DNA of 64,000 nt, from NCBI GenBank assembly GCA_041613315.1, contig JBFJHJ010000002.1, forward strand, positions 55,756-119,755, given 5' to 3'. The position numbers were made by a program, and so were the translations under genes. This DNA comes from Gemmatimonadales bacterium (GTDB lineage Bacteria > Gemmatimonadota > Gemmatimonadetes > Gemmatimonadales > GWC2-71-9). Within the stretch, counting starts at the first letter, position 1. Every line of letters starts with the position of its first letter. This document shows positions 1 to 64,000 of this stretch, piece after piece. The notes under the pieces were generated by a model. The model made no database searches. It saw nothing but the letters and a program-made list of their open reading frames with translations, and was not told the DNA's origin.

Positions 1-1
1 G

Positions 2-874
2 GTGCACCGAGACCGGAAGCCGGAGCTCCTGACCGAACCCGTTCGCCACCACCTCCGTCCGCCCCGACGCCACGCCCGTCACGACCCCGTCGACGGTCAC
101 GGAGACGATGCCCGGATTGGCCGTCCCCCACGCGAGCGTCCGCGCGTCGAGGCGCCGCCGCTCCTGGGCCGGCACGATGACGCGCACGGTGTCTGACGCT
201 CCCGGCGAAATGGGAAGCCGAGAGGCTTCGAACGCCCATTCCGTGATCGCCACGTGGACCGGCACGCGCTGTGAGAGACGCCCGTCGGTCGTCCGCGCCT
301 CGATCATGCCCTGGCCGGGCGCGATGCCGATCACTCGGCCGCCTGTCGCCAGCCGGGCCACGTCCTCGCGAAAGGAGCGCCACACGAGCGGCACCGGCGC
401 CGCCGGGGAGCCGTCGTCCCGCCGGAAGATGGGCCGGAGCTGAATCGTCTCCGAGGGAAGGAGATACACCGCGGTGGGGTCGATCTGGAGAACCGTGGGG
501 GTCCCGAAGCCACTGCGCGGGCCGGCGGGGCCGCCCCCGACGGTCACGGTGAGCGTTCGTGACTGCCCGCCGGCCTGGACCTCCACCATCGCCGCACCCG
601 GCGCCAGTGCCACGACGTACGCGACGCCCGGCACGCCGGGATCGGGGTCCACGCGGACCACATGCGGGTCACTGCTGCGCCAGCGGAAGCTCGCCAGCAC
701 GATATCCCCGCGGGCATTGTACGCGGAGGCGAGCACCTCGCGTCGTTCCCCCACCGCCATCCGCAGCGACAGCGGTGTGAGATCCAGCGTTGACACGGCT
801 TGTGCGTTCGCGGGTCGCTCGGCGACGAGCGCGAGAGTGAGCGTGAGCAGCGGAGCGAGCTTGCGTCGGCGCAT
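2..874 (-). CDS. Secreted protein with tandem bacterial Ig-like (Big_2-type) domains, 3' end outside window
   Basis: Manual translation from ATG at 874: MRRRKLAPLLTLTLALVAERPANAQ signal peptide, then three Ig-like repeats (FRWRSSDPHVVRV; LVWRSFREDVARL..GRVIGIAPG; WGTANPGIVSVTVDGVVTGVASG). Open to the window edge, so absent from the ORF track. Confidence 0.8.
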   Translation of the reverse strand, partial: MRRRKLAPLLTLTLALVAERPANAQAVSTLDLTPLSLRMAVGERREVLASAYNARGDIVLASFRWRSSDPHVVRVDPDPGVPGVAYVVALAPGAAMVEVQAGGQSRTLTVTVGGGPAGPRSGFGTPTVLQIDPTAVYLLPSETIQLRPIFRRDDGSPAAPVPLVWRSFREDVARLATGGRVIGIAPGQGMIEARTTDGRLSQRVPVHVAITEWAFEASRLPISPGASDTVRVIVPAQERRRLDARTLAWGTANPGIVSVTVDGVVTGVASGRTEVVANGFGQELRLPVSVH

Positions 875-1066
875 CGGTCGGCGGCTGTGTTGCCCGTAAG
901 TCCAATCGGGAGATGAAGATATGCGATCGAACCTAGTGCCGGCAGCGCCACTGGTCAAGCCAGGCAGTCCCGCGCACCGGCGGCGCACCAACAGCGTGCA
1001 CTTGCCATCGCTCATCACGTGGAGAAAACTATAGGGCCTCAGAGTCACTCACCGGAGGAACACACG

Positions 1067-1384
1067 ATGTCGATGTCTTTCGATCCCATCGGCAGCGGAC
1101 CGGGCGGTCCGGGTATGTGGGACCCGATGCCGCTGACCCCGCCGGTTCGTCCGCCGTCCGAACCGAAAGAGGAAAAGCTGATCTGGTCCCGGCCGGAGCC
1201 GACGCCGCCACCGGCACCGGAGAAGCCGAAGCCCGCGGCCGCCCCGAAACCCAAGAAGAAGGCGGCGAAGAAGAGACGGCCCGCCGCGAAACGCAAGAAG
1301 AAGGCGGCCAAGAAGAAACGGCCGGCCAAGAAAGCGCGGAAGAAGGCGAAGAAGAAGAAGGCTGGCCGGAAGAAGCGCCGCTAG
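1067..1384 (+). CDS. Small Pro/Lys/Ala-rich basic protein (histone H1-like tail)
   Basis: GGAGG RBS at 1054-1058, ATG 1067. Pro-rich N-half; C-half is KKAAKK-type repeats with consistent AAG codons. Confidence 0.75.
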   Translation: MSMSFDPIGSGPGGPGMWDPMPLTPPVRPPSEPKEEKLIWSRPEPTPPPAPEKPKPAAAPKPKKKAAKKRRPAAKRKKKAAKKKRPAKKARKKAKKKKAGRKKRR

Positions 1385-1396
1385 GCGGCCGGGCGG

Positions 1397-3193
1397 TCAG
1401 TCAGTCTGGGGTGCCAGCCGCGCCAACACGTGGGCGCAGTTGATCAAGGCGATGTGGGTGAGTCCCTGTGGGAAGTTCCCCAGGAACGCCCCCGTCGCCG
1501 GGTCGATCTGCTCCGAGTAGAGGCCCACGTGATTGGCGCGGCTGAGCATGTGCTCGAAGATCCGCACACCCGCTGCGCGGTCCCCGATCATCGCCAGCGC
1601 CTGGGCGAGCCAGAAGCTGCCGATCGCGAACGCTCCCTCCTCTCCCTCCAGCCCGTCGGGGGCGCGATAGCGGTAGACGAGCATGCCGTCGGCCGCGGTG
1701 AGCTCCCGTGCGATCGCCCGCACGGTCGCGGCGACTCGGGGATCGTGCCGATCCAGAAAGTGCACCATGGGAATCACGAGCGCGGACGCGTCGAGATCGG
1801 TGGCGCCGTAGGCCCGGACGAACGCACCGCGTGCGGGGTCGAACCCGTGTTCGAGCACGTCGGCCCGGCAGAGGTCCGCCTCCCGTTGCCACCGCTCCGC
1901 GTCCCCTTCCAAAGCGTGGGCCGACGCGAGCTTCACCCCCCGATCCAGGGTCACCCAACACATCACCTTGCTGAAGACGTGATGCTGCGGCTCGTTGCGC
2001 ACCTCCCATAAACCGGCATCCGGGCGACGCCAATGGTCCGCCACCCAGTCGACCAGATCCCGCAGCACGCGCCACGTCCCCTCGGTGACCTCGAATAGCC
2101 GCGACCAGGTGTACGCCGTCTCCAGCACCTCGCCGTAGACGTCCAGCTGGAGCTGGTCCACCGCACCGTTCCCCACCCGTACCGGCCGCGAGCCGCGGTA
2201 GCCGCTCAGGTGGGCGAGCTCCATCTCTGGAAGCTCCCGGCGACCGTCGATCCCGTACATGATCTGGAGGTGCGGGGCGCCGCGCCGTCGGGACACGCGG
2301 CGCACGAATGCCATGAACCGGTTCGCCTCCTCGTGGTGACCCAGCGCCTGGAGACTGTAGATCGCGAAGCAGGAGTCACGGAGCCAGAAGTAGCGGTAGT
2401 CCCAGTTTCGGCCCCCGCCGATCCACTCGGGCAGGGACGTGGTCGGGGCTGCGACCATCGCACCGGTGGGCTCGTAGCACAGGAGCTTCAGCGTGATCGC
2501 CGAGCGCTCGACGGCGTCGCGGTAGGGACCGCGGTAGCGGCTCCTCGCAGCCCATTCGGTCCAAAAACGGGACACGTCGGAGAGCGCGTCGTCGCTTGCG
2601 TAGTCATCGATCGGCCGGACGTCGTCGTCGTCATCCCGCAGGACGAGGGTCAGTGTCTGCCCGCCCGCGACGCGGTGAACGGCGCGGGCAACGCCGTCGC
2701 GCAGCTCCCAGGCAAGGGGCTCCGACGTGGCGAGCGCGACCGTCCGTTCCACCCCATCCGTGGCCACGATCCCGTGTCGGCGACGCTCGAACGCGGCGGC
2801 GCGGGTGCCGTAGGCAAACCGGGGCTCCAGCAAGACGTCGATCTGGACCATTCCCCGGGTGCACGCGATCCGCCGGTGGATCTCGGACGGGTCGCCGGGA
2901 CGGCGGACCGTCGGAACGGGCATGAAGTCCGTGACCACGGCATGCCCCTCGGGTCCCGCGAAGGTGGTCTCGAGTACGGCGGTCCGCGGCACATAACGCT
3001 GGACGCCGCGATCGGCGCCAACCGACCGCACCTGGAAGCGTCCGCCCCGGCCGTCATCCAGGAGCGCGCCGAAGATGGTGGGGCTGTCGAACCGCGGCAG
3101 GCAGCACCAATCGATCGAGCCGTTCACGCCCACGAGCGCGGCCGTGCGAAGATCGCCGATCAAGCCGTAGGCGGCGATGTCCAGTGTCGTCAT
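1397..3193 (-). CDS. Glycoside hydrolase family 15 (trehalase/glucoamylase-like)
   Basis: YGLIGDLRTAALV..GSIDWCCLPRFDSP, AAPTTSLPE..RNWDYRYFWLRD, SEQID..LGNFPQGLTH motifs. Start taken at MTTLD (3193). Confidence 0.93.
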   Translation of the reverse strand: MTTLDIAAYGLIGDLRTAALVGVNGSIDWCCLPRFDSPTIFGALLDDGRGGRFQVRSVGADRGVQRYVPRTAVLETTFAGPEGHAVVTDFMPVPTVRRPGDPSEIHRRIACTRGMVQIDVLLEPRFAYGTRAAAFERRRHGIVATDGVERTVALATSEPLAWELRDGVARAVHRVAGGQTLTLVLRDDDDDVRPIDDYASDDALSDVSRFWTEWAARSRYRGPYRDAVERSAITLKLLCYEPTGAMVAAPTTSLPEWIGGGRNWDYRYFWLRDSCFAIYSLQALGHHEEANRFMAFVRRVSRRRGAPHLQIMYGIDGRRELPEMELAHLSGYRGSRPVRVGNGAVDQLQLDVYGEVLETAYTWSRLFEVTEGTWRVLRDLVDWVADHWRRPDAGLWEVRNEPQHHVFSKVMCWVTLDRGVKLASAHALEGDAERWQREADLCRADVLEHGFDPARGAFVRAYGATDLDASALVIPMVHFLDRHDPRVAATVRAIARELTAADGMLVYRYRAPDGLEGEEGAFAIGSFWLAQALAMIGDRAAGVRIFEHMLSRANHVGLYSEQIDPATGAFLGNFPQGLTHIALINCAHVLARLAPQTD

Positions 3194-3288
3194 CGGACAC
3201 GCGCGCGCGCCGACCGGCGCGCGGGAAGGCTTGCGTTCAAAAGGGGCATGGCTACGTTCGTCTGACCGCCGACACGGAGTCCAAGATA

Positions 3289-3729
3289 ATGGCGCGTTGC
3301 ATGGTGACGGTACTCGTCCTCGCCGCGTGTACCGCATCCCCGCCCGTCGGAGAGCTCGCCACAACCGTCCAGACGATGCTCACCGCCTCCGCCGACGCGT
3401 GGAATCGCGGCGACCTGACCGCGTTCGTCGCGGATTACGCCGACGACTCTGCCACGAGCTTCGTCGCTGGTGGCCGCGTCCATTACGGTACGGACTGGAT
3501 CCGGGATAACTATGCACCACGCTTCGCGCCGGGCGCCGCGCGGGACTCGCTCCGCTTCGAGGCCGTGGCCGCGCGCCCGCTCGGTGGGGGGTATGCGCTC
3601 GTGACCGCGCGCTACGTGCTCTTCCAAGGCGAGGCGACGACGAGCAGCGGGCCGTTCACCCTCGTCTTGCAGCGCCGGGACCGCGGCTGGCGGATCATTC
3701 ATGATCACACCTCCCGCGATCCTGAGTAG
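3289..3729 (+). CDS. NTF2/SnoaL-like (DUF4440-type) lipoprotein
   Basis: LAAC lipobox; AWNRGDL..F...Y and GWRIIHDHTS C-terminal motif. Confidence 0.8.
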   Translation: MARCMVTVLVLAACTASPPVGELATTVQTMLTASADAWNRGDLTAFVADYADDSATSFVAGGRVHYGTDWIRDNYAPRFAPGAARDSLRFEAVAARPLGGGYALVTARYVLFQGEATTSSGPFTLVLQRRDRGWRIIHDHTSRDPE

Positions 3730-5068
3730 CCGCGGCGTCTGCGCCGCGCTACTCGCCACCCTCGTCGCCTGTGGCAGCCCCGGAGCCGGCAAGATCGCGT
3801 TTGTCGGCGGCAGCCTGTTCGACGGAACGGGCGCGCCACCCGTCTTGGACGCCGTCGTGATCGTCGCCGGCGACCGGATCGAGGCGGTGGGCCCGCCCGA
3901 TCTGGTATCGGTCCCGCGGGGCGCGCAGGAGGTCCGCGTGGACGGTAAGTGGATCATCCCCGGGCTCATCGACGCCCACGTGCATGCCGAGCGCTGGATG
4001 ATGAGCCGGTTTCTGGCGTATGGGGTGACGACCGTCCGGGACGCGGGCGGCGCGGCGCCGGCGATCTACCTGCTGCGGGACTCGGTCTCGCTCCGCGTCA
4101 TCGCCGGCCCGACGATGTACATCTCCGGTCCCGTGATCGACGGGGCGCCCGCCACGAGGTCGGACGCGGTGGAGGTGCGGAGCGCGCGGCAAGCTCGGCG
4201 AGCGGTGGACGAGATCGTCCTCGCGAACGCCCAGCAGGCCAAGATCTCCAGCAAGCTTACGCGCACCTTGCTGACGCCGCTCATGGACGAAGCGACCACG
4301 CTCAACACCCCGGTCATGGCGCATCTCGGCAAGGTGGACGCCGTCACCGCGGCTCGGCTCGGCGTGCGCTCCATCGAGCATCTGACCGGCGTGGTGGAGG
4401 CGAGCGTCGCCAACCCGGGCCCGTTGATCGACGCCCACGATGACTACTATCGTGGGTGGACGCTCGTCGGCCGCGCGTGGGCCGAGCTGGACTCCGCGGT
4501 GCTGGACCGCACGGCACGGCGCCTGGCCTCCTCCGGCATCGCCATGGTCCCCACCTTGGTGCTGCACGAAGCGTTCAGCCGGCTCGACGACCCGGGGTAC
4601 GCGCGAAGACTCGACCTGAGCGGCGTCCCGGCCGACGTGCAGCGCGCCTGGGGCGTCCCACGGCTGATCACTCGCGCCGGGCTCACCCCCGGAGTCGTCG
4701 TGGCGCTTCGCCGAGGACGCAGCAACCAGAACCGCTTCCTGCGCCTGTTCATGCGAGCGGGCGGGCTCGTGGGCGCCGGCACGGACACGCCGCAACCGCT
4801 CCTCGCCCCGGGCGCCAGCCTGCACGAGGAACTCGCGCTGCTCGTCCAAGCAGGGCTTTCGCCGGAGCAGGCGCTCCTCGCAGCCACTCGGGAGAACGCG
4901 CGGCTTCTGGGTGCCGACTCGCTTGGGGTCGTCCAGCCAGGCAAGCTGGCGGACTTCGTGGTGACCAACAGCAGCCCGCTCGCCGACATCCGGAACACCA
5001 GCGCCGTGTACATGGTGGTCTCGCGAGGCGCCATCTACCGACCGGAGGACTTGAAGCAGGGATGGTGA
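3701..5068 (+). CDS. Amidohydrolase family metal-dependent hydrolase (probable lipoprotein)
   Basis: PGLIDAHVH, GVTTVRD, SIEH, GTD and GKLADFVV motifs; LVAC lipobox. Confidence 0.88.
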   Translation: MITPPAILSSRGVCAALLATLVACGSPGAGKIAFVGGSLFDGTGAPPVLDAVVIVAGDRIEAVGPPDLVSVPRGAQEVRVDGKWIIPGLIDAHVHAERWMMSRFLAYGVTTVRDAGGAAPAIYLLRDSVSLRVIAGPTMYISGPVIDGAPATRSDAVEVRSARQARRAVDEIVLANAQQAKISSKLTRTLLTPLMDEATTLNTPVMAHLGKVDAVTAARLGVRSIEHLTGVVEASVANPGPLIDAHDDYYRGWTLVGRAWAELDSAVLDRTARRLASSGIAMVPTLVLHEAFSRLDDPGYARRLDLSGVPADVQRAWGVPRLITRAGLTPGVVVALRRGRSNQNRFLRLFMRAGGLVGAGTDTPQPLLAPGASLHEELALLVQAGLSPEQALLAATRENARLLGADSLGVVQPGKLADFVVTNSSPLADIRNTSAVYMVVSRGAIYRPEDLKQGW

Positions 5069-5124
5069 CACCGCCTGGCGCCGACCGGTGCGGGCACGGG
5101 CGCCGGAGTCGGCGACCGCAGGAG

Positions 5125-5197
5125 CTGGGGCGGCAGGACTCGAACCTGCAACCTCCCGGTTAACAGCCGGGCGCTCTGCCAGTTGAGCTACACCCCA
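5125..5197 (-). tRNA. tRNA-Asn (anticodon GTT), CCA not encoded
   Basis: Reverse complement TGGGGTG-TAGCTCAACTGGCAGAGC-G-CCCGG-CTGTTAA-CCGGG-AGGTT-GCAGG-TTCGAGT-CCTGC-CGCCCCA-G folds into a canonical cloverleaf. Confidence 0.97.
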
Positions 5198-5432
5198 GAG
5201 CCACCCCACCCAACCCCCCGTGATGGAGCCGGACACGGACGGCGAGGAAGCGGGTCGGACCGCCGCCGGTTGGCGAGCGGGAGCCTGAATCTAGGGCCAC
5301 GCGGCCCGCCCCGGCCAACCCCCGCTCCCTCGCCGCCACCTGACCCCCGCGATCGGCCGCCCCTCCCCCCCCGGCCCACCGACACTGGGGGAGGTGCGGC
5401 GGCCCGGTTCCGATGGCATCTTTAAGGGCATC

Positions 5433-6335
5433 ATGCCTGCTGTCGCTCAGACCGACGTCCGTGACGCGATCCACCGGCTCGCCGAGTTCTTCCGCGGCCG
5501 CCAGACCCGCGCGGGGCTCCTCGCGCGGCGTCTGCTGCGGCGGCCCGCACCGGACGACCTCCAGCTCGCGGACCACCTCGTTCGGGAGCGCCGGCGCAAG
5601 AGCCGCATGAACGGGAGCATCGCCGGCTCCTTGGTCCAGACGGCGTGGACCACCTGGGAGTTTCTGGAGCTGGACTGCCCGACCGATCACGCGGCCGTGG
5701 TGCGCACCCTCGGTTACGTGCTCGCCCAGCAGGACCGCCCCGGACACTTTGGGGAGGGCTGTGATCCGACGCGCCATGAGGCGCGACTCTGCCGTCACCA
5801 CGTGAGCGGGTTTTTTTCCCCCGGATCGCAAGACGAGACCGTCGCGCCGCTCAGCTTTCCGTCGGGCGTGGTAACGGAGCGTGATCCCGACGCCCGGTTC
5901 GCCGCCAGCTGCTTCGCGCTCCGGGTCGTGCTGTGGGCGCGGGAGGACCGGCGCGAGGGGGTGCGCCGACACATAGAGAGTCTGCTCGCGATGCCGGGGC
6001 TCTGGGATGGCGCGGGCGGCCCCTGGTCGCCGGACTTGGTCTTCTTCGCGCTCGGCGCACTGGCACTCGCTCCGCTCGAGTACCGGGACCGGCTCACGGA
6101 ACGGAGCGAGCAGGTGTTGGCACGGCAGGACCCGGACGGCCGCTGGGCGGGGGCATCGCTGTTCCACGCGCTCGACATGCTCTGGTCGGTTCCCGCGGCC
6201 CCGGCGCGGGAGGCGCTGCGGCGGGCCGTGCCGCTCATCTGCGGGCTGCAGCGGGAGGACGGCACGTTCGACGAGGGCGGACACGAGGAAGTGGCCATCA
6301 TCGGGCTACGGGCGCTGAGCCTCGCTCAGGCGTAG
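5433..6335 (+). CDS. Hypothetical alpha/alpha-barrel protein with prenyltransferase/squalene-cyclase QW-like repeats
   Basis: Three QxxxGx[FW] motifs: VLAQQDRPGHF, VLARQDPDGRW, ICGLQREDGTF. Confidence 0.65.
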   Translation: MPAVAQTDVRDAIHRLAEFFRGRQTRAGLLARRLLRRPAPDDLQLADHLVRERRRKSRMNGSIAGSLVQTAWTTWEFLELDCPTDHAAVVRTLGYVLAQQDRPGHFGEGCDPTRHEARLCRHHVSGFFSPGSQDETVAPLSFPSGVVTERDPDARFAASCFALRVVLWAREDRREGVRRHIESLLAMPGLWDGAGGPWSPDLVFFALGALALAPLEYRDRLTERSEQVLARQDPDGRWAGASLFHALDMLWSVPAAPAREALRRAVPLICGLQREDGTFDEGGHEEVAIIGLRALSLAQA

Positions 6336-6339
6336 TGGC

Positions 6340-7041
6340 TCAGGCCGACAGCGTCGCAACGGCCAGGACCACCCACCACGCCCCGACGCCGAGGCTGGCG
6401 GCGGCCGTGACCCGGGCGAGGGCCCGCGCCAGCACGACCGACCGTGCGGCCCGCCCAACCGCGATGGCTGCCAATGCAGCGTAGCATCCCATGCCGACGA
6501 TTGTCCCCACCCCGAACGCCACGAGGTAGCCGAGTGCCGCCCAGGGATTGGGAAGGAGGGTGACGGGAATGAGCGCCGCCACGGGTGCCGTCCCCGCGAG
6601 GCCATGGACGGCCCCGACGGCGGCGGCGAGGTGGCGGTGACGCCGCTCGGGATCCACGTGATGGTGCGCGTGGGGGTGGACACCGGGCGGATGCGCATGG
6701 AGGTGGGTGTGGCCGCCGTGCCGCTCCGGGTCGTGGACGTGGAGGCGGCCGGCGGCGCGCAGCGCCCAGAGACCGAGCCCGATCAGCGTGACGCCGACCG
6801 CTACCTCGGCCCAGCCGTGAGCGCTGTCGGGCAGGCGAAGGCCGGACCAGGCCAGCAGGGCGCCGAACACCAGAACGGCGCCGGCGTGTCCGAGACCCCA
6901 CCGGATGCCGAACGCCGCCGCGGCGACGACCCGAGGCCGGGCACCCACGAACGCCGTGACGGCGACCATGTGGTCCACCTCGAGCGCGTGCGACGCGCCG
7001 AGCGCAACGGCGGCCGCGTAGGCCGCAGCGAGTTCACCCAT
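6340..7041 (-). CDS. Nickel/cobalt transporter-like membrane protein (NiCoT/UreH family)
   Basis: HALEVDH signature, WGLGH, His-rich loop HVHDPERHGGHTHLHAH, VHGLAGT; several TM helices. Confidence 0.85.
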   Translation of the reverse strand: MGELAAAYAAAVALGASHALEVDHMVAVTAFVGARPRVVAAAAFGIRWGLGHAGAVLVFGALLAWSGLRLPDSAHGWAEVAVGVTLIGLGLWALRAAGRLHVHDPERHGGHTHLHAHPPGVHPHAHHHVDPERRHRHLAAAVGAVHGLAGTAPVAALIPVTLLPNPWAALGYLVAFGVGTIVGMGCYAALAAIAVGRAARSVVLARALARVTAAASLGVGAWWVVLAVATLSA

Positions 7042-7065
7042 GGCACTCCGAACAGGAGGACGGTG

Positions 7066-8148
7066 ATGTCGGGCACCCCGCGGGACGAGCGGGCGCGCAT
7101 ACGGCTCACAGCCCTGTCGCACGGCGCCGGTTGAGCCTGTAAACTCGGCCCGGCCGAGCTGGCGCAGGTCTTGCGCCACCTCCCGGCGGTGAGCGACCCG
7201 CGCGTGCTGGTCGCCGCCGCGACGCGCGACGACGCCGCAGTCTACCGGATCTCCGACGACCGCGCCGTGGTGGCGACGGTGGACTTTTTCACGCCGATCG
7301 TGGATGACGCCTACGCGTTCGGCGCCATCGCCGCGGCGAACGCGTTCAGCGATCTGTACGCGATGGGCGCGACGCCGCTGTTTGCGCTCAATCTAGTGGG
7401 GTGGCCACGGACGCCCGCAATGTTGGCGCTGTTGCAGGACACCGTGCGGGGCAGCGTGGACGTGGCGCGTGAGGCCGGCGCGTTCATCGTGGGCGGCCAC
7501 TCGATCGACGATGCCGAGCCCAAGTTCGGCTTGGTGGCCGTGGGAGAGGTCCACCCCGACCGGATCATCAGTATCGCCGGCGCGAAACCGGGTGACCGGC
7601 TGATCCTGACCAAGCCGATCGGCACCGGGATCCTGAGCACCGCGTTGAAGCGTGATCTCCTCGCGGAGGCCGACTTGGAGCCGGCGGTCCGGATCATGAC
7701 GACGCTCAACGCCGGGGCGATGCGGGCGATGCGGGCGGTGGGAGATGCGGTGCACGCGGCGACGGATGTGACGGGATTCGGGCTCGTGGGCCATCTGCGG
7801 AACATGGTCGCGGCCAGCCGTGTCGGTGCCCGGATCGTGGCCGGGAGCGTCCCCGTGCTCGAGCGGGTAGCGGCGCTCGCCGCGCGGGGCGCCGTGCCCG
7901 GCGGTTCGGAGCGTAACGCCGAAGCCGCGGGCGAGTATACGGTGTGGGGAGACGACGTGGACGCAACCATGCGTACGATCGTGTGCGACGCCCAGACGTC
8001 GGGCGGGCTGCTCATTGCGGTGGCACCGGAAGCAACCGACGCTCTGGTGCGCGCGCTGGAAGCCGAGGCAGCTCCGGCGGCGGCGGTCATCGGCGAAATC
8101 GTGGCGGACGCCGAGGGTCGCATCGAGGTGGTGGGGTCACGTGGGTAA
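7066..8148 (+). CDS. selD: Selenide, water dikinase (selenophosphate synthetase), selenocysteine-containing
   Basis: AGGAGG RBS, ATG 7066, RIRLTALSHGAG-UGA(7132-7134)-ACKLGP in frame with the 7171..8148 ORF (DDAAVY, TVDFFTPIVDD, GGHSIDD, TDVTGFGL, DAQTSGGLL). Confidence 0.95.
7144..7158 (+). promoter_or_regulatory. Candidate bacterial SECIS hairpin
   Basis: CTCGGC-CCG-GCCGAG stem-loop starting 10 nt after the in-frame UGA, with G in the loop. Confidence 0.6.
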
Positions 8149-8749
8149 GGGACCTCTGCCGCTCGCCGTCGTCCACGCGGACGAGAGCTGCCTGGGCAAC
8201 GGTCGCGACGGTAAGACTCCGGGCGGCGCGGCCTCGCTCATCGAGGCGCGAGACCGCGGCGGCAGGATCGTACGACGCGACCTCTTCATCTCCGCGCCGG
8301 ACACGACCAACAACAAGATGGCGCTCAACGGGGCCATTGCCACTTTTGCGCTGCTCTCCGCCAAGGGCCGCCGGTTCCGCGTGGCGTTCCATTCGGACTC
8401 ACAGTATCTCGTGAAGGGGATGCGCGAGTGGGTACCCGGTTGGCGGGCCCGGGGCTGGCGGCGCAAAGGGGGCCAGGTGCAGAACCTCGAGCTGTGGCGC
8501 AAACTGGTCGAAGCGACCGCCGACCACGAGCCCACCTGGATCTGGGTGGAGGGTCACGCCGGGCACATGAAGAACGAGTACGCGAACGATCTGGCGATCC
8601 GCGCGGCGACCGAGCAGGTCACCTCGCCCGGCCTCGTGCCTTCGGCCCTCGACGCGTGGCTAGCGCAGCGCCGAGAGCGGGGACAGTACACCGATCACGA
8701 TCCCGACCGGGAGTTCGCCGCCGTGGAAGCGAAGCTGGGCAGCGCGTGA
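8141..8749 (+). CDS. rnhA: Ribonuclease HI (variant active site)
   Basis: DESCLGNG, TTNNKMAL, DSQYLVKG, W..GW+RKGG.VQNLELW, WVEGHAGH..NEYANDLA. GTG start overlaps the selD stop. Confidence 0.88.
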   Translation: MGKGPLPLAVVHADESCLGNGRDGKTPGGAASLIEARDRGGRIVRRDLFISAPDTTNNKMALNGAIATFALLSAKGRRFRVAFHSDSQYLVKGMREWVPGWRARGWRRKGGQVQNLELWRKLVEATADHEPTWIWVEGHAGHMKNEYANDLAIRAATEQVTSPGLVPSALDAWLAQRRERGQYTDHDPDREFAAVEAKLGSA

Positions 8750-8793
8750 GCTCCGCCACAAGAGGCCGACGCAACAGCCCCGAGGAAGGGAGA

Positions 8794-9318
8794 ATGGGAT
8801 TTCCCAAGGGGGGAGGCGGGGCGTTTCCCAAAGATGGCGTGAGCGCGAACACGCACCCGCTCAACCTCGCGGTGGCGCCCGTGAACGCTGAGCCGGAACG
8901 GATCCCCCTGTTCGAGGTGTACATGCGAATGGCGGAGGAACTGGCAAAACGATCCACCTGTGCCCGGCTGCAGGTCGGCACCGTGATCACCGATCAGCAG
9001 CTCGAGAACGTCGTCGCCATCGGATACAACGGCAACGCACGGGGGCTGCCGAACCGGTGCGACAGCCGGGCGCCCGGTAATTGCGGCTGCATTCACTCCG
9101 AGGTCAACGCGCTCGTGAAGGCGCCCGGCGACATGCGCGACAAGGTCGTGTTCGTGACCGACAGCCCGTGTACGATGTGCGCCAAGCTCATGATCAACTC
9201 CGGAGTGAGCCACGTGTTCTTCCGCCGGGTTTACCGCGATCCCAGTGGCGTCGAGTTATTGGCCGGAGCCGGCGTCACCCCGGTGCCGTACGATCGCTGG
9301 CTCGACGCCTGGCGTTGA
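8794..9318 (+). CDS. dCMP deaminase / ComEB-family zinc deaminase
   Basis: RSTCARLQVG, GYNG, HSEVNAL, PCTMCAK. Start uncertain (ATG 8794 or GTG 8839). Confidence 0.88.
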   Translation: MGFPKGGGGAFPKDGVSANTHPLNLAVAPVNAEPERIPLFEVYMRMAEELAKRSTCARLQVGTVITDQQLENVVAIGYNGNARGLPNRCDSRAPGNCGCIHSEVNALVKAPGDMRDKVVFVTDSPCTMCAKLMINSGVSHVFFRRVYRDPSGVELLAGAGVTPVPYDRWLDAWR

Positions 9319-9334
9319 GCGGCGGAGCGACACC

Positions 9335-10042
9335 GTGGACGACGTGACTCGGTTGTTTCGCAAGCTGGTCGGCGTGCTGGCCGACGCCGACCCCGCCCAG
9401 CTCCGCGAACCGTTCCGCGTCGCGGACCTGTACGAACGCATCCTCCCCTACCGCCGCTTCAAGCGCGACCTGAAGTTCGATTCGGTCGAAGACTACGACA
9501 TGGCGGTCCTCCGGCTCCTGGCGGGCGACGGCGGGTACGCCGCCGTCGAGCCGATCGAGGCGCGCGAGGCGATAGCCTTGGAGGCGGACGCGGTACGCCC
9601 CGACACCGACGCCTTTCGGGCGTTCGGCAACGCGACCGTGCGGCTCCAGGAGCGGGCCGTGCAATCAGTCCTGACCGAGGAATGGGCGTTCGCGCCACCG
9701 GTGTTTCCCCTCCCGGACGCACCCGCGCGGGGGCACGAACGGGAGCACGAGCAGCGGCGGCGCGAGGGTGAGCGAGGCAGCCGGGGGCTCGTGTTTGAGG
9801 CGGTGCCGGAGCAGCAGGGGAGCCCGGGGAAGACGGAGGTGGGGGACGCAACGGCCTCGCCACGCGCCGCGGGTGCTCCACGCTGCGCCGAGTGCGACGC
9901 CCCCCTTCCGGAGCGGCGCTCGGTCGCCTTTTGCCCGTTCTGCGGACATGGGCTCGAGCGTGTGGTGTGTCCCTCTTGCGGCGAACCTATGGAGTCCGGC
10001 TGGCGGTTCTGCGGAACATGCGGCCACGCGGCGGACGGTTGA
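9335..10042 (+). CDS. Double zinc ribbon domain protein
   Basis: C-terminal CAEC..CPFC..CPSC..CGTC; GGAG upstream of GTG. Confidence 0.8.
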   Translation: MDDVTRLFRKLVGVLADADPAQLREPFRVADLYERILPYRRFKRDLKFDSVEDYDMAVLRLLAGDGGYAAVEPIEAREAIALEADAVRPDTDAFRAFGNATVRLQERAVQSVLTEEWAFAPPVFPLPDAPARGHEREHEQRRREGERGSRGLVFEAVPEQQGSPGKTEVGDATASPRAAGAPRCAECDAPLPERRSVAFCPFCGHGLERVVCPSCGEPMESGWRFCGTCGHAADG

Positions 10043-10046
10043 GTCG

Positions 10047-11153
10047 GTGACGCCGACGCGCCGCATTGCGACCATCGGGGGCGACGGGATCGGGCCGGAG
10101 GTGGTCGAGGCGGCGATCCCCGCAATTGACGCCGCCGCCGGGACGGAAGGGGCGGTACTGACCTGGGAACGCCTCCCCTACGGCGCGGGCCACTTCCTCG
10201 CCACCGGCGAAACGCTTCCGCAGAGCGCGTTCGAGCATCTCCGGGACGACGCGGACGCGATCTTCGTAGGCGCCCTCGGCGACCCGCGGGTCCCTGGAAA
10301 CGAGCATGCCCGGGACATCCTGCTGGGCCTCCGATTCAGACTCGACCTGTACATCAACTTTCGGCCGTGCCGGTTGCTGCATCCCGATCTGTGCCCGCTG
10401 AAGCCTGTCCCTGACCCCTCGGCCCCCTCTTCCCGGGGGACAGAACGGGCGGATGGGCGGGCGCGGCTGATCGACTTCGTGATCTTCCGTGAGAACACCG
10501 AAGGGCTCTACCTGGCGCGCGGGTCTTCCAAGAATGTGGGGACACCTGAAGAGGAGCAGATCGCGGAAGATGTGCATACGGCGCCCAAGGTGCGTCGCAT
10601 CATTCGCGCGGCGTTCGAGTGGGCCAAGGCCCATCGGAGAACGCGGGTCACCATGGCCGACAAGTCCAACGCCATTCCGGCGCATCATCTCTGGCAGCGG
10701 GTCTTCGAAGAGGTGGGAGCGGAATTCTCAGAAGTCGAGCGTGAGCATTTCTACATCGACGCGCTCGCGATGCAGCTGGTCAAGCGACCGGAGCAGTTCC
10801 AGGTGATCGTGACCAACAACATGTTCGGCGACATCCTGTCGGACCTGGGCGCGCAGCTGGTGGGCGGCCTGGGCATGGCCGCCAGCGCCAACCTGCACCC
10901 GGGACGCGTCGGGTTGTTCGAGCCGGTGCACGGCTCCGCTCCGCGGTATGCCGGGAAGGGGACGGCGAATCCGATGGCGACGATCTTGACGGGGGCGCTG
11001 ATGCTGGAACAGCTCGGGCTCCGGGAGGCCGCGCGACGTCTGGAGGAGGCGGTGCGCGGGACACTCGAGGCGGGCGTACGGACACCGGACCTCGCGGGGA
11101 CGGCGACGACCCGGGAGGTGGCGGAGGCCGTGGTCCAGCACGTGGTCGCGTGA
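10047..11153 (+). CDS. Isocitrate/isopropylmalate/tartrate dehydrogenase family (LeuB-like)
   Basis: IGGDGIGPEV, FRENTEG, DKSN, NMFGDILSD, FEPVHGSAP, ANPMA motifs. Confidence 0.92.
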   Translation: MTPTRRIATIGGDGIGPEVVEAAIPAIDAAAGTEGAVLTWERLPYGAGHFLATGETLPQSAFEHLRDDADAIFVGALGDPRVPGNEHARDILLGLRFRLDLYINFRPCRLLHPDLCPLKPVPDPSAPSSRGTERADGRARLIDFVIFRENTEGLYLARGSSKNVGTPEEEQIAEDVHTAPKVRRIIRAAFEWAKAHRRTRVTMADKSNAIPAHHLWQRVFEEVGAEFSEVEREHFYIDALAMQLVKRPEQFQVIVTNNMFGDILSDLGAQLVGGLGMAASANLHPGRVGLFEPVHGSAPRYAGKGTANPMATILTGALMLEQLGLREAARRLEEAVRGTLEAGVRTPDLAGTATTREVAEAVVQHVVA

Positions 11154-11261
11154 GCGACGGCGGGCCGCCGGGAGCGGACGCGGGGCGGCCGACGGGGGAC
11201 GCGATTGCGGTGTATATTCCGTTCCCTGCGACGGTTGTACCCCAGACGGAGTTCGGTCCCC

Positions 11262-12467
11262 ATGCAGACCCAGGGTCACGATACAGGCGTCGTCTTCCTC
11301 TCCGGTGTCCGCACCGGCTTCGGCAAGTTTGGCGGCACCCTCAGGGACTTCTCCGCCACACAGCTCGGCGCGATGGCGGCGACGCACGCTCTCGAGCGGT
11401 CGGGCGTCGCGGCCAAGCAGGTGGACCACGTGGTGTTCGGCAACGCCCAACAGACGTCGGCGGACGCGATCTATCTGGCGCGCCACGTCGGTCTCCAGTC
11501 CGGGCTGCCGATCGAGGTCCCGGCCGTGACCGTGAACCGGCTCTGCGGCTCGGGGTTCGAGTCCATCACCCAGGGCGCTCAGCAGATCCTCCTCGGTGAG
11601 TCCGCGGTGGTCCTGGCGGGTGGCACCGAGTCCATGAGCCAGGCGCCTCACGTCGTGCGGGGTGCCCGCTGGGGGCTCCGGCTGGGACCGGCCGGCCAGC
11701 TCGAGGACAGCTTGTGGGAGGCGTTGACCGATCCGCAGTGCGGGTTCTCGATGGCCGAGACGGCGGAGAACTTGGCGGACAAGTACACGCTGACGCGCGA
11801 GGATGTGGACCGCTATGCGCTCGCCAGCCAGCAGCGCGCGAAGCAGGCGTGGGACGAGTGCGTATTCGAGCACGAAGTCATTCCGGTGCCGATCAAGGAT
11901 CGGAAGACGAAACAGACCGTCGAGTGGCGGGCCGACGAGCACATGCGACCGGAGACCACCCTCGAGGCGCTGCTGAAGCTGCCGCCGTACTTCAAAAAGG
12001 ACGGATTCGTGACGGCCGGCAATGCGTCGGGGATCTGCGACGGCGCCGCCGCGACGGTCATTGCGAGCGAAGCGTTCGCGAACACGCACAAACGGGAGCC
12101 GCTGGGCCGGCTGGTAGCGTGGGCGGTGGCGGGGGTCGAGCCCAAGTACATGGGGATCGGGCCGGCGCCCGCAGCCCGCAAGGCGCTCGCCAAAGCCGGC
12201 CTCAAGCTCGCCGACATGGATCTCGTGGAAGTGAACGAGGCCTTCGCCCCACAGTACGTGGCGGTGGAGAAGGAGCTCGGCCTGGACCGGGAGCGGACCA
12301 ACGTGCACGGCGGCGCCATCGCGATCGGGCATCCGCTGGCGGCCAGCGGCACCCGCATCACGATCCACCTGCTGCACGCTCTCAGGCGCGCCAAGAAGCG
12401 GTACGGCCTGGGCTCGGCGTGCATCGGAGGCGGGCAGGGCGCCGCGGTGATTGTTGAAGCGTTCTAG
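11262..12467 (+). CDS. Acetyl-CoA C-acyltransferase (thiolase)
   Basis: NRLCGSG, NEAF, GHPLAASG, CIGGGQG. Confidence 0.96.
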   Translation: MQTQGHDTGVVFLSGVRTGFGKFGGTLRDFSATQLGAMAATHALERSGVAAKQVDHVVFGNAQQTSADAIYLARHVGLQSGLPIEVPAVTVNRLCGSGFESITQGAQQILLGESAVVLAGGTESMSQAPHVVRGARWGLRLGPAGQLEDSLWEALTDPQCGFSMAETAENLADKYTLTREDVDRYALASQQRAKQAWDECVFEHEVIPVPIKDRKTKQTVEWRADEHMRPETTLEALLKLPPYFKKDGFVTAGNASGICDGAAATVIASEAFANTHKREPLGRLVAWAVAGVEPKYMGIGPAPAARKALAKAGLKLADMDLVEVNEAFAPQYVAVEKELGLDRERTNVHGGAIAIGHPLAASGTRITIHLLHALRRAKKRYGLGSACIGGGQGAAVIVEAF

Positions 12468-12471
12468 AGAA

Positions 12472-12502
12472 CCGCGGTCAGCCATCCGCGGTCAGCCGTC
12501 AG
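12472..12502. repeat. Short intergenic tandem repeat (CCGCGGTCAGCC x2, GTCAG core x3)
   Basis: Copies at 12472-12483 and 12486-12497 (period 14), then a further GTCAG 7 nt on. Confidence 0.55.
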
Positions 12503-12533
12503 GACCGCGGATTCCAGATTGTGGATTGCGTAG

Positions 12534-13361
12534 ATGACCGACCTCGTCCCCCAGCGCGACCGCATCGACCGGCGTACCCTCGAGCGGATCATCCACCGGG
12601 CTGCTGAGCTACAGACCGGGGAGCGGGAGATCGGCGAGGGGCTGACCGAAGCCGAGCTGATGCAGCTGGGCGACGACGTTGGGATTCCGACGCAGTATCT
12701 GCGGCAGGCGCTCATGGAGGAGCGCACGCGAAGCCTGGCGCTGGCCGAACGGGGCGCCGCCGCCTGGCTCGCGGGCCCGCGCTGGGTGGCCGCCTCGCGC
12801 ACCATCGCGGGAACGCCCAGCCGATTGGAAGCCGCTCTCCATCTTTGGATGAAGGACGGCGAGCTGCTTCAGGTGAAGCGGCGCCATCCGGACCGGACCG
12901 TCTGGGAGGCGCAGCAGGGCGCGTTCGCCTCGATCAAGCGCGGGCTCGGCGTCGGCGGACGGCGCTACCTCCTGGCGGAGGCGCGGGACGTGGCGGGCTA
13001 TGTGATCCCGGTGGACGAGCACCGCACCCACATCCGTCTGGCGGCGGACCTCGCGAACAACCGCCGAGACTATCTCGCCGGTGCCGCCGTCACAGCCGCC
13101 CTCGGTACGGTGGCCACCGGGGCCGGCGTGCTCATGGGGGTGCTGCTGCCTGTCGCCGTCCTACCGGCCGCGCTCGCGCTGCCTCTGGCGTTCGCCATCG
13201 CCCGCGGGCGGACCGGCAGGTTGGAGCGGTACCATGTGGCCCTCGAGCAGGTGCTCGACCGGTTGGAGCACGGGGAGATTCGCGTGCCGGCACGCCCCGG
13301 CCAACGGCCCGTCGGCATCGCACGGATCGCCGAGGAGATTCGGAAGAATCTGGAAGTGTGA
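12534..13361 (+). CDS. Hypothetical membrane protein (C-terminal TM hairpin)
   Basis: 275 aa with typical codon usage; N-terminal helical IIHRAAELQ..LTEAELMQLGDDVGI; two hydrophobic helices near the C-terminus. Confidence 0.75.
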   Translation: MTDLVPQRDRIDRRTLERIIHRAAELQTGEREIGEGLTEAELMQLGDDVGIPTQYLRQALMEERTRSLALAERGAAAWLAGPRWVAASRTIAGTPSRLEAALHLWMKDGELLQVKRRHPDRTVWEAQQGAFASIKRGLGVGGRRYLLAEARDVAGYVIPVDEHRTHIRLAADLANNRRDYLAGAAVTAALGTVATGAGVLMGVLLPVAVLPAALALPLAFAIARGRTGRLERYHVALEQVLDRLEHGEIRVPARPGQRPVGIARIAEEIRKNLEV

Positions 13362-13366
13362 GAAGC

Positions 13367-13484
13367 GTGAACGGTGAACGGTGAATGGTGAAGGGCTGCG
13401 CGCCGAGGCGTGATTCCCAAGCGGCCCTTCGCCATCCGTCGCTCACCGTTCATGTTTCACCGTTCACTGTTCACCATTCACCAT
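13367..13484. repeat. Inverted array of heptamer tandem repeats (GTGAACG)n / (CGTTCAC)n
   Basis: GTGAACG GTGAACG GTGAATG GTGAAGGGCTGC ... GCGGCCCTTCGCCA ... TTCACCG TTCACTG TTCACCA TTCACCA. Confidence 0.8.
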
Positions 13485-13496
13485 CCTGTCGCGGAC

Positions 13497-14384
13497 ATGA
13501 CTGAAATCAAGAAGGTGGGCGTCCTGGGATGTGGCCTCATGGGAAGCGGCATCGCGCAGGTCGCGGCCCAGGCGGGGTACGCCACCGTCGTGCGCGAGAT
13601 CTCCGACGAGCTGAACCAGCGCGGCCTGGGGGGGATCACCAAGTCGCTCGACAAGTTCGTGGAGAAGGGGAAGCTCGCGAAGAACGACCGGGACGCCACC
13701 CTCGCGCGCTTGACCTTCACCACGAAAGTGGCCGAGCTCGAGCGGTGTGACGTAATCATCGAGGCGGTCACCGAGGACCTGGACGTCAAGAACGCCTTGT
13801 GGAAGGAGCTGGACCCACTCTGTCCCCAGCACACCATCTTCGCCTCCAACACGTCGAGCCTCACGATTGCGGCGATGGCCGCCGCGACGACGCGCTCCGA
13901 CCGCTTCGTCGGCTTGCACTTCTTCAACCCGGTCCCGCTGATGAAGCTGGTGGAGGTGGTCCGCACCGTCACCACCAGCCCGGCCACCTTCGATCGGGCC
14001 ATGGCGTTCGCGACGTCGCTCAAGAAGGAACCGATCGCGGCGAAGGATAACTCGGGCTTCGTGGTGAACCTGTTGCTCGTCCCGTATCTGCTGGACGCCA
14101 TCCGGGCGGTGGAGCACGGCGTGGCCTCCGTGCCGGACATCGACAAGGGGATGACCCTCGGGACCGGGCACCCCATGGGCCCGCTCACCCTTCTCGACTT
14201 CGTCGGCATCGACACGACCTACCGGATTGCCGAGATCATGTTCCAGGAGTACCGTGAGACACGCTACGCCCCGCCACCGCTTCTCAGGCGTATGTTCCTC
14301 GCGGGACTGCACGGGCGGAAGTCGGGGAAGGGCTTCTACGACTATTCCACCAACCCTCCATCGGTCACGGACCTGGGGCTCTGA
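13497..14384 (+). CDS. hbd: 3-hydroxybutyryl-CoA dehydrogenase
   Basis: GCGLMGSGIA, EAVTE, SNTSS, LHFFNP, GFVVN, PMGP, GRKSGKGFY. Confidence 0.93.
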   Translation: MTEIKKVGVLGCGLMGSGIAQVAAQAGYATVVREISDELNQRGLGGITKSLDKFVEKGKLAKNDRDATLARLTFTTKVAELERCDVIIEAVTEDLDVKNALWKELDPLCPQHTIFASNTSSLTIAAMAAATTRSDRFVGLHFFNPVPLMKLVEVVRTVTTSPATFDRAMAFATSLKKEPIAAKDNSGFVVNLLLVPYLLDAIRAVEHGVASVPDIDKGMTLGTGHPMGPLTLLDFVGIDTTYRIAEIMFQEYRETRYAPPPLLRRMFLAGLHGRKSGKGFYDYSTNPPSVTDLGL

Positions 14385-14386
14385 CC

Positions 14387-14980
14387 ATGTTCTTTCCGGA
14401 AACCGCAGCGCAGTGGCATGCCGCCTTGAACGATTTTCCGTCCATCCTGTTTCTCATCGCGCTGGCGTTCGACCTTGCCGGCGAGGTCACCAAGCGTGAC
14501 TCCCTTCGCGCCGCCGGGTTCTGGACGCTGGTCGTCGGAGCGGCGGGCGCGCTGATCGCGCTGACCTCCGGCCTCATCGCCGAAGACGCCGTCGAGCACG
14601 GCGGCAGCATGCACCTCCTCATGGAGCGCCACGAGACCCTCGCGATCTCGGTGACCGTCCTGTTCGTCGGGTTGGCCGCGTGGCGCATCTGGCGCAAGGG
14701 ACAGCTAGGCCCCAAGGAGCGGCCCACGTATCTGACGATCTCGGCAGTGGGCGTGCTGGCGGTGCTGTGGACGGCCCACCTGGGCGGCACGATCGTGTAC
14801 GAGTACGGCGGCGGCGTCCCGACCCGCGCGCTCGAAGGCGCGCTCCGGGACCGGGCCGCAGGTCATGTACACGAACCCGGCGAGGAGCACGATCAGGAGG
14901 CCCCGGCAGCCGGCGATACCAGCGCGCAGGCGAGTGACCACGCGCACCCGCAAGGGACGCCCCAGCACGAGCACGAGTGA
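14387..14980 (+). CDS. DUF2231-like membrane protein with His-rich tail
   Basis: WHAALNDFP, four TM helices, MERHETLA, TAHLGGTIVYEYG; His/Glu-rich C-terminus. Confidence 0.75.
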   Translation: MFFPETAAQWHAALNDFPSILFLIALAFDLAGEVTKRDSLRAAGFWTLVVGAAGALIALTSGLIAEDAVEHGGSMHLLMERHETLAISVTVLFVGLAAWRIWRKGQLGPKERPTYLTISAVGVLAVLWTAHLGGTIVYEYGGGVPTRALEGALRDRAAGHVHEPGEEHDQEAPAAGDTSAQASDHAHPQGTPQHEHE

Positions 14981-15017
14981 CGGGCGGCGAGCCGCCCGCG
15001 CCGCTCTGCTCCCGGCC

Positions 15018-15455
15018 ATGATAGCGGCGGTCGCGGCGTGCGGTGGGGCGAACGTGCGCCCGACATTCGGCCCGCTCCCGGACGCGGCGGTAGATACCGT
15101 GCGCGCCGCGCCGGCCACCCTCATCGGACGGTTGGAGGGCCTGGTCACGGCGCAGGGCCTGCGCATCGCGCGCGCGAGCGCCGCGGAGGGGTATCTCGAG
15201 ACGGGTTGGTACGACGTCGCCGCCGCGCGGCCCGGCGGCCGCTACACGTTACATCCCACCCGCATCATCCGCCTTCGGTTCTTCGTCGACGACGCCGGTG
15301 GCGGTAACGCCCGGCTCGTGTCGGAAGCCGTGTACCGCATCACCGTGGACCCCTCCCTCCCCGTGCGTGACGCGGAGGTCATCGTCCCCCCGGATCACCC
15401 GGGCGCGGCCATTCTGCGGGCGATCCGGGACGGGATCTCCCGCCGAGTGCCCTAG
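15018..15455 (+). CDS. Hypothetical lipoprotein (start ambiguous, possible frameshift at 14982-14984)
   Basis: VAAC lipobox followed by EGYLETGWYD. A full signal peptide requires joining to GTG 14977 via one extra G. Confidence 0.65.
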   Translation: MIAAVAACGGANVRPTFGPLPDAAVDTVRAAPATLIGRLEGLVTAQGLRIARASAAEGYLETGWYDVAAARPGGRYTLHPTRIIRLRFFVDDAGGGNARLVSEAVYRITVDPSLPVRDAEVIVPPDHPGAAILRAIRDGISRRVP

Positions 15456-15457
15456 AC

Positions 15458-15819
15458 ATGCGGCTGCTCGTGTTGCTCGCCGCGGGCACCCTCGCCCGCT
15501 ACGCCTTGGGAGGGTGGATCCAGCCGGCGGGATCGACGTTCCCCTTGGGGCCGCTGGGGGTGAACTGCTGGGCGGCTTCGCGCTCGGGTTCCTGATGCGG
15601 TTCCTGCTCGGCGCGAACGTCGCGTCGCCCGACCTGCGAGCCGCCCTCACGATCGGGTTTTGCGGAGCCTTCACCACGATGAGTACGTTCTCCTACGAGA
15701 CGGTCGCCCTGCTGCAGGACGGCGAACACCTGCGGGTCGCCGGCTACGTCTTCGGCACCTTGCTGGGCGGCGTCGCCGCCGTACTCGGCGGCATGGCGCT
15801 CGGCGGCCGCCTGCTCTAG
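15458..15819 (+). pseudogene. crcB: Frameshifted fluoride channel Fluc/CrcB
   Basis: From ATG 15458: MRLLVLLAAGTLARYALGGWIQPAGSTFPLGPLGVN. One base is missing at ~15565 (AAC|CTG share one C); the other frame gives LLGGFALG..GFCGAFTTMSTFSYET. Confidence 0.85.
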
Positions 15820-15833
15820 CCGAGAGGTCGCTC

Positions 15834-16040
15834 ATGACCCAGCGCTTCACCGGAGAGCGTACGCTGATGCGCATTGTTGTCGGAGAGAACGACCGCCACC
15901 ACGGCAGGCCTCTCTACGAGGCGCTGCTCCACCTCCGCGCGCTTCTCCCCGACCTCGACGCGATGATCGGCGGAGGGCTCATCACGCTGGAGCGGGCCGA
16001 AGTCATCAGGTATCGGCCCGGCAACGCCGCCGAGCGGTGA
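15834..16040 (+). pseudogene. Internally deleted DUF190 (PII-like) protein
   Basis: N-part LMRIVVGENDRHHGRPLYEALL is joined directly to C-part LLPDLDAMIGGGLITLERAEV. The central GATV.RG..GFG segment is absent (68 aa versus about 110 typical). Confidence 0.75.
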
Positions 16041-17104
16041 CGGGCACCCAGTGGACGGCACCCCCGGCCGGCGCCGACGACCGGGCATACTGCGTGGCGA
16101 TGCTCCCCAAGGTCTCCCGGACGTTCGCCCTCTGTATCCGACTGCTCCCCCGCCGCCTCGAGCACCCGGTCCTGGTCGCGTACCTGCTGTGCCGCGTCGC
16201 AGACACGATCGAAGACGCGACGCAACTCGACCCGGCGGCGAAGGCACGGTTGCTTGACGCTTTCGGGCGGTGTCTCGACGAGCACGCGTCCGACCCCGAC
16301 GGGATCGCGGGCGCGTTCACCGCCCCCGCCTCCGACGAGGAACGCCTCGCACACAATGCCACAGCGGTGCTTCGGGAGTACCGCCGCCTCGGGGAGGCGC
16401 AACAAGCGGCCATCCGGCCCTGGGTCCAGGAGATGTGCCACGGCATGGCCGAGTTTCAGCGGGCGAGCGCCGGCGCGGATAGGCTCGAGGCGCTCGCTAC
16501 CGTGGACGACCTCGACCGTTACTGCTATTTCGTGGCCGGAACCGTGGGCCACCTCCTCACCGACCTGTTTCGGCTTCATCACGCCGGCGTCGGCCCCCGT
16601 CGGTACGGGCGGCTCGTCCGTCTCGCCACGAGTTTCGGGCGCGGGCTTCAACTCACCAACATCATCAAGGACGTGTCCGACGACCGCCGCCGCGGCTGGA
16701 GCTTCGTCCCGAGGCAGCTCTGCGAGCTCGTAGGCATCCGGCCCGAGGATCTCCACAGTGACGCGCACCGTGACGCCGCGCACCGGGTGATGCTGGCGCT
16801 GATCGACAAAGCGAAGGGCCACCTCGTGGATGCCCTCGAGTACAGCACCACGCTCCCCCGCCGCGCGTACGGGATCCGGCTGTTCTGCCTCACCTCGCTC
16901 TACTTCGCCGTGCGCACGCTGCGACTCGCGGAGCGGGACGCCCGCCTGCTGGATCCGGCGCACAAGGTCAAGATCTCCCGGGGCGACGTGCGCCGCACGC
17001 TGGTGGCGACGCGGATCGTGGCGCCGAGCAACGCGCTCGTTCGGGGATACTTCAGGGCCTTGGCCGGCGCGGGCTGGCACCGGACCGCTCGCGCCCCGTC
17101 CTGA
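16037..17104 (+). CDS. Squalene synthase-type head-to-head prenyltransferase (squalene/phytoene synthase family)
   Basis: VSRTFALCI flap, [32 protein letters not shown]. Confidence 0.88.
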
Positions 17105-17188
17105 GCGCTCACGCCGCCGGGCGCAAAGGTCCGGGGGGGTCGGCGGTCATGCCCCGGGACGCCGCGAGTGGGCGGCCGTGCCGCGGAG

Positions 17189-17216
17189 TTGCCGCGCGCC
17201 TGAGGTCGGGCATAAT
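17189..17216 (+). promoter_or_regulatory. Putative sigma70 promoter for thyA-folA
   Basis: TTGCCG-N16-CATAAT in an otherwise GC-rich intergenic region. Confidence 0.45.
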
Positions 17217-17390
17217 AAGGTATGGGCCGCACCCACTCCCCAACCGCCACCGGCGGACGGCTGCAGGGCACCCACGGGTCTCGGAGCGCCGGCTGCGGAA
17301 TCCCGACCGACACCGGGCGGGCCGCGGCGATCCCGCGGGCCGGGTCCGCCGGCGACGGCGTCCATCCCCTTTTCCGACTATCCTGATTCC

Positions 17391-18185
17391 ATGCGCCAGT
17401 ACCTCGACTTCCTGCGACACATTCTCGACCACGGCCGGCCGAAGTCCGACCGGACCGGGACGGGGACCGTCAGCGCGTTCGGCTACCAGATGCGGTTCGA
17501 CCTGGCGGAGGGGTTTCCCCTCCTGACGACGAAGAAGATCCATCTCAAGTCCGTCATCTACGAGCTGCTGTGGTTCCTCCGGGGGGACACCAACGTCCGA
17601 TTCCTGCAGGAGCACGGGGTGAGGATCTGGGACGAGTGGGCGGGGTCGGACGGCGAGCTGGGGCCGATCTACGGCTACCAGTGGCGGTCTTGGCCCGCAC
17701 CTGACGGACGGCACATCGACCAGCTCGGTGAGGTGGTGCGGCGGATCCGGGAGGAGCCCGACTCGCGCCGCCTGATCGTGAGCGCCTGGAACGTGGCCGA
17801 CCTCCCGCGGATGGCGCTCCCGCCGTGCCACATCCTCTTCCAGTTCTACGTGGCCGACGGGAGACTCTCGTGCCAGATGTACCAGCGGAGCGCCGACGCC
17901 TTCCTCGGAGTGCCCTTCAACGTCGCGTCCTATGCGCTCCTCACCATGATGGTGGCGAAGGTCACCGACCTCCAGCCCGGCGAGTTGATCCTCAGCCTCG
18001 GGGACGTTCATCTCTATAGCAACCATCTCGAGCAGGCGGAGCTGCAGCTCACTCGAGAGCCGCGACCGCTGCCGACGATGCGCCTCCGCCCGGACGTCCG
18101 GTCGCTCTTCGACTTCGCCTACGAGCACTTCACGCTCGAGGGGTACGCGCCACACCCCCACATCCCGGCGCGGGTGGCGGTCTGA
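17391..18185 (+). CDS. thyA: Thymidylate synthase
   Basis: [46 protein letters not shown]. Confidence 0.98.
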
Positions 18186-18682
18186 TCGTCTCTCTCATCG
18201 CCGCGATGGCGGAGAACCGAGTGATCGGTGGAGACAACGCCGTACCGTGGCACCTCCCGGCCGACCTCAGGCACTTCAAGACCCTGACGACCGGCCATCC
18301 CCTGATCATGGGCCGACGGACGTTCGAGTCGGTCGGGCGGCCGCTCCCCGACCGGCGGACGATCGTCCTCACGCGTGACCCGGGGTTCCGACCGGCGGGC
18401 GTCGAGGTGGCACGCGACCTCGACGACGCGCTCGCCCGTGCTGGCGACGCCGAGGAGGTCTTCGTCGCCGGCGGCGCCGAGGTCTATCGCTCAGCCCTGC
18501 CGCGAGCCGACCGGCTCTACCTCACCGTCGTCCACGCGGTCGTCCCCGGCGACACGGTGTTCCCCGAACTGGATCTCTCCGACTGGCACCTCGACCGTGA
18601 GGAGCATCACAAAGCCGACGAGCGCCACGTTCACCCCTTCACCATCCGGTTCTACTCCCGCCGAGGTCGACCGCGCGCGTGA
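18182..18682 (+). CDS. folA: Dihydrofolate reductase (probable CTG start)
   Basis: (L/M)[47 protein letters not shown]. Confidence 0.93.
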
Positions 18683-18712
18683 TCGGGCGCACCGCCCGCG
18701 ATCGGATCCGCG

Positions 18713-18790
18713 AAAAAAAGCGAAAAAACCTATTGCATATCTACTCGCCGTTCCTTATCGTGTTGCGCAACGACAACTCCAATCGGAGTT
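18713..18790 (+). promoter_or_regulatory. Putative sigma70 promoter with A-tract UP element, palindrome and RBS-occluding hairpin
   Basis: A-tracts 18713-18728; TTGCAT (18733-18738)-N17-TATCGT (18756-18761); GTTGCGCAAC palindrome 18762-18771; AACTCC-AATC-GGAGTT hairpin 18775-18790. Confidence 0.65.
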
Positions 18791-18793
18791 CCA

Positions 18794-19885
18794 TTGCGCA
18801 TAGGACTCGCGTTCAATCAACGACCGGACAGCGCCGCCATGGCAAGCGGCGTCGACGGCAGCGCACCCCCACGATCGTTCCATGCGGTCGACGCCTTCGT
18901 TGAATGGGACGAGCCCGAGACGATCGACGCCGTCGCGGACGCGCTACAGCCCCTCGGCGAGGTGGTGCGCCTGGAGGCGGTGGAGGGCTTCCCCGCCCGC
19001 CTGTGGGACGAGCAGGTGGACTTCCTCTTCAACATGGCGGAGGGACTACGCGGGCCGAATCGTGAGGCTCACGTCCCCGCCATCGCCGAGTTCCTCGGCG
19101 TCCCCTACCTCGGCAGCGATCCGCTCACCCTGGCGCTCGCGCTCCACAAGGCCCGCGCCAAAGACGTATGGACCGCCCGCCGGGTGCCGACGGCGCCGTT
19201 CTTGGTCGTCGAGTCCGACGCCGACCTCAGCGCGCTCGAGGCCTCGCGGCACTACCCCCTGTTTCTCAAACCCATGTGGGAGGGATCATCGAAGGGGATC
19301 TCGGAGGCGAGTTACGCGGAGACCCCGGCGGAGGCTGTCGCCCGTGCTCGGGAGTTGCGGGAGGCCTACCAGGAACCGGTGCTCGCGGAGGCGTTCCTCC
19401 CCGGCGACGAGTTCACCATTGCGGTCCTCGGTAATCGGGGCGAGGCCCGGTGCCTGCCCATCATCCGGTACCGGTTCAGCGAGCTCCCGTCGGGTGCCCT
19501 GCCGATCATGGGCTACGAGGCGAAGTGGTTCTGGGATCGACCGGAGACGCCCATGGATATCCTCGAGTGTCCCGCCGCGGTCCCCAGTCGGCTCGCCGCG
19601 CGACTTCGCTGGACGGCGCTCGCCGCCTATCACACGTTGGGCTGCCGCGACTGGGCGCGGGTCGATCTGCGGCTCGATGCCGACGGCCGCCCGCACGTGA
19701 TCGAGGTCAATCCGCTCCCCGGCCTCATCCCCGATCCCGCCGCCCACAGTTGCTTCCCGCGTGCGGCCGCCGAGGCCGGCATGACGTACGCGGACCTGAT
19801 TCAGCAGGCGACGCGCATCGCGTGGCGCCGGCTCACCGGCCACGACCTGCCGCAGGTGCCGCCGCTGGTGGAGGCCGTGTCGTGA
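18794..19885 (+). CDS. D-Ala-D-Ala ligase-like ATP-grasp protein (1)
   Basis: TTG start after GGAG; FNMAEG..REAHVP, LHKARAK, FLKP..EGSSKGI, YEAKW, ARVDLR, EVNPLPG. Confidence 0.88.
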   Translation: MRIGLAFNQRPDSAAMASGVDGSAPPRSFHAVDAFVEWDEPETIDAVADALQPLGEVVRLEAVEGFPARLWDEQVDFLFNMAEGLRGPNREAHVPAIAEFLGVPYLGSDPLTLALALHKARAKDVWTARRVPTAPFLVVESDADLSALEASRHYPLFLKPMWEGSSKGISEASYAETPAEAVARARELREAYQEPVLAEAFLPGDEFTIAVLGNRGEARCLPIIRYRFSELPSGALPIMGYEAKWFWDRPETPMDILECPAAVPSRLAARLRWTALAAYHTLGCRDWARVDLRLDADGRPHVIEVNPLPGLIPDPAAHSCFPRAAAEAGMTYADLIQQATRIAWRRLTGHDLPQVPPLVEAVS

Positions 19886-20907
19886 AGATCGCGGTCCTCT
19901 ATGACGGCGGCGCGGCGGACTGGAGTCCGCAGGACATCCAGTCCGTGCTGGAGCCGGTGGCCACCGTGAGCCGCGCGCTCCGGTCGGCCGGCCACCGGGT
20001 CGTGGCCGTCCCCGTGCAGCCGGGGCTCACGTGGTTCGATGCGGTCCGCCGGTGTGATCTGGTGTTCAATCTCTGCGAGGGTGTGGGCGGCATCAGCCAC
20101 CTGGAGTACAAGGTCGCGTCCGTTCTCGATCTGGCCGGCATCCGGTACACCGGGGGGTCGGCGTGGACCATGACGGTCTGTCACCGGAAGCCGTTGCTCA
20201 ACGCGGTGCTCGCGGCGGAGGCGCTCCCGGTACCGGAGTGGGTGGTGCCCAACGGCGACGTGCCCGATCCCGTGCCGTTGCCCGCCCTGGTGAAGCCGGC
20301 GGCGGAAGACGCCAGCGTCGGGGTGGATCAAGGATCGGTCGTCACGACCCGAGCAGAGTTGGAGGCGCGGGTCGCGAAGGCCACGCGGCAGTTCGGCGAG
20401 GTCATCGTGCAGCGCTACGTCGCGGGACGGGAGTTCGCCGTCGCGTTCGTCGGCGACGAGACGTTGCCCCTCTCGGAGATCGACTTCAGTCGGATGCCGG
20501 GAGGCGCGTGGCCTATACTCTCGTTCGACGCCAAGTGGAAGCCCGGAAGCCCCGAGGATCGCGGCACGCGGCCCGTGTGTCCCGCGCGCGTGGACGACGC
20601 CCTCGCAGCGCGGCTCGTCGCGACGGCCCGGGCCGCCTGGCGCGCCGTCCGAGGGTACGGCTATGGGCGGGTGGACTTTCGGGTGGACGCCGACGGCCGC
20701 CCGTGGGTGCTCGAGGTGAACCCCAACCCCGATATCTCGACCGATGCCGGGTTGGCGAACATGGCACGCGCCGCGGGATGGACCTACGACGAGCTGGTAC
20801 TCCGCATCCTCGGTGCCGCCATGGGGACCCCGGACGACCTGCCACCGTTCCGGTCGGCGGAGCTCGCGTGGTCTGCAGCCGGCGCCGGCGCCGAGGAGCC
20901 CGTGTGA
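19882..20907 (+). CDS. D-Ala-D-Ala ligase-like ATP-grasp protein (2)
   Basis: GTGA overlap; FNLCEG, VKPAAEDASVG, GREF, FDAKW, GRVDFR, EVNPNPD. Confidence 0.88.
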   Translation: MKIAVLYDGGAADWSPQDIQSVLEPVATVSRALRSAGHRVVAVPVQPGLTWFDAVRRCDLVFNLCEGVGGISHLEYKVASVLDLAGIRYTGGSAWTMTVCHRKPLLNAVLAAEALPVPEWVVPNGDVPDPVPLPALVKPAAEDASVGVDQGSVVTTRAELEARVAKATRQFGEVIVQRYVAGREFAVAFVGDETLPLSEIDFSRMPGGAWPILSFDAKWKPGSPEDRGTRPVCPARVDDALAARLVATARAAWRAVRGYGYGRVDFRVDADGRPWVLEVNPNPDISTDAGLANMARAAGWTYDELVLRILGAAMGTPDDLPPFRSAELAWSAAGAGAEEPV

Positions 20908-21428
20908 CGCGCGCCGGTGACGCGGTCATCGTGCTGCGAGGGCCGCGGGCCGGCGAGCTGGAACGCGTCCGGGAGCTCGTCCGCGCCGCGGGCGTCTTCC
21001 GGCCCGAGGAGGTAAACGTGGCGATCGAGGTGTTCGAAGGCGCCGTGCGGTCCCCTGGCGTCGACTACCTCGGCATCGGGGCCTACGAGGATGATCGCCT
21101 CGTCGGGTTCACGCTCTTTGGGCCGACGCCCTGCACCGTTGGCACGTGGGATCTGTACTGGATCGTGGTGGACCCGGCGGTTCACCGACACGGCGTGGGT
21201 CGCCGCCTGATGACGGCGGCGGAAACGGCGATGGCCCAACGAGGCGCCCGCCTGGTGGTGGTGGAGACCTCGTCGCGCGCCGACTACGAGCCCACACGCG
21301 CCTTCTACGACGCCCTGGGGTATGCCCGGGCGGCGCGGATCGCCGACTACTATGCGCCCCGAGACGACCTGGTCGTCTTCCGCAAGAGCCTCGTTTCTTC
21401 AACCGGCGAGACGACCCGCGATGGCTGA
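20904..21428 (+). CDS. GNAT family N-acetyltransferase
   Basis: GTGA overlap; DLYWIVVDPAVHRHGVGRRL (motif A), TRAFYDALGY. Confidence 0.9.
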   Translation: MTRAGDAVIVLRGPRAGELERVRELVRAAGVFRPEEVNVAIEVFEGAVRSPGVDYLGIGAYEDDRLVGFTLFGPTPCTVGTWDLYWIVVDPAVHRHGVGRRLMTAAETAMAQRGARLVVVETSSRADYEPTRAFYDALGYARAARIADYYAPRDDLVVFRKSLVSSTGETTRDG

Positions 21429-22575
21429 TTGGCAGAAGCGGCTGCGCGAGCGCGGCCTCCGAACCCTGGAGCAGCTCGTCGAGAAGTTCGGCGCCGAGCA
21501 TTTCCCGGACCTCGAGCGGCTGCAACTCGCCGTGGAGAACTTCGAGTTCCGGATCTCGCCCGCCATGGTCGATCTCATCCAGGAACCGGACGATCCGATC
21601 TGGCGCCAGTACGTGCCCACGCTGGAGGAGCTCGAAGTCGTTGACGGCGTCCTCGACAGTCTGAACGAGGATGCCGACAGCCCGGTGCCCAACATCACGC
21701 ACCGCTATCCGGATCGCGCCCTCTTTCTCGTCAGCCCCGTTTGCGCCGCCTATTGCCGGTTCTGTACGCGGCGCCGCAAGGTGGGCGACCCGGAGAAGAT
21801 CCCGATGGCGCAGCTCGAGAGCGCCTTCCAGTATCTCGAGGAACATCGGGAGATCCGGGACGTGATCCTCTCCGGCGGCGACCCGATGCTCCTGTCGGAC
21901 CGTCGCCTCGATGCCATCCTGACCCGTCTCCGGAAGATCCCGCACCTCGAGATCCTTCGCATCGGGAGCCGCGTTCCCTGCCACCTCCCGGAGCGGATTA
22001 CGCCCGAGCTCTGCGCGATCCTCGCCAAGCACCACCCGTTCTACATCAACACGCACTTCAACCACCCCGCCGAGCTCACGCCGGCGGCGATCCGCAGCCT
22101 GGGAATGCTCGCCGATGCCGGTATCCCCCTCGGGTGCCAGACCGTGCTCCTCCGGGGCATCAACGATGATGTCGAGGTGATGAAGGAGCTGATGCAGAAA
22201 CTCCTCGCCGCCCGCGTCCGCCCGTACTACATCTACATGTGCGATAACGTGGCGGGGGTGGAGCACTTCAAGACGACGGTGGCCAAAGGCCTCGAGATCA
22301 TCGAGGGTCTCCGCGGATGGACCAGCGGTCTCGCCGTCCCGCACTTCGTGATCGACGCACCAGGCGGCGGCGGCAAGATTCCCCTCCTCCCGGAGTACGT
22401 CGAGCAGATCACCGACGACGAGGTGGTGCTCCGCAACTTCCGGGGGGACCGCTACGTGTGGACGCAGCCCCGGGAGGAGATCCTGGCGGCCGCCGACGTC
22501 GGCGGGCGCTCGTACGCGATGCACGTCACGACCGGTAACGGCCGGCGACGGGCGAGGAAGCGGAAGCGGGCGTAG
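21421..22575 (+). CDS. kamA: KamA-family radical SAM enzyme, lysine 2,3-aminomutase
   Basis: THRYPDR, CAAYCRFCTRRR (CxxxCxxC), SGGDP, HFNHP, YMCD, IDAPGGGGKIP (PLP lysine). Confidence 0.9.
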   Translation: MADWQKRLRERGLRTLEQLVEKFGAEHFPDLERLQLAVENFEFRISPAMVDLIQEPDDPIWRQYVPTLEELEVVDGVLDSLNEDADSPVPNITHRYPDRALFLVSPVCAAYCRFCTRRRKVGDPEKIPMAQLESAFQYLEEHREIRDVILSGGDPMLLSDRRLDAILTRLRKIPHLEILRIGSRVPCHLPERITPELCAILAKHHPFYINTHFNHPAELTPAAIRSLGMLADAGIPLGCQTVLLRGINDDVEVMKELMQKLLAARVRPYYIYMCDNVAGVEHFKTTVAKGLEIIEGLRGWTSGLAVPHFVIDAPGGGGKIPLLPEYVEQITDDEVVLRNFRGDRYVWTQPREEILAAADVGGRSYAMHVTTGNGRRRARKRKRA

Positions 22576-22605
22576 GCGCGCCCGTCGCCTCCCGCCGCGC
22601 CTCGA

Positions 22606-24699
22606 TCACTTGCCGTTGTCGCGCTCCTTCTTCCGCTCCTCAATGATCTTCTGGGCGACCTCCGGCGGCACTTCCTGGTAGCTGGCGAACTGCCAGCGGA
22701 ACGTGCCGCGCCCGTGCGTGATCGAGTGTAACTGCGTGGAGTAGCGATACATCTCCGCTTCCGGCACCTGGGCCCGGACCTTCGTGAGCCGGCCGTCCGG
22801 CTCGCTGCCCAGGATCTGACCCCGGCGCGCCGAGAGATCCCCCATCACCTCGCCGAGGTTATCCTCCGGCGCCCAGACCTCGACGTCGAGGATCGGCTCC
22901 AGGATCACCGGTTTGGCGTTCTGTGCGACGTCCCGGAATGCGTGGATCCCCGCCATCTTGAAGGATTGCTCGTTGCTGTCCACGTTGTGGTAGGATCCGT
23001 CGTAGCACTCGACCTTGAAGTCCACGACCGGATAGCCCGCCACGACACCGCGCTGCGCGGCCTCCTGGACGCCTTTATCGACCGCCGGGATGTACTTGTT
23101 GGGAATCACGCCGCCCTTGATCTGGTCGGCGAACTCGTACCCCGCGCCTCGCGGCAGCGGCGCGATCCGGATCCAGCAGTCTCCAAATTGGCCGCGGCCA
23201 CCGGTCTGCTTCTTATGCCGGCCCTGCCCTTCAGCCTTGGCCCGGAACGTCTCCCGATACGCCACCCGGGGTCGGCTCAGCTCGGCGTGGACGCCGAACT
23301 TCCGCGCCAGCCGTCCGATGACGACTTCGAGGTGCCGCTCGCCGCGGCCGCTGATCAACGTCTGTCCCAACTCCCCGCTGTACTCGTGGTGGAAGGTGGG
23401 ATCCTCCTCGTGCAGCTTGTGGAGGCCCGTCGACAGCTTGTCCTCCTCGCCGCGCTGCTTCACTTCGACCGCCATCACGATCAGCGGCTCCGGGAATGGT
23501 ATCGGCTTCACGATGGCCGGCATCTGGCGGGTCGAGAGCGTGTCGTTGGTATGCGTATCCCGCAGCTTCGCCACGACCCCGATATCCCCGGCGTGAAGCG
23601 CCGAGACCTCGGTCCGCTCTTTCCCCTGTGCCACCGACAGGTGGTTGAGCTTCTCTTCGGCATTGCGGGGAGCATTGAACGCCGCGGCGCCGTTGGCGAC
23701 TGATCCCGCGTAGACCCGGAAGAAGGTCACGTCCCCAACGTGCGGCTCGGAGACGGTCTTGAACACATGCGCCACGAACGATGACTTGTCGGCCTGCGCG
23801 AGCGAAATCTCCTCATCGGTATCGGTGCGAAAGGCCTTGATGGGCGGCAGCTGCGTGGGCGGCGGCACCAGTTCTGCGAGCTTCGTCAGCAGCGCCCGCA
23901 TCCCGTACGTCTGCTGCGACGAGCCGCACAGCAGCGGGAACACCTCGCCGGTGAGCATGCCCGCCTTCATTGCCTCGATGACGTCCTCCCTGGGGATCTC
24001 CTCGCCGCTGAGGTAGCGCTCCAACAGATCGTCATTCGTGGTGGCCACCGTCTCCACCAGCTCCTGGGAGTACTTCTCAAGGCGCTCACGGTATGCTTCC
24101 GGGACGTCCGTCTCTTCGTACTCGCCGGCCTTCGTCCCCTTCCGATACATGTGGCACTTCTTCGAGAAGAGGTTGACGATGCCATGGAACTCCGGCCCTT
24201 CGCCGACGGGGATCTCGATCGGGATGACCTTGTTCGTCAAGTGCTGCCGGATGTCCTGGTACACCTGTTCGAAGTCGGCGTGGTCCTTGTCGAGCAGCGA
24301 CACGAAGAACAGGCGCGGGATACCGCGCTCCGCGGCGTACTCCCACACCTTCTCGGTCCCCACCTCGACCCCGGCCGTGGCGCTGACGACGACGAGCGCC
24401 GCATCCGCCGCATGGATCCCCGCAACCGCGTCGCCGATGAAGTCGAGATACCCCGGCGTATCGATCAGGTTGATCTTGGTGTCTTTCCACTCGGCGTGGG
24501 CCAGCGCCAGGCTGATGGAGTACTGCCGGTCGATTTCGTCTTGGGTGTAGTCGGTGAGGGCGGTTCCGTCGGTGACCGAACCATGCCGCTTGCTGCTGCC
24601 GGCCACGAACGCCAAGGCATCGACCAGGGAAGTCTTGCCGCTGGCGCCGTGGCCGACGACCGCGACATTCCGAATGGACGCTCCTGTGTACTCGCGCAC
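22606..24699 (-). CDS. fusA: Elongation factor G paralogue (EF-G II type)
   Basis: AGGAGGT RBS plus GTG 24699; GHGASGKTS, DTPGYLDF, GRGERHL, KKQTGGRGQFG, DGSYH. Confidence 0.92.
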   Translation of the reverse strand: MREYTGASIRNVAVVGHGASGKTSLVDALAFVAGSSKRHGSVTDGTALTDYTQDEIDRQYSISLALAHAEWKDTKINLIDTPGYLDFIGDAVAGIHAADAALVVVSATAGVEVGTEKVWEYAAERGIPRLFFVSLLDKDHADFEQVYQDIRQHLTNKVIPIEIPVGEGPEFHGIVNLFSKKCHMYRKGTKAGEYEETDVPEAYRERLEKYSQELVETVATTNDDLLERYLSGEEIPREDVIEAMKAGMLTGEVFPLLCGSSQQTYGMRALLTKLAELVPPPTQLPPIKAFRTDTDEEISLAQADKSSFVAHVFKTVSEPHVGDVTFFRVYAGSVANGAAAFNAPRNAEEKLNHLSVAQGKERTEVSALHAGDIGVVAKLRDTHTNDTLSTRQMPAIVKPIPFPEPLIVMAVEVKQRGEEDKLSTGLHKLHEEDPTFHHEYSGELGQTLISGRGERHLEVVIGRLARKFGVHAELSRPRVAYRETFRAKAEGQGRHKKQTGGRGQFGDCWIRIAPLPRGAGYEFADQIKGGVIPNKYIPAVDKGVQEAAQRGVVAGYPVVDFKVECYDGSYHNVDSNEQSFKMAGIHAFRDVAQNAKPVILEPILDVEVWAPEDNLGEVMGDLSARRGQILGSEPDGRLTKVRAQVPEAEMYRYSTQLHSITHGRGTFRWQFASYQEVPPEVAQKIIEERKKERDNGK

Positions 24700-24819
24700 G
24701 GTCTTCACCTCCTGAGGGCAGGGAGGTAGAACATGGCCGGTCCCACGTCCACTCGCTAGCCCCCGGGCCGAGCAGCCCGGTGGCACCGCCAGAAGCGACG
24801 GCCGGCCCACACGCAAGCG

Positions 24820-24847
24820 GCGGCGGGGCCACCGCAGGCCCCGCCGC
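24820..24847. terminator. GC-rich hairpin, possible terminator of the upstream lipoprotein gene
   Basis: GCGGCGGGGCC-ACCGCA-GGCCCCGCCGC, 11-bp perfect stem; no clear U-tract. Confidence 0.45.
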
Positions 24848-24889
24848 TCACGGATACCTTCGATCCGCCGAATGTCCGCCCGGCCCGCG

Positions 24890-25522
24890 CTACCCGCCCA
24901 GGCCGATGTTCATGACGTCCGTCGCCGGCTCCCCCTCGTCCAAGCCGTGGCGGAGGTGATAGACGAGCCGCACGAGTACACGCACCGCCCGGAGGTTCAG
25001 CGCCAGCGCCTCAGCCGAGCGGCCCTCATCCAGGGCGGCGTCCGCGAGCTCGCGGAGCTCGGCGACGTGGGCGAGGACCCCACGGATCCGCGGTGCGTCG
25101 CGATCGCCCAAACGCTGCTCGATGCGGGCGCGGACCCGGTCCACGACCTGGCCGACCCGCGCCGGCGCGTCCGGGAAGGTATGGACGATCGCCTGCAGCA
25201 GCTTGTCGTAAGACTCTCGGGCGAGGGCCCGTGCGCGATCGAGGTCCCCCTCGTCACGGGCGGTACGTGCCTCGACCCGCAGGGCACGGGCGTCCTCCAG
25301 GAGCGCCACGGCGGTGGCGTCGCCGTGCTCCTCCACGGCGCGGACCAGTCGCTGGACCAGGTGAGCCAGGCCGACTTCCTCGCGGTCGAACGTGTGGTCC
25401 GCCTCAGCCGCCAGGGAGAGGGCCAGTCCCTCCTCCTCGGCCGGCGCCAGTGGGCCGGATTGGTCGCACCCGGCGAGGACGAAGCCGGCCAGCGCGATCC
25501 CGATGAACGTACGGATACTCAT
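24890..25522 (-). CDS. Hypothetical all-helical lipoprotein
   Basis: MSIRTFIGIALAGFVLAGC lipobox; amphipathic helical repeats. Confidence 0.75.
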   Translation of the reverse strand: MSIRTFIGIALAGFVLAGCDQSGPLAPAEEEGLALSLAAEADHTFDREEVGLAHLVQRLVRAVEEHGDATAVALLEDARALRVEARTARDEGDLDRARALARESYDKLLQAIVHTFPDAPARVGQVVDRVRARIEQRLGDRDAPRIRGVLAHVAELRELADAALDEGRSAEALALNLRAVRVLVRLVYHLRHGLDEGEPATDVMNIGLGG

Positions 25523-25669
25523 GATCACCCCTCGTGTCGTGGTTTCCGAGGGCTTAGACGAGTGCGGCGGGGTGCTGTTAAGGGGGCGAGGCCATCGCCC
25601 CGACCCGCACGCCTAGCCCGGCCACGCGACCGCAGGCATTCTTCGAATCGGAGGAACCGGACCCCAACC

Positions 25670-26782
25670 ATGCCACACGACCGTGTCCGCTCCCGACTCA
25701 CCCGCCGCGACTTCGTCGCGTCCGGCCTCGCCGCCGCCGCGCTGGCCGTTCCGGCGGCGGGGCCGCTCCGCCAGCTCCGCCGCCGGCAGGGTTCCACCCC
25801 TGTGATCGACGGCCTCGGCGAGATCCGCCTCGACTACGACATGTCCCTGCTCGACGAGATCCGCGCCAGCGGACTGACGGCCTGCGTCATCACGGTCGGC
25901 AACCCCGCCCTGCACGATGCGACCGCGTTCCCCGACCTGCGCCGCGAGATCGAGGCGTACGATCGCCACGTCGCGAACCATCCCGACCGACTCGCTCACG
26001 CCCGTTCGGTCGGCGACATCGACCGCGCGCGGGCCCGGGGCACGATCGGGCTGCTGTACTACACGCAGAACGCCACCCCCGTCGAAGACGACGTGCGCCG
26101 CCTCGACACGCTTCGGCAGTTGGGCGTGCGCATCGTCCAGCTCACGTACAATACCCGGAACCTCCTGGGCGACGGTTGCCTCGAACGTACCAACGCCGGC
26201 CTCAGTCGCTTCGGGCTCGAGGTCGTCGAGCGGTTGAACGCGCTTGATATGGTGGTCGACGTGTCCCACTGCGGGGAGGCCACGACCCTCGATACGATCC
26301 GGTCTTCCCGGACGCCCGTCGCCGTGACGCACGCCGGGTGCAAGGCCGTTTTCGACCACCCCCGCAACAAGACCGACGACGCGCTCCGCGCGCTGGCGGA
26401 TCGCGGTGGGGTGATCGGCATCTACCAGATCAATCCGTATCTCGGGCCGAAGGAGCGAAACACCCTCGACGATTACCTGGCGCACCTCGATCACGCCATC
26501 AACGTGGCGGGGGTCGACCACGTGGGCATCGGCAGTGACCGTGAGCACCGCCCGATCCCCGACACCGAGGAAGAGAAGCAGAAACTCATCGCGGAGCTGG
26601 CACAGCTCCGTCCCGTTACCGCCGCCACGTTCCGCTGGCCCTTCTTCCTCAGCGAGCTCAACCACCCCCGGCGCATGGAGACCGTGCGGCGTGCGCTGGA
26701 GCGACGCGGCCGCCCCCCCGCGGACATCGACAAGATCCTAGGAGGGAATTTCTATCGGCTGTTTCGGGACACGCTCGGATGA
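25670..26782 (+). CDS. Membrane dipeptidase family (M19) protein with Tat signal
   Basis: TRRDFV Tat motif; QLTYN, GLSRFG, DVSHCG, THAG, HPRNK, HVGIGSD, ILGGNFYR. Confidence 0.88.
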   Translation: MPHDRVRSRLTRRDFVASGLAAAALAVPAAGPLRQLRRRQGSTPVIDGLGEIRLDYDMSLLDEIRASGLTACVITVGNPALHDATAFPDLRREIEAYDRHVANHPDRLAHARSVGDIDRARARGTIGLLYYTQNATPVEDDVRRLDTLRQLGVRIVQLTYNTRNLLGDGCLERTNAGLSRFGLEVVERLNALDMVVDVSHCGEATTLDTIRSSRTPVAVTHAGCKAVFDHPRNKTDDALRALADRGGVIGIYQINPYLGPKERNTLDDYLAHLDHAINVAGVDHVGIGSDREHRPIPDTEEEKQKLIAELAQLRPVTAATFRWPFFLSELNHPRRMETVRRALERRGRPPADIDKILGGNFYRLFRDTLG

Positions 26783-26812
26783 GTCGGAGCCGAGCCGGAC
26801 GACTGTCCGCCG

Positions 26813-28702
26813 TCAGCGATAGCCGGCCGCCTGGAGGTTGAACAGCTCTGAATACAGGCCGCCTGTGGCGAGGAGCTCCTCATGCGTTCCGTGCTCCAGC
26901 AGCCGCCCGGCCCGGAGTACGAGGATGCGGTCGGCCATGCGCACCGTCGAGAAGCGGTGCGAGATGACGACCGCGATCTTGCCGCGGGTGAGCTCGGTGA
27001 ACCGCAGGAACACCTCATACTCCGCGCGGGCATCCAGCGCGGCCGTGGGCTCGTCGAGGATCAGCACCTGGGCCTCGCGCATGTAGGCCCGGGCGAGCGC
27101 CACCTTCTGCCACTCGCCGCCAGACAGCTCGACGCCACCGTCGAACCGCCGGCCAAGCTGTTGGTCGAACCCCTGGGGGAGTCGCTCCGCCACGCGGTCG
27201 GCCATCCCGCGCCGCGCCGCCTCGCGAATTCGCATGTCGTTGCTCAGCTCCTCAATCTGTCCGACCGCGATATTCTCCTTGAATAGGAACGCGAATTGCA
27301 TGAAGTCCTGGAATATCACGCCGATGTGTGCCCAGAGCGTGTCGAGGTCGTAGTCGCGGAGGTCCACGCCGTCCAGGAGAATCCGCCCCTCGTCCGGGTC
27401 GTACAGCCGCGCGAGGAGTTTGACCAGGGTTGTCTTGCCGGCGCCGTTTTCGCCGACCAGCGCGACCGAGTGGTTCGGCGTGAGCGTGAAGCTCAGGTCC
27501 CGCACTGCCCAGGTGTCCGACCCCGGATACCGGAAGCTGACCCCTTCGAAGACGAACCCGTGCCGGATGGGGCGCGGGACCGCGACGGCTCCCGGTTTCG
27601 ACGCCACCCGCGGGGTGAGCTCGAAGAAGACGAAGAGATCGCGCAGGTACAGACTCTGCTCGTACACCTGCGACAGCGTCAGCAAGACGCGTTGGATCAG
27701 ATCCCGGCTCTGGCGAAACGAGCCCGCCAGGAACGTGAGCACGCCGATGGTGAAGGGGCCCGCCGGGCTCTGATGCCCGATCACGGTGAGGTAGATGATC
27801 ACGCCGTAGGCGCCGTAGTACCCCAGCGTGCCGACCGCCGCCAACACGCTCGCCACCGCGGCCCGCCGCGTCGAGAGCCGCCGGTTGGCCGCGTAAAATT
27901 CGTCCGCGAGCCTCGCATAGCGCCCGACGAGAAACGGCGACAGATGGAAGAGCTTCACCTCCTTCGCGGAGCCGTCGCTGGCGGCCGTGAAGCGCAGGTA
28001 ATCGAGCATCCGCCGCTCGGGCGTCCACTGGAACAACAGGCTGTAGCCGAGCGCCGCAAAATGCGTCTCTCCCAGGAACGACGGTATCACCGCGACCGCC
28101 AGGAGAAGCAGGAGCCACGGCACGTACAACATCAGGGCCGCGGCCAGCGAGATCAGCGTGATGAGGTCCTGGAGCGTGGCCAGCAGCTGCCCCAGCAGCC
28201 CGATGCGGCCCACCGTTTGCCGCCGCGCCCGTTCGAGATGATCGTACGTCTCGGCGTCCTCGAACTGCGCGACGTCGAGTCGCGCGGCGTGCTCCATGAG
28301 GCGGACCGACAGCCGGTTCGAGAACAGATCGCCCAGGAGACTCTCGAGCAGTGAGGACGCCCGGGCGAGGCCCTCTCCCGCCACGGCGATCGCGAGCTCG
28401 AGCACCACCAGGCCGCCGAGGTGCCGCCAGTCCACGGCCTGGTCGGCCCGGTAGTACACCTCGATGCTCTCGATGATGAGCTTGCCCACCCAGAGGAGCG
28501 CCAACGGCACCAGCGCGCGGACCATCCGCAGGCCGATGATCGCGACGGTGTACCCGCGGTGCGTGCGGTACACCATCCCGAGCAGCGGCGGGACGTACCG
28601 CAGGGCGGCGAGCCGCTCGCGCCAGGTCGGGACGTCCGGATCCGGCGTGAGGGCGCTCTGCGGCCGTCGGGGGATGCCGTGCGGAATAAACGGGGTACCC
28701 AC
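26813..28702 (-). CDS. ABC exporter (fused TMD-NBD)
   Basis: GENGAGKTT, LSGGEWQK, ILDEPT, SHR; N-terminal TM helices. Confidence 0.93.
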   Translation of the reverse strand: MGTPFIPHGIPRRPQSALTPDPDVPTWRERLAALRYVPPLLGMVYRTHRGYTVAIIGLRMVRALVPLALLWVGKLIIESIEVYYRADQAVDWRHLGGLVVLELAIAVAGEGLARASSLLESLLGDLFSNRLSVRLMEHAARLDVAQFEDAETYDHLERARRQTVGRIGLLGQLLATLQDLITLISLAAALMLYVPWLLLLLAVAVIPSFLGETHFAALGYSLLFQWTPERRMLDYLRFTAASDGSAKEVKLFHLSPFLVGRYARLADEFYAANRRLSTRRAAVASVLAAVGTLGYYGAYGVIIYLTVIGHQSPAGPFTIGVLTFLAGSFRQSRDLIQRVLLTLSQVYEQSLYLRDLFVFFELTPRVASKPGAVAVPRPIRHGFVFEGVSFRYPGSDTWAVRDLSFTLTPNHSVALVGENGAGKTTLVKLLARLYDPDEGRILLDGVDLRDYDLDTLWAHIGVIFQDFMQFAFLFKENIAVGQIEELSNDMRIREAARRGMADRVAERLPQGFDQQLGRRFDGGVELSGGEWQKVALARAYMREAQVLILDEPTAALDARAEYEVFLRFTELTRGKIAVVISHRFSTVRMADRILVLRAGRLLEHGTHEELLATGGLYSELFNLQAAGYR

Positions 28703-28758
28703 AGGCGAAAGTTAACACCGGCCTCGCCGCACCGTCTCACGTCCTACACCCCGACGAG

Positions 28759-30450
28759 GTGGCGGCAGTGCGACAGCTGACCTGGATCATCGTAGCCTGG
28801 TCGATGGCCGGACTCGGGAGCCCGCTCCGAGCCCAGTTGCCCGCGGACTCCGGGGAGCGGGCCCGCGCCATCCATGTGCTGCATCGGCTGGCGTACGGTC
28901 CCCGCCCGGCGGAGGTGGACCGGGTCGTGGCGATGGGGGTGGAGGCGTACATCGCCCAGCAGCTGGACCCCGCACGCATCGACGACGGCGTGCTCGAGGC
29001 GCGGCTCGCGGACTTCGTCGTTCTTCAGACGGACACGCGCACCCTGGCGGCGCTGCTCCGGGGGGCGCAGGACGAGCGCCGGGAGCAACAGCGCCAACAG
29101 CCAGACACCGGCGATGCTTCGCGGCGCCCGGACCGAACTCCGCCCGGCGCCAACGCCCGCACGCTCAGGCGCCGCTTGGGAGAGTTTCAGGCGGTAGCGG
29201 TCGTGCGGGCGGTGGTGTCGGAACGCCAGCTACATGAAGTGATGGTCGATTTCTGGACCAACCACTTCAATGTCTTTCTCGGCAAGGGACCCGAACGCGC
29301 TCTGATGCCGGGCTACATCGAGCGCACGATCCGGCCCCGCGCCCTCGGTCGGTTCGAAGATCTCTTGATCGCAACCGCCCAGAGCCCGGCCATGCTCGTC
29401 TACCTCGACAACGCGCAGTCGGTGCAGCCCGGCGCGACCCCGCCCCGGCTGGAACGGATGCGGGCCCGGCTCAGCCAGCCGCGCATGGGTGGCCGTCGGC
29501 CCGGGGGGCGCGGCGCCGAGATGCGCACCCGGGCGGACTCGATGCTTCGCCGCTTGGAGGATCGCGTCCCCAAAGGGCTGAACGAGAACTACGCCCGGGA
29601 GCTCCTCGAGCTCCACACGCTGGGCGTCGACGGCGGCTACACCCAGGACGACGTCCAGGGCGTCGCGCGGATCTTGACCGGCTGGAGCGTGGGCGACCCG
29701 TTCCGATCGCCCGAGTTCGTCTTCAACGACTGGGCCCACGATCGCACGGCGAAGACCGCGCTCGGCGTAGCGTTCCCGGCGGGTGGCGGAATGGAAGAAG
29801 GACTCGAGTTGCTCCGCATGCTGGCGAGCCACCCGTCCACGGCCCGGCACATGAGCCGGAAGCTCTGCGCGCGCTTCGTCAGCGACGACCCGCCACCGGG
29901 CTGCGTAGACACCGCCGCGGCGGCGTGGGAACGCAGCGACGGCGCGATCCGGGAAGTGCTCGCCGCGATTTTTCGTGCACCCGAGTTCTGGCCGCCCGAG
30001 TATCGCGACGTCAAAGTCAAGACGCCGCTCGAGTTCGTCGCCAGCGCCGTCCGGGCGGTGGGCGGCACCCCCGATGCCTCGCCCGCCCTCGCGCGAGTCG
30101 TGGCGCACCTCGGCCAGCCTCTCTACCTCGAGCCGGCGCCGACGGGTTACCCGGAGTCGCAGGAGTCATGGGTGAACGCCAGCGCGCTCCTCGAGCGGCT
30201 CAACATCGCCATGGCGCTCGGCGGACAGCGCCTCCCCGGCGTGAGCGTCGCGCTGGACCCCGTGATCCCTCGGCTCGACGATCCGGCCGCGCTGGCGGCG
30301 GCGGTGAACACGGCGGTGCTGGCCGGGCGGGGATCGCCCAGCACGCTGCGCGTCATCGCCGAGCGGGTCGCCGCCGTGCGTGATGCCGCACGCGCACACG
30401 CACTCGCCATCGGGCTCGCGCTGGGCAGCCCGGAATTCCAGCGCCAATAG
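28759..30450 (+). CDS. DUF1800 family protein
   Basis: HVLHRLAYGP, FWTNHFNV, PAMLVYLDN, NENYARELLELHTLG, SPEFQRQ. Confidence 0.92.
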   Translation: MAAVRQLTWIIVAWSMAGLGSPLRAQLPADSGERARAIHVLHRLAYGPRPAEVDRVVAMGVEAYIAQQLDPARIDDGVLEARLADFVVLQTDTRTLAALLRGAQDERREQQRQQPDTGDASRRPDRTPPGANARTLRRRLGEFQAVAVVRAVVSERQLHEVMVDFWTNHFNVFLGKGPERALMPGYIERTIRPRALGRFEDLLIATAQSPAMLVYLDNAQSVQPGATPPRLERMRARLSQPRMGGRRPGGRGAEMRTRADSMLRRLEDRVPKGLNENYARELLELHTLGVDGGYTQDDVQGVARILTGWSVGDPFRSPEFVFNDWAHDRTAKTALGVAFPAGGGMEEGLELLRMLASHPSTARHMSRKLCARFVSDDPPPGCVDTAAAAWERSDGAIREVLAAIFRAPEFWPPEYRDVKVKTPLEFVASAVRAVGGTPDASPALARVVAHLGQPLYLEPAPTGYPESQESWVNASALLERLNIAMALGGQRLPGVSVALDPVIPRLDDPAALAAAVNTAVLAGRGSPSTLRVIAERVAAVRDAARAHALAIGLALGSPEFQRQ

Positions 30451-30460
30451 GAGGGACCGT

Positions 30461-31732
30461 ATGGACACGCCGAGCATTGACCGACGGGTGTTCGTCAAAG
30501 CCGGTGGACTCGCGCTCGTGAGCCTCGGGCTGGACCCGCTCTTCGTGACCCGCGCGGCGTACGCGCTGAGGCGTGAGGGCGGCCCGGCCAACCGGAAGAA
30601 GACGCTGGTCTGCGTCTTCCAACGGGGGGCCGTCGATGGCCTCAACATGATCGTCCCGCACGGCGACGCGCATTACTACCGGGAGCGGCCGCGGATCGCC
30701 ATCCCTCGCCCCGGTGCGACGGACGGCGCCATCGACTTGGACGGTCACTTCGGGCTCCATCCCGCGCTCGGCCCGCTCGAGCCCTTCTATCGGTCCGGTG
30801 CGCTCGCCGTCATCCAAGCCGTGGGATCGCCCGACACGACGCGCAGCCACTTCGACGCGCAGGATTACATGGAGACCGGGACGCCGGGGGTGAAGTCCAC
30901 GCGCGACGGTTGGTTGAACCGGCATCTGGCCCACTCGGCGGAGCATCGGGAAACCCCGTTCCGCGGGGTAGCCGTCGGACCGCGACTCCCCCGCGCTCTT
31001 CGCGGCGCCTCACCGGCCCTCGCCATCGAGGACCTCAGGGCGTTCGGGCTCCGAGGCGGCGATCAGGCACGGGACCGGCTCACGGCGGCTTTCGAGGAAT
31101 TGTACGCCGGCGCCTCCACCGGCCTGGTGGCGTCGTCGTCGGAGGAGGCGTTCGAGGCGCTGCGGCTGCTGAAGCGGATCGATCCGAAGGCGTACGCGCC
31201 GGCGTTCGGTGCGGAGTATCCCACGACGCCGTTCGGCCGCTCCATGCAGCAGATCGCCCAGCTCATCAAGGCCGATCTCGGTGTCGAGATCGCGTTCGCC
31301 GACGTGAGCGGCTGGGACACCCATGTGAATCAGGGGGCGAGCAGCGGGCAGCTCGCGACGCGGCTCGCCGACCTCGGACGTACCCTCGCGGCCTTCGCGC
31401 AGGATCTCGGCGAGCGGCTGGCGAATGTCGTGGTCCTCACGATGAGCGAGTTCGGACGGACCGTGGCCGAGAACGGGAATCGGGGGACGGACCACGGACG
31501 AGCCACGGCGATGATGGTCCTGGGAGGCGGCACGCGCGGCGGGCGCGTCCTGGGCCGCTGGCCGACGCTCGACCCCGGTCGGCGGTTCGAGGGTCGAGAC
31601 CTGGCGGTCACGACCGACTTCCGAGACCTCTTCGGTGAAGTGTTGGTGCGCCACCTGGGAACGACGACACTGGGGGCGGTCTTCCCCGGCCACACCGCTG
31701 ATGTCGAGCGCTGGGTGGGCGTGATGGGATGA
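30461..31732 (+). CDS. DUF1501 family protein (Tat signal)
   Basis: DRRVFVK; RGAVDGL, RSHFDAQ, GWDTH, SEFGRT..EN..GTDHG. Confidence 0.92.
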   Translation: MDTPSIDRRVFVKAGGLALVSLGLDPLFVTRAAYALRREGGPANRKKTLVCVFQRGAVDGLNMIVPHGDAHYYRERPRIAIPRPGATDGAIDLDGHFGLHPALGPLEPFYRSGALAVIQAVGSPDTTRSHFDAQDYMETGTPGVKSTRDGWLNRHLAHSAEHRETPFRGVAVGPRLPRALRGASPALAIEDLRAFGLRGGDQARDRLTAAFEELYAGASTGLVASSSEEAFEALRLLKRIDPKAYAPAFGAEYPTTPFGRSMQQIAQLIKADLGVEIAFADVSGWDTHVNQGASSGQLATRLADLGRTLAAFAQDLGERLANVVVLTMSEFGRTVAENGNRGTDHGRATAMMVLGGGTRGGRVLGRWPTLDPGRRFEGRDLAVTTDFRDLFGEVLVRHLGTTTLGAVFPGHTADVERWVGVMG

Positions 31733-31921
31733 TCGCCGCCAAGCGCGGAGCGAGGGCGCCGGGCCAGGGCGGTCCCCCCTCTTTCCGCGCGACACCGGCG
31801 CCCATTGTGGGCGGCGACGCCGGCATGCTTCCGACGAACGCGGCGATGTCGTGGCAGCACGCGCATCGCCGCGGTTATTATGAGGCATGCTCCACCGAGT
31901 GGTCAGTCGCACCGAGGGCCG

Positions 31922-32635
31922 GTGAATCTCGACTCCAGCGTCGCGATCGTTACCGGTGCGACCGAGGGCATCGGCCGCGCCATCACGTTCGCCCTGGGAC
32001 GACGGGGGGCACGGCTGGCGGTGTGTGCGCGCACCGTACAGCACCTCGAAGCGCTGCGGGTGTCGCTCGACGCGGAGGGGATCACCGCGGCGGCGCGGCC
32101 GTGCGACGTGGCCGACGAGGCGAGCGTTGCCGCGTTCGTCGGATTCGCGCGGGACCAGTTCGGGGACCCGGACGTCCTCGTGAACAACGCCGGGGTTGGG
32201 CACGTCGCGCCCGTGGTGGAGATGCCCGTTGAGCGCTTCGATGAGACGATGGCGGTCAACGTCCGGGGCGTGTTCCTGATGACGCGCGCGGTTCTCCCGG
32301 CCATGATCCGCCGAGGTCGGGGCCACATCGTGAACATCGCGAGCCTCGCGGGCCGGAACCCCGTGCCGCGCGCGGCGGCCTACGCCGCCTCCAAGCACGC
32401 CGTCCTCGGCTTCTCCAAGTCCCTCCTCATGGAAGTGCGGGAGCACGGCATCCGGGTGCTGGCGGTGTGCCCGGGGTCGGTCGTGACCCCGTTCTTCGCG
32501 AAGGCCGGGATGCCTCTGGATCACCCTGAGCGGAAGCTCCAGCCGGAGGACATCGCGGCCGCCGTCGTGGCGGCCCTCGAGCTGCCGGACCGGGCCCTCG
32601 TCTCGGAACTCGACATCCGACCGACCACCCCCTGA
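31922..32635 (+). CDS. SDR family oxidoreductase
   Basis: TGATEGIG, NNAG, YAASK. Confidence 0.92.
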   Translation: MNLDSSVAIVTGATEGIGRAITFALGRRGARLAVCARTVQHLEALRVSLDAEGITAAARPCDVADEASVAAFVGFARDQFGDPDVLVNNAGVGHVAPVVEMPVERFDETMAVNVRGVFLMTRAVLPAMIRRGRGHIVNIASLAGRNPVPRAAAYAASKHAVLGFSKSLLMEVREHGIRVLAVCPGSVVTPFFAKAGMPLDHPERKLQPEDIAAAVVAALELPDRALVSELDIRPTTP

Positions 32636-32711
32636 TCCGAAGGCGCGGTGCGTCACTGTTCACCCGGGCCGCGGCTGGCATATTAGCCGGCGGCCCCGAG
32701 CCGGCCGAGCA

Positions 32712-34655
32712 GTGGCAGGCGCCCGCAACGCCTTACGGGAGAACGCTTTGACGCGCAACGGGGACCCCGGCGTCGCGCTCGCGCACGCCGCGGTGACCTC
32801 GCACGATGCGAGGGAGTTTTGGACGGCCGTGACCAAGGTCCTGAGCGACTGGGCGGACGGCGCGTACATCCGTATCAGTTATGCCGGTCGGGGGGACACC
32901 GGCACCGTCGAGGGCGGTCCGCGATTCCGGGCGGCGCTTCCGGTCGAACACCAGTGGCAGGACCAGGACGGTCGGACCGTCCGGGTGGCGGTTGTGACGG
33001 AGGGCACATTACCGGCCCAGCCGCCTCTGGGTCGCCTCGTCGAGATCGCGGCATCGTTGGCCACGCTTGTCGGGCGCCGCGCGGTGCTCGAGCGGGAGCG
33101 CCGGCTCACCAGCTTCCTTGTCGAGTTGTCGCGGTGGATGCTCATGTCCGCGACCGACCCGCAGATCCTCCTTCGCTACACGCTGCAGAGCGTGATGAAG
33201 TTGATTGGCGCGGACGGCGCGATGACGCTGGTGCGGCCGCCGGGAACGACGGGCCTCCAGATCCGCGGGATGGTCGGCAGCGCGACGCCGCTCGAGGAGG
33301 CTATGGACAGCGGGATTGCCGATGCCTGCGTCCGCGTCCTGGAGAATGGCCAGCCTATTCTGGTGAACGATCCGGAGGGCGATCCTGACTTGGCGCGTTC
33401 CACGATGCTGCGCGAATGGCTGCGGGCCGCCATGATGGTGCCGCTCAAGTCCACCACCGGCAACGTGGGCGTCCTGTGCGCGTTCCGCTCGGCCAAGTAC
33501 CACACCGCCACCGAGTTCTCGCTGGATGACCTGAGCTATCTCGACGCCGTGGCCGCGCACATCGCGAGCGGGATCGAGCTGGCCGAGGCGATCCGCACGG
33601 CGCAGGTGGCGGCCCGCCGGGCGCACGCGATGGTGGACAGCAGCCCCTTGCCGCTCGCCTTGCTCACGGGAGGCGGCGACGTGGGCCACGTGAACGACGC
33701 GTTTGTCACCCTGCTCGGACTCGACGCCGGAGACGCCGCCGTTGGCCGCCGGTTCGACACGCTCCCCCTCAAGCCGGCGGGCGGCACGGTGGCGCAGCTC
33801 CTGAAAGCGGCGCGCCGCACCGACACGTGGGAGGGTCCGATTATCGTGGAGCGCAACGGGGAGCGCCGGACCTGTGACGGCGTGATCACCCGACTCGACG
33901 AGACCGAGGCCGGGGAGCTCCTCCTCGCGCTCTACGACCGGACCGACGAGTTGCGGGCTCAGCGCGAGCTCGTCGCGCGGGAGAAGCTGGCGACGATCGG
34001 CGAGCTAGCGAGCGGCGTCGCCCACGAGGTCAACAATCCCCTCGCGGCGATCCGCATGGAGGCGGAGCTGTTGGGTCAGGCGGCGGAGCGTCCCGAGACC
34101 CGGGACGCGGTCGCGGTCATCCTCAAGGAAGTCGACCGTGCCGCCGGGATCGCCCGCAGCCTGCTGCACCTGACCCGACGGTCGGGCACCACGCCCGATT
34201 ACATCCACGTAAACGAGCTCCTCCAGGACGTCGTCGAGATTCGTTCGCGCGTGGCGCGCTCCGAGGGCATCACCATCGACGCCGACCTCGATCCCGAAGT
34301 GCCGTCGCTCCGCGTGCCCGCCGCCGATCTCCAGCAAGTGCTCATCAACCTGGTGACCAACGCAGAGCACGCGGTCCACGGCCGCGACAACGCGCGCATC
34401 GAAGTGCGGTCGCGCTTCGAGCAGGACGTCATACGGATCTCCGTGTCGGATTCCGGGCCGGGGGTGGAACCGGCGATCCGCAGCCGCATCTTCGATCCCT
34501 TCTTCACGACCAAAGATCCCGACGAAGGCAGCGGGCTGGGTCTCGCCCTCAGCCGGAGCATCGTGAGCGACCTGGGGGGCCGGATCTGGGTGGAGGATGC
34601 GCCGCTGGGCGGGGCGGCCTTCCACGTCGAACTCCCGCTGGCACACGGCGCCTGA
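32712..34655 (+). CDS. Cytoplasmic GAF-PAS sensor histidine kinase
   Basis: GVAHEVNNP H-box, NLVTNA, DSGPG, FFTTK, GSGLGL. Start uncertain. Confidence 0.88.
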   Translation: MAGARNALRENALTRNGDPGVALAHAAVTSHDAREFWTAVTKVLSDWADGAYIRISYAGRGDTGTVEGGPRFRAALPVEHQWQDQDGRTVRVAVVTEGTLPAQPPLGRLVEIAASLATLVGRRAVLERERRLTSFLVELSRWMLMSATDPQILLRYTLQSVMKLIGADGAMTLVRPPGTTGLQIRGMVGSATPLEEAMDSGIADACVRVLENGQPILVNDPEGDPDLARSTMLREWLRAAMMVPLKSTTGNVGVLCAFRSAKYHTATEFSLDDLSYLDAVAAHIASGIELAEAIRTAQVAARRAHAMVDSSPLPLALLTGGGDVGHVNDAFVTLLGLDAGDAAVGRRFDTLPLKPAGGTVAQLLKAARRTDTWEGPIIVERNGERRTCDGVITRLDETEAGELLLALYDRTDELRAQRELVAREKLATIGELASGVAHEVNNPLAAIRMEAELLGQAAERPETRDAVAVILKEVDRAAGIARSLLHLTRRSGTTPDYIHVNELLQDVVEIRSRVARSEGITIDADLDPEVPSLRVPAADLQQVLINLVTNAEHAVHGRDNARIEVRSRFEQDVIRISVSDSGPGVEPAIRSRIFDPFFTTKDPDEGSGLGLALSRSIVSDLGGRIWVEDAPLGGAAFHVELPLAHGA

Positions 34656-34850
34656 CGCCGGCGCCACCACCGCAGACGATATTTCCGCACGTCCACCCAC
34701 CGCGATGGCCTAGCGCGGACCACAGCGCGCACGAACCGGAGCGAGCACAGCGTGTTATTATAGTCCCGCCCCGGCACGGCGCTCCGTCGGCGCGGGCGGC
34801 GGCTGGAACCCGCACGGGGCGGCCGTAGTTCTCTTGCCGAGAGGAGCCAC

Positions 34851-35639
34851 GTGATTTTTCGCGAGGACCTGCTGCGGGGTCAGGTCGCCCTGGTGACGGG
34901 CGGCGGCACGGGCATCGGACTCGGGATCGCCACGGAACTGGCGCGGGCGGGCGCCGACGTGGCGATCGCCAGCCGCAAGCCAGAGCACGTGGAGCCCGCG
35001 GCGGAGGGGTTGCGCGCGTTCGGCGGACGCGCGCTCGCGATCGAAGGGAACGTCCGCGATCCCGACTCGGTGACGGCGCTGGTCACCCGCGCCCGTGACG
35101 AGCTGGGTCGGCTCGATATCCTGGTGAACAACGCCGCCGGCAATTTCTACGCGCCATCGGCGGAGCTATCGCCCAACGGGTGGCGCGCCGTCGTGGAGAC
35201 CGATCTCTACGGCACGTTCTTCTGCTGCCAGGCCGCGCACGCCGTGATGGCTCGGCAGGGCGGTGGCCGCATCATCTCGATTTCCATGACGCTGCACTAT
35301 CGCGGATGGCCGCAGATGGCGCACGCCACGGCGGCCAAGGCCGGCATCGACGCGCTGACCCGCACGCTGGCGCTCGAGTGGGCGCGCGACAAGATCACGG
35401 TCAACGCCGTCGCCCCGGGGCCCATTCCCACGGAGGGCGTCCGCAAGGCGTTTGCCGCGACCGGCGCCGGTGACGCGGTCGAGTTGGACGAACGCATGAA
35501 GCGGCACATCCCACTGGGACGCTGGGGTGCTCCGGAAGACATCGGTCACATGGTCGTCTACCTCGCGAGCCCCGCCGGCGCGTGGATCACGGGCGCCATC
35601 TTCGTGGTGGATGGCGGGAGCTGGCTCGCCCGTACGTGA
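34851..35639 (+). CDS. SDR oxidoreductase, 2,4-dienoyl-CoA reductase-like
   Basis: TGGGTGIG, NNAAGNF, LSPNGW, HATAAK (His in place of the catalytic Tyr), PGPI. Confidence 0.88.
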   Translation: MIFREDLLRGQVALVTGGGTGIGLGIATELARAGADVAIASRKPEHVEPAAEGLRAFGGRALAIEGNVRDPDSVTALVTRARDELGRLDILVNNAAGNFYAPSAELSPNGWRAVVETDLYGTFFCCQAAHAVMARQGGGRIISISMTLHYRGWPQMAHATAAKAGIDALTRTLALEWARDKITVNAVAPGPIPTEGVRKAFAATGAGDAVELDERMKRHIPLGRWGAPEDIGHMVVYLASPAGAWITGAIFVVDGGSWLART

Positions 35640-36124
35640 CGGCCACGCCCGATTCCGAACGCCGACGCTTCGCCCTGATGTCCGACGCCGAGCGCACCCG
35701 CCTCGAAGCTGAGTGGAATCGCCATCCGGGGGTGCAGCACCTCGGGGTCCGGTTGGATCTCTCCACACCGGGGGCGGTGCGTGCCGTTGTGGAACCGGTG
35801 CGGCCCGAGCACCGCGGCGGGCTCGGAACGGACGCGGTGAACGGCGTGACGATTGCGGGTGTCTTCGACCTGGCGATCGGGTTGTGCGGGCTGCTGGAGA
35901 CGCGTGCGGCCGGCCGGCGGAGCGGCGTCGCTCAACTCCACGTCCACTTCCTCCGTCCGGTCGAGGGCGAGCGGTTCGAGGTCGTCGCCCGGCCGGTGCG
36001 CGTGGGGAGGACCCTGATCTTCGCGACCGCAGAGCTGCTGGACGAGCGGGGCGTGATATGCGCCAGGAGCGACGGTATCGTAGCGGCGGTGGGCGGCGAG
36101 CCAGGCATGGGGCCCGCATTCTGA
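35636..36124 (+). CDS. PaaI-family hot-dog thioesterase
   Basis: GTGA overlap; VNGVTIAGVFD, LHVHFLRP, GRTLIF. Confidence 0.82.
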   Translation: MTATPDSERRRFALMSDAERTRLEAEWNRHPGVQHLGVRLDLSTPGAVRAVVEPVRPEHRGGLGTDAVNGVTIAGVFDLAIGLCGLLETRAAGRRSGVAQLHVHFLRPVEGERFEVVARPVRVGRTLIFATAELLDERGVICARSDGIVAAVGGEPGMGPAF

Positions 36125-36125
36125 C

Positions 36126-37658
36126 GTGACGGTCCTGGCCCCGGCCCTCGTGGCGCTCCACCTGGCGGCATCGCTCGTGCTGGCCGCCTACGGCCTCCAC
36201 CGTGTGTTGCTCGCCTGGCGGTACGTGACCCATGTGTCACACCGACCACGGCACCCGCCGCACCCTCCCGACCCGCTGCCCAGCGTCACCGTGCAGCTGC
36301 CGCTCTACAACGAGCGCTACGTTGCGGAGCGGGCCGTGGCGGCCGCCGGCGCGCTCGAGTATCCGCGCAATCGGCTCGAGGTCCAGGTGCTGGACGACTC
36401 CACCGACGACACGACGGAGCATGTGGCACGCGCCGTGGCTCAACTGCGCGCGGCGGGTGTCCGAGCGGTCCATGTGCGGCGCCAATGCCGCGCGGGGTAC
36501 AAGGCTGGAGCCCTCGCGCACGGCTTGACCCGCGCGAGCGGCACGTTGATCGCCATCTTCGACGCGGACTTCGTCCCGCCGTCCGATTTCCTGCTTCGCC
36601 TCGTCGGCGAGTTTTGCGATCCGTCGGTGGGCATGGTCCAGGCCCGGTGGGATCACCTCAATGCCGACACGTCGATCCTCACGCGAGCCCAGGCGCTCCA
36701 ACTGGACGCCCACTTCGCCGTGGAGCACGGCGTGCGCGAAGCGCGCGGCTGTTACCTCAACTTCAACGGCACCGCGGGCATCTGGCGGCGCGAGGCGATC
36801 GAGGCGGCCGGCGGGTGGCACGCCGACACGTTGACCGAGGACCTCGATCTGTCGTATCGGGCTCAGCTCGCCGGGTGGCGCTTCGTGTACCGCGATGACG
36901 TCGCGGCGCCGGCGGAGCTCCCGGCGGAAGTGACGGCGTACCGCATCCAGCAGCAACGCTGGGCACAGGGTGGCGTACAGACCGCTCGGAAGATGCTCCC
37001 CGTGCTGTGGCGGGCGCCGATCGGATGGCGGGTGAAGTGCGAGGCCTTCTGGCACCTCACGGCACATCTCACGTATCCTCTGCTGCTGGTGCTGGCCGTT
37101 GCGGGGCTCGCCGCCGGGTGGGTGGCCGGTCCGCTCTACCGCGAGTGGCTGCTACTGGCCGACGGCGGACTCCTGGGGTTCGCCACCGCGGCACTCGGTG
37201 TGTTCTACGGCGTCGCCGCCCGCGCCAGGGATCCGGCCCGGTGGCCGCGCCGGCTGGCACTCGTGCCGGTCATCATGATCCTCGGGGCCGGGATCGCGCT
37301 GGGGCAGTCCCTGGCGGTGCTCCGCGGACTCGGCCGGCGCGACACGCCGTTCCAACGGACCCCCAAGTACCGACTGCGAGGTGACGACAGCCGCTCCTGG
37401 CACGGCGCGGCGTACCGTCTCCGTGACGGGCGGGCCGCGGTCGTGGAGCTGGCGCTCGGTGCGGGCACGCTCGCAGTGGCGAGCGGCGCGATCTTCGCCC
37501 GGCTTGCCGTCCCCAGCGGCCCGGCGTTCATCTGTGCCGTCGGCTGGCTGGCGGTGGGCGGGTGGGCGCTCCTCCAGCGCCGGGGCGCCGCGCCGCCCCG
37601 TGTCCACTCGGCCGTCGGTCCCCAATCCCTCAGCGCCCCTGAACGGGAGGTCGCTTAG
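36126..37658 (+). CDS. GT2 membrane glycosyltransferase (cellulose synthase-like)
   Basis: QLPLYNE, DDSTD, YKAGAL, FDADF, TEDLD, QQQRW. Confidence 0.92.
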   Translation: MTVLAPALVALHLAASLVLAAYGLHRVLLAWRYVTHVSHRPRHPPHPPDPLPSVTVQLPLYNERYVAERAVAAAGALEYPRNRLEVQVLDDSTDDTTEHVARAVAQLRAAGVRAVHVRRQCRAGYKAGALAHGLTRASGTLIAIFDADFVPPSDFLLRLVGEFCDPSVGMVQARWDHLNADTSILTRAQALQLDAHFAVEHGVREARGCYLNFNGTAGIWRREAIEAAGGWHADTLTEDLDLSYRAQLAGWRFVYRDDVAAPAELPAEVTAYRIQQQRWAQGGVQTARKMLPVLWRAPIGWRVKCEAFWHLTAHLTYPLLLVLAVAGLAAGWVAGPLYREWLLLADGGLLGFATAALGVFYGVAARARDPARWPRRLALVPVIMILGAGIALGQSLAVLRGLGRRDTPFQRTPKYRLRGDDSRSWHGAAYRLRDGRAAVVELALGAGTLAVASGAIFARLAVPSGPAFICAVGWLAVGGWALLQRRGAAPPRVHSAVGPQSLSAPEREVA

Positions 37659-37660
37659 CC

Positions 37661-38542
37661 ATGGACGCGGCGGCACGGTTTCTCCAGCGCGCCCGCGAGA
37701 TCTTCAGCTATCCACTCTTCACGCTGGGATCGGCCCAGTTCACGCTCTGGACGTTCGCCTATCTCATCGGGCTTTCGGCCCTGCTCGTGTACCTGACCGG
37801 CAAGCTCCGCTCCTGGCTGGTGGACAGCTTCCTCGCGCGGCGGGACGTCGACCTCGGTGTGCGTCAGGCGATCGGGACCATCGTCCGATACGCCATCATC
37901 GCTCTCGGATTCGTCATCATCGTCCAATCCGCCGGCATCGACCTGAGCGCCCTCACCGTCCTCGCCGGCGCGCTCGGCGTCGGGCTTGGCTTCGGCCTGC
38001 AGAACATCATCAACAACTTCGTGAGCGGTCTGATCATTCTGTTCGAGCGTCCCATCAAGGTGGGCGATCGCGTCGATGTGGGGAACCTACGGGGGAACGT
38101 GGTCGACATCTCCGCCCGAGCGACGACCATCATCACCAACGACAACATCGCGATCATCGTGCCAAACTCCGAGTTCATCTCCTCGCGGGTGACCAACTGG
38201 AGCTACGCCGACGCGAAGGTACGGTTCAGCGTTCCCGTGGGCGTCGCCTATGGGACCGACCCGGAACGCGTGCGGCGGGTGTTGCTCGAGGTGGCGAAGG
38301 GCCACAACGGCGTGCTCGCGGACCCCGCGCCGGACGTCATGTTCGAGGAGTTCGGCGACAGCTCCCTCAACTTCACGCTCCGAGTGTGGACGACGGAGTA
38401 TACGACGCGGCCGCGCGTCCTCCGGAGCGAGCTCAACTTCCAGATCGCCCAGGCGTTCCGAGCGGAGAAGATCGAGATCCCGTTCCCCCAACGGGACATT
38501 CACATCAAGAGCGGCGTGCCGCCCATCACGCGCGCCGAGTAA
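37661..38542 (+). CDS. mscS: Small-conductance mechanosensitive channel
   Basis: GVGLGFGLQ..NFVSG, PIKVGD, IVPNS, IEIPFPQRD. Confidence 0.92.
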   Translation: MDAAARFLQRAREIFSYPLFTLGSAQFTLWTFAYLIGLSALLVYLTGKLRSWLVDSFLARRDVDLGVRQAIGTIVRYAIIALGFVIIVQSAGIDLSALTVLAGALGVGLGFGLQNIINNFVSGLIILFERPIKVGDRVDVGNLRGNVVDISARATTIITNDNIAIIVPNSEFISSRVTNWSYADAKVRFSVPVGVAYGTDPERVRRVLLEVAKGHNGVLADPAPDVMFEEFGDSSLNFTLRVWTTEYTTRPRVLRSELNFQIAQAFRAEKIEIPFPQRDIHIKSGVPPITRAE

Positions 38543-38548
38543 CGTCGC

Positions 38549-40342
38549 GTGGCCAAGGACCTCCTCCTCGGACTCACCGGGATCATCGTGCTCGGGATCG
38601 GGGCCCAATGGGTCTCGTGGCGCCTTCGCCTCCCGGCCATTCTCGCGCTGTTGGTCGCCGGGTTCCTGGCCGGGCCCGTCGCCGGTGTGATCGATCCCGA
38701 TGCGCTCATGGGCGAGGTCCTCTTCCCGTTCGTGTCGCTCGCCGTAGCCATCATCTTGTTCGAGGGGGGCCTGAGTCTCAACACGGCCGAGCTTCGGGAG
38801 ATCGGCCGCGTCGTTCGCAACCTGATCGTGTGGCAGGTGGCGCTCACCTGGGTCGCGGCCACCGCTCTGGCGGTGATGCTGCTCGATCTCAGCTTCGCGC
38901 TCGCCTCGCTGTTCGGCGCGATCCTCACCGTCACCGGTCCCACCGTGATCGTCCCACTCCTGCGCCACATTCGCCCCGAGGGTCGGATCGGGTCGCTAGT
39001 CAAGTGGGAGGGGATCGTGAACGATCCCATCGGCGCGATCCTCGCGGTGCTCGTCTTCGAGGCGATTCGCGCCGGCGGGTTCCAGGAAGGCATCGCCGTC
39101 ACGGCGCTGGGCGTGCTCAAGGCCGGACTCCTGGGCGGCGCGATGGGGCTCGCCGGTGCGGGGTTCATCGTCATCGTGCTCAAGCGGCACTGGATCCCGG
39201 ACTATCTCCAGAACCCGATGGCGTTGGCCCTCGTGTTGGCCGTCTTCAGCGCATCCAATCTGGTGCAGGCCGAGTCGGGGCTCTTGGCGGTCACCCTCAT
39301 GGGGGTAGCCCTCGCCAGTCAGCGCGTGGTGACGCTTCGCCACATTGTCGAGTTCAAGGAGAACCTCCGGGTCCTGCTCATCTCGGTGTTGTTCATCGTG
39401 CTCGCGGCGCGGCTGCCGCTCACGGACGCGGATTACACGAGCACCGGCAGCCTTCTCTTCCTCGCGGCACTCATCCTTTTCGTTCGCCCCGCGGTCGTGG
39501 CGCTCGCCACTCTGCGCTCCAGCTTCACGTGGCGAGAGCGAGCGTTTCTCGCCGTCATGGCACCGCGCGGGATCGTCGCCGCCTCGGTCGCTTCGCTCTT
39601 CGCGCTCCAGCTCGAGGACGGCTTGCCGGAGGCGACCCGCCTCATCCCGCTCACCTTTCTCGTGATCGGGGGGACGGTGACGGTCTACGGACTGTCGGCA
39701 CCGTGGGTCGCACGGTGGCTGCGGCTCGCCACACCGAACCCCCAGGGTATCGTGATGGTCGGAGTAGCGTCCTGGGCGCGGGCGGCGGCGAAGGCCCTCA
39801 TCGGACAAGGGGTCAAGGTCGTCCTGGTGGACTCCAACTGGGGTAACGTCACCGCCGCGCGCAACGCCGGTCTCAAGACGTACTACGCCAATTTTCTCAC
39901 CGAGCGGACGATGGACGAGATGGAGCTCGCCGGCATCGGCCGGCTCCTCGCCGTGACCCCCAACGATGAAGTGAACACCCTTGCCGCCCTCCACGTTGGC
40001 GGGTTGTTCCCGCGCTCCCACGTCTACCAGCTCGCCCCCGAAGGCGAAGCCCGCGGGGGGCGGCACCGCACGATACCGCCGCACCTGAGCGGCCGGATCC
40101 TCTTCGGGAAAGAGGTCACCCACGCACTCCTCACCGAGCGCCACCGGACCGGATGGGTGATCAAGACAGACCGGCTCACCAACGAGTTCGACTTCAGCGC
40201 GTTTCGTTCCCGATACGGAGAGACCGCCATCCCGCTCTTCGCGATCCGGGAGTCGGGGGAGGTGCTGGTGTTCACCGCCGACACACCGCCGACACCCAAG
40301 CCGGGCCACGTCCTCGTGAGCCTCGTCGACCCCAAGGCGTGA
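38549..40342 (+). CDS. CPA1/NhaP-type cation:proton antiporter with C-terminal RCK-like domain
   Basis: ILFEGGL, TGPTVI, WEGIVNDP, APRGIVAA; soluble C-terminal domain. Confidence 0.9.
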   Translation: MAKDLLLGLTGIIVLGIGAQWVSWRLRLPAILALLVAGFLAGPVAGVIDPDALMGEVLFPFVSLAVAIILFEGGLSLNTAELREIGRVVRNLIVWQVALTWVAATALAVMLLDLSFALASLFGAILTVTGPTVIVPLLRHIRPEGRIGSLVKWEGIVNDPIGAILAVLVFEAIRAGGFQEGIAVTALGVLKAGLLGGAMGLAGAGFIVIVLKRHWIPDYLQNPMALALVLAVFSASNLVQAESGLLAVTLMGVALASQRVVTLRHIVEFKENLRVLLISVLFIVLAARLPLTDADYTSTGSLLFLAALILFVRPAVVALATLRSSFTWRERAFLAVMAPRGIVAASVASLFALQLEDGLPEATRLIPLTFLVIGGTVTVYGLSAPWVARWLRLATPNPQGIVMVGVASWARAAAKALIGQGVKVVLVDSNWGNVTAARNAGLKTYYANFLTERTMDEMELAGIGRLLAVTPNDEVNTLAALHVGGLFPRSHVYQLAPEGEARGGRHRTIPPHLSGRILFGKEVTHALLTERHRTGWVIKTDRLTNEFDFSAFRSRYGETAIPLFAIRESGEVLVFTADTPPTPKPGHVLVSLVDPKA

Positions 40343-40387
40343 CCCCTAAGGAACCTGCACGGCGTTTCACCGGTTCCTCCAGGTACG

Positions 40388-41488
40388 ATGAGCACCACGA
40401 TCCGTCTCGCTACGTGCCTGCTGCTCGCGGGCCCGGTCTGCAGCCCGGCCCGCGCGCAGGTCGATCATTGGAAGACCGATTTCACGAAGCACACGGTGCC
40501 GCTCGGCGAGATCCTCTCCGGCGGACCGCCCAAGGACGGCATCCCCGCCATCGACCGCCCCCGCTTCGTATCCGTCCGGGAGGCGGATCGCTGGCTCGAC
40601 AACCGCGAACCGGTCGTGGCGGTGTCCCTCAACGGCGAGACCAAGGCCTACCCGCTCCAGATCCTCATGTGGCACGAGATCGTAAACGACGCGGTGGGTG
40701 ACGTGCCCGTGAGCGTCACCTTCTGCCCCCTGTGCAACACCGCCCTCGCCTTCGACCGCCGTGTCGACGACCGGATTCTGGACTTCGGAACCACGGGCCG
40801 CCTCCGTCACTCGGACCTCGTAATGTATGATCGCCAGACGGAGAGCTGGTGGCAGCAGGCGACCGGCGAGGGGATCGTGGGCGAGTACGCCGGCCGCCGG
40901 CTCACCTTCATCAGCGCGCCGCTGGTCAGCTGGACGGCGTTCAGGGCGGCCTATCCCGACGGACGCGTACTGTCACGCGACACCGGCTTCCGGCGCGACT
41001 ACGGTGAGAATCCCTACGTCCGCTACGATCAGCGGGGGCCCTACCCACATTTCTTCCGCATCGGGATCGACAAGCAGTTACCGGCAATGGAACGCGTCGT
41101 CGCCCTACCAGCGACCCAAGAGCCGGTCGCTTTTCCCTTCTCGGTGCTCGAGAAGAAGCGCGTCGTGAACGACGAGGTGGACGGACAGCCCATCGCCGTC
41201 TTCTGGGCCCCCGGCACCGCGAGCGCGCTGGACGACCGGCGCATCGACCGAGGACGCGACGTAGGATCGAGCGGCGTGTTCCGCCGGCGGATCGGGGCTC
41301 GCACCCTCACCTTCGAACCGGCCGGCGACGGGCGGTTCCGCGACCGCGAGACCGGCTCGGTCTGGGATATCCTGGGGCGCGGCCTGGACGGCCCCCTGGT
41401 CGGGAAGGCCCTTGAACCGGTCCAGCACGGCAACCACTTTTGGTTCGCCTGGGCGGTGTTCAAGCCGGAGACGCGTATCGCCCGGTAG
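40388..41488 (+). CDS. DUF3179 family secreted protein (CxxC)
   Basis: SGGPPKDGIPAID, WHEIVND, TFCPLCNT, MYDRQTESWW, FWFAW. Confidence 0.9.
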   Translation: MSTTIRLATCLLLAGPVCSPARAQVDHWKTDFTKHTVPLGEILSGGPPKDGIPAIDRPRFVSVREADRWLDNREPVVAVSLNGETKAYPLQILMWHEIVNDAVGDVPVSVTFCPLCNTALAFDRRVDDRILDFGTTGRLRHSDLVMYDRQTESWWQQATGEGIVGEYAGRRLTFISAPLVSWTAFRAAYPDGRVLSRDTGFRRDYGENPYVRYDQRGPYPHFFRIGIDKQLPAMERVVALPATQEPVAFPFSVLEKKRVVNDEVDGQPIAVFWAPGTASALDDRRIDRGRDVGSSGVFRRRIGARTLTFEPAGDGRFRDRETGSVWDILGRGLDGPLVGKALEPVQHGNHFWFAWAVFKPETRIAR

Positions 41489-41515
41489 GAAGCCCCTCAC
41501 CCACAGGAGCGTCAC

Positions 41516-41983
41516 ATGCCGACACCCTCCACGCCGCCGGCGCGCACGTTGGCGCTGGCGCTGGCGATCCTCCGTATCTCTCTGGGCGGATTCCTGCTGA
41601 TCTGGGCGCTCGAGAAGTTTGCGGTGCCCCAGGGCACCGTCGGCATCTGGAAGACGTTCTACCTGATCCCGATCGGGCCCAGCGTGCCGTACGTGATCGG
41701 TGCGGTCGAGACCGCGCTCGCGATAGCCATCATCGTTGGCCTGTGGCGCAAGTGGTCGTACGGGATCGGACTCGTCCTGCACGCGATCTCCGTAGCCGCG
41801 ACGTGGAAGCAGCTCATCGATCCCTGGGGGCTCTACCTGTTCGAACGCCCGCAGCACCTGTTCCTGGCGGGCGTCCCTGTGCTCGCCGCGTTCGTCACGC
41901 TCTACATGCTGCGCGAGTGGGATACCTGGACGCTCGACGGTCGGCGGGCTGCGGCTGGGGGCGCCGCCGCGGGAGCGTTCTGA
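41516..41983 (+). CDS. DoxX family membrane protein
   Basis: LRISLG..W..EK, GAVE..L..IIVG; four TM segments. Confidence 0.75.
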   Translation: MPTPSTPPARTLALALAILRISLGGFLLIWALEKFAVPQGTVGIWKTFYLIPIGPSVPYVIGAVETALAIAIIVGLWRKWSYGIGLVLHAISVAATWKQLIDPWGLYLFERPQHLFLAGVPVLAAFVTLYMLREWDTWTLDGRRAAAGGAAAGAF

Positions 41984-42066
41984 GAGCGGAGTGCGCGGCC
42001 GGCCGTGCCAGGATCCGGCACGACAGCCGTGTGTGGTTCGAGGACGCGGGCCGTCGTCGAACGGAC

Positions 42067-43665
42067 TCAGTGGCCGGCGTGCCGATGGCCGCCGGAGCGT
42101 TCGTCGCCTTTCCGCTCATCCAACAGCTCCGACGGCGCGCCCCGCTCCAGCTCCGCCACGACAACGGCCCGGATCCCGGCGATCTGCTCCGCGCCTGCAA
42201 ACCCGATCCAGCGCTGCACGACACGGCCCTCGCGGTCGAGCAGGACCGTGAACGGCAGGCCGACATAGTGATACGCCGTCTTGAGCTTCCCTCGACCCAA
42301 GAGCACGGGAAAGTCGAAGCCGGACGCCTCGAGGAACGCCCGCGCGTCCCCGACGTGGATGTCCTCGTTCATCGTGAGGAACTGGAACGCGGGATCCGCG
42401 ATGCCCCGGCGCAGGCTGTCGAGCGCCGGCATCTCGACCCGGCACGGGCCGCACCAGCTCGCCCAGAAGTTGATCAGCACCACGCGGCCGGCGACCGAAT
42501 CGGTGGTCAGTCGGCCGCCGCCCAACCGCTCCAGATCGAACGGCCGAAACACCTCCCGCTCGGCGGGCGCCACCCCCGTGAGCAGTGTGAAGGGATCGAG
42601 CTGATAGACGCGCCCGTCCGCGTCGGCCGCCAGCGTCGGCAGTGGGGACGCGAGCCGCGCCGAACGGAGGAGCGCACCGGTGAGCGGGTCGTACACGTCG
42701 ACGCGACTCTCGGAGGTCGTGCGTCCCGGCAGGCTCAGGACGTAGAGGCGTCCGTCGGCTCCGGGCGCTAGGCCGAGGTTGACCGGTGCGTAGTCGATGG
42801 TCGGGCCTGCGGGGCCGATCTCGAAGCGGGGCTCCGGCGTGCTTTGAGGGAGCCCCCGATGCGCGACCCAGAGCGTGTCGCCGGCCCGCGACAGCGCCAC
42901 GACCTCATCTCGAATAAAGGGGGCGTAGAAGATCGAACGGTCAGAGACGGCCAGGTGGCCGGCGTTGCCCAGCTCCGCGAGGAGGATGTGCTCGGGGAGA
43001 CGGACGGCACCCAGGGGCTGCACGCCCCCCGCCGAGTCGACGTAGAGCAGCAGCGGGTCGGTCGCGGTCGCCAGTCGGTATGCGAACAACGCGGTGGAGC
43101 GCACCAGCCACGCGCCGCCCGACGGATCCGCGACGGCGGCGGGGTAGTCGAACGGCGTCGCCACCTCACCACGGAGCCGTCCGTCGGGGCCGGTCCGGAG
43201 GACCTCGCCCTGGGAGCCCACGACCCAGAACCCACCTCCACGAGCGGCGGCGACACTGATGGGGACGTGCCCCTCCAGTCGAAGCGACAACCGCCGGGGG
43301 GCGAGCCGGCGGTCGAAGCGCACGACGCCGCCGGTTCCGTCGAGGGTGACGACACCGCCATCGTCCGTCGGCGACACCGCCCGGCCCTGGAACCACAGGA
43401 GTCGGGCCGGCCGGTCGGGGACGAGCGTGTCGAGGACGAGGCGCTCGGATGCCTCCGACTGGAACACGTGGCGTACTCCGCCGATCACCGACTCGGCGGG
43501 CGCCGCCCCGAGCGGATTCGGAACGGCAGCGGGCCCGCGGACGGGCCGGTCGCGCTCAACGAGTGCGGCGTACGCCAGACTGGCGACGACCGCCAGCCCG
43601 GCGGCGACCAACGCGGGCCGGCCGAAACGCCGGCCCGCGCCTGCGACACGGGACGCCACGGTCAC
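42067..43665 (-). CDS. Membrane-anchored beta-propeller fused to a TlpA/ResA thioredoxin
   Basis: N-terminal TM, blade-like repeats, NFWASWCGPCRVEMP, GLPFTVLLDREG. Confidence 0.82.
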   Translation of the reverse strand: MTVASRVAGAGRRFGRPALVAAGLAVVASLAYAALVERDRPVRGPAAVPNPLGAAPAESVIGGVRHVFQSEASERLVLDTLVPDRPARLLWFQGRAVSPTDDGGVVTLDGTGGVVRFDRRLAPRRLSLRLEGHVPISVAAARGGGFWVVGSQGEVLRTGPDGRLRGEVATPFDYPAAVADPSGGAWLVRSTALFAYRLATATDPLLLYVDSAGGVQPLGAVRLPEHILLAELGNAGHLAVSDRSIFYAPFIRDEVVALSRAGDTLWVAHRGLPQSTPEPRFEIGPAGPTIDYAPVNLGLAPGADGRLYVLSLPGRTTSESRVDVYDPLTGALLRSARLASPLPTLAADADGRVYQLDPFTLLTGVAPAEREVFRPFDLERLGGGRLTTDSVAGRVVLINFWASWCGPCRVEMPALDSLRRGIADPAFQFLTMNEDIHVGDARAFLEASGFDFPVLLGRGKLKTAYHYVGLPFTVLLDREGRVVQRWIGFAGAEQIAGIRAVVVAELERGAPSELLDERKGDERSGGHRHAGH

Positions 43666-44048
43666 ATGCTGATACTGGCGATCTGGATCGCCTTCGCCCC
43701 GCCCGCGTCGAACACGGTGCCCTTGACGGTGACCTTGTGTTCCGCGTGCGGCTTGAGCTGCTCGTTCGCACCGGTACCAGGCATCCCTTCACTCACCGGA
43801 ACGTAGAGCGTGCCGTCCGAGCCGAGAATCGCGAGCGGGATGCCCTTGTCGGCGCACACCTGCGCGCACATCCGGTGGTCGGCGCCTGATAGCCCGTGCG
43901 CGAACTTACAGGATACGTCGATCACCGTGCCGGTGATTGTCGCCTCCTTGCCCTTGGGCGCATCGGCCATCTTCTGCGCCTGCGCCACCTGCGGCAGCGC
44001 CAGCACGAACAAAGCCCCGACGCCCAACATTGCCATGATGCGCTTCAT
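43662..44048 (-). CDS. Small secreted Cys/His protein (hypothetical)
   Basis: GAGGAGG RBS, signal peptide, IDVSC..DHRMCAQVC..GIP, VTVKG. Confidence 0.8.
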   Translation of the reverse strand: MKRIMAMLGVGALFVLALPQVAQAQKMADAPKGKEATITGTVIDVSCKFAHGLSGADHRMCAQVCADKGIPLAILGSDGTLYVPVSEGMPGTGANEQLKPHAEHKVTVKGTVFDAGGAKAIQIASISM

Positions 44049-44247
44049 GCAGCCTCCTCAATGGAGCAGTGAAAGGAATCGCGGTGCGTTGGCGGCCCGG
44101 CGCGGAGTGCGAAGGTCCGCCGGCCGCGAGGGCCAACCGAGAATTTCGGTTCGCGCCGCCCGCGTTGGCATCTGTACAAACCGGTGGGTACGCGCTCGGG
44201 TTCCCGAGGGGAACCGGCGCCGCTGCCACCACGTTCTATAAGAGCCG

Positions 44248-45348
44248 ATGACGACAACCTCGAGCCGACGCTTCCGGTCCCCACCCACGGCCCTGGCCGT
44301 GCTCGCGGCGGCGGGGCTCGCCGCGTGCGCGCAGGATGCGACCGTGGGGCCCCGCGCGCCGGAACTCGAGTGCACGATCCCCACCTCTCGGATCTTCAGT
44401 GGAGGACCCGGACGAGACGGCATTCCCGCACTCACCTTTCCGGACGTCGAGTCGGCCGGAACCGCCACGTTCATGCACGATACGATGCGCGTGATCGCGG
44501 TCGAGAGGAACGGAGCAGCTCGCGCCTACCCGCTCTTCATCCTCTGGTGGCACGAGATCGTCAACGACACGCTGGGCGGGCAGCCGATCGTCGTCAGTTA
44601 CTGCCCGCTCACGGGATCCGGACTGGGGTTCGATCCCGTCCTCAACGGTGTGCGGCACCGATTCGGGGTGTCCGGCCTCCTCTACGAGAACAACCTCATC
44701 ATGTTCGACCGGGAGACCGAGAGCCTGTGGAACCAGCTCCTGCTCGGCGCCCAGTGCGGACCGGCAACGGGCACGGAGCTACCTCGGATCCCGGTCGTCG
44801 AGACCACATGGGCTCAATGGAAGGCGCTCCATGCGGCGCCAACCGTTGTCTCCCCGAACACGGGGCACGTGCGCCCCTACGGCGAGTACCCCTATCGGGA
44901 TTATGCCGATCCGAGCAATCCCGTCACGCTGTTTCCGTCGTCGCCATGGAGTCGAGAACGCCCGCCCAAGGAGCTCGTCCTCGGGATCCGGGAACCCGAC
45001 GGCAGCGCCGTGGCCTATCCCTTCGGGCTGCTGGCCCAGGCCGGCGCCAGCGTGGCGGTGAACGACCGCGTGGGCGGCCGTCCGATCGTGGTCATGTGGC
45101 TCGGTCGGGAGCGGACAGCGTGGGCCTTCGATCGGCGGGTGGGACAGCCAGAATTGGAGTTCGACCTGACCGACGCCGTGCCGTTCACGCTGATGGACCG
45201 CCAGACCGGGTCCACGTGGAACGCCCGCGGCGAAGCGACCGCCGGACCACTCGCCGGTGCGCGGCTCACGCCGGTCGCCGACGCCTACACGCTCTTCTGG
45301 TTCGCGTGGTCGGTCTACTACCCGGAGACGCGGCTGTTCGCCCCATGA
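44248..45348 (+). CDS. DUF3179 family lipoprotein (CxxT)
   Basis: LAAC lipobox; GGPGRDGIPAL, WHEIVND, SYCPLTGS, MFDRETESLW, FWFAW. Confidence 0.9.
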   Translation: MTTTSSRRFRSPPTALAVLAAAGLAACAQDATVGPRAPELECTIPTSRIFSGGPGRDGIPALTFPDVESAGTATFMHDTMRVIAVERNGAARAYPLFILWWHEIVNDTLGGQPIVVSYCPLTGSGLGFDPVLNGVRHRFGVSGLLYENNLIMFDRETESLWNQLLLGAQCGPATGTELPRIPVVETTWAQWKALHAAPTVVSPNTGHVRPYGEYPYRDYADPSNPVTLFPSSPWSRERPPKELVLGIREPDGSAVAYPFGLLAQAGASVAVNDRVGGRPIVVMWLGRERTAWAFDRRVGQPELEFDLTDAVPFTLMDRQTGSTWNARGEATAGPLAGARLTPVADAYTLFWFAWSVYYPETRLFAP

Positions 45349-46190
45349 CATGCCGACTCCTGGCGGTTGGAGCGCTGTTCCTCGTCAGCACCGCCCCGGC
45401 AGCGGCCCAGTGGACGCAGGGAGGCCTGGGTCGGGTCTGGGTAAAGAGCGCTTTCTACTTACAGCAGACCGACCAGGAGTTCGACCTCACGGGCACCAAA
45501 CGGACCGAGCCCACGGGCAAGGCTGCCAATTCGAAGGCCGTCTTTACCGATGTCATCGTGGGAATCCTGCCGGAGTTGGATCTGTGGCTGCAGATCCCGT
45601 TCCTCGATCTGCAGATCACCGGGTCGGGACCGGACCTCCGAAGCACGGGCTTCGGCGACGTGCGGGCGTGGCTCCGCTACCAAGTGGCACGGCTTCACAA
45701 GGGGCAGACGCCGATCGCCTTGCGAATGGGAGTCAAGGCCCCAGTGGGGTTCCAGTCGCTGGACGCCCAGATCGTGCCGATCGGCGAGGGCCAGTGGGAC
45801 CTCGAGTTCTTCGGAGAAATCGGCCACTCCTTCTGGCCGACACCGCTCTACGCGGAACTCTGGCTCGGCTATCGCGCGCGGTTTGCCAACAACACGACGT
45901 TCAAGGACCCCGGCGGCGAGTTCGTCTACCTGGCCGAGGTGGGCGGGAACCCCACGGGAGGGACACTCCTCAAGGCGACGCTGGACGGCTTCGTGGGCCG
46001 GAATTGGACCGTGGAGCGGCTGCCCACGGCGTCGTCACGGCGAATCGTCTCCCTACAACTCGCCGGCGGCGTGAATGTCGTCGGACCGCTGTGGACCGAA
46101 GCCGGGGTCCGCGTGCCCCTCGACGGCAGGAGCTTCGCGGCGGGCCCCCAGTTCGTGGCCGGGCTGAGCGCGGCACTCCGCTTTCGCTAG
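45345..46190 (+). CDS. Putative outer-membrane beta-barrel protein
   Basis: ATGA overlap; signal peptide, amphipathic strands, GFGDV motif, terminal LRFR. Confidence 0.7.
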   Translation: MTCRLLAVGALFLVSTAPAAAQWTQGGLGRVWVKSAFYLQQTDQEFDLTGTKRTEPTGKAANSKAVFTDVIVGILPELDLWLQIPFLDLQITGSGPDLRSTGFGDVRAWLRYQVARLHKGQTPIALRMGVKAPVGFQSLDAQIVPIGEGQWDLEFFGEIGHSFWPTPLYAELWLGYRARFANNTTFKDPGGEFVYLAEVGGNPTGGTLLKATLDGFVGRNWTVERLPTASSRRIVSLQLAGGVNVVGPLWTEAGVRVPLDGRSFAAGPQFVAGLSAALRFR

Positions 46191-46197
46191 GTGCCAC

Positions 46198-48489
46198 TCA
46201 GGCTCCGCGCGCCGCCCAATCCCCCTCGGGGCGTTGGCGGGCGTCGAGCACCTCCCGGACCGTAGCCGCGAGCTGGTGAATGCTCCATGGCTTCCGCAGG
46301 AACGGCTCGGCGGAGTCCACGATGGGCCCCGAGCCGCGGGGGACGTAGCCGCTCATGAAGAGGACCTTGAGGTCCGGCCGGAATCGGCGCAGTTCCCGGA
46401 GCAGCGCGGGTCCCGTCATCCCTGGCATCACCACGTCGAGCACGGCCAGGTCGATCTCTCCGGCGTGCTGCTGAAAGACTTCCAGTCCCTCGCGCCCGTC
46501 AGTGGCCAGCAGCACGCGATACCCGAGCCGCTCGAGGACCCGCCGGGCAGACCGCCGAATGACCGCTTCGTCTTCTACAACGAGAATCGTTTCCGACCCG
46601 AACGGCATCTCGACCACCTCGGCGGTCTGCACGCTGGCCTTGGCGTCCGCGATCGGCAAGAAGACGGTCACCGACGTGCCCGCCTGGGGTTCGCTGGCCA
46701 CATCGATGAACCCCCCGTGCTGCTTGACGAGTCCGTAGACCATGGACAGGCCGAGGCCGGCGCCGGCTCCCGCGGGCTTCGTGGTGAAGAATGGCTCCAG
46801 CGCTCGCCGCTGCACCTCCGGGGTCATGCCGCGACCGGTATCGGTGAACGTGAGCCGCACGAAGGTGCCGGCGTCGCTCGCGCCATCCAAGGCCTGAAAT
46901 CGCGAATCCAACTCGACGTGTGACAGCTCGAGCCGGATGCGGCCGCCCTGCGGCATCGCGTCGCGTGCGTTGGTCGCGAGATTCACGAGGATCTGCTGGA
47001 TGGCGGCGGCATCCGCTCGGACGAGGGGCAGGTCGTTGTCGCCGTCAAGTTCCACCGCGATCGAGTCCGGGAGCAGACGCCGAAGCAAATCGAGCTGCTG
47101 ACGCACCGCATCGTCGAGGCGCAACGGGACGAGCGCCAGCCGCTCCTGGCGGCTGAAGGCCAAGAGCTTGCGGATCAGCGACGCGCCGCGCCGCGCGGCC
47201 TCACGCAAGTCATCCAGGTTTTCCTGCGCATCCAACCGCAAGGGCGCGGTGGAGGCCGCCAGCAAGTCGGCGTTGGCGAGGATCGCCGTGAGCAGGTTGT
47301 TGAGATCGTGCGCGATCCCACCGCTCAATTGTTCCACGGCCTGGATCTTCTGGGACTGGCGCAGCCGCTCCTCGAGCATGCGCTGGACCGACACGTCCTC
47401 GGCGAACAACTCGAAGCCCAAGACGCGCTTCGCCTCGTCGTCGTGCAACGGCCGTCCGGTGAGCCGCACCGTGATCTGCGCCCCGTCGCGCCGGCGCCAC
47501 TCCATCTCGACACCTTCGATGGTCTCCATGTCGCGGGAGCCATCCACGAGGCGCTGGAACGCTTCGCGGTCGGTGGAGATGTCCCGCAGGGAGAGACCCG
47601 CCACTGCCTCGCGGCTCTCGTACCTCAGCAAGCGCACCAGGGCCGGGTTCGCCGCAATGATCTCGCCATCGGGCGTCGTCCGCAGAATCCCGTGCGTCGC
47701 TCCTTCCACGAGCGACCGATAGGCCTCCTCGGAGCGACGCTGCGCCGCCTCGGTACGCTCAAACCGCCGCACGAGCACCCACGCCCACGATGCCGCACCA
47801 GCCACGAGGAGCACCGCCGCAATCAAGATGACGGCGAACAACGCGCGGCGGAGCCAGCGGCCGCCCTCGCTCAAGGTCTGGGTGAACGCTTCCTCCAGGG
47901 GCGTGAGCTGCGCGTCGACCAGCGCAATCTCGTTCAGCAACCCAGCGATCCGCTCACGATCCGGCGCCCCCACGGCCACCTCGGTATGGAGCTGCTCTGC
48001 CAGCCGCTCCAGTTCGGCGATCAGCAGATCGCCCTGCGCCCAGATCGCGATCGCGCTGTCCACATAGCTCACGGTCCGGAATCGTCGGAACAGCTTCGTC
48101 ATGCCCGGAATGTCGGCCGGATGATTCTTCCCCCCGGCGAGTCCTTCGTAGGCAACTCGCATGTCGGGTCGTCGCTGCTCCAGCTCCAGGCGTGCACGCC
48201 TGTCACTGAGCGGCACCTGGAGGGCCGTGCGATACGCCCGATACAATCGCTCGTCTCCGGTTTCCGCATAGCGGTACAGGTCGATCACCGCCTGTTTTTG
48301 CGATTTGGACCACAGGCTCTCGCCGGCGGCATACGCCCGTAGCCAGCCCTGAATGGTGAGGCCGGTATAGGTGAGATAGAGGACGCACGCCACGACGAAC
48401 ACGAACGCGCTGACGACGAGCCAGACCTGCCGGCGGGCCGACAGGAATCCGTCGGCGCCGGTGCGGAGGTTCGTGCGGGCGTCGCTCAT
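46198..48489 (-). CDS. Membrane hybrid histidine kinase (periplasmic sensor-PAS-HisKA-HATPase-REC)
   Basis: Two TM helices flanking RAYAAGESLWSKSQK; IAHDLNN, NARDAMP, FFTTK, C-terminal receiver domain. Confidence 0.9.
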   Translation of the reverse strand: MSDARTNLRTGADGFLSARRQVWLVVSAFVFVVACVLYLTYTGLTIQGWLRAYAAGESLWSKSQKQAVIDLYRYAETGDERLYRAYRTALQVPLSDRRARLELEQRRPDMRVAYEGLAGGKNHPADIPGMTKLFRRFRTVSYVDSAIAIWAQGDLLIAELERLAEQLHTEVAVGAPDRERIAGLLNEIALVDAQLTPLEEAFTQTLSEGGRWLRRALFAVILIAAVLLVAGAASWAWVLVRRFERTEAAQRRSEEAYRSLVEGATHGILRTTPDGEIIAANPALVRLLRYESREAVAGLSLRDISTDREAFQRLVDGSRDMETIEGVEMEWRRRDGAQITVRLTGRPLHDDEAKRVLGFELFAEDVSVQRMLEERLRQSQKIQAVEQLSGGIAHDLNNLLTAILANADLLAASTAPLRLDAQENLDDLREAARRGASLIRKLLAFSRQERLALVPLRLDDAVRQQLDLLRRLLPDSIAVELDGDNDLPLVRADAAAIQQILVNLATNARDAMPQGGRIRLELSHVELDSRFQALDGASDAGTFVRLTFTDTGRGMTPEVQRRALEPFFTTKPAGAGAGLGLSMVYGLVKQHGGFIDVASEPQAGTSVTVFLPIADAKASVQTAEVVEMPFGSETILVVEDEAVIRRSARRVLERLGYRVLLATDGREGLEVFQQHAGEIDLAVLDVVMPGMTGPALLRELRRFRPDLKVLFMSGYVPRGSGPIVDSAEPFLRKPWSIHQLAATVREVLDARQRPEGDWAARGA

Positions 48490-51400
48490 CGGGGTCGGTC
48501 CAGGACGTCGCGGGCAGCGGCCAGCAGCTCGGGCACCGTCCACGGCTTCCGGAGGAAGGGCATCCCCGGCTCGAGCACCGCCGCCTCGTCGGGCCGGTCG
48601 TCCTGGCGGTATCCGCTCGTGAAGAGAAACGGGAGGGTCTTTCCGGCCTGCCGGACCGCGTCGAATAGTCGCTGCCCACCCACCTTGGGCATGACGAGAT
48701 CGGTGATCACGAGATCCACTTGCTCCTCCTCCTCGAGCAAGATCCGCAGTGCTTCCTCACCATCCTCCGCGAGCAGCACACGATAGCCGTGTCGCTCGAG
48801 CGCGCGGCGTGCGGCGCGCCGAATGACCGCGAAGTCCTCCACCACGAGAATGGTCTCGGTTCCGCCCCGCACGACCGAGGCCTGCGGTGCTCGAATATCG
48901 GTCGGCGCTTCGTCGGTGGCGGGCAGGAAGACGCGCACGGTGGTGCCGTGGCCGGCCGCGCTCTCGACCTCGACGAACCCGCCGTGTTGTCGAACGAGTC
49001 CATAGATCATCGCCATGCCGAGACCAGTGCCCTGGCCCGGGGGCTTGGTCGTGAAGAACGGCTCGAAGATCCTCGCTCGCGTCGTTTCGTCCATGCCCAC
49101 GCCCGTATCCGCGACTGACAGACACACGAAACTTCCCAACGGTGTCAGGCCGTACGCTTCGAGGCGTGGAGCCTCCACCCTGGTTTCGCTGACATCGATC
49201 GTGAGGGTGCCGCCCCGCGGCATGGCGTCGCGGGCATTCGTCGCCAAGTTGAGCAGGATCTGCTCCACCGCACCCGGGTCGGCGAGCACGGCGGGGACCG
49301 GCTGATCACTCTGGAGACGTACATCGATGTGTTCGGGGATGACGCGCCGCAGCATCGCGGCCGACTCCTTGAGCAGCGTCCCCAGGCTGATGGGACGGAA
49401 GGCGAGCGCACCGCGTCGGCTGAACGAGAGCAACTTGCGGATCATGTCGGCGCCGCGCCGGGCCGCCACCTTCAGGTCCTCGACGTCGCCGCGGAGGGCG
49501 GTCAGCTCCGCCGGCAGATGCGCCTCGATCAGGTCGGCGTTCGAGAGGATGACCGTGAGCAGGTTATTGAAATCATGCGCGATCCCGCTGGTGAGCTGGC
49601 CAACCGCTTCGAGCTTCTGGGCCTGCCGCAACTGGGCTTCGAGTGCACGTCGCTCGGTGATGTCGTTGATCAGTGCCAGCAGGTACGGTTCGCCACCCAG
49701 CTCGATCCGCTCTGCGGAGTAGAGACCGATCCGGCGATCGCCGCTCCTGGTCCGGAACTCCAGTTCCTCGTTGGTCACCGACCCGTCCCGCCGCACCTTC
49801 TCGAGCGCCGCGCGACCATCGTCGGGGTCGTCCCAGATCCCGAACTCGCCCATGGGACGACCGATCAGCTCGTCGCGACGGTATCCGAACGTGTGGAGGA
49901 AACTCGCGTTGACTTCAACGAAGATGCCGTCCTGCAACGTCATGATCACCATGGGCGAGGGGCTCGCGTCGAAGGCGCCCGCGAACTTCGCTTCCGAGGC
50001 ACGGAGGGCGGCCTCCGCGCGCTTGCGCTCGGTGACGTCACGGGCGATGCCGAGCACGCGGCCGTCCGGCAAGAGCTTGAGGCTGATCTCGGCCTGGATC
50101 GGCGTGCCGTCCTTCCGGAGCAGCGTCCGCTCGTCCACGACGCTCTGACCCACGGTCAATCGGTCGAGACGCATGGGCGGGCCGCCGGCCGGCAACAACT
50201 CGACGATGCGGCGCCCAAGCAACTCGGAGCAATCGTATCCGAGTCCGGTGCAAGCACGGGGATTGACGTCCAGCAGCTCACCGGTCGCGTGATCGAAGAT
50301 GAAGATCCCATCCGACGCCTGCTCGACGACCGTTCGGTAGCGCTCCTCGCTCCGGCCCAGAGCTTCTTCGGCCGTCTTCCGGTCCGTGAGGTCCAGCATC
50401 GCCCCGAGCTTGCGGAGCGGCCGGCCGGCCTCGTCGCGCACCACGAAGGCGCGATCGTACACCGTCGCGTAGGTCCCGTCCTTGCGTCGGAACCGGTATT
50501 CGCCAGCCCACTCGGTCCCGCCCTCGTCGACGAGCGCCTGCATCTCCGATCGCACCCGCTCGCGGTCCTCGGGATGAATCTGCGCGAGCCAGCCCTCGTC
50601 GGTGGCCGGCAGCTCGCCCTCCGCGTATCCGAAAAACCGGCCAAATCCCTCGCCCCACCACGCCTCGCCCGTGACCAGATCGTGGTCCCACAACGCCTCG
50701 TTCGTGGCTCGGGCGATGAACCGGAAGCGCTCCTCGCTCGCCCGCAGCGCCTCCTCCGCCTCACGCCGCTCAGAGATGTCCACCAGTGCCCCGACGAGTC
50801 GAACGGCGCGCCCCGATTCGTCCCGCATGATCGACGCGCGGTCGAGGACTATGGCGTAGTCACCGTCGCTCCGGCGGAAGCGGTACTCGACCGCCCACTC
50901 CGGATCCCCGCGGTCGATCGCCGCCCACGTCTCGGTGAGGACGCCGTCGCGGTCGTCCGGGTGCACGCGCCCCTCCCAGAACGCCACCTTCCCCCCGGTC
51001 TCCGCGGGGGTGTAGCCGAAGAGCCGCCGCAGGCCCTCACCCCACCACACCCGGCCCGTGGTCATGTCGAGGTCCCAGACGGCCTCGTTCAGGGCGTCGG
51101 CGACCGTGCGGAACCGTTGCTCGCTCGAAGCGAGCGCTTCTTCCGCCAGCTTCCGTTGGGTAATGTCCTGCATCTGGGAGACGAAGTAGAGCGGCTTGCC
51201 ATCCTCGCCAAGGTGAAGCGAGACCTTGAGGATCGCCCAGATCAGGTGGCCCTGCTTGTGGACGTAGCGCTTCTCCTGTTCGAACGTGCTGATTTCCCCG
51301 CTCCGAAGCCGACCGAGGGCCTCGACGCTCGCCTCGAGATCGTCGGGATGTGTGAGGTCCTGGAACGACCGCGCCCGCATCTCCTCCTCCGTATAGCCGA

Positions 51401-53582
51401 GCGCGTCGCACCAGGTCCGGTTGACGCGTAGCATGCGCCCGTCGATGTCGACCAGCGCGATCCCGATGGGCGCGTCCTCAAACGCCGAGCGGAACCGCTC
51501 CTCGCTCTGCCGTAACGCCGCCGCGGACTTTTGGATCGATTCCGCCGCCGCGCGGCGCTCGGTCACGTCGCGGAAGTTCCCGATGATCGCGTGCACGGCC
51601 GGATCGTGCAGCAGGTTGGTGCCGGCCGCCTCCAGCCAGCGCCACGTCCCGTCTTTGTGCTGCGCCCGGATCTCCATCGTCTCCGTGTGACCGGGCGTCG
51701 CCACCACCGCCCGGAATCGGTCGAACACCAGCTCCAAGTCGTCCGGGTGTACGAACTCGAAGATCCGACCGCCGGCGAATTCCTCGGCGTCGTACCCCAT
51801 GACCTTGGTCACGGACTCCGTACCCCATTCGATCACGCCGCTCTCGTCCAGCAACAGGAACACGTCCCAGGCGTTCTCCGCGAGCCGCCGGAACCGTCGC
51901 TCGCTTCGCCGGAGTGCCAGCTCCGCCCCCTTCCGCTCGGTCACATCCGCCAGAACCGCGAGCACGTGCGGGCGGCCGTCGAGGTCCAACAGCTCCGCCG
52001 AGAGTGAGCCGACCCGCACCTCACCGGTCTTCGTCGCCACCTCGATCTCGAGATCCTGGACGCGCCCCTCGGTCTCCAGCAGGTGCACGACGCGGTCGCG
52101 GGCTTCGTGGCTCCGCCACAATCCCAACTCTCCTGCGGTGCGGCCGCGCGCTTCGGCGAGCAGAAACCCAAACGTCTTGACGAAGCTCTCGTTCGCGTCC
52201 ACCCACCGCCCGTCCGGGAACGAGATGATCGCCATCGGCGACGGGCTCGCCATGAACGCGAGCCCGAACTTCTTCTCTGAGGCCCGCAGGGCCCGATCCG
52301 CCTGGCGCCGTTCCAGCTCGGCGGCGGCCCGCGCCGCCATGAATTCCAGGGCCGTCGTAGCAAGTCCTTCGTCGCGCAGGGGCTTGCGATCGAGCAGCAC
52401 CAAGATGCCGAGCGGCTGGCCCGCCGCCCCGAAGAGCGGCGTCCCGATGTAGCTCTCGGCACCCATCGCCCGGAGCAGCACGTCTCGTGGAAACAGCGAT
52501 TGTACGTCCCGCGCGTAGGCGCACGTCCGCCGTCCGGCCACGCTGGCGCACGGGGTGCCCTCGAGGGCGTAATCGATGTTGTCCAGGATATCGCTACCGT
52601 TCGCGACGGCGATCGTCCGCACCCGCTCGGTGCCGGGCCCGTCGGGCACCAGCTCGCCAACCAGAGCGTACTGCATGTCAAGCGCGCGGGTCAGATTGAG
52701 GACGATGCTCCGGAAGAAGGCGTCGCCGGTCGCGGCATTCGCGCCCTCGGTCAGAAGCCGCAGGGTCTCTTGTGTGCGGCGGCGGTCGGTCACGTCGTGC
52801 CCAACACCCACCACGGTGCCATCGGGCCCGGACGCGTCGTGCCACTCGAGCCATCGAGGCTCGCCGTTCTTGTGACAGACTTCGGTCTGATAGGGGTCCG
52901 CGGAGATCGGCTCCGTGCCGCGGGCGTGCCGCGCCGTGCGTTCCCGAATCACCTGTCGCACCACCGGGTCCGGCCGAGTCAGCTGCCACCACCCGTCGTC
53001 GAGCACCTCGTCCGGCTCATAGCCCAGGATGGTCTTGACCGACGGGCTGACATGGACGATCCGGCCGTCCTGGTCGGCCACCAGCACGAGGTCGCTAATG
53101 GACTGCAGCAGGACGCCCGAGAGCCGCTGCCGCGACGCATGTGTCGGGGTGGTCTCCGGTCCCTCGGCCTCCGCCCGCCGCTTGGATGCCACCCGCGCCC
53201 GGGGTCTCGCCCGGCCGCCGCTCGCCGCCAGATCGCCGAGAATCTCGGTCACGTCGGCGAACTCGTGGGACTTGTCAAGGAAATAGTCCGCTCCCTCGGC
53301 AAGCGCCTTCTCCCGGTATTGGGCGTAGGCGTAGTTCGTGAGCACGATCACAGCTGGCGGCCGCTCCGTCGCCTTCGCCGCATGGAGTACGGCAAAGCCG
53401 TCGACCTCGGGCATCCCGAGATCGACGATCACGACGTCGGGCGCGAGCGTGGACAGCAGTTCGATCGCCTCGCGGCCGCCGGAGGCCTCCCCCACCACCT
53501 TCACCTCCTCCAGCTCCCCCAACTGAGCGGCGAGGCGCTGGCGCACCACCCGGGAGTCGTCCGCGACAAGGACCCGTAGCAT
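48486..53582 (-). CDS. Large cytoplasmic hybrid kinase REC-PAS-GAF-7xPAS-HisKA-HATPase-REC
   Basis: N-terminal VADDS..DLGMP; eight PAS/PAC units ending D[IVL][TS][EDQ]R; GAF with GTPC; IAHDFNN; C-terminal DLVMP. Confidence 0.92.
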
Positions 53583-53639
53583 GGCGACCAAGGTGGCGCG
53601 CGTGCCCTGCGTGGGGTATCGGCAGGAAGCGACCACAAG

Positions 53640-53680
53640 TGTAGGAATCGCCTCACTCCTCCTGTAGGACGATTCCTATC
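53640..53680. promoter_or_regulatory. Tandem candidate LuxR/NarL-family (GacA-box-like) operators
   Basis: TGTAGGAATCGCCTCACT (53640-53657) and TGTAGGACGATTCCTATC (53663-53680; TAGGA-N4-TCCTA palindrome). Confidence 0.5.
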
Positions 53681-53691
53681 GTCGTGGAGGA

Positions 53692-54327
53692 CTAGCGGTC
53701 GATCAGCCCGTGCTCCACCGCGTAGCGGACCAGCTCCGCGGTCGTCGCCAGACCGAGCTTCTGGAGGATGCGCGTGCGGTACGTGCTTACCGTCTTGGGG
53801 CTGAGCGAGAGGGCCCGCGCCACGTCGCCCACCGTTTTCCCGGAGCCCAGGAGCCGCATAACCTCGAACTCCCGATCCGAGAGCGCCTCGTGACCCGCCG
53901 AGAGCGTCGGATCGCCGAGGGATTCCGCGAGCCGCTCCGCCAGCGACGCGCTCACAAACCGGCCACCCCCCGCTACGCGCCGGACCGCCGCGAGCAGTTC
54001 TTCCGGCGAGCGGTCCTTGGTCAGATAGCCCGACGCGCCGGCCTTCAAGGCACGGAGGGCGAACTGATCTTCGGTGTGGACGCTCAAGACCAGCACCGCT
54101 GGCGGCTTCGCGATGTGCCGCGCGGCCGCCAGGACGTGCATGAACCCTGGGCCCGGCATCCCGATGTCCAGGACGACCACATCGACGTCAGCGCCGCTGA
54201 TGCGCTCCACGACGGCGTGACCGTCAGCGACCTGCGCGACGACCTCGACGTCGGGCGCCTCCGCCAGGATGCGAGCGATGCCAGCCCGCACGACGGAGTG
54301 GTCGTCCGCTAAGAGCACCCGGATCAC
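53692..54327 (-). CDS. NarL/UvrY-family response regulator (REC + LuxR HTH)
   Basis: LADDHSVVR, DIGMP, LSDREFEV, LSPKTVSTYRTRI. Confidence 0.95.
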   Translation of the reverse strand: MIRVLLADDHSVVRAGIARILAEAPDVEVVAQVADGHAVVERISGADVDVVVLDIGMPGPGFMHVLAAARHIAKPPAVLVLSVHTEDQFALRALKAGASGYLTKDRSPEELLAAVRRVAGGGRFVSASLAERLAESLGDPTLSAGHEALSDREFEVMRLLGSGKTVGDVARALSLSPKTVSTYRTRILQKLGLATTAELVRYAVEHGLIDR

Positions 54328-57092
54328 CGCGCAACCTCGCCGGACGAGCGGGGGCGCGGGATCCGGGCCGTGACCCGCGTCCCGCCCTCCTCGAGCCGGG
54401 CGATCTCCAACTCGCCGCCCCACAGTGCCGCGCGCTCGCGCATGCCCGAAATCCCCAACCCACCGGTGTCGCCGTGCTCGTGCGAGATACCGCGCCCGTC
54501 GTCGCGCACATCCAGGATCACCACGCCGTGGCGTACGGCGAACGACACGTCGACATGCCGAGCGTCCGCATGCCGGGCCACGTTCGTGAGCGCCTCCTGG
54601 AGGATCCGGAACACCGTCGTCGTCCGCCCATCATCGAGGTCCGGCTGGCGGGTGCCGATCTGCACCGTGGTGCGGACGCCGGTGCGCCGCTCGAATTCCT
54701 CCGCCTGCCACTCGATGGCGGCCACCAGCCCGAGGTCATCGAGTACTCCCGGGCGGAGATCGGTGGCGATGCGGCGTACCGTCTCGACCGTCTCGTCGAC
54801 GAGAAGCCGCATCGCCCTGAGGCGTTCAATGGTTGCGCCCCCCTTCTTGGACGCGCGCGAGGCGAGCCAAGCAACGTCCATCTTGAGTGCCGTCAGGGCC
54901 TGCCCCAGCTCATCATGGATCTCGCGGGCGACCGCCGTCCGCTCTTCTTCTCGCACCGCCAGCAGGCGGCGTGCCAGCTCTCGAAGCTGCTCACGGGACT
55001 CCCGGAGCACCCGCTCCGCCTGATGGCGCTCGGTTATATCACGGTAGTTCAGCACGATCGACCCCACGCTGGGATCGTCCAGCAGGTTGGTGACGACAGC
55101 CTCCACCCAACGCCAGGAGCCGTTGCGGTGACGCGCCCGTACCTCGAGCGTGGTCGTCTTGCCCGGCTGCTCTTGCAGTTCACGAAGGGCGGTCTCGGCC
55201 GCCGCCCGATGGTCGGCCGACATCAACTCGAACAGCGGCCGGCCCACGAGCTCGCGAGGGGCATAGCCCAACATTCGACGCGCGGACTCGCTGGCGAAAT
55301 GGATCGTGCCACCGGCGTCTACCAGCACAATGCCGTCCCACGCCCGCTCGACGAGTCGCCGGAACCGTTCCTCGCTCGCCCGAAGCGCCCGCTCGGCGGC
55401 CTTGGTGTACGTGACGTCGCGCTGGATCGCGACGTAATAGAGTACCTCCCCGTCGTCCCCGCGAATCGGGGAGATATCACGCCACTCCAAGTCGAACGGC
55501 GTTCCGTCTCTCCGATAGTTCACGACCTGACCGGAAAACGAAGACCCGGCGGCGAGCGTCTGCTTGAGGCGGTTGAGCGTCGCGCGATCGGTGGCCGGAC
55601 CCTGTAGGATCCGCGGGGTCTTGCCCAGCACTTCGGCCGCCGGATACCCCGTAAGCGACTCGAACGCCGGATTCACGTACACGATTTTCGGCCCCGGCGG
55701 CTCGAGTTGCGACGTGGTGATGACCACGGCTTCCTTCGCCTGCTCCACGGCGGCGGCGAACAACCGGAGCTGCTCCTCGACTTGGCGCCGGCCGCTGGTA
55801 TCCGCCGAGACGCTCACGTTGCCTACCACGGTGCCGTCCCCGTCATGGATCGGCGAGGTCGTGAGACGTACCGTGATCTCCGAGCCATCCCGGCGATGCA
55901 GTCGGCATTCCCCCGACCACCCCTCACCCCGGGCCAGCCGGTCAATTACCTCCCTCGTTCGCTGTTGTTCCCCGATCGGCACGACGACGTCGGTGATCGT
56001 CCGGCCCAGCACTTCGGTCGCCTTCCATCCGTACAGCCGCTCGGCGAACGCGTTCCAATACGTGATGCGGCCCGCGGTATCGGTCGAGATCACCGCTTCC
56101 TCGACCGCGTCGAGGAGCCCTGCCTGAAAACGAATCTGCTCCGCCCCCGACGCCGCTTCGTTCTCCACAGCGCGATTCCAAACCACAGCCAGCGCGACAC
56201 CACCGAGCACGAGCAACGCGAGCAACAAGAGGCTGGCTCCGGTGACCAGGTCCCACGAGCTCAAGGCGTCACCGACCAGCGCCTGAACCGTCGGGTCGCC
56301 GTCTGCGGTCACCGCCGCGCGCAGTCGCGCGCGGCCCAACCCGGTCGCTCCCCAGACGAACCCGGCAACCGCGAGGCCGCCAACCACGACGGACCCCACC
56401 ACCCAGTGGAATGACGTGGGGGGGTGCGGCGTCGGCCCGAGCCACTCCTGCTTCGTCCGCTCGATCCGGCCGCTCACCAGGGCCAAGACGGGCGCGTTGA
56501 CGAGGAGCGCTTGCAGCAACGCTCCAACCCACCAACCTTCCCAGATGGTCAGGGTGTCGAAGACTGAGAGCCCGCCGGCGCGGCTCCAGATGAGCGCCCC
56601 GGTCGACCCTGCAAGCGCACTCACGAACGCCACCGTCACGTACCACAACGCGCTCGGCAGGGAGCGGAGATCGTAGCGCACGGTGACCGCGCGATAGGCG
56701 AGGGCGATCACGGCGAGCCCGATAGGGTCGGCCAGCGCGAACAGCGCCGCAAGGCCCACGCTCATGCCGTGTTGTAGGCCGATGATCAGCGTGGCGACGT
56801 ACGCGGGAAGGAACCCCCACTCCAGACCGAGCCAGAAGACGAGCCAGGTGCAGATGATGAGCGGGGGGTAGATCGTGAGGGCGATGTCGACCCTCCCGAC
56901 CCGCACCAGCATGCCGGTCCAGTCTTGGATCGGCAGCAAGAGGCCCGACGCCACCGCCACCGCGGCGGCCCCGGCCCACCCCAGCAGCAGATATCGAACC
57001 CGCCGGTCGCCGAGTCCGCGGCTCCGGAGGAGCAGCAGCAACGGCACCGGACGCCAGCGAGGCACGGGATCGGCCGAGGCGTGCGGGATCAT
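54324..57092 (-). CDS. Membrane sensor kinase (MASE1-like TMs, 3 PAS, HisKA_3)
   Basis: Multi-TM N-terminus; AREIHDELGQ, QEALTNVARHA, DDGRG, GMRERA. Confidence 0.9.
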   Translation of the reverse strand: MIPHASADPVPRWRPVPLLLLLRSRGLGDRRVRYLLLGWAGAAAVAVASGLLLPIQDWTGMLVRVGRVDIALTIYPPLIICTWLVFWLGLEWGFLPAYVATLIIGLQHGMSVGLAALFALADPIGLAVIALAYRAVTVRYDLRSLPSALWYVTVAFVSALAGSTGALIWSRAGGLSVFDTLTIWEGWWVGALLQALLVNAPVLALVSGRIERTKQEWLGPTPHPPTSFHWVVGSVVVGGLAVAGFVWGATGLGRARLRAAVTADGDPTVQALVGDALSSWDLVTGASLLLLALLVLGGVALAVVWNRAVENEAASGAEQIRFQAGLLDAVEEAVISTDTAGRITYWNAFAERLYGWKATEVLGRTITDVVVPIGEQQRTREVIDRLARGEGWSGECRLHRRDGSEITVRLTTSPIHDGDGTVVGNVSVSADTSGRRQVEEQLRLFAAAVEQAKEAVVITTSQLEPPGPKIVYVNPAFESLTGYPAAEVLGKTPRILQGPATDRATLNRLKQTLAAGSSFSGQVVNYRRDGTPFDLEWRDISPIRGDDGEVLYYVAIQRDVTYTKAAERALRASEERFRRLVERAWDGIVLVDAGGTIHFASESARRMLGYAPRELVGRPLFELMSADHRAAAETALRELQEQPGKTTTLEVRARHRNGSWRWVEAVVTNLLDDPSVGSIVLNYRDITERHQAERVLRESREQLRELARRLLAVREEERTAVAREIHDELGQALTALKMDVAWLASRASKKGGATIERLRAMRLLVDETVETVRRIATDLRPGVLDDLGLVAAIEWQAEEFERRTGVRTTVQIGTRQPDLDDGRTTTVFRILQEALTNVARHADARHVDVSFAVRHGVVILDVRDDGRGISHEHGDTGGLGISGMRERAALWGGELEIARLEEGGTRVTARIPRPRSSGEVAR

Positions 57093-57172
57093 ATTAATAC
57101 GTTGGGGCGTGCCCAGCGAAAGCGCGCCCCCGCGTTCCTCCGGCTCCCAAGTCTACCGGGAGACCACGCGGT

Positions 57173-58300
57173 TCAGTCGCCCGATAGCATCCCGGCGACG
57201 TCGCGGCGCAGGCGCTCACTTCGCGGCAAGGCCGACTGCACCATCATCATCTCCCCGACGTTCTCGAGGGTCAGGAGGCCCACCAGCCGCCCCGCGCGGA
57301 CGACCGGCACCGAGGAACACTTGCTGCTGCGCATGCGCGCCAGGGCGTCGTGGAGCGCGTCGTCCTCAGCCACCGCCGCGCAGTCCCGCCGCATGATCTC
57401 TTCCACCACGGTGTGTCGCCCGCGGTCTTTGACCGCCTTGACGAGGTCGCTCCGAATGAGAAGACCCACAATGCGCCCCCCATCCGTCACGGGGAAGTCC
57501 TGCTGCGCACCGGCCAGCAGCTCGTCCACCGCGCGGCCGAGGGTATCATGCATCCCCAACGTCTGGAAACGGGTCATCATGCCGTCGCCCACCGTCACGC
57601 CTTCGAGCGCCGTGCGGACCTGCACCTGTTGAGCCTCCGCCTGGGCCCCCAGGTACACGAAGATCGCTATGAAGGGAAGGAAGGGGTTGCGCCAGAGGAA
57701 CACGAACGCGAGCAGGAACACGATCGCCATGGCCTGGCCGATCGCCGCGGCGATCTTTGTCGCGCGGCCGTAGGGCAGGCGGTAGGCCAACAGCGCCCGG
57801 AGAATGCGCCCGCCGTCCATGGGAAACGCCGGTAGCAGGTTGAAGGCCACGAGCACGACATTGACCACGAGCAGCTGCACGATGAAGTTGCCGCTGATCA
57901 TCTCGACACTCTGAACCGACCCCAGGGCGCCCGCGATCCCGAGCCCGACGAACAAGACAACGGCGATCACGAGGTTGACCGCCGGCCCCGCGATCGCCAC
58001 GAGAAGCTCTTCGCGCGGGTCGTCGGGCATCCGCTCGAGCCGCGCCACGCCGCCGATGGGGAGCAGCGTAATATCCCGGGTCGCGATGCCGAAGTGGCGC
58101 GCCGTCAGCGCGTGCCCCAGCTCGTGCAGGACGACGCACGCGAAGATGGCGAGCACGAAGACGACGCCGGTAGCCACTTCGGCCGGGCTGGCTCCCTGCT
58201 GCGCGTACGACCAGATCACCCACCCTATCAGGATCAGGAAGGTCCAGTGCACCTGGACCTTGATGCCCGACACCCGGCCGAGCCTCCACGACCATCTCAT
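57173..58300 (-). CDS. Site-2 protease (M50) with CBS pair
   Basis: HELGH, LLPIGG, FNLLPAFPMDG; two CBS domains. Confidence 0.94.
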   Translation of the reverse strand: MRWSWRLGRVSGIKVQVHWTFLILIGWVIWSYAQQGASPAEVATGVVFVLAIFACVVLHELGHALTARHFGIATRDITLLPIGGVARLERMPDDPREELLVAIAGPAVNLVIAVVLFVGLGIAGALGSVQSVEMISGNFIVQLLVVNVVLVAFNLLPAFPMDGGRILRALLAYRLPYGRATKIAAAIGQAMAIVFLLAFVFLWRNPFLPFIAIFVYLGAQAEAQQVQVRTALEGVTVGDGMMTRFQTLGMHDTLGRAVDELLAGAQQDFPVTDGGRIVGLLIRSDLVKAVKDRGRHTVVEEIMRRDCAAVAEDDALHDALARMRSSKCSSVPVVRAGRLVGLLTLENVGEMMMVQSALPRSERLRRDVAGMLSGD

Positions 58301-58405
58301 GCCCGCTCTCTCCTGCCGGCTTGACGCAGGCCGGTCCCAGCGAGAAAACTACCCCGTGTCCGCTGGGTATCAAACCGCGGGCGAACCACCACGGAGAGGA
58401 ACGTC

Positions 58406-60571
58406 ATGCACGGCACACGGGCGGCAAGGCGTGGGCTCGCGGCAGCGGCCGCGCTCGCATTGGGATGGGCGGGTCCCGTGGGGGCCCAGCGCCCCCCGTG
58501 CCCCGAACCGGCGCGCACCACGGTGAATCAAGTGGACGACTATCACGGGGTCCGCGTGGCGGACCCGTACCGATCACTGGAGGATGTCGACGCCCCGGAC
58601 ACGCGAGCGTGGATCGACGCGCAGAATTGCGTCACGTTCCGCTACTTGGAAGGGATCCCGGAGCGTGAGGAGCTCCGCAGCCGGCTCACCCAGCTGTGGA
58701 ACTACGCCAGGTACGGTACGCCGTTCGAGAAAGGCGGCCGGTATTTCTTCTTCAAGAACGACGGCCTCCAGAACCAGTCGGTCCTGTACACCCAAATGGG
58801 CCTCGCCGCCGAACCGACGGTGCTCCTGGACCCGAACGGACTGAGCGAGGACGGAACGGTCGCGCTCACGGCCCTCGCCGTGACCGAAGACGCTCGGTTC
58901 CTGGCGTACGGCACCGCCGCCAGCGGCTCGGACTGGCAGGAGTTCCGAGTCCGAGACGTGGCGTCCGGCCGGGACCGGCCCGACCGGCTCCGCTGGATCA
59001 AGTTCTCGGGCGCGTCCTGGACCCACGACGGCGTCGGGTTCTTCTACAGCCGGTACCCACGGCCGGTGGGCGCCGACACGCTGCAGTCGGCCAACCGCGA
59101 TCAGAAGCTCTACTATCACCGCCTCGGACAGGACCAGTCACGGGACGTCCTCATCTACGAGCGGCCGGACCAGCCCGAGTGGGGGTTCAGCGGAGAGGTG
59201 ACCCACGACGGTCGCTATCTCGTGGTCCACGTGTGGCATGGGACCGATCGCCGGAATCGGGTCTACTATAAGGAAATAGGGGACCCCGCCCGGCCACGGC
59301 TGGACGCCCGCATGATCCGGCTGCTCGACAACTTCGACGCCAGCTACACCTTCGTGGGGAACGACGGGCCGGTCTTCCACTTCCTGACCGACCTGGACGC
59401 GCCGCGGGGGCGGCTCGTCGCCGTGGATACGCGGCGGCCCGACCGTGCCACTTGGCGTACCATCGTGCCGGAAGACCGTGATGTACTGACGAGCGTTCGC
59501 ATCGTTCACCGGACCTTCGTCGCGGAGTACCTCCGTGACGCGCGCTCGCGTGTCCGGCTCTTTGGGCTGGACGGCGCACCCCGCGGCGAGGTGCCGCTCC
59601 CCGCGCTCGGCACCGTCGGCGCTCTCACGGGGGAGTTCGCCGACGACGAGATGTTCTTCGCCTTCACGTCGTTTCTCTACCCCACGACGATCTTCCGGCA
59701 CGACTTCCGAACCGGTGCGACGTCGGTGTTCAAGGCGCCGGAGATCGACGTCGACGCTGACCGGTATGAGACGGTACAGGTGTTCTACACGAGCAAGGAC
59801 GGCGCCCGCGTGCCGATGTTCATCACGCACCGCAAGGGGATCGGCCGCGACGGGTCCAATCCGACCTACCTGTACGGCTACGGGGGGTTCAACATCAGCA
59901 TCACGCCGAGCTTCTCGGCCAGCAACCTCGTCTGGCTCGAGCGCGGCGGCATTTACGCCGTCGCCAACCTGCGGGGCGGGGGCGAGTACGGCGAGGAGTG
60001 GCACCGGGCTGGGATGCTCGACAACAAGCAGAATGTTTTCGATGATTTCATCGCAGCCGCCGAGTACTTGATCGCCGAGCGCTACACGTCGGCCAACAAG
60101 CTGGCGATCGGCGGCGCGTCCAACGGCGGGCTCCTGATCGGCGCCGTGCTCAACCAGCGCCCCGACCTCTTCGGTGCGGCGTTGCCGGCCGTCGGCGTGA
60201 TGGACATGCTCCGGTTTCACAAGTTCACGATCGGGTGGGCGTGGGTGTCCGACTACGGCTCACCCGACGATCCCAAGCAGTTCGAGACCCTGCGGGCGTA
60301 CTCGCCGTACCACAACATCCGGTCCGGCGCCGCGTACCCGGCGGTGCTGGTCACCACGGCTGACCACGACGACCGCGTCGTACCCGGCCACTCGTTCAAG
60401 TACGCCGCGCGCCTGCAGACCGCGCAGGGAGGGGCCGCGCCGATTCTGATCCGAATCGAGACCAAAGCGGGGCATGGAGCGGGCAAACCGATCGCCAAGC
60501 TGATCGAGGAGCAAGCGGATCGCTGGGCGTTCCTCATTGCCAACCTCGGGATGAGATCCATGGTCCCGTAG
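58406..60571 (+). CDS. Prolyl oligopeptidase (S9A), secreted
   Basis: ADPYR.LED, YGYGGF, GASNGG, DDRV, AGHG; signal peptide. Confidence 0.96.
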   Translation: MHGTRAARRGLAAAAALALGWAGPVGAQRPPCPEPARTTVNQVDDYHGVRVADPYRSLEDVDAPDTRAWIDAQNCVTFRYLEGIPEREELRSRLTQLWNYARYGTPFEKGGRYFFFKNDGLQNQSVLYTQMGLAAEPTVLLDPNGLSEDGTVALTALAVTEDARFLAYGTAASGSDWQEFRVRDVASGRDRPDRLRWIKFSGASWTHDGVGFFYSRYPRPVGADTLQSANRDQKLYYHRLGQDQSRDVLIYERPDQPEWGFSGEVTHDGRYLVVHVWHGTDRRNRVYYKEIGDPARPRLDARMIRLLDNFDASYTFVGNDGPVFHFLTDLDAPRGRLVAVDTRRPDRATWRTIVPEDRDVLTSVRIVHRTFVAEYLRDARSRVRLFGLDGAPRGEVPLPALGTVGALTGEFADDEMFFAFTSFLYPTTIFRHDFRTGATSVFKAPEIDVDADRYETVQVFYTSKDGARVPMFITHRKGIGRDGSNPTYLYGYGGFNISITPSFSASNLVWLERGGIYAVANLRGGGEYGEEWHRAGMLDNKQNVFDDFIAAAEYLIAERYTSANKLAIGGASNGGLLIGAVLNQRPDLFGAALPAVGVMDMLRFHKFTIGWAWVSDYGSPDDPKQFETLRAYSPYHNIRSGAAYPAVLVTTADHDDRVVPGHSFKYAARLQTAQGGAAPILIRIETKAGHGAGKPIAKLIEEQADRWAFLIANLGMRSMVP

Positions 60572-60592
60572 GTCGGGGCAGGAGGGGGAGAA

Positions 60593-60627
60593 GAGGCAGG
60601 AGCCTATCTCATCCGCGCTCCTGCCTC
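60593..60627. terminator. Hairpin between convergent genes
   Basis: GAGGCAGGAGC-N13-GCTCCTGCCTC, 11-bp stem. Confidence 0.55.
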
Positions 60628-60631
60628 CGGT

Positions 60632-61450
60632 CTAGTTGATCCGTGGGTTCGGGTACGGCGGCACCCGCACGAGCCCGGGGATCCCAAACACCCGGGCAAT
60701 CCCGATCACGAATCCAATGTTCGCGACGCCGTCACCCCAGCGGTCCAGCCGGGTGGTGACCCCGAAGTCGACCACGCTCGCGTTGGAGATCTGCCATCGG
60801 GTGCCGAGCTCGGCCCAGACGCGGACTTCGGTGCCACCCGCAGGGAACTCGGCATAGACGTCGCCCAACACGCTCTTGCTGAAAAGCCCGATGGGATAAT
60901 CGAACGCGAGCCCCGCGATCCAGAAATCTCCGCCGTCGGCGGTGGTCGCCCACGTGTAACCGCCGTTGGCGTGTAGCCGCCCCCGCCCAAAGCCTCGCGT
61001 GAGCATGCCCTTGAGCCGCCCGCCGACGTCGCTCCGACCGACGTCGCCGGCGCCGGGGGCAACGACATCGCCCCGCACGGCGAGGGCGGGCGCCACCGCG
61101 CCTTCCTGGTTCAGATTGAACAGCACGTGCGCACCGAACTCCTCGAGGCCGCCGGTCGAGAGTCCGGCAGCCCGCTCCCACGCCGGGTGCAGCTCGATGC
61201 CCACCTGCCAATTCCTGGCGATTCCCGTCTTGACCTCCAGCAACCCCGCCACCGCGTAGGTCCCGCCTTCGGCAAGCCGCGTCTCCGTACCGATCTCCCA
61301 TTCCCACTCCAGGTACTTGAGGGGGTACGCGTCCTCGACGCGGATGGGCCGGTCGGGGTCGGCGGAGCGGAAGTCCTCCTGGGCCGCTGCCGGGCGCACG
61401 GCCGCCACCGCTGCCGCGAGCAGCCCCGCCATCACGAGGGTCGGCTTCAT
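60632..61450 (-). CDS. Putative outer-membrane beta-barrel/transporter
   Basis: Signal peptide, DRPIRVEDAYP, alternating amphipathic beta-strands. Confidence 0.7.
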   Translation of the reverse strand: MKPTLVMAGLLAAAVAAVRPAAAQEDFRSADPDRPIRVEDAYPLKYLEWEWEIGTETRLAEGGTYAVAGLLEVKTGIARNWQVGIELHPAWERAAGLSTGGLEEFGAHVLFNLNQEGAVAPALAVRGDVVAPGAGDVGRSDVGGRLKGMLTRGFGRGRLHANGGYTWATTADGGDFWIAGLAFDYPIGLFSKSVLGDVYAEFPAGGTEVRVWAELGTRWQISNASVVDFGVTTRLDRWGDGVANIGFVIGIARVFGIPGLVRVPPYPNPRIN

Positions 61451-61451
61451 G

Positions 61452-62534
61452 TCAGGGCTTCTCCGGATGCCGGTGTGCCGGCGGCGGTTCGTCGTGCTTC
61501 ATGCCGCTATGGTCCATGGGCGGCATGGCGGCGTCCGGGTGCCCTTGAGGCAGCCAGCGGCCGTCCGGCAGCTGGGTTGGTACCGTCATGGCCGACATGG
61601 GCATGTGTTGGTGCGCCTCCGCGGGGAGCGGCGGGGGAATGACCCAGCCCTGGTTGGCGTAGAGCATCTGTCGCAGCATGCGATCGATCTCCCGCCCTTT
61701 CGCGTCGCGCGGAATGCGCTCGTCCGCCATCACGTCATTTACCACGTCGTGCATCATGTGCAGGTTGTCGAAGATGTGCGCCGCCGCCGGAAGCATCGCC
61801 CCGAACGTCGGCGCGACTTCGGCGGTGAGAGGCATGTAGGCGGGTGGATTCGCCAGCACCGAGTCCTTGAAGACCCGAATGACCCGGTCGAGCGTGCGGC
61901 GCCGCGTCTCGGGGTCCCCTTCCATCAGTGCCTCGTATACCGCCGCGTGGTGCCAGTGATACGCCCAGAGGATGCCGTTGACCGACGGGTACTTTTTCAC
62001 GAACGCTTCGGCCCACGTACCCCCGGCCAACATGAACGCGTGGCCGTAGCCGCGCGTCGAGAAGGCGGAGCCGGCGTTGGACAGATAGTAGGCGATCGCC
62101 CGCTCGCCGGCGGCCCGCTTGTCCACCACGCGATCGTCGGTCAGGATGTCGTACAGCTGCGTGTGCAGCATGTGCGTCCAGTCCATCGCCGCGCCCGTCC
62201 GGTACGCGACCTTCGACCAGTTGGGCGCGATGATCTCCGCCGGCGGCTCGAAGGTGGGCGGGCTCGCCACGTAACGCCGGATCTGCGCCTCCAGCGAGCG
62301 CACCTGCTCTCGCGCGTCCGGACCGTCGTTGAGCAGCACCTCGTAGACGCCGAAGTGGGCGAAGTGGGCGGCGTAAAAGCTCCGCGCCGCCTCGGGATAC
62401 GTGTCGTAAAACTCGAAGTTGTACGACGCCGGAAGGCGGAACTGCGCGTTCCGCTGCACGATCTGCCCGTCCGCAACGCCGGTCCAGACGAGCAGGACGA
62501 GCGCGGCGACGGCCCCTGGCCGTGTGATGCTCAT
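61452..62534 (-). CDS. Secreted helical protein with four HxxH repeats and Met/His-rich tail (putative metal-binding)
   Basis: GAGGAGG RBS; signal peptide; HFAH, HMLH, HWHH, HMMH; tail HQHMPMSAM..MPPMDHSGMKH. Confidence 0.85.
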   Translation of the reverse strand: MSITRPGAVAALVLLVWTGVADGQIVQRNAQFRLPASYNFEFYDTYPEAARSFYAAHFAHFGVYEVLLNDGPDAREQVRSLEAQIRRYVASPPTFEPPAEIIAPNWSKVAYRTGAAMDWTHMLHTQLYDILTDDRVVDKRAAGERAIAYYLSNAGSAFSTRGYGHAFMLAGGTWAEAFVKKYPSVNGILWAYHWHHAAVYEALMEGDPETRRRTLDRVIRVFKDSVLANPPAYMPLTAEVAPTFGAMLPAAAHIFDNLHMMHDVVNDVMADERIPRDAKGREIDRMLRQMLYANQGWVIPPPLPAEAHQHMPMSAMTVPTQLPDGRWLPQGHPDAAMPPMDHSGMKHDEPPPAHRHPEKP

Positions 62535-62594
62535 GCGGGTGTGACCTCCTCGCAGCTGCCGAAAAGCGATAGTCTGTTGAACGCCGTTGCGGGA

Positions 62595-62990
62595 CTAGGC
62601 CACGAAGCGGGGAGGGGGGAGGGGAGGCGCGCCGGTCGGGGATCCCGTGTCATCGGCGGTCCAGGCAATCCGGATCGCCGTCAGCTCCGGCTGATCACCG
62701 CCGGAGTACCGGGCTGCCAACGCCACGGTGGCATTGGCGCAGGGCGCGGCGACCCCACACATGGCGCAATGCGGACAGGGCTCCGGCTCGGGCGCGTGGG
62801 CCACGGCCGCGTCGGGGACCGCGTGGCCCGCGTGGTGCGCGGCGGCCTCGTGTTGGCGTGCACGGCACTCGGTTTCGCCGCCCGCCATCCATCCGGGCGA
62901 AACCGCGAGCAGCAGCATGGTCATCGCCGGGAGGGCGGCGACCGCGCGGGCGGCTCGCGAGCGACGCGAAGCGACGAATCCTAGGCGCAT
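62595..62990 (-). CDS. DUF2946/CruR/CutF-like Cys/His leader peptide
   Basis: Basic plus hydrophobic N-terminus, HEAAAHHAGH, CPHCAMC..C, C-terminal GAPPLPPPR. Confidence 0.65.
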   Translation of the reverse strand: MRLGFVASRRSRAARAVAALPAMTMLLLAVSPGWMAGGETECRARQHEAAAHHAGHAVPDAAVAHAPEPEPCPHCAMCGVAAPCANATVALAARYSGGDQPELTAIRIAWTADDTGSPTGAPPLPPPRFVA

Positions 62991-63089
62991 TGAATCCTGG
63001 CTGATATCTACCTAGCCTTGGGGTCGGCGTCCAGCCGCGCGGCCGGTGCAAACCCGAAGCCGCACCATCTCAGGATAAGGAACCACGCT

Positions 63090-63536
63090 ATGCTCCGTCT
63101 GCTGGCTCTGACTGCGGCCGCTGTGCTGGTCGCCGGTCCCACCGCCGCACAGACCCCGGCCACGCCCGTCGCAACCGTTCAGGCGTTCCACACCGCACTG
63201 GCCGCCGGCGACTCCAGTGGCGCGCTGGCGCTCCTCGCCCCGGAGGTCACGGTGTTCGAGAGCGGCGGCGGGGAGACGCTCGCCGAGTTCCGGAGCCACC
63301 ACCTCGCCGCCGACATCGAGTTCGCCAAAGGCACGACCAGAGAGGTCACGAACCAGCGGTTGGGAACGGCCGGCGAGATCGCCTGGGTCCTGAGCGAGAC
63401 CCGGACCACCGGCAGTTTCCGCGGCCGCGACATCGACAGCCGTGGCGTCGAGACGATGGTGTTGCGGCGCACCCGGGACGGCTGGCGGATCGTGCATATC
63501 CACTGGTCGTCCAGGCGCACGCCGTCGGGTGGCTGA
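63090..63536 (+). CDS. Secreted NTF2/SnoaL-like (DUF4440-type) protein
   Basis: AAGGA RBS, signal peptide, FHTALAAGD, SHHLAAD, WRIVHIHWSS. Confidence 0.82.
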   Translation: MLRLLALTAAAVLVAGPTAAQTPATPVATVQAFHTALAAGDSSGALALLAPEVTVFESGGGETLAEFRSHHLAADIEFAKGTTREVTNQRLGTAGEIAWVLSETRTTGSFRGRDIDSRGVETMVLRRTRDGWRIVHIHWSSRRTPSGG

Positions 63537-63556
63537 TGACGGGTCCTGGCCGCGCC

Positions 63557-64000
63557 TCAGCGCGCTCCCTGCAGCTTCAACAGCTGGGCGTTGATCGCCA
63601 CGATCACCGTCGACAGGGACATGAACACGGCGCCGACGGCAGGGGAGAGCAAGATCCCGACGCTCGCGAACACACCGGCGGCGGCCGGGATCGCGACCGC
63701 GTTGTAGCCCGTCGCCCACCAGAGGTTCTGCACCATTTTCCGGTACGTGGCGCGGGCCAACTCTACGATGGCCGCCGCATCGCGCGGGTCCGACCGCACG
63801 AGCACGATGTCGGCTGACTCCACGGCCACGTCGGTCCCGGCGCCGATCGCGATCCCCACGTCGGCGGTGACGAGGGCAGGTGCATCGTTCACGCCGTCTC
63901 CCACCATAGCGACCGTGAGGCCCCGGCCTTTCACCTCTTCGATCTTCGCCGCCTTCTGGTCCGGTAGGACCTCGGCGAAGTAGTCGTCGAGTCCCAGCTC
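63557..64000 (-). CDS. Copper-translocating P1B-type ATPase (P1B-3/CopB-like), C-terminal part only
   Basis: [24 protein letters not shown] and MSLST..N signatures. Starts outside the window. Confidence 0.92.

What the first reader, a model, noticed from the sequence alone, without database searches (positions are those of the whole stretch)
60632..62990. Candidate copper-sensing ribosome-arrest leader controlling a novel two-gene envelope module
Seen: a 131-aa leader ORF (signal-like N-terminus, His cluster, CPHCAMC, terminal GAPPLPPPR) ends 60 nt upstream of the next gene. Its Pro-Pro-Arg codons (CCTCCCCGC, + strand 62607-62615) are complementary at 8 of 9 positions to the downstream Shine-Dalgarno region GCGAGGAGG (62545-62553). 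Downstream lie a His/Met-rich secreted protein and a beta-barrel; a Cu-ATPase is 0.6 kb away. Established: DUF2946 leaders (Bordetella CruR, Rhodobacter CutF) couple a CxxC and a Pro-rich arrest motif to copper-dependent expression of the downstream gene. Inference: the same mechanism operates here with a non-RAPP (PPLPPPR) motif and a different, uncharacterised cargo.
Basis: partly seen in the sequence, partly recalled or inferred. Interest (0 to 1): 0.85.

Follow-up and report, generated by a model that had tools for sequence, protein, structure and literature searches.

The report
Copper-sensing leader gates capped membrane channel
A short leader gene ending in three prolines sits in front of two genes in Gemmatimonadota bacteria; it likely stalls its own ribosome when it binds copper, which would switch on a predicted outer-membrane channel and a histidine-rich protein of no recognised family that is predicted to dock on the channel's inner face.

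Summary
The 131-aa leader is conserved: 85 of 130 related loci carry one, always ahead of the first gene of the pair, in either gene order. It has the anatomy of Rhodobacter CutF: export signal, His/Cys region, last Cys 41 residues before a terminal PPP (CutF: 41). So PPPR is CutF's own motif, not a new one, and the conserved Cys motif is Cx4-5C rather than CxxC. The middle Pro codon is CCT in 34 of 50 leaders (9% in controls), as expected if it pairs with the downstream Shine-Dalgarno. The window's own hairpin is weak and no compensatory changes were seen. The newer part is the cargo: a predicted 12-stranded FapF/COG4313-like barrel and an internally duplicated helical protein with six invariant His and no family or fold match. 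They co-occur (88 of 89 loci), are fused in other organisms, and are predicted to bind (0.91, best control 0.01). Copper neighbours are common, but 43 of 64 leader-bearing loci had none. Stalling, copper response and direction are untested. The scan noted similar Gemmatimonadota leaders before on other DNA. Verdict: known type of switch, uncharacterised cargo.

The parts
62595..62990 (-). CutF-like leader ORF, 131 aa
   Evidence: only good hit of the leader profile in the genome, E 2.9e-14, though the window sequence is in that profile
62880..62990 (-). Basic then hydrophobic N-terminus, likely Sec signal peptide (aa 1-37; cleavage site judged by eye)
   Evidence: sequence; hydrophobic 12-mer of mean 2.0 or more in 43 of 49 leaders
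62823..62852 (-). His cluster, aa 47-56, following a near-invariant Cys42
   Evidence: 3 or more His in this linker in 49 of 50 leaders
62739..62777 (-). Cys cluster C72-C75-C78-C84; the Cx5C (78-84) is the conserved part, last Cys 41 aa before PPP
62607..62618 (-). PPPR codons (CCC CCT CCC CGC): predicted stall site and anti-Shine-Dalgarno
62545..62553 (-). Shine-Dalgarno region of the 360-aa gene (GCGAGGAGG), 10 nt before the ATG
61452..62534 (-). 360-aa exported all-helical protein with a two-fold internal repeat; His 60, 121, 124, 193, 259, 262 invariant across both clades; His/Met-rich tail; predicted periplasmic cap of the barrel
   Evidence: no match
60632..61450 (-). 272-aa predicted 12-stranded outer-membrane barrel, FapF/COG4313 (Phenol_MetA_deg)-like fold
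63090..63536 (+). Divergent exported SnoaL/DUF4440-like protein with a HH motif; recurs beside the module in 10 loci and is fused to the helical protein elsewhere
63557..64000 (-). C-terminal 147 aa of a heavy-metal P1B ATPase, cut by the contig end; YN and MSLST motifs like the CPH-type ATPases beside related loci

Best explanation
The leader is a conserved CutF-like gene that likely works as a copper sensor: its ribosome would stall on the terminal PPP when the exported His/Cys region binds copper, which would open the predicted pairing between the leader's last codons and the next gene's ribosome-binding site and switch on a predicted outer-membrane barrel and a six-His helical protein predicted to dock on its periplasmic face. 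Shown here: the leader anatomy and its conservation, the fixed Cys-to-PPP spacing, the CCT bias, the obligate pairing and fusion of the two cargo genes. Predicted: the RNA pairing, the folds, the barrel-cap complex. Inferred from CutF: co-translational export, copper binding, stalling against EF-P, and induction by copper. Inferred from neighbours and conserved His: the channel plus cap binds or moves periplasmic copper as part of detoxification, alongside CopB/CusA-type exporters.
For: Leader upstream of the first gene in 85 of 130 loci with 500 nt or more upstream, ahead of the helical gene in one clade (49 of 77) and ahead of the barrel when the order is swapped (22 of 38). Last Cys to PPP is 39-42 aa in 46 of 50 non-redundant leaders that average 18% column identity; window 41; CutF C73 to P114 is 41. 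PPP lies 2-7 residues before the stop in 50 of 50 and is followed by R, Q or K in 47; CutF ends GPPPRL and needs the PPP and EF-P; efp is in this genome. Middle Pro codon CCT 34, CCA 4, CCC 0 of 50, against 9% CCT in the first genes and 6% at that place in genome PPP runs; the excess holds in three subgroups (16 of 22, 9 of 9, 9 of 19). The SD pairs with the leader's 3' end at mean probability 0.69 (over 0.5 in 32 of 44) against 0.46 in swapped junctions, and SD pairing falls from 0.84 to 0.62 when a ribosome footprint is masked (window 0.82 to 0.49). A divergent response regulator is in 5 of 37 leaderless and 0 of 64 leader-bearing loci. Neighbours: P1B ATPases in 24 loci (13 CPH, 5 CPC, 7 motif not seen, of 25 ORFs), CusA-like in 17, also CopC/D, DUF305, cupredoxin, SMBP, NosR/ApbE. 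Barrel present in 88 of 89 loci long enough to tell; 16 of 149 representatives carry both domains in one chain, 10 near full length, barrel first. Complex score 0.91, best of 3 controls 0.01; that mark was reached by 116 of 157 solved and 2 of 215 mismatched pairs (counts hold only roughly with own alignments); runs share at least 84% of contacts; partner pLDDT at least 91. The interface uses the barrel's short turns, N-terminus and C-tail and the cap's N-terminus, the ends that the fusions join.
Against: No experiment. The window leader has no DUF2946 hit; only 5 of 48 relatives hit it at E 0.5 or better, best 2.9e-4. The window's own junction folds weakly (z +1.83), is less stable than all 30 synonymous recodings and is no better than swapped junctions (0.66 vs 0.62). 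In a 21-sequence subfamily the 8-bp anti-SD/SD helix is conserved but 0 of 10 pairs show a compensatory change. SD pairing with the PPP codons themselves exceeds 0.5 in only 18 of 44; others pair through the last codons and stop, and some not at all. CCT is also common where the SD is not predicted to pair with PPP (14 of 26 vs 15 of 18, p 0.057). 45 of 130 loci have no leader, including three of the closest cargo relatives (L001, L002, L005). 43 of 64 leader-bearing loci show no metal gene within the fetched flanks of up to 4 kb. Loci are related, so the p-values overstate. Masking any stretch lowers pairing somewhat; no mock-mask control was run.
Confidence: 0.58

Rival explanations
1. Same leader switch with the opposite sign (CruR-like): the ribosome stalls when copper is scarce, copper binding releases it, and the channel plus cap is a copper uptake or storage module.
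For: An outer-membrane channel with a metal-binding partner suits uptake; CruR heads an importer. NosR/ApbE genes of the copper enzyme N2O reductase pathway are divergent neighbours in one subfamily (12 and 8 loci). In the window GAPP lies 44 residues after the CxxC, near CruR's 45.
Against: The Arg that CruR arrest needs is missing: RAPP or RGPP is in 1 of 50 leaders. Spacing and PPPR match CutF, which is copper-induced. Most metal neighbours are exporters. In this genome a true RAPP leader heads a separate ZnuA/ABC-3 uptake operon.
Confidence: 0.2
2. The leader senses another metal (Zn, Ni, Co, Ag) or the periplasmic disulfide state, and the six-His protein is a dinuclear metalloenzyme whose synthesis is tied to cofactor supply.
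For: CxxC is missing in 27 of 50 leaders. 43 of 64 leader loci lack metal neighbours. [quoted passage not shown] Six invariant His, three per repeat, plus conserved Asp/Glu suit a two-metal site. One representative is fused to cytochrome c and two to DUF2231.
Against: Where metal genes adjoin they are mostly copper types: 13 CPH ATPases, CopC/D, cupredoxin, DUF305. Met-rich tails point to copper (recalled rule). No tyrosinase, hemocyanin or hemerythrin among the listed fold hits (inconclusive).
Confidence: 0.14
3. The small ORF is an ordinary exported metal chaperone, or a dispensable relic, and has no cis-regulatory role; the CCUCC/GGAGG match follows from proline codons.
For: Absent in 45 of 130 loci and decayed in L003. 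Weak fold in the window. 6-7 of 9 matches are automatic.
Against: It follows whichever gene is first. Cys-to-PPP spacing is fixed while the sequence is 18% conserved. CCT, not the equally rare CCA, is enriched at one position.
Confidence: 0.08

Closest known systems
CutF of Rhodobacter capsulatus (cutFOG; PMC8456105, PMC9973294, bioRxiv 10.1101/2025.02.05.636593)
   Same: Under 150 aa, export signal, upstream Cys plus a Cys pair 41 aa before a terminal PPPR, short gap to the next gene, SD predicted to be masked, EF-P present.
   Different: Cys motif Cx4-5C (with CxxC in about half) instead of CxxxC; the predicted anti-SD lies in the leader's own last codons, where the papers place CutF's stem-loop between the genes; cargo is a barrel plus helical protein, not a multicopper oxidase; phylum Gemmatimonadota.
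CruR of Bordetella pertussis (DUF2946/PF11162; PMC9426467, arrest shown in PMC12992588)
   Same: Exported leader with CxxC about 45 aa before a Pro-Pro motif, ahead of an outer-membrane gene.
   Different: No RAPP; 60-nt rather than 162-nt gap; CruR acts through Rho termination and is switched off by copper.
FapF (PDB 5o65) and COG4313 channel of Pseudomonas putida (4rl8); Pfam Phenol_MetA_deg
   Same: 12-stranded barrel with an N-terminal segment; Z 24.8, rmsd 2.3 A, 219 aligned, and Z 22.5, rmsd 2.7 A, 218 aligned; 19 of 91 relatives hit PF13557 weakly.
   Different: 12% identity; here tied to a separate or fused six-His helical partner. A shared fold shows no function.
PcoB/CopB outer-membrane copper protein (PDB 7pge)
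   Same: Outer-membrane barrel in copper loci, possible functional analogue.
   Different: Much weaker structural match (Z 13.4, rmsd 4.0 A, 184 aligned); no Pfam hit to it.
DUF305/CopM and SMBP periplasmic His-rich helical metal binders (functions recalled)
   Same: Exported helical bundles with His pairs; both occur as neighbours.
   Different: No profile similarity to a neighbouring DUF305 protein (probability 1.5%); the protein here is larger, duplicated and predicted to bind the barrel.

Membership tests
CutF-like proteins (rule of PMC9973294) | Shorter than 150 aa | tested here: met
   131 aa
CutF-like proteins (rule of PMC9973294) | PP within the last 15 residues | tested here: met
   PPLPPPRFVA; PPP 2-7 aa from the stop in 50 of 50 leaders, which were selected on PPP
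CutF-like proteins (rule of PMC9973294) | Cleavable Sec signal peptide | tested here: inconclusive
   Basic-hydrophobic N-terminus; hydrophobic stretch in 43 of 49; no signal-peptide predictor available
CutF-like proteins (rule of PMC9973294) | Same-strand gene within 1000 nt | tested here: met
   60 nt; 35-121 nt in relatives
CutF-like proteins (rule of PMC9973294) | Cys/His metal motif | tested here: met
   Cx4C or Cx5C in 49 of 50, 3 or more His in 49 of 50; selection required two Cys in that region
CutF-like proteins (rule of PMC9973294) | Recovered by the authors' jackhmmer clusters | not testable with these tools
   Their lists were not among the 3 supplementary text files held
CutF mechanism | Stem-loop masking the downstream SD | tested here: inconclusive
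   Family signal positive, window weak, no compensatory pairs
CutF mechanism | Copper-induced stalling at PPP, EF-P dependent | not testable with these tools
   Needs experiments; efp present
DUF2946 (PF11162) / CruR | Pfam profile match over the cut-off | tested here: not met
   No hit for the window protein; 5 of 48 relatives at E 0.5 or better, best 2.9e-4
DUF2946 (PF11162) / CruR | C-terminal RAPP | tested here: not met
   GAPP in the window; RAPP or RGPP in 1 of 50
DUF2946 (PF11162) / CruR | CxxC about 45 aa before the Pro motif | tested here: inconclusive
   CPHC present, 44 aa before GAPP; CxxC in only 23 of 50 relatives
COG4313/FapF-like barrels (PF13557) | 12-stranded barrel fold | tested here: met
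   Predicted model, pLDDT 93.7, 12 strands; Z 24.8 and 22.5
COG4313/FapF-like barrels (PF13557) | Pfam profile match | tested here: inconclusive
   None for the window protein; 19 of 91 relatives, best 8.8e-7; 32-34% of members of the nearest atlas clusters
Type-3 dicopper or hemerythrin-type six-His bundles | Shared fold and metal-site geometry | tested here: inconclusive
   Six invariant His; best fold match Z 5.2, none of these families listed; model coordinates not available to measure

The most novel reading that the evidence does not exclude
Gemmatimonadota use a new kind of outer-membrane copper device: a FapF/COG4313-type barrel capped on its periplasmic face by a duplicated six-His helical protein with a fold not yet solved, holding a two-metal site that traps or redox-processes copper at the pore, and built on demand through a leader whose stall codons double as the anti-Shine-Dalgarno.
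Probability: 0.4. Interest if true: 0.8.

Novelty: new variant of a known kind. Interest (0 to 1): 0.62.

Why it matters
How copper crosses the outer membrane is poorly known outside Proteobacteria. This gives a concrete two-protein candidate found in 50 of 201 sampled genomes of the phylum, with a testable interface and six candidate ligands. It also extends the CutF-type switch, with the same 41-residue spacing, to a phylum not named in the main text of the CutF or CruR surveys. The same genome has a PPPR leader before this module and a RAPP leader before a zinc-type importer, which would allow a direct test of whether the motif sets the sign of regulation.

Tried and rejected
Pfam and NCBIfam gave nothing for the leader, helical protein or barrel of the window. 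The helical protein had no PDB sequence match (best E 0.048), no Foldseek match at E 0.001, best VIA Z 5.2 and only unnamed atlas clusters; this does not prove a new fold. Likeness to DUF305 rejected. A new non-RAPP arrest motif rejected, as CutF has it. No sigma-70 promoter or relevant terminator found. No RNA holder listed (no evidence either way). Compensatory base changes not found. No earlier scan note on look-alike DNA. Literature: 'Gemmatimonad + copper + leader peptide + stalling' gave 0 papers; 'COG4313 + copper + outer membrane' gave 3 unrelated listings; a six-term search for a His-rich bundle with a barrel gave one review, seen as listing only; 'gemmatimonad' is absent from the main texts of PMC9973294, PMC9426467 and PMC12992588. 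The protein lists of PMC9973294 were not visible and may hold such leaders. Most other hits of the genome-wide motif scan were judged wrong-frame noise by eye.
Full report
Observation. All coordinates hold. The leader is 62595-62990 (-), 131 aa; the 360-aa gene starts 60 nt after its stop, and the 272-aa gene starts 1 nt after that gene's stop. The 8-of-9 match between the Pro-Pro-Arg codons and the SD is there, but these amino acids force 6-7 matches, and 8 or more has about 4% chance (Arg weights assumed). The region folds worse than 197 of 200 shuffles. The ATPase is a 147-aa piece at the contig end beyond a divergent SnoaL-like gene. The genome's relatives are Gemmatimonadota.

Relatives. 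I fetched the best 80 of 217 genome loci and the best 80 of 313 metagenome loci for the 360-aa protein; with the window that is 161 loci, 130 of them with 500 nt or more upstream. A fixed rule (ORF of 80 aa or more, PP in the last 10 residues, two Cys 25-70 residues from the end) was met in 49 of 77 loci with the order helical-barrel, 22 of 38 with the order barrel-helical and 10 of 15 with no barrel in view, against 3 of 130 on the opposite strand (two picks are wrong frames). A PPP rule plus a profile gives 85 of 130. The leader sits before whichever gene comes first, as a cis-acting element would. It is not universal: L001, L002 and L005, among the closest cargo relatives, lack it, and L003 holds what looks like a frameshifted remnant. 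Among 101 loci with 1.5 kb upstream, a divergent response regulator is in 5 of 37 leaderless and 0 of 64 leader-bearing loci (Fisher p 0.0055, not corrected for kinship).

Leader anatomy. In 50 non-redundant PPP leaders (from 81; L044 is probably a wrong frame and L102 is truncated, both kept) the last Cys is 39-42 residues before the PPP in 46, Cx4C or Cx5C is in 49, CxxC in 23, three or more His in 49, and a hydrophobic N-terminal stretch in 43 of 49. Mean column identity is 18% (48 sequences). R. capsulatus CutF has C69xxxC73 and ends P109EPEGPPPRL118, so its last Cys is also 41 residues before its PPP; the window has C84 and P125. CutF needs the signal, the Cys motif, the PPP and a stem-loop over the cutO SD, and stalls with copper against EF-P. 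This genome encodes EF-P. So PPPR is CutF's motif, not a new one. RAPP or RGPP, needed for CruR arrest, is in 1 of 50. DUF2946 is the family hit by most relatives, but only 5 of 48 at E 0.5 or better, and not the window protein. It works like CutF and meets the rule-based definition as far as I could test; it is not a Pfam DUF2946 member.

Anti-SD test. The middle Pro codon is CCT in 34, CCG 12, CCA 4 and CCC 0 of 50, against 9% CCT in the first genes, 11% elsewhere in the leaders and 6% at the same place in PPP runs of this genome. It holds in three subgroups. CCA is as rare as CCT and is not enriched there, which argues against mere rare-codon pausing. I dropped 6 of the 50 for doubtful start codons (L025, L032, L034, L056, L102, L135). 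In the other 44 the SD pairs with the PPP codons at over 0.5 in 18 (8 after synonymous recoding) and with the leader's whole 3' end in 32 (mean 0.69 vs 0.46 for swapped junctions). Masking a stalled-ribosome footprint lowers SD pairing from 0.84 to 0.62 (no mock mask). Against: the window junction scores 0.59 vs 0.36 recoded, but 0.66 vs 0.62 swapped, and is less stable than all 30 recodings; a 21-sequence subfamily keeps an 8-bp helix with no compensatory change in 10 pairs; the link between CCT and predicted PPP pairing is only suggestive (p 0.057).

Cargo. The 272-aa protein models as a 12-stranded barrel (pLDDT 93.7), closest to FapF (Z 24.8, rmsd 2.3 A, 219 aligned) and the COG4313 channel (Z 22.5, rmsd 2.7 A, 218 aligned), far less to PcoB (Z 13.4). 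The 360-aa protein models as all-helical (pLDDT 89.4), is an internal duplication (29% over 99 aa, E 3e-14; profile probability 98.7%), and keeps six His (60, 121, 124, 193, 259, 262), three per repeat, in 98-100% of 105 near and 43 distant relatives. It has no family, PDB or fold match; 407 clusters at 50% identity match its profile. The barrel is present in 88 of 89 loci long enough to tell. 16 of the 149 new representatives carry both domains in one chain, 10 near full length and all barrel first, as do L056 and L065, both with leaders. The predicted complex scores 0.91 against a best control of 0.01; 116 of 157 solved and 2 of 215 mismatched pairs reach that mark (roughly, since my alignments were used); runs share at least 84% of contacts and the partner's pLDDT is at least 91. 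This supports binding and does not show it. The contacts are the barrel's N-terminal segment, short turns and C-tail, which I infer to be the periplasmic face from general barrel topology, and the cap's N-terminus, the same ends the fusions link. The helical gene is in 50 of 201 phylum genomes searched (the count includes the own genome and one unpublished genome, G157).

Which metal. Neighbours across the 161 loci include P1B ATPases (24 loci; of 25 ORFs 13 CPH, 5 CPC, 7 with the motif not seen), CusA-like pumps (17), SnoaL-like (10), NosR (12) and ApbE (8), SMBP (6), CopC/D, DUF305 and cupredoxin. CPH with YN and MSxST as the copper-exporting P1B-3 signature is recalled, not from a call; the window's fragment carries YN and MSLST. 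Yet only 21 of 64 leader-bearing and 16 of 37 leaderless loci have such a neighbour within the flanks, so copper is likely, not certain. CutF-like proteins may sense other metals.

Mechanism and verdict. Most likely the leader is exported while being made; with the PPP in the ribosome, the 41-residue spacer would put the Cys cluster just outside the membrane; copper binding would hold the ribosome on the PPP, unmask the SD and start synthesis of the cap and, by coupling, the barrel. The sign (on with copper) is inferred from the CutF-type motif and exporter neighbours; the uptake reading stays open. The switch is a new member of a known kind. The barrel-cap pair is the uncharacterised part, so I rate the whole a new variant of a known kind, interest 0.62. 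Four earlier scan notes describe similar leaders in other Gemmatimonadota genomes; they are unchecked notes and add no support.

Papers seen. PMC9973294: part 2 of 9 of the text, passages, section 11, and a search of 3 supplementary text files (protein lists not seen). bioRxiv 10.1101/2025.02.05.636593: part 1 of 6 and passages. PMC9426467, PMC12992588, PMC8456105: passages. All others: search listing only.

Noticed in passing
G000:C8 about 67350-71000 (L163:856-4478, +): A second leader in the same genome, with Cys/His and a true RAPP end (HAVRAPPAR), 82 nt before a 423-aa exported porin-like gene, a ZnuA-family binding protein and an ABC-3 permease.
   Followed up: partly
window 63090-63536 (+): Exported SnoaL/DUF4440-like protein with an SHH motif; beside the module in 10 loci and fused to the helical protein in P0129 and P0158. 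Possibly a third copper-handling part.
   Followed up: partly
P0180, P0131, P0188, P0177: The helical domain is also fused to cytochrome c, DUF2231 (twice) and a PQQ-type propeller, hinting at a redox role.
   Followed up: no
L009, L016, L035, L038, L086, L095, L101, L124-L127, L136: In one subfamily, mostly Longimicrobiales where named, the leader is divergent from NosR and ApbE genes, and the first gene often starts with TTG about 45 nt after the leader stop, behind a near-perfect long hairpin.
   Followed up: partly
L048, L054, L068, L070, L076; L075: Leaderless copies lie divergent from a response regulator and sensor kinase, or behind a BlaI/CopY-type repressor and M56 peptidase, suggesting a swap between translational and transcriptional control.
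   Followed up: partly
window 58406-60571 (+); L043, L049, L065-L067, L080: A prolyl oligopeptidase converges on the module in the window and lies near it in several distant-clade loci.
   Followed up: no
L052 and L153: An AT-rich locus labelled Bacteroidetes holds the helical gene, the barrel and a CPC-type ATPase, with no leader.
   Followed up: no
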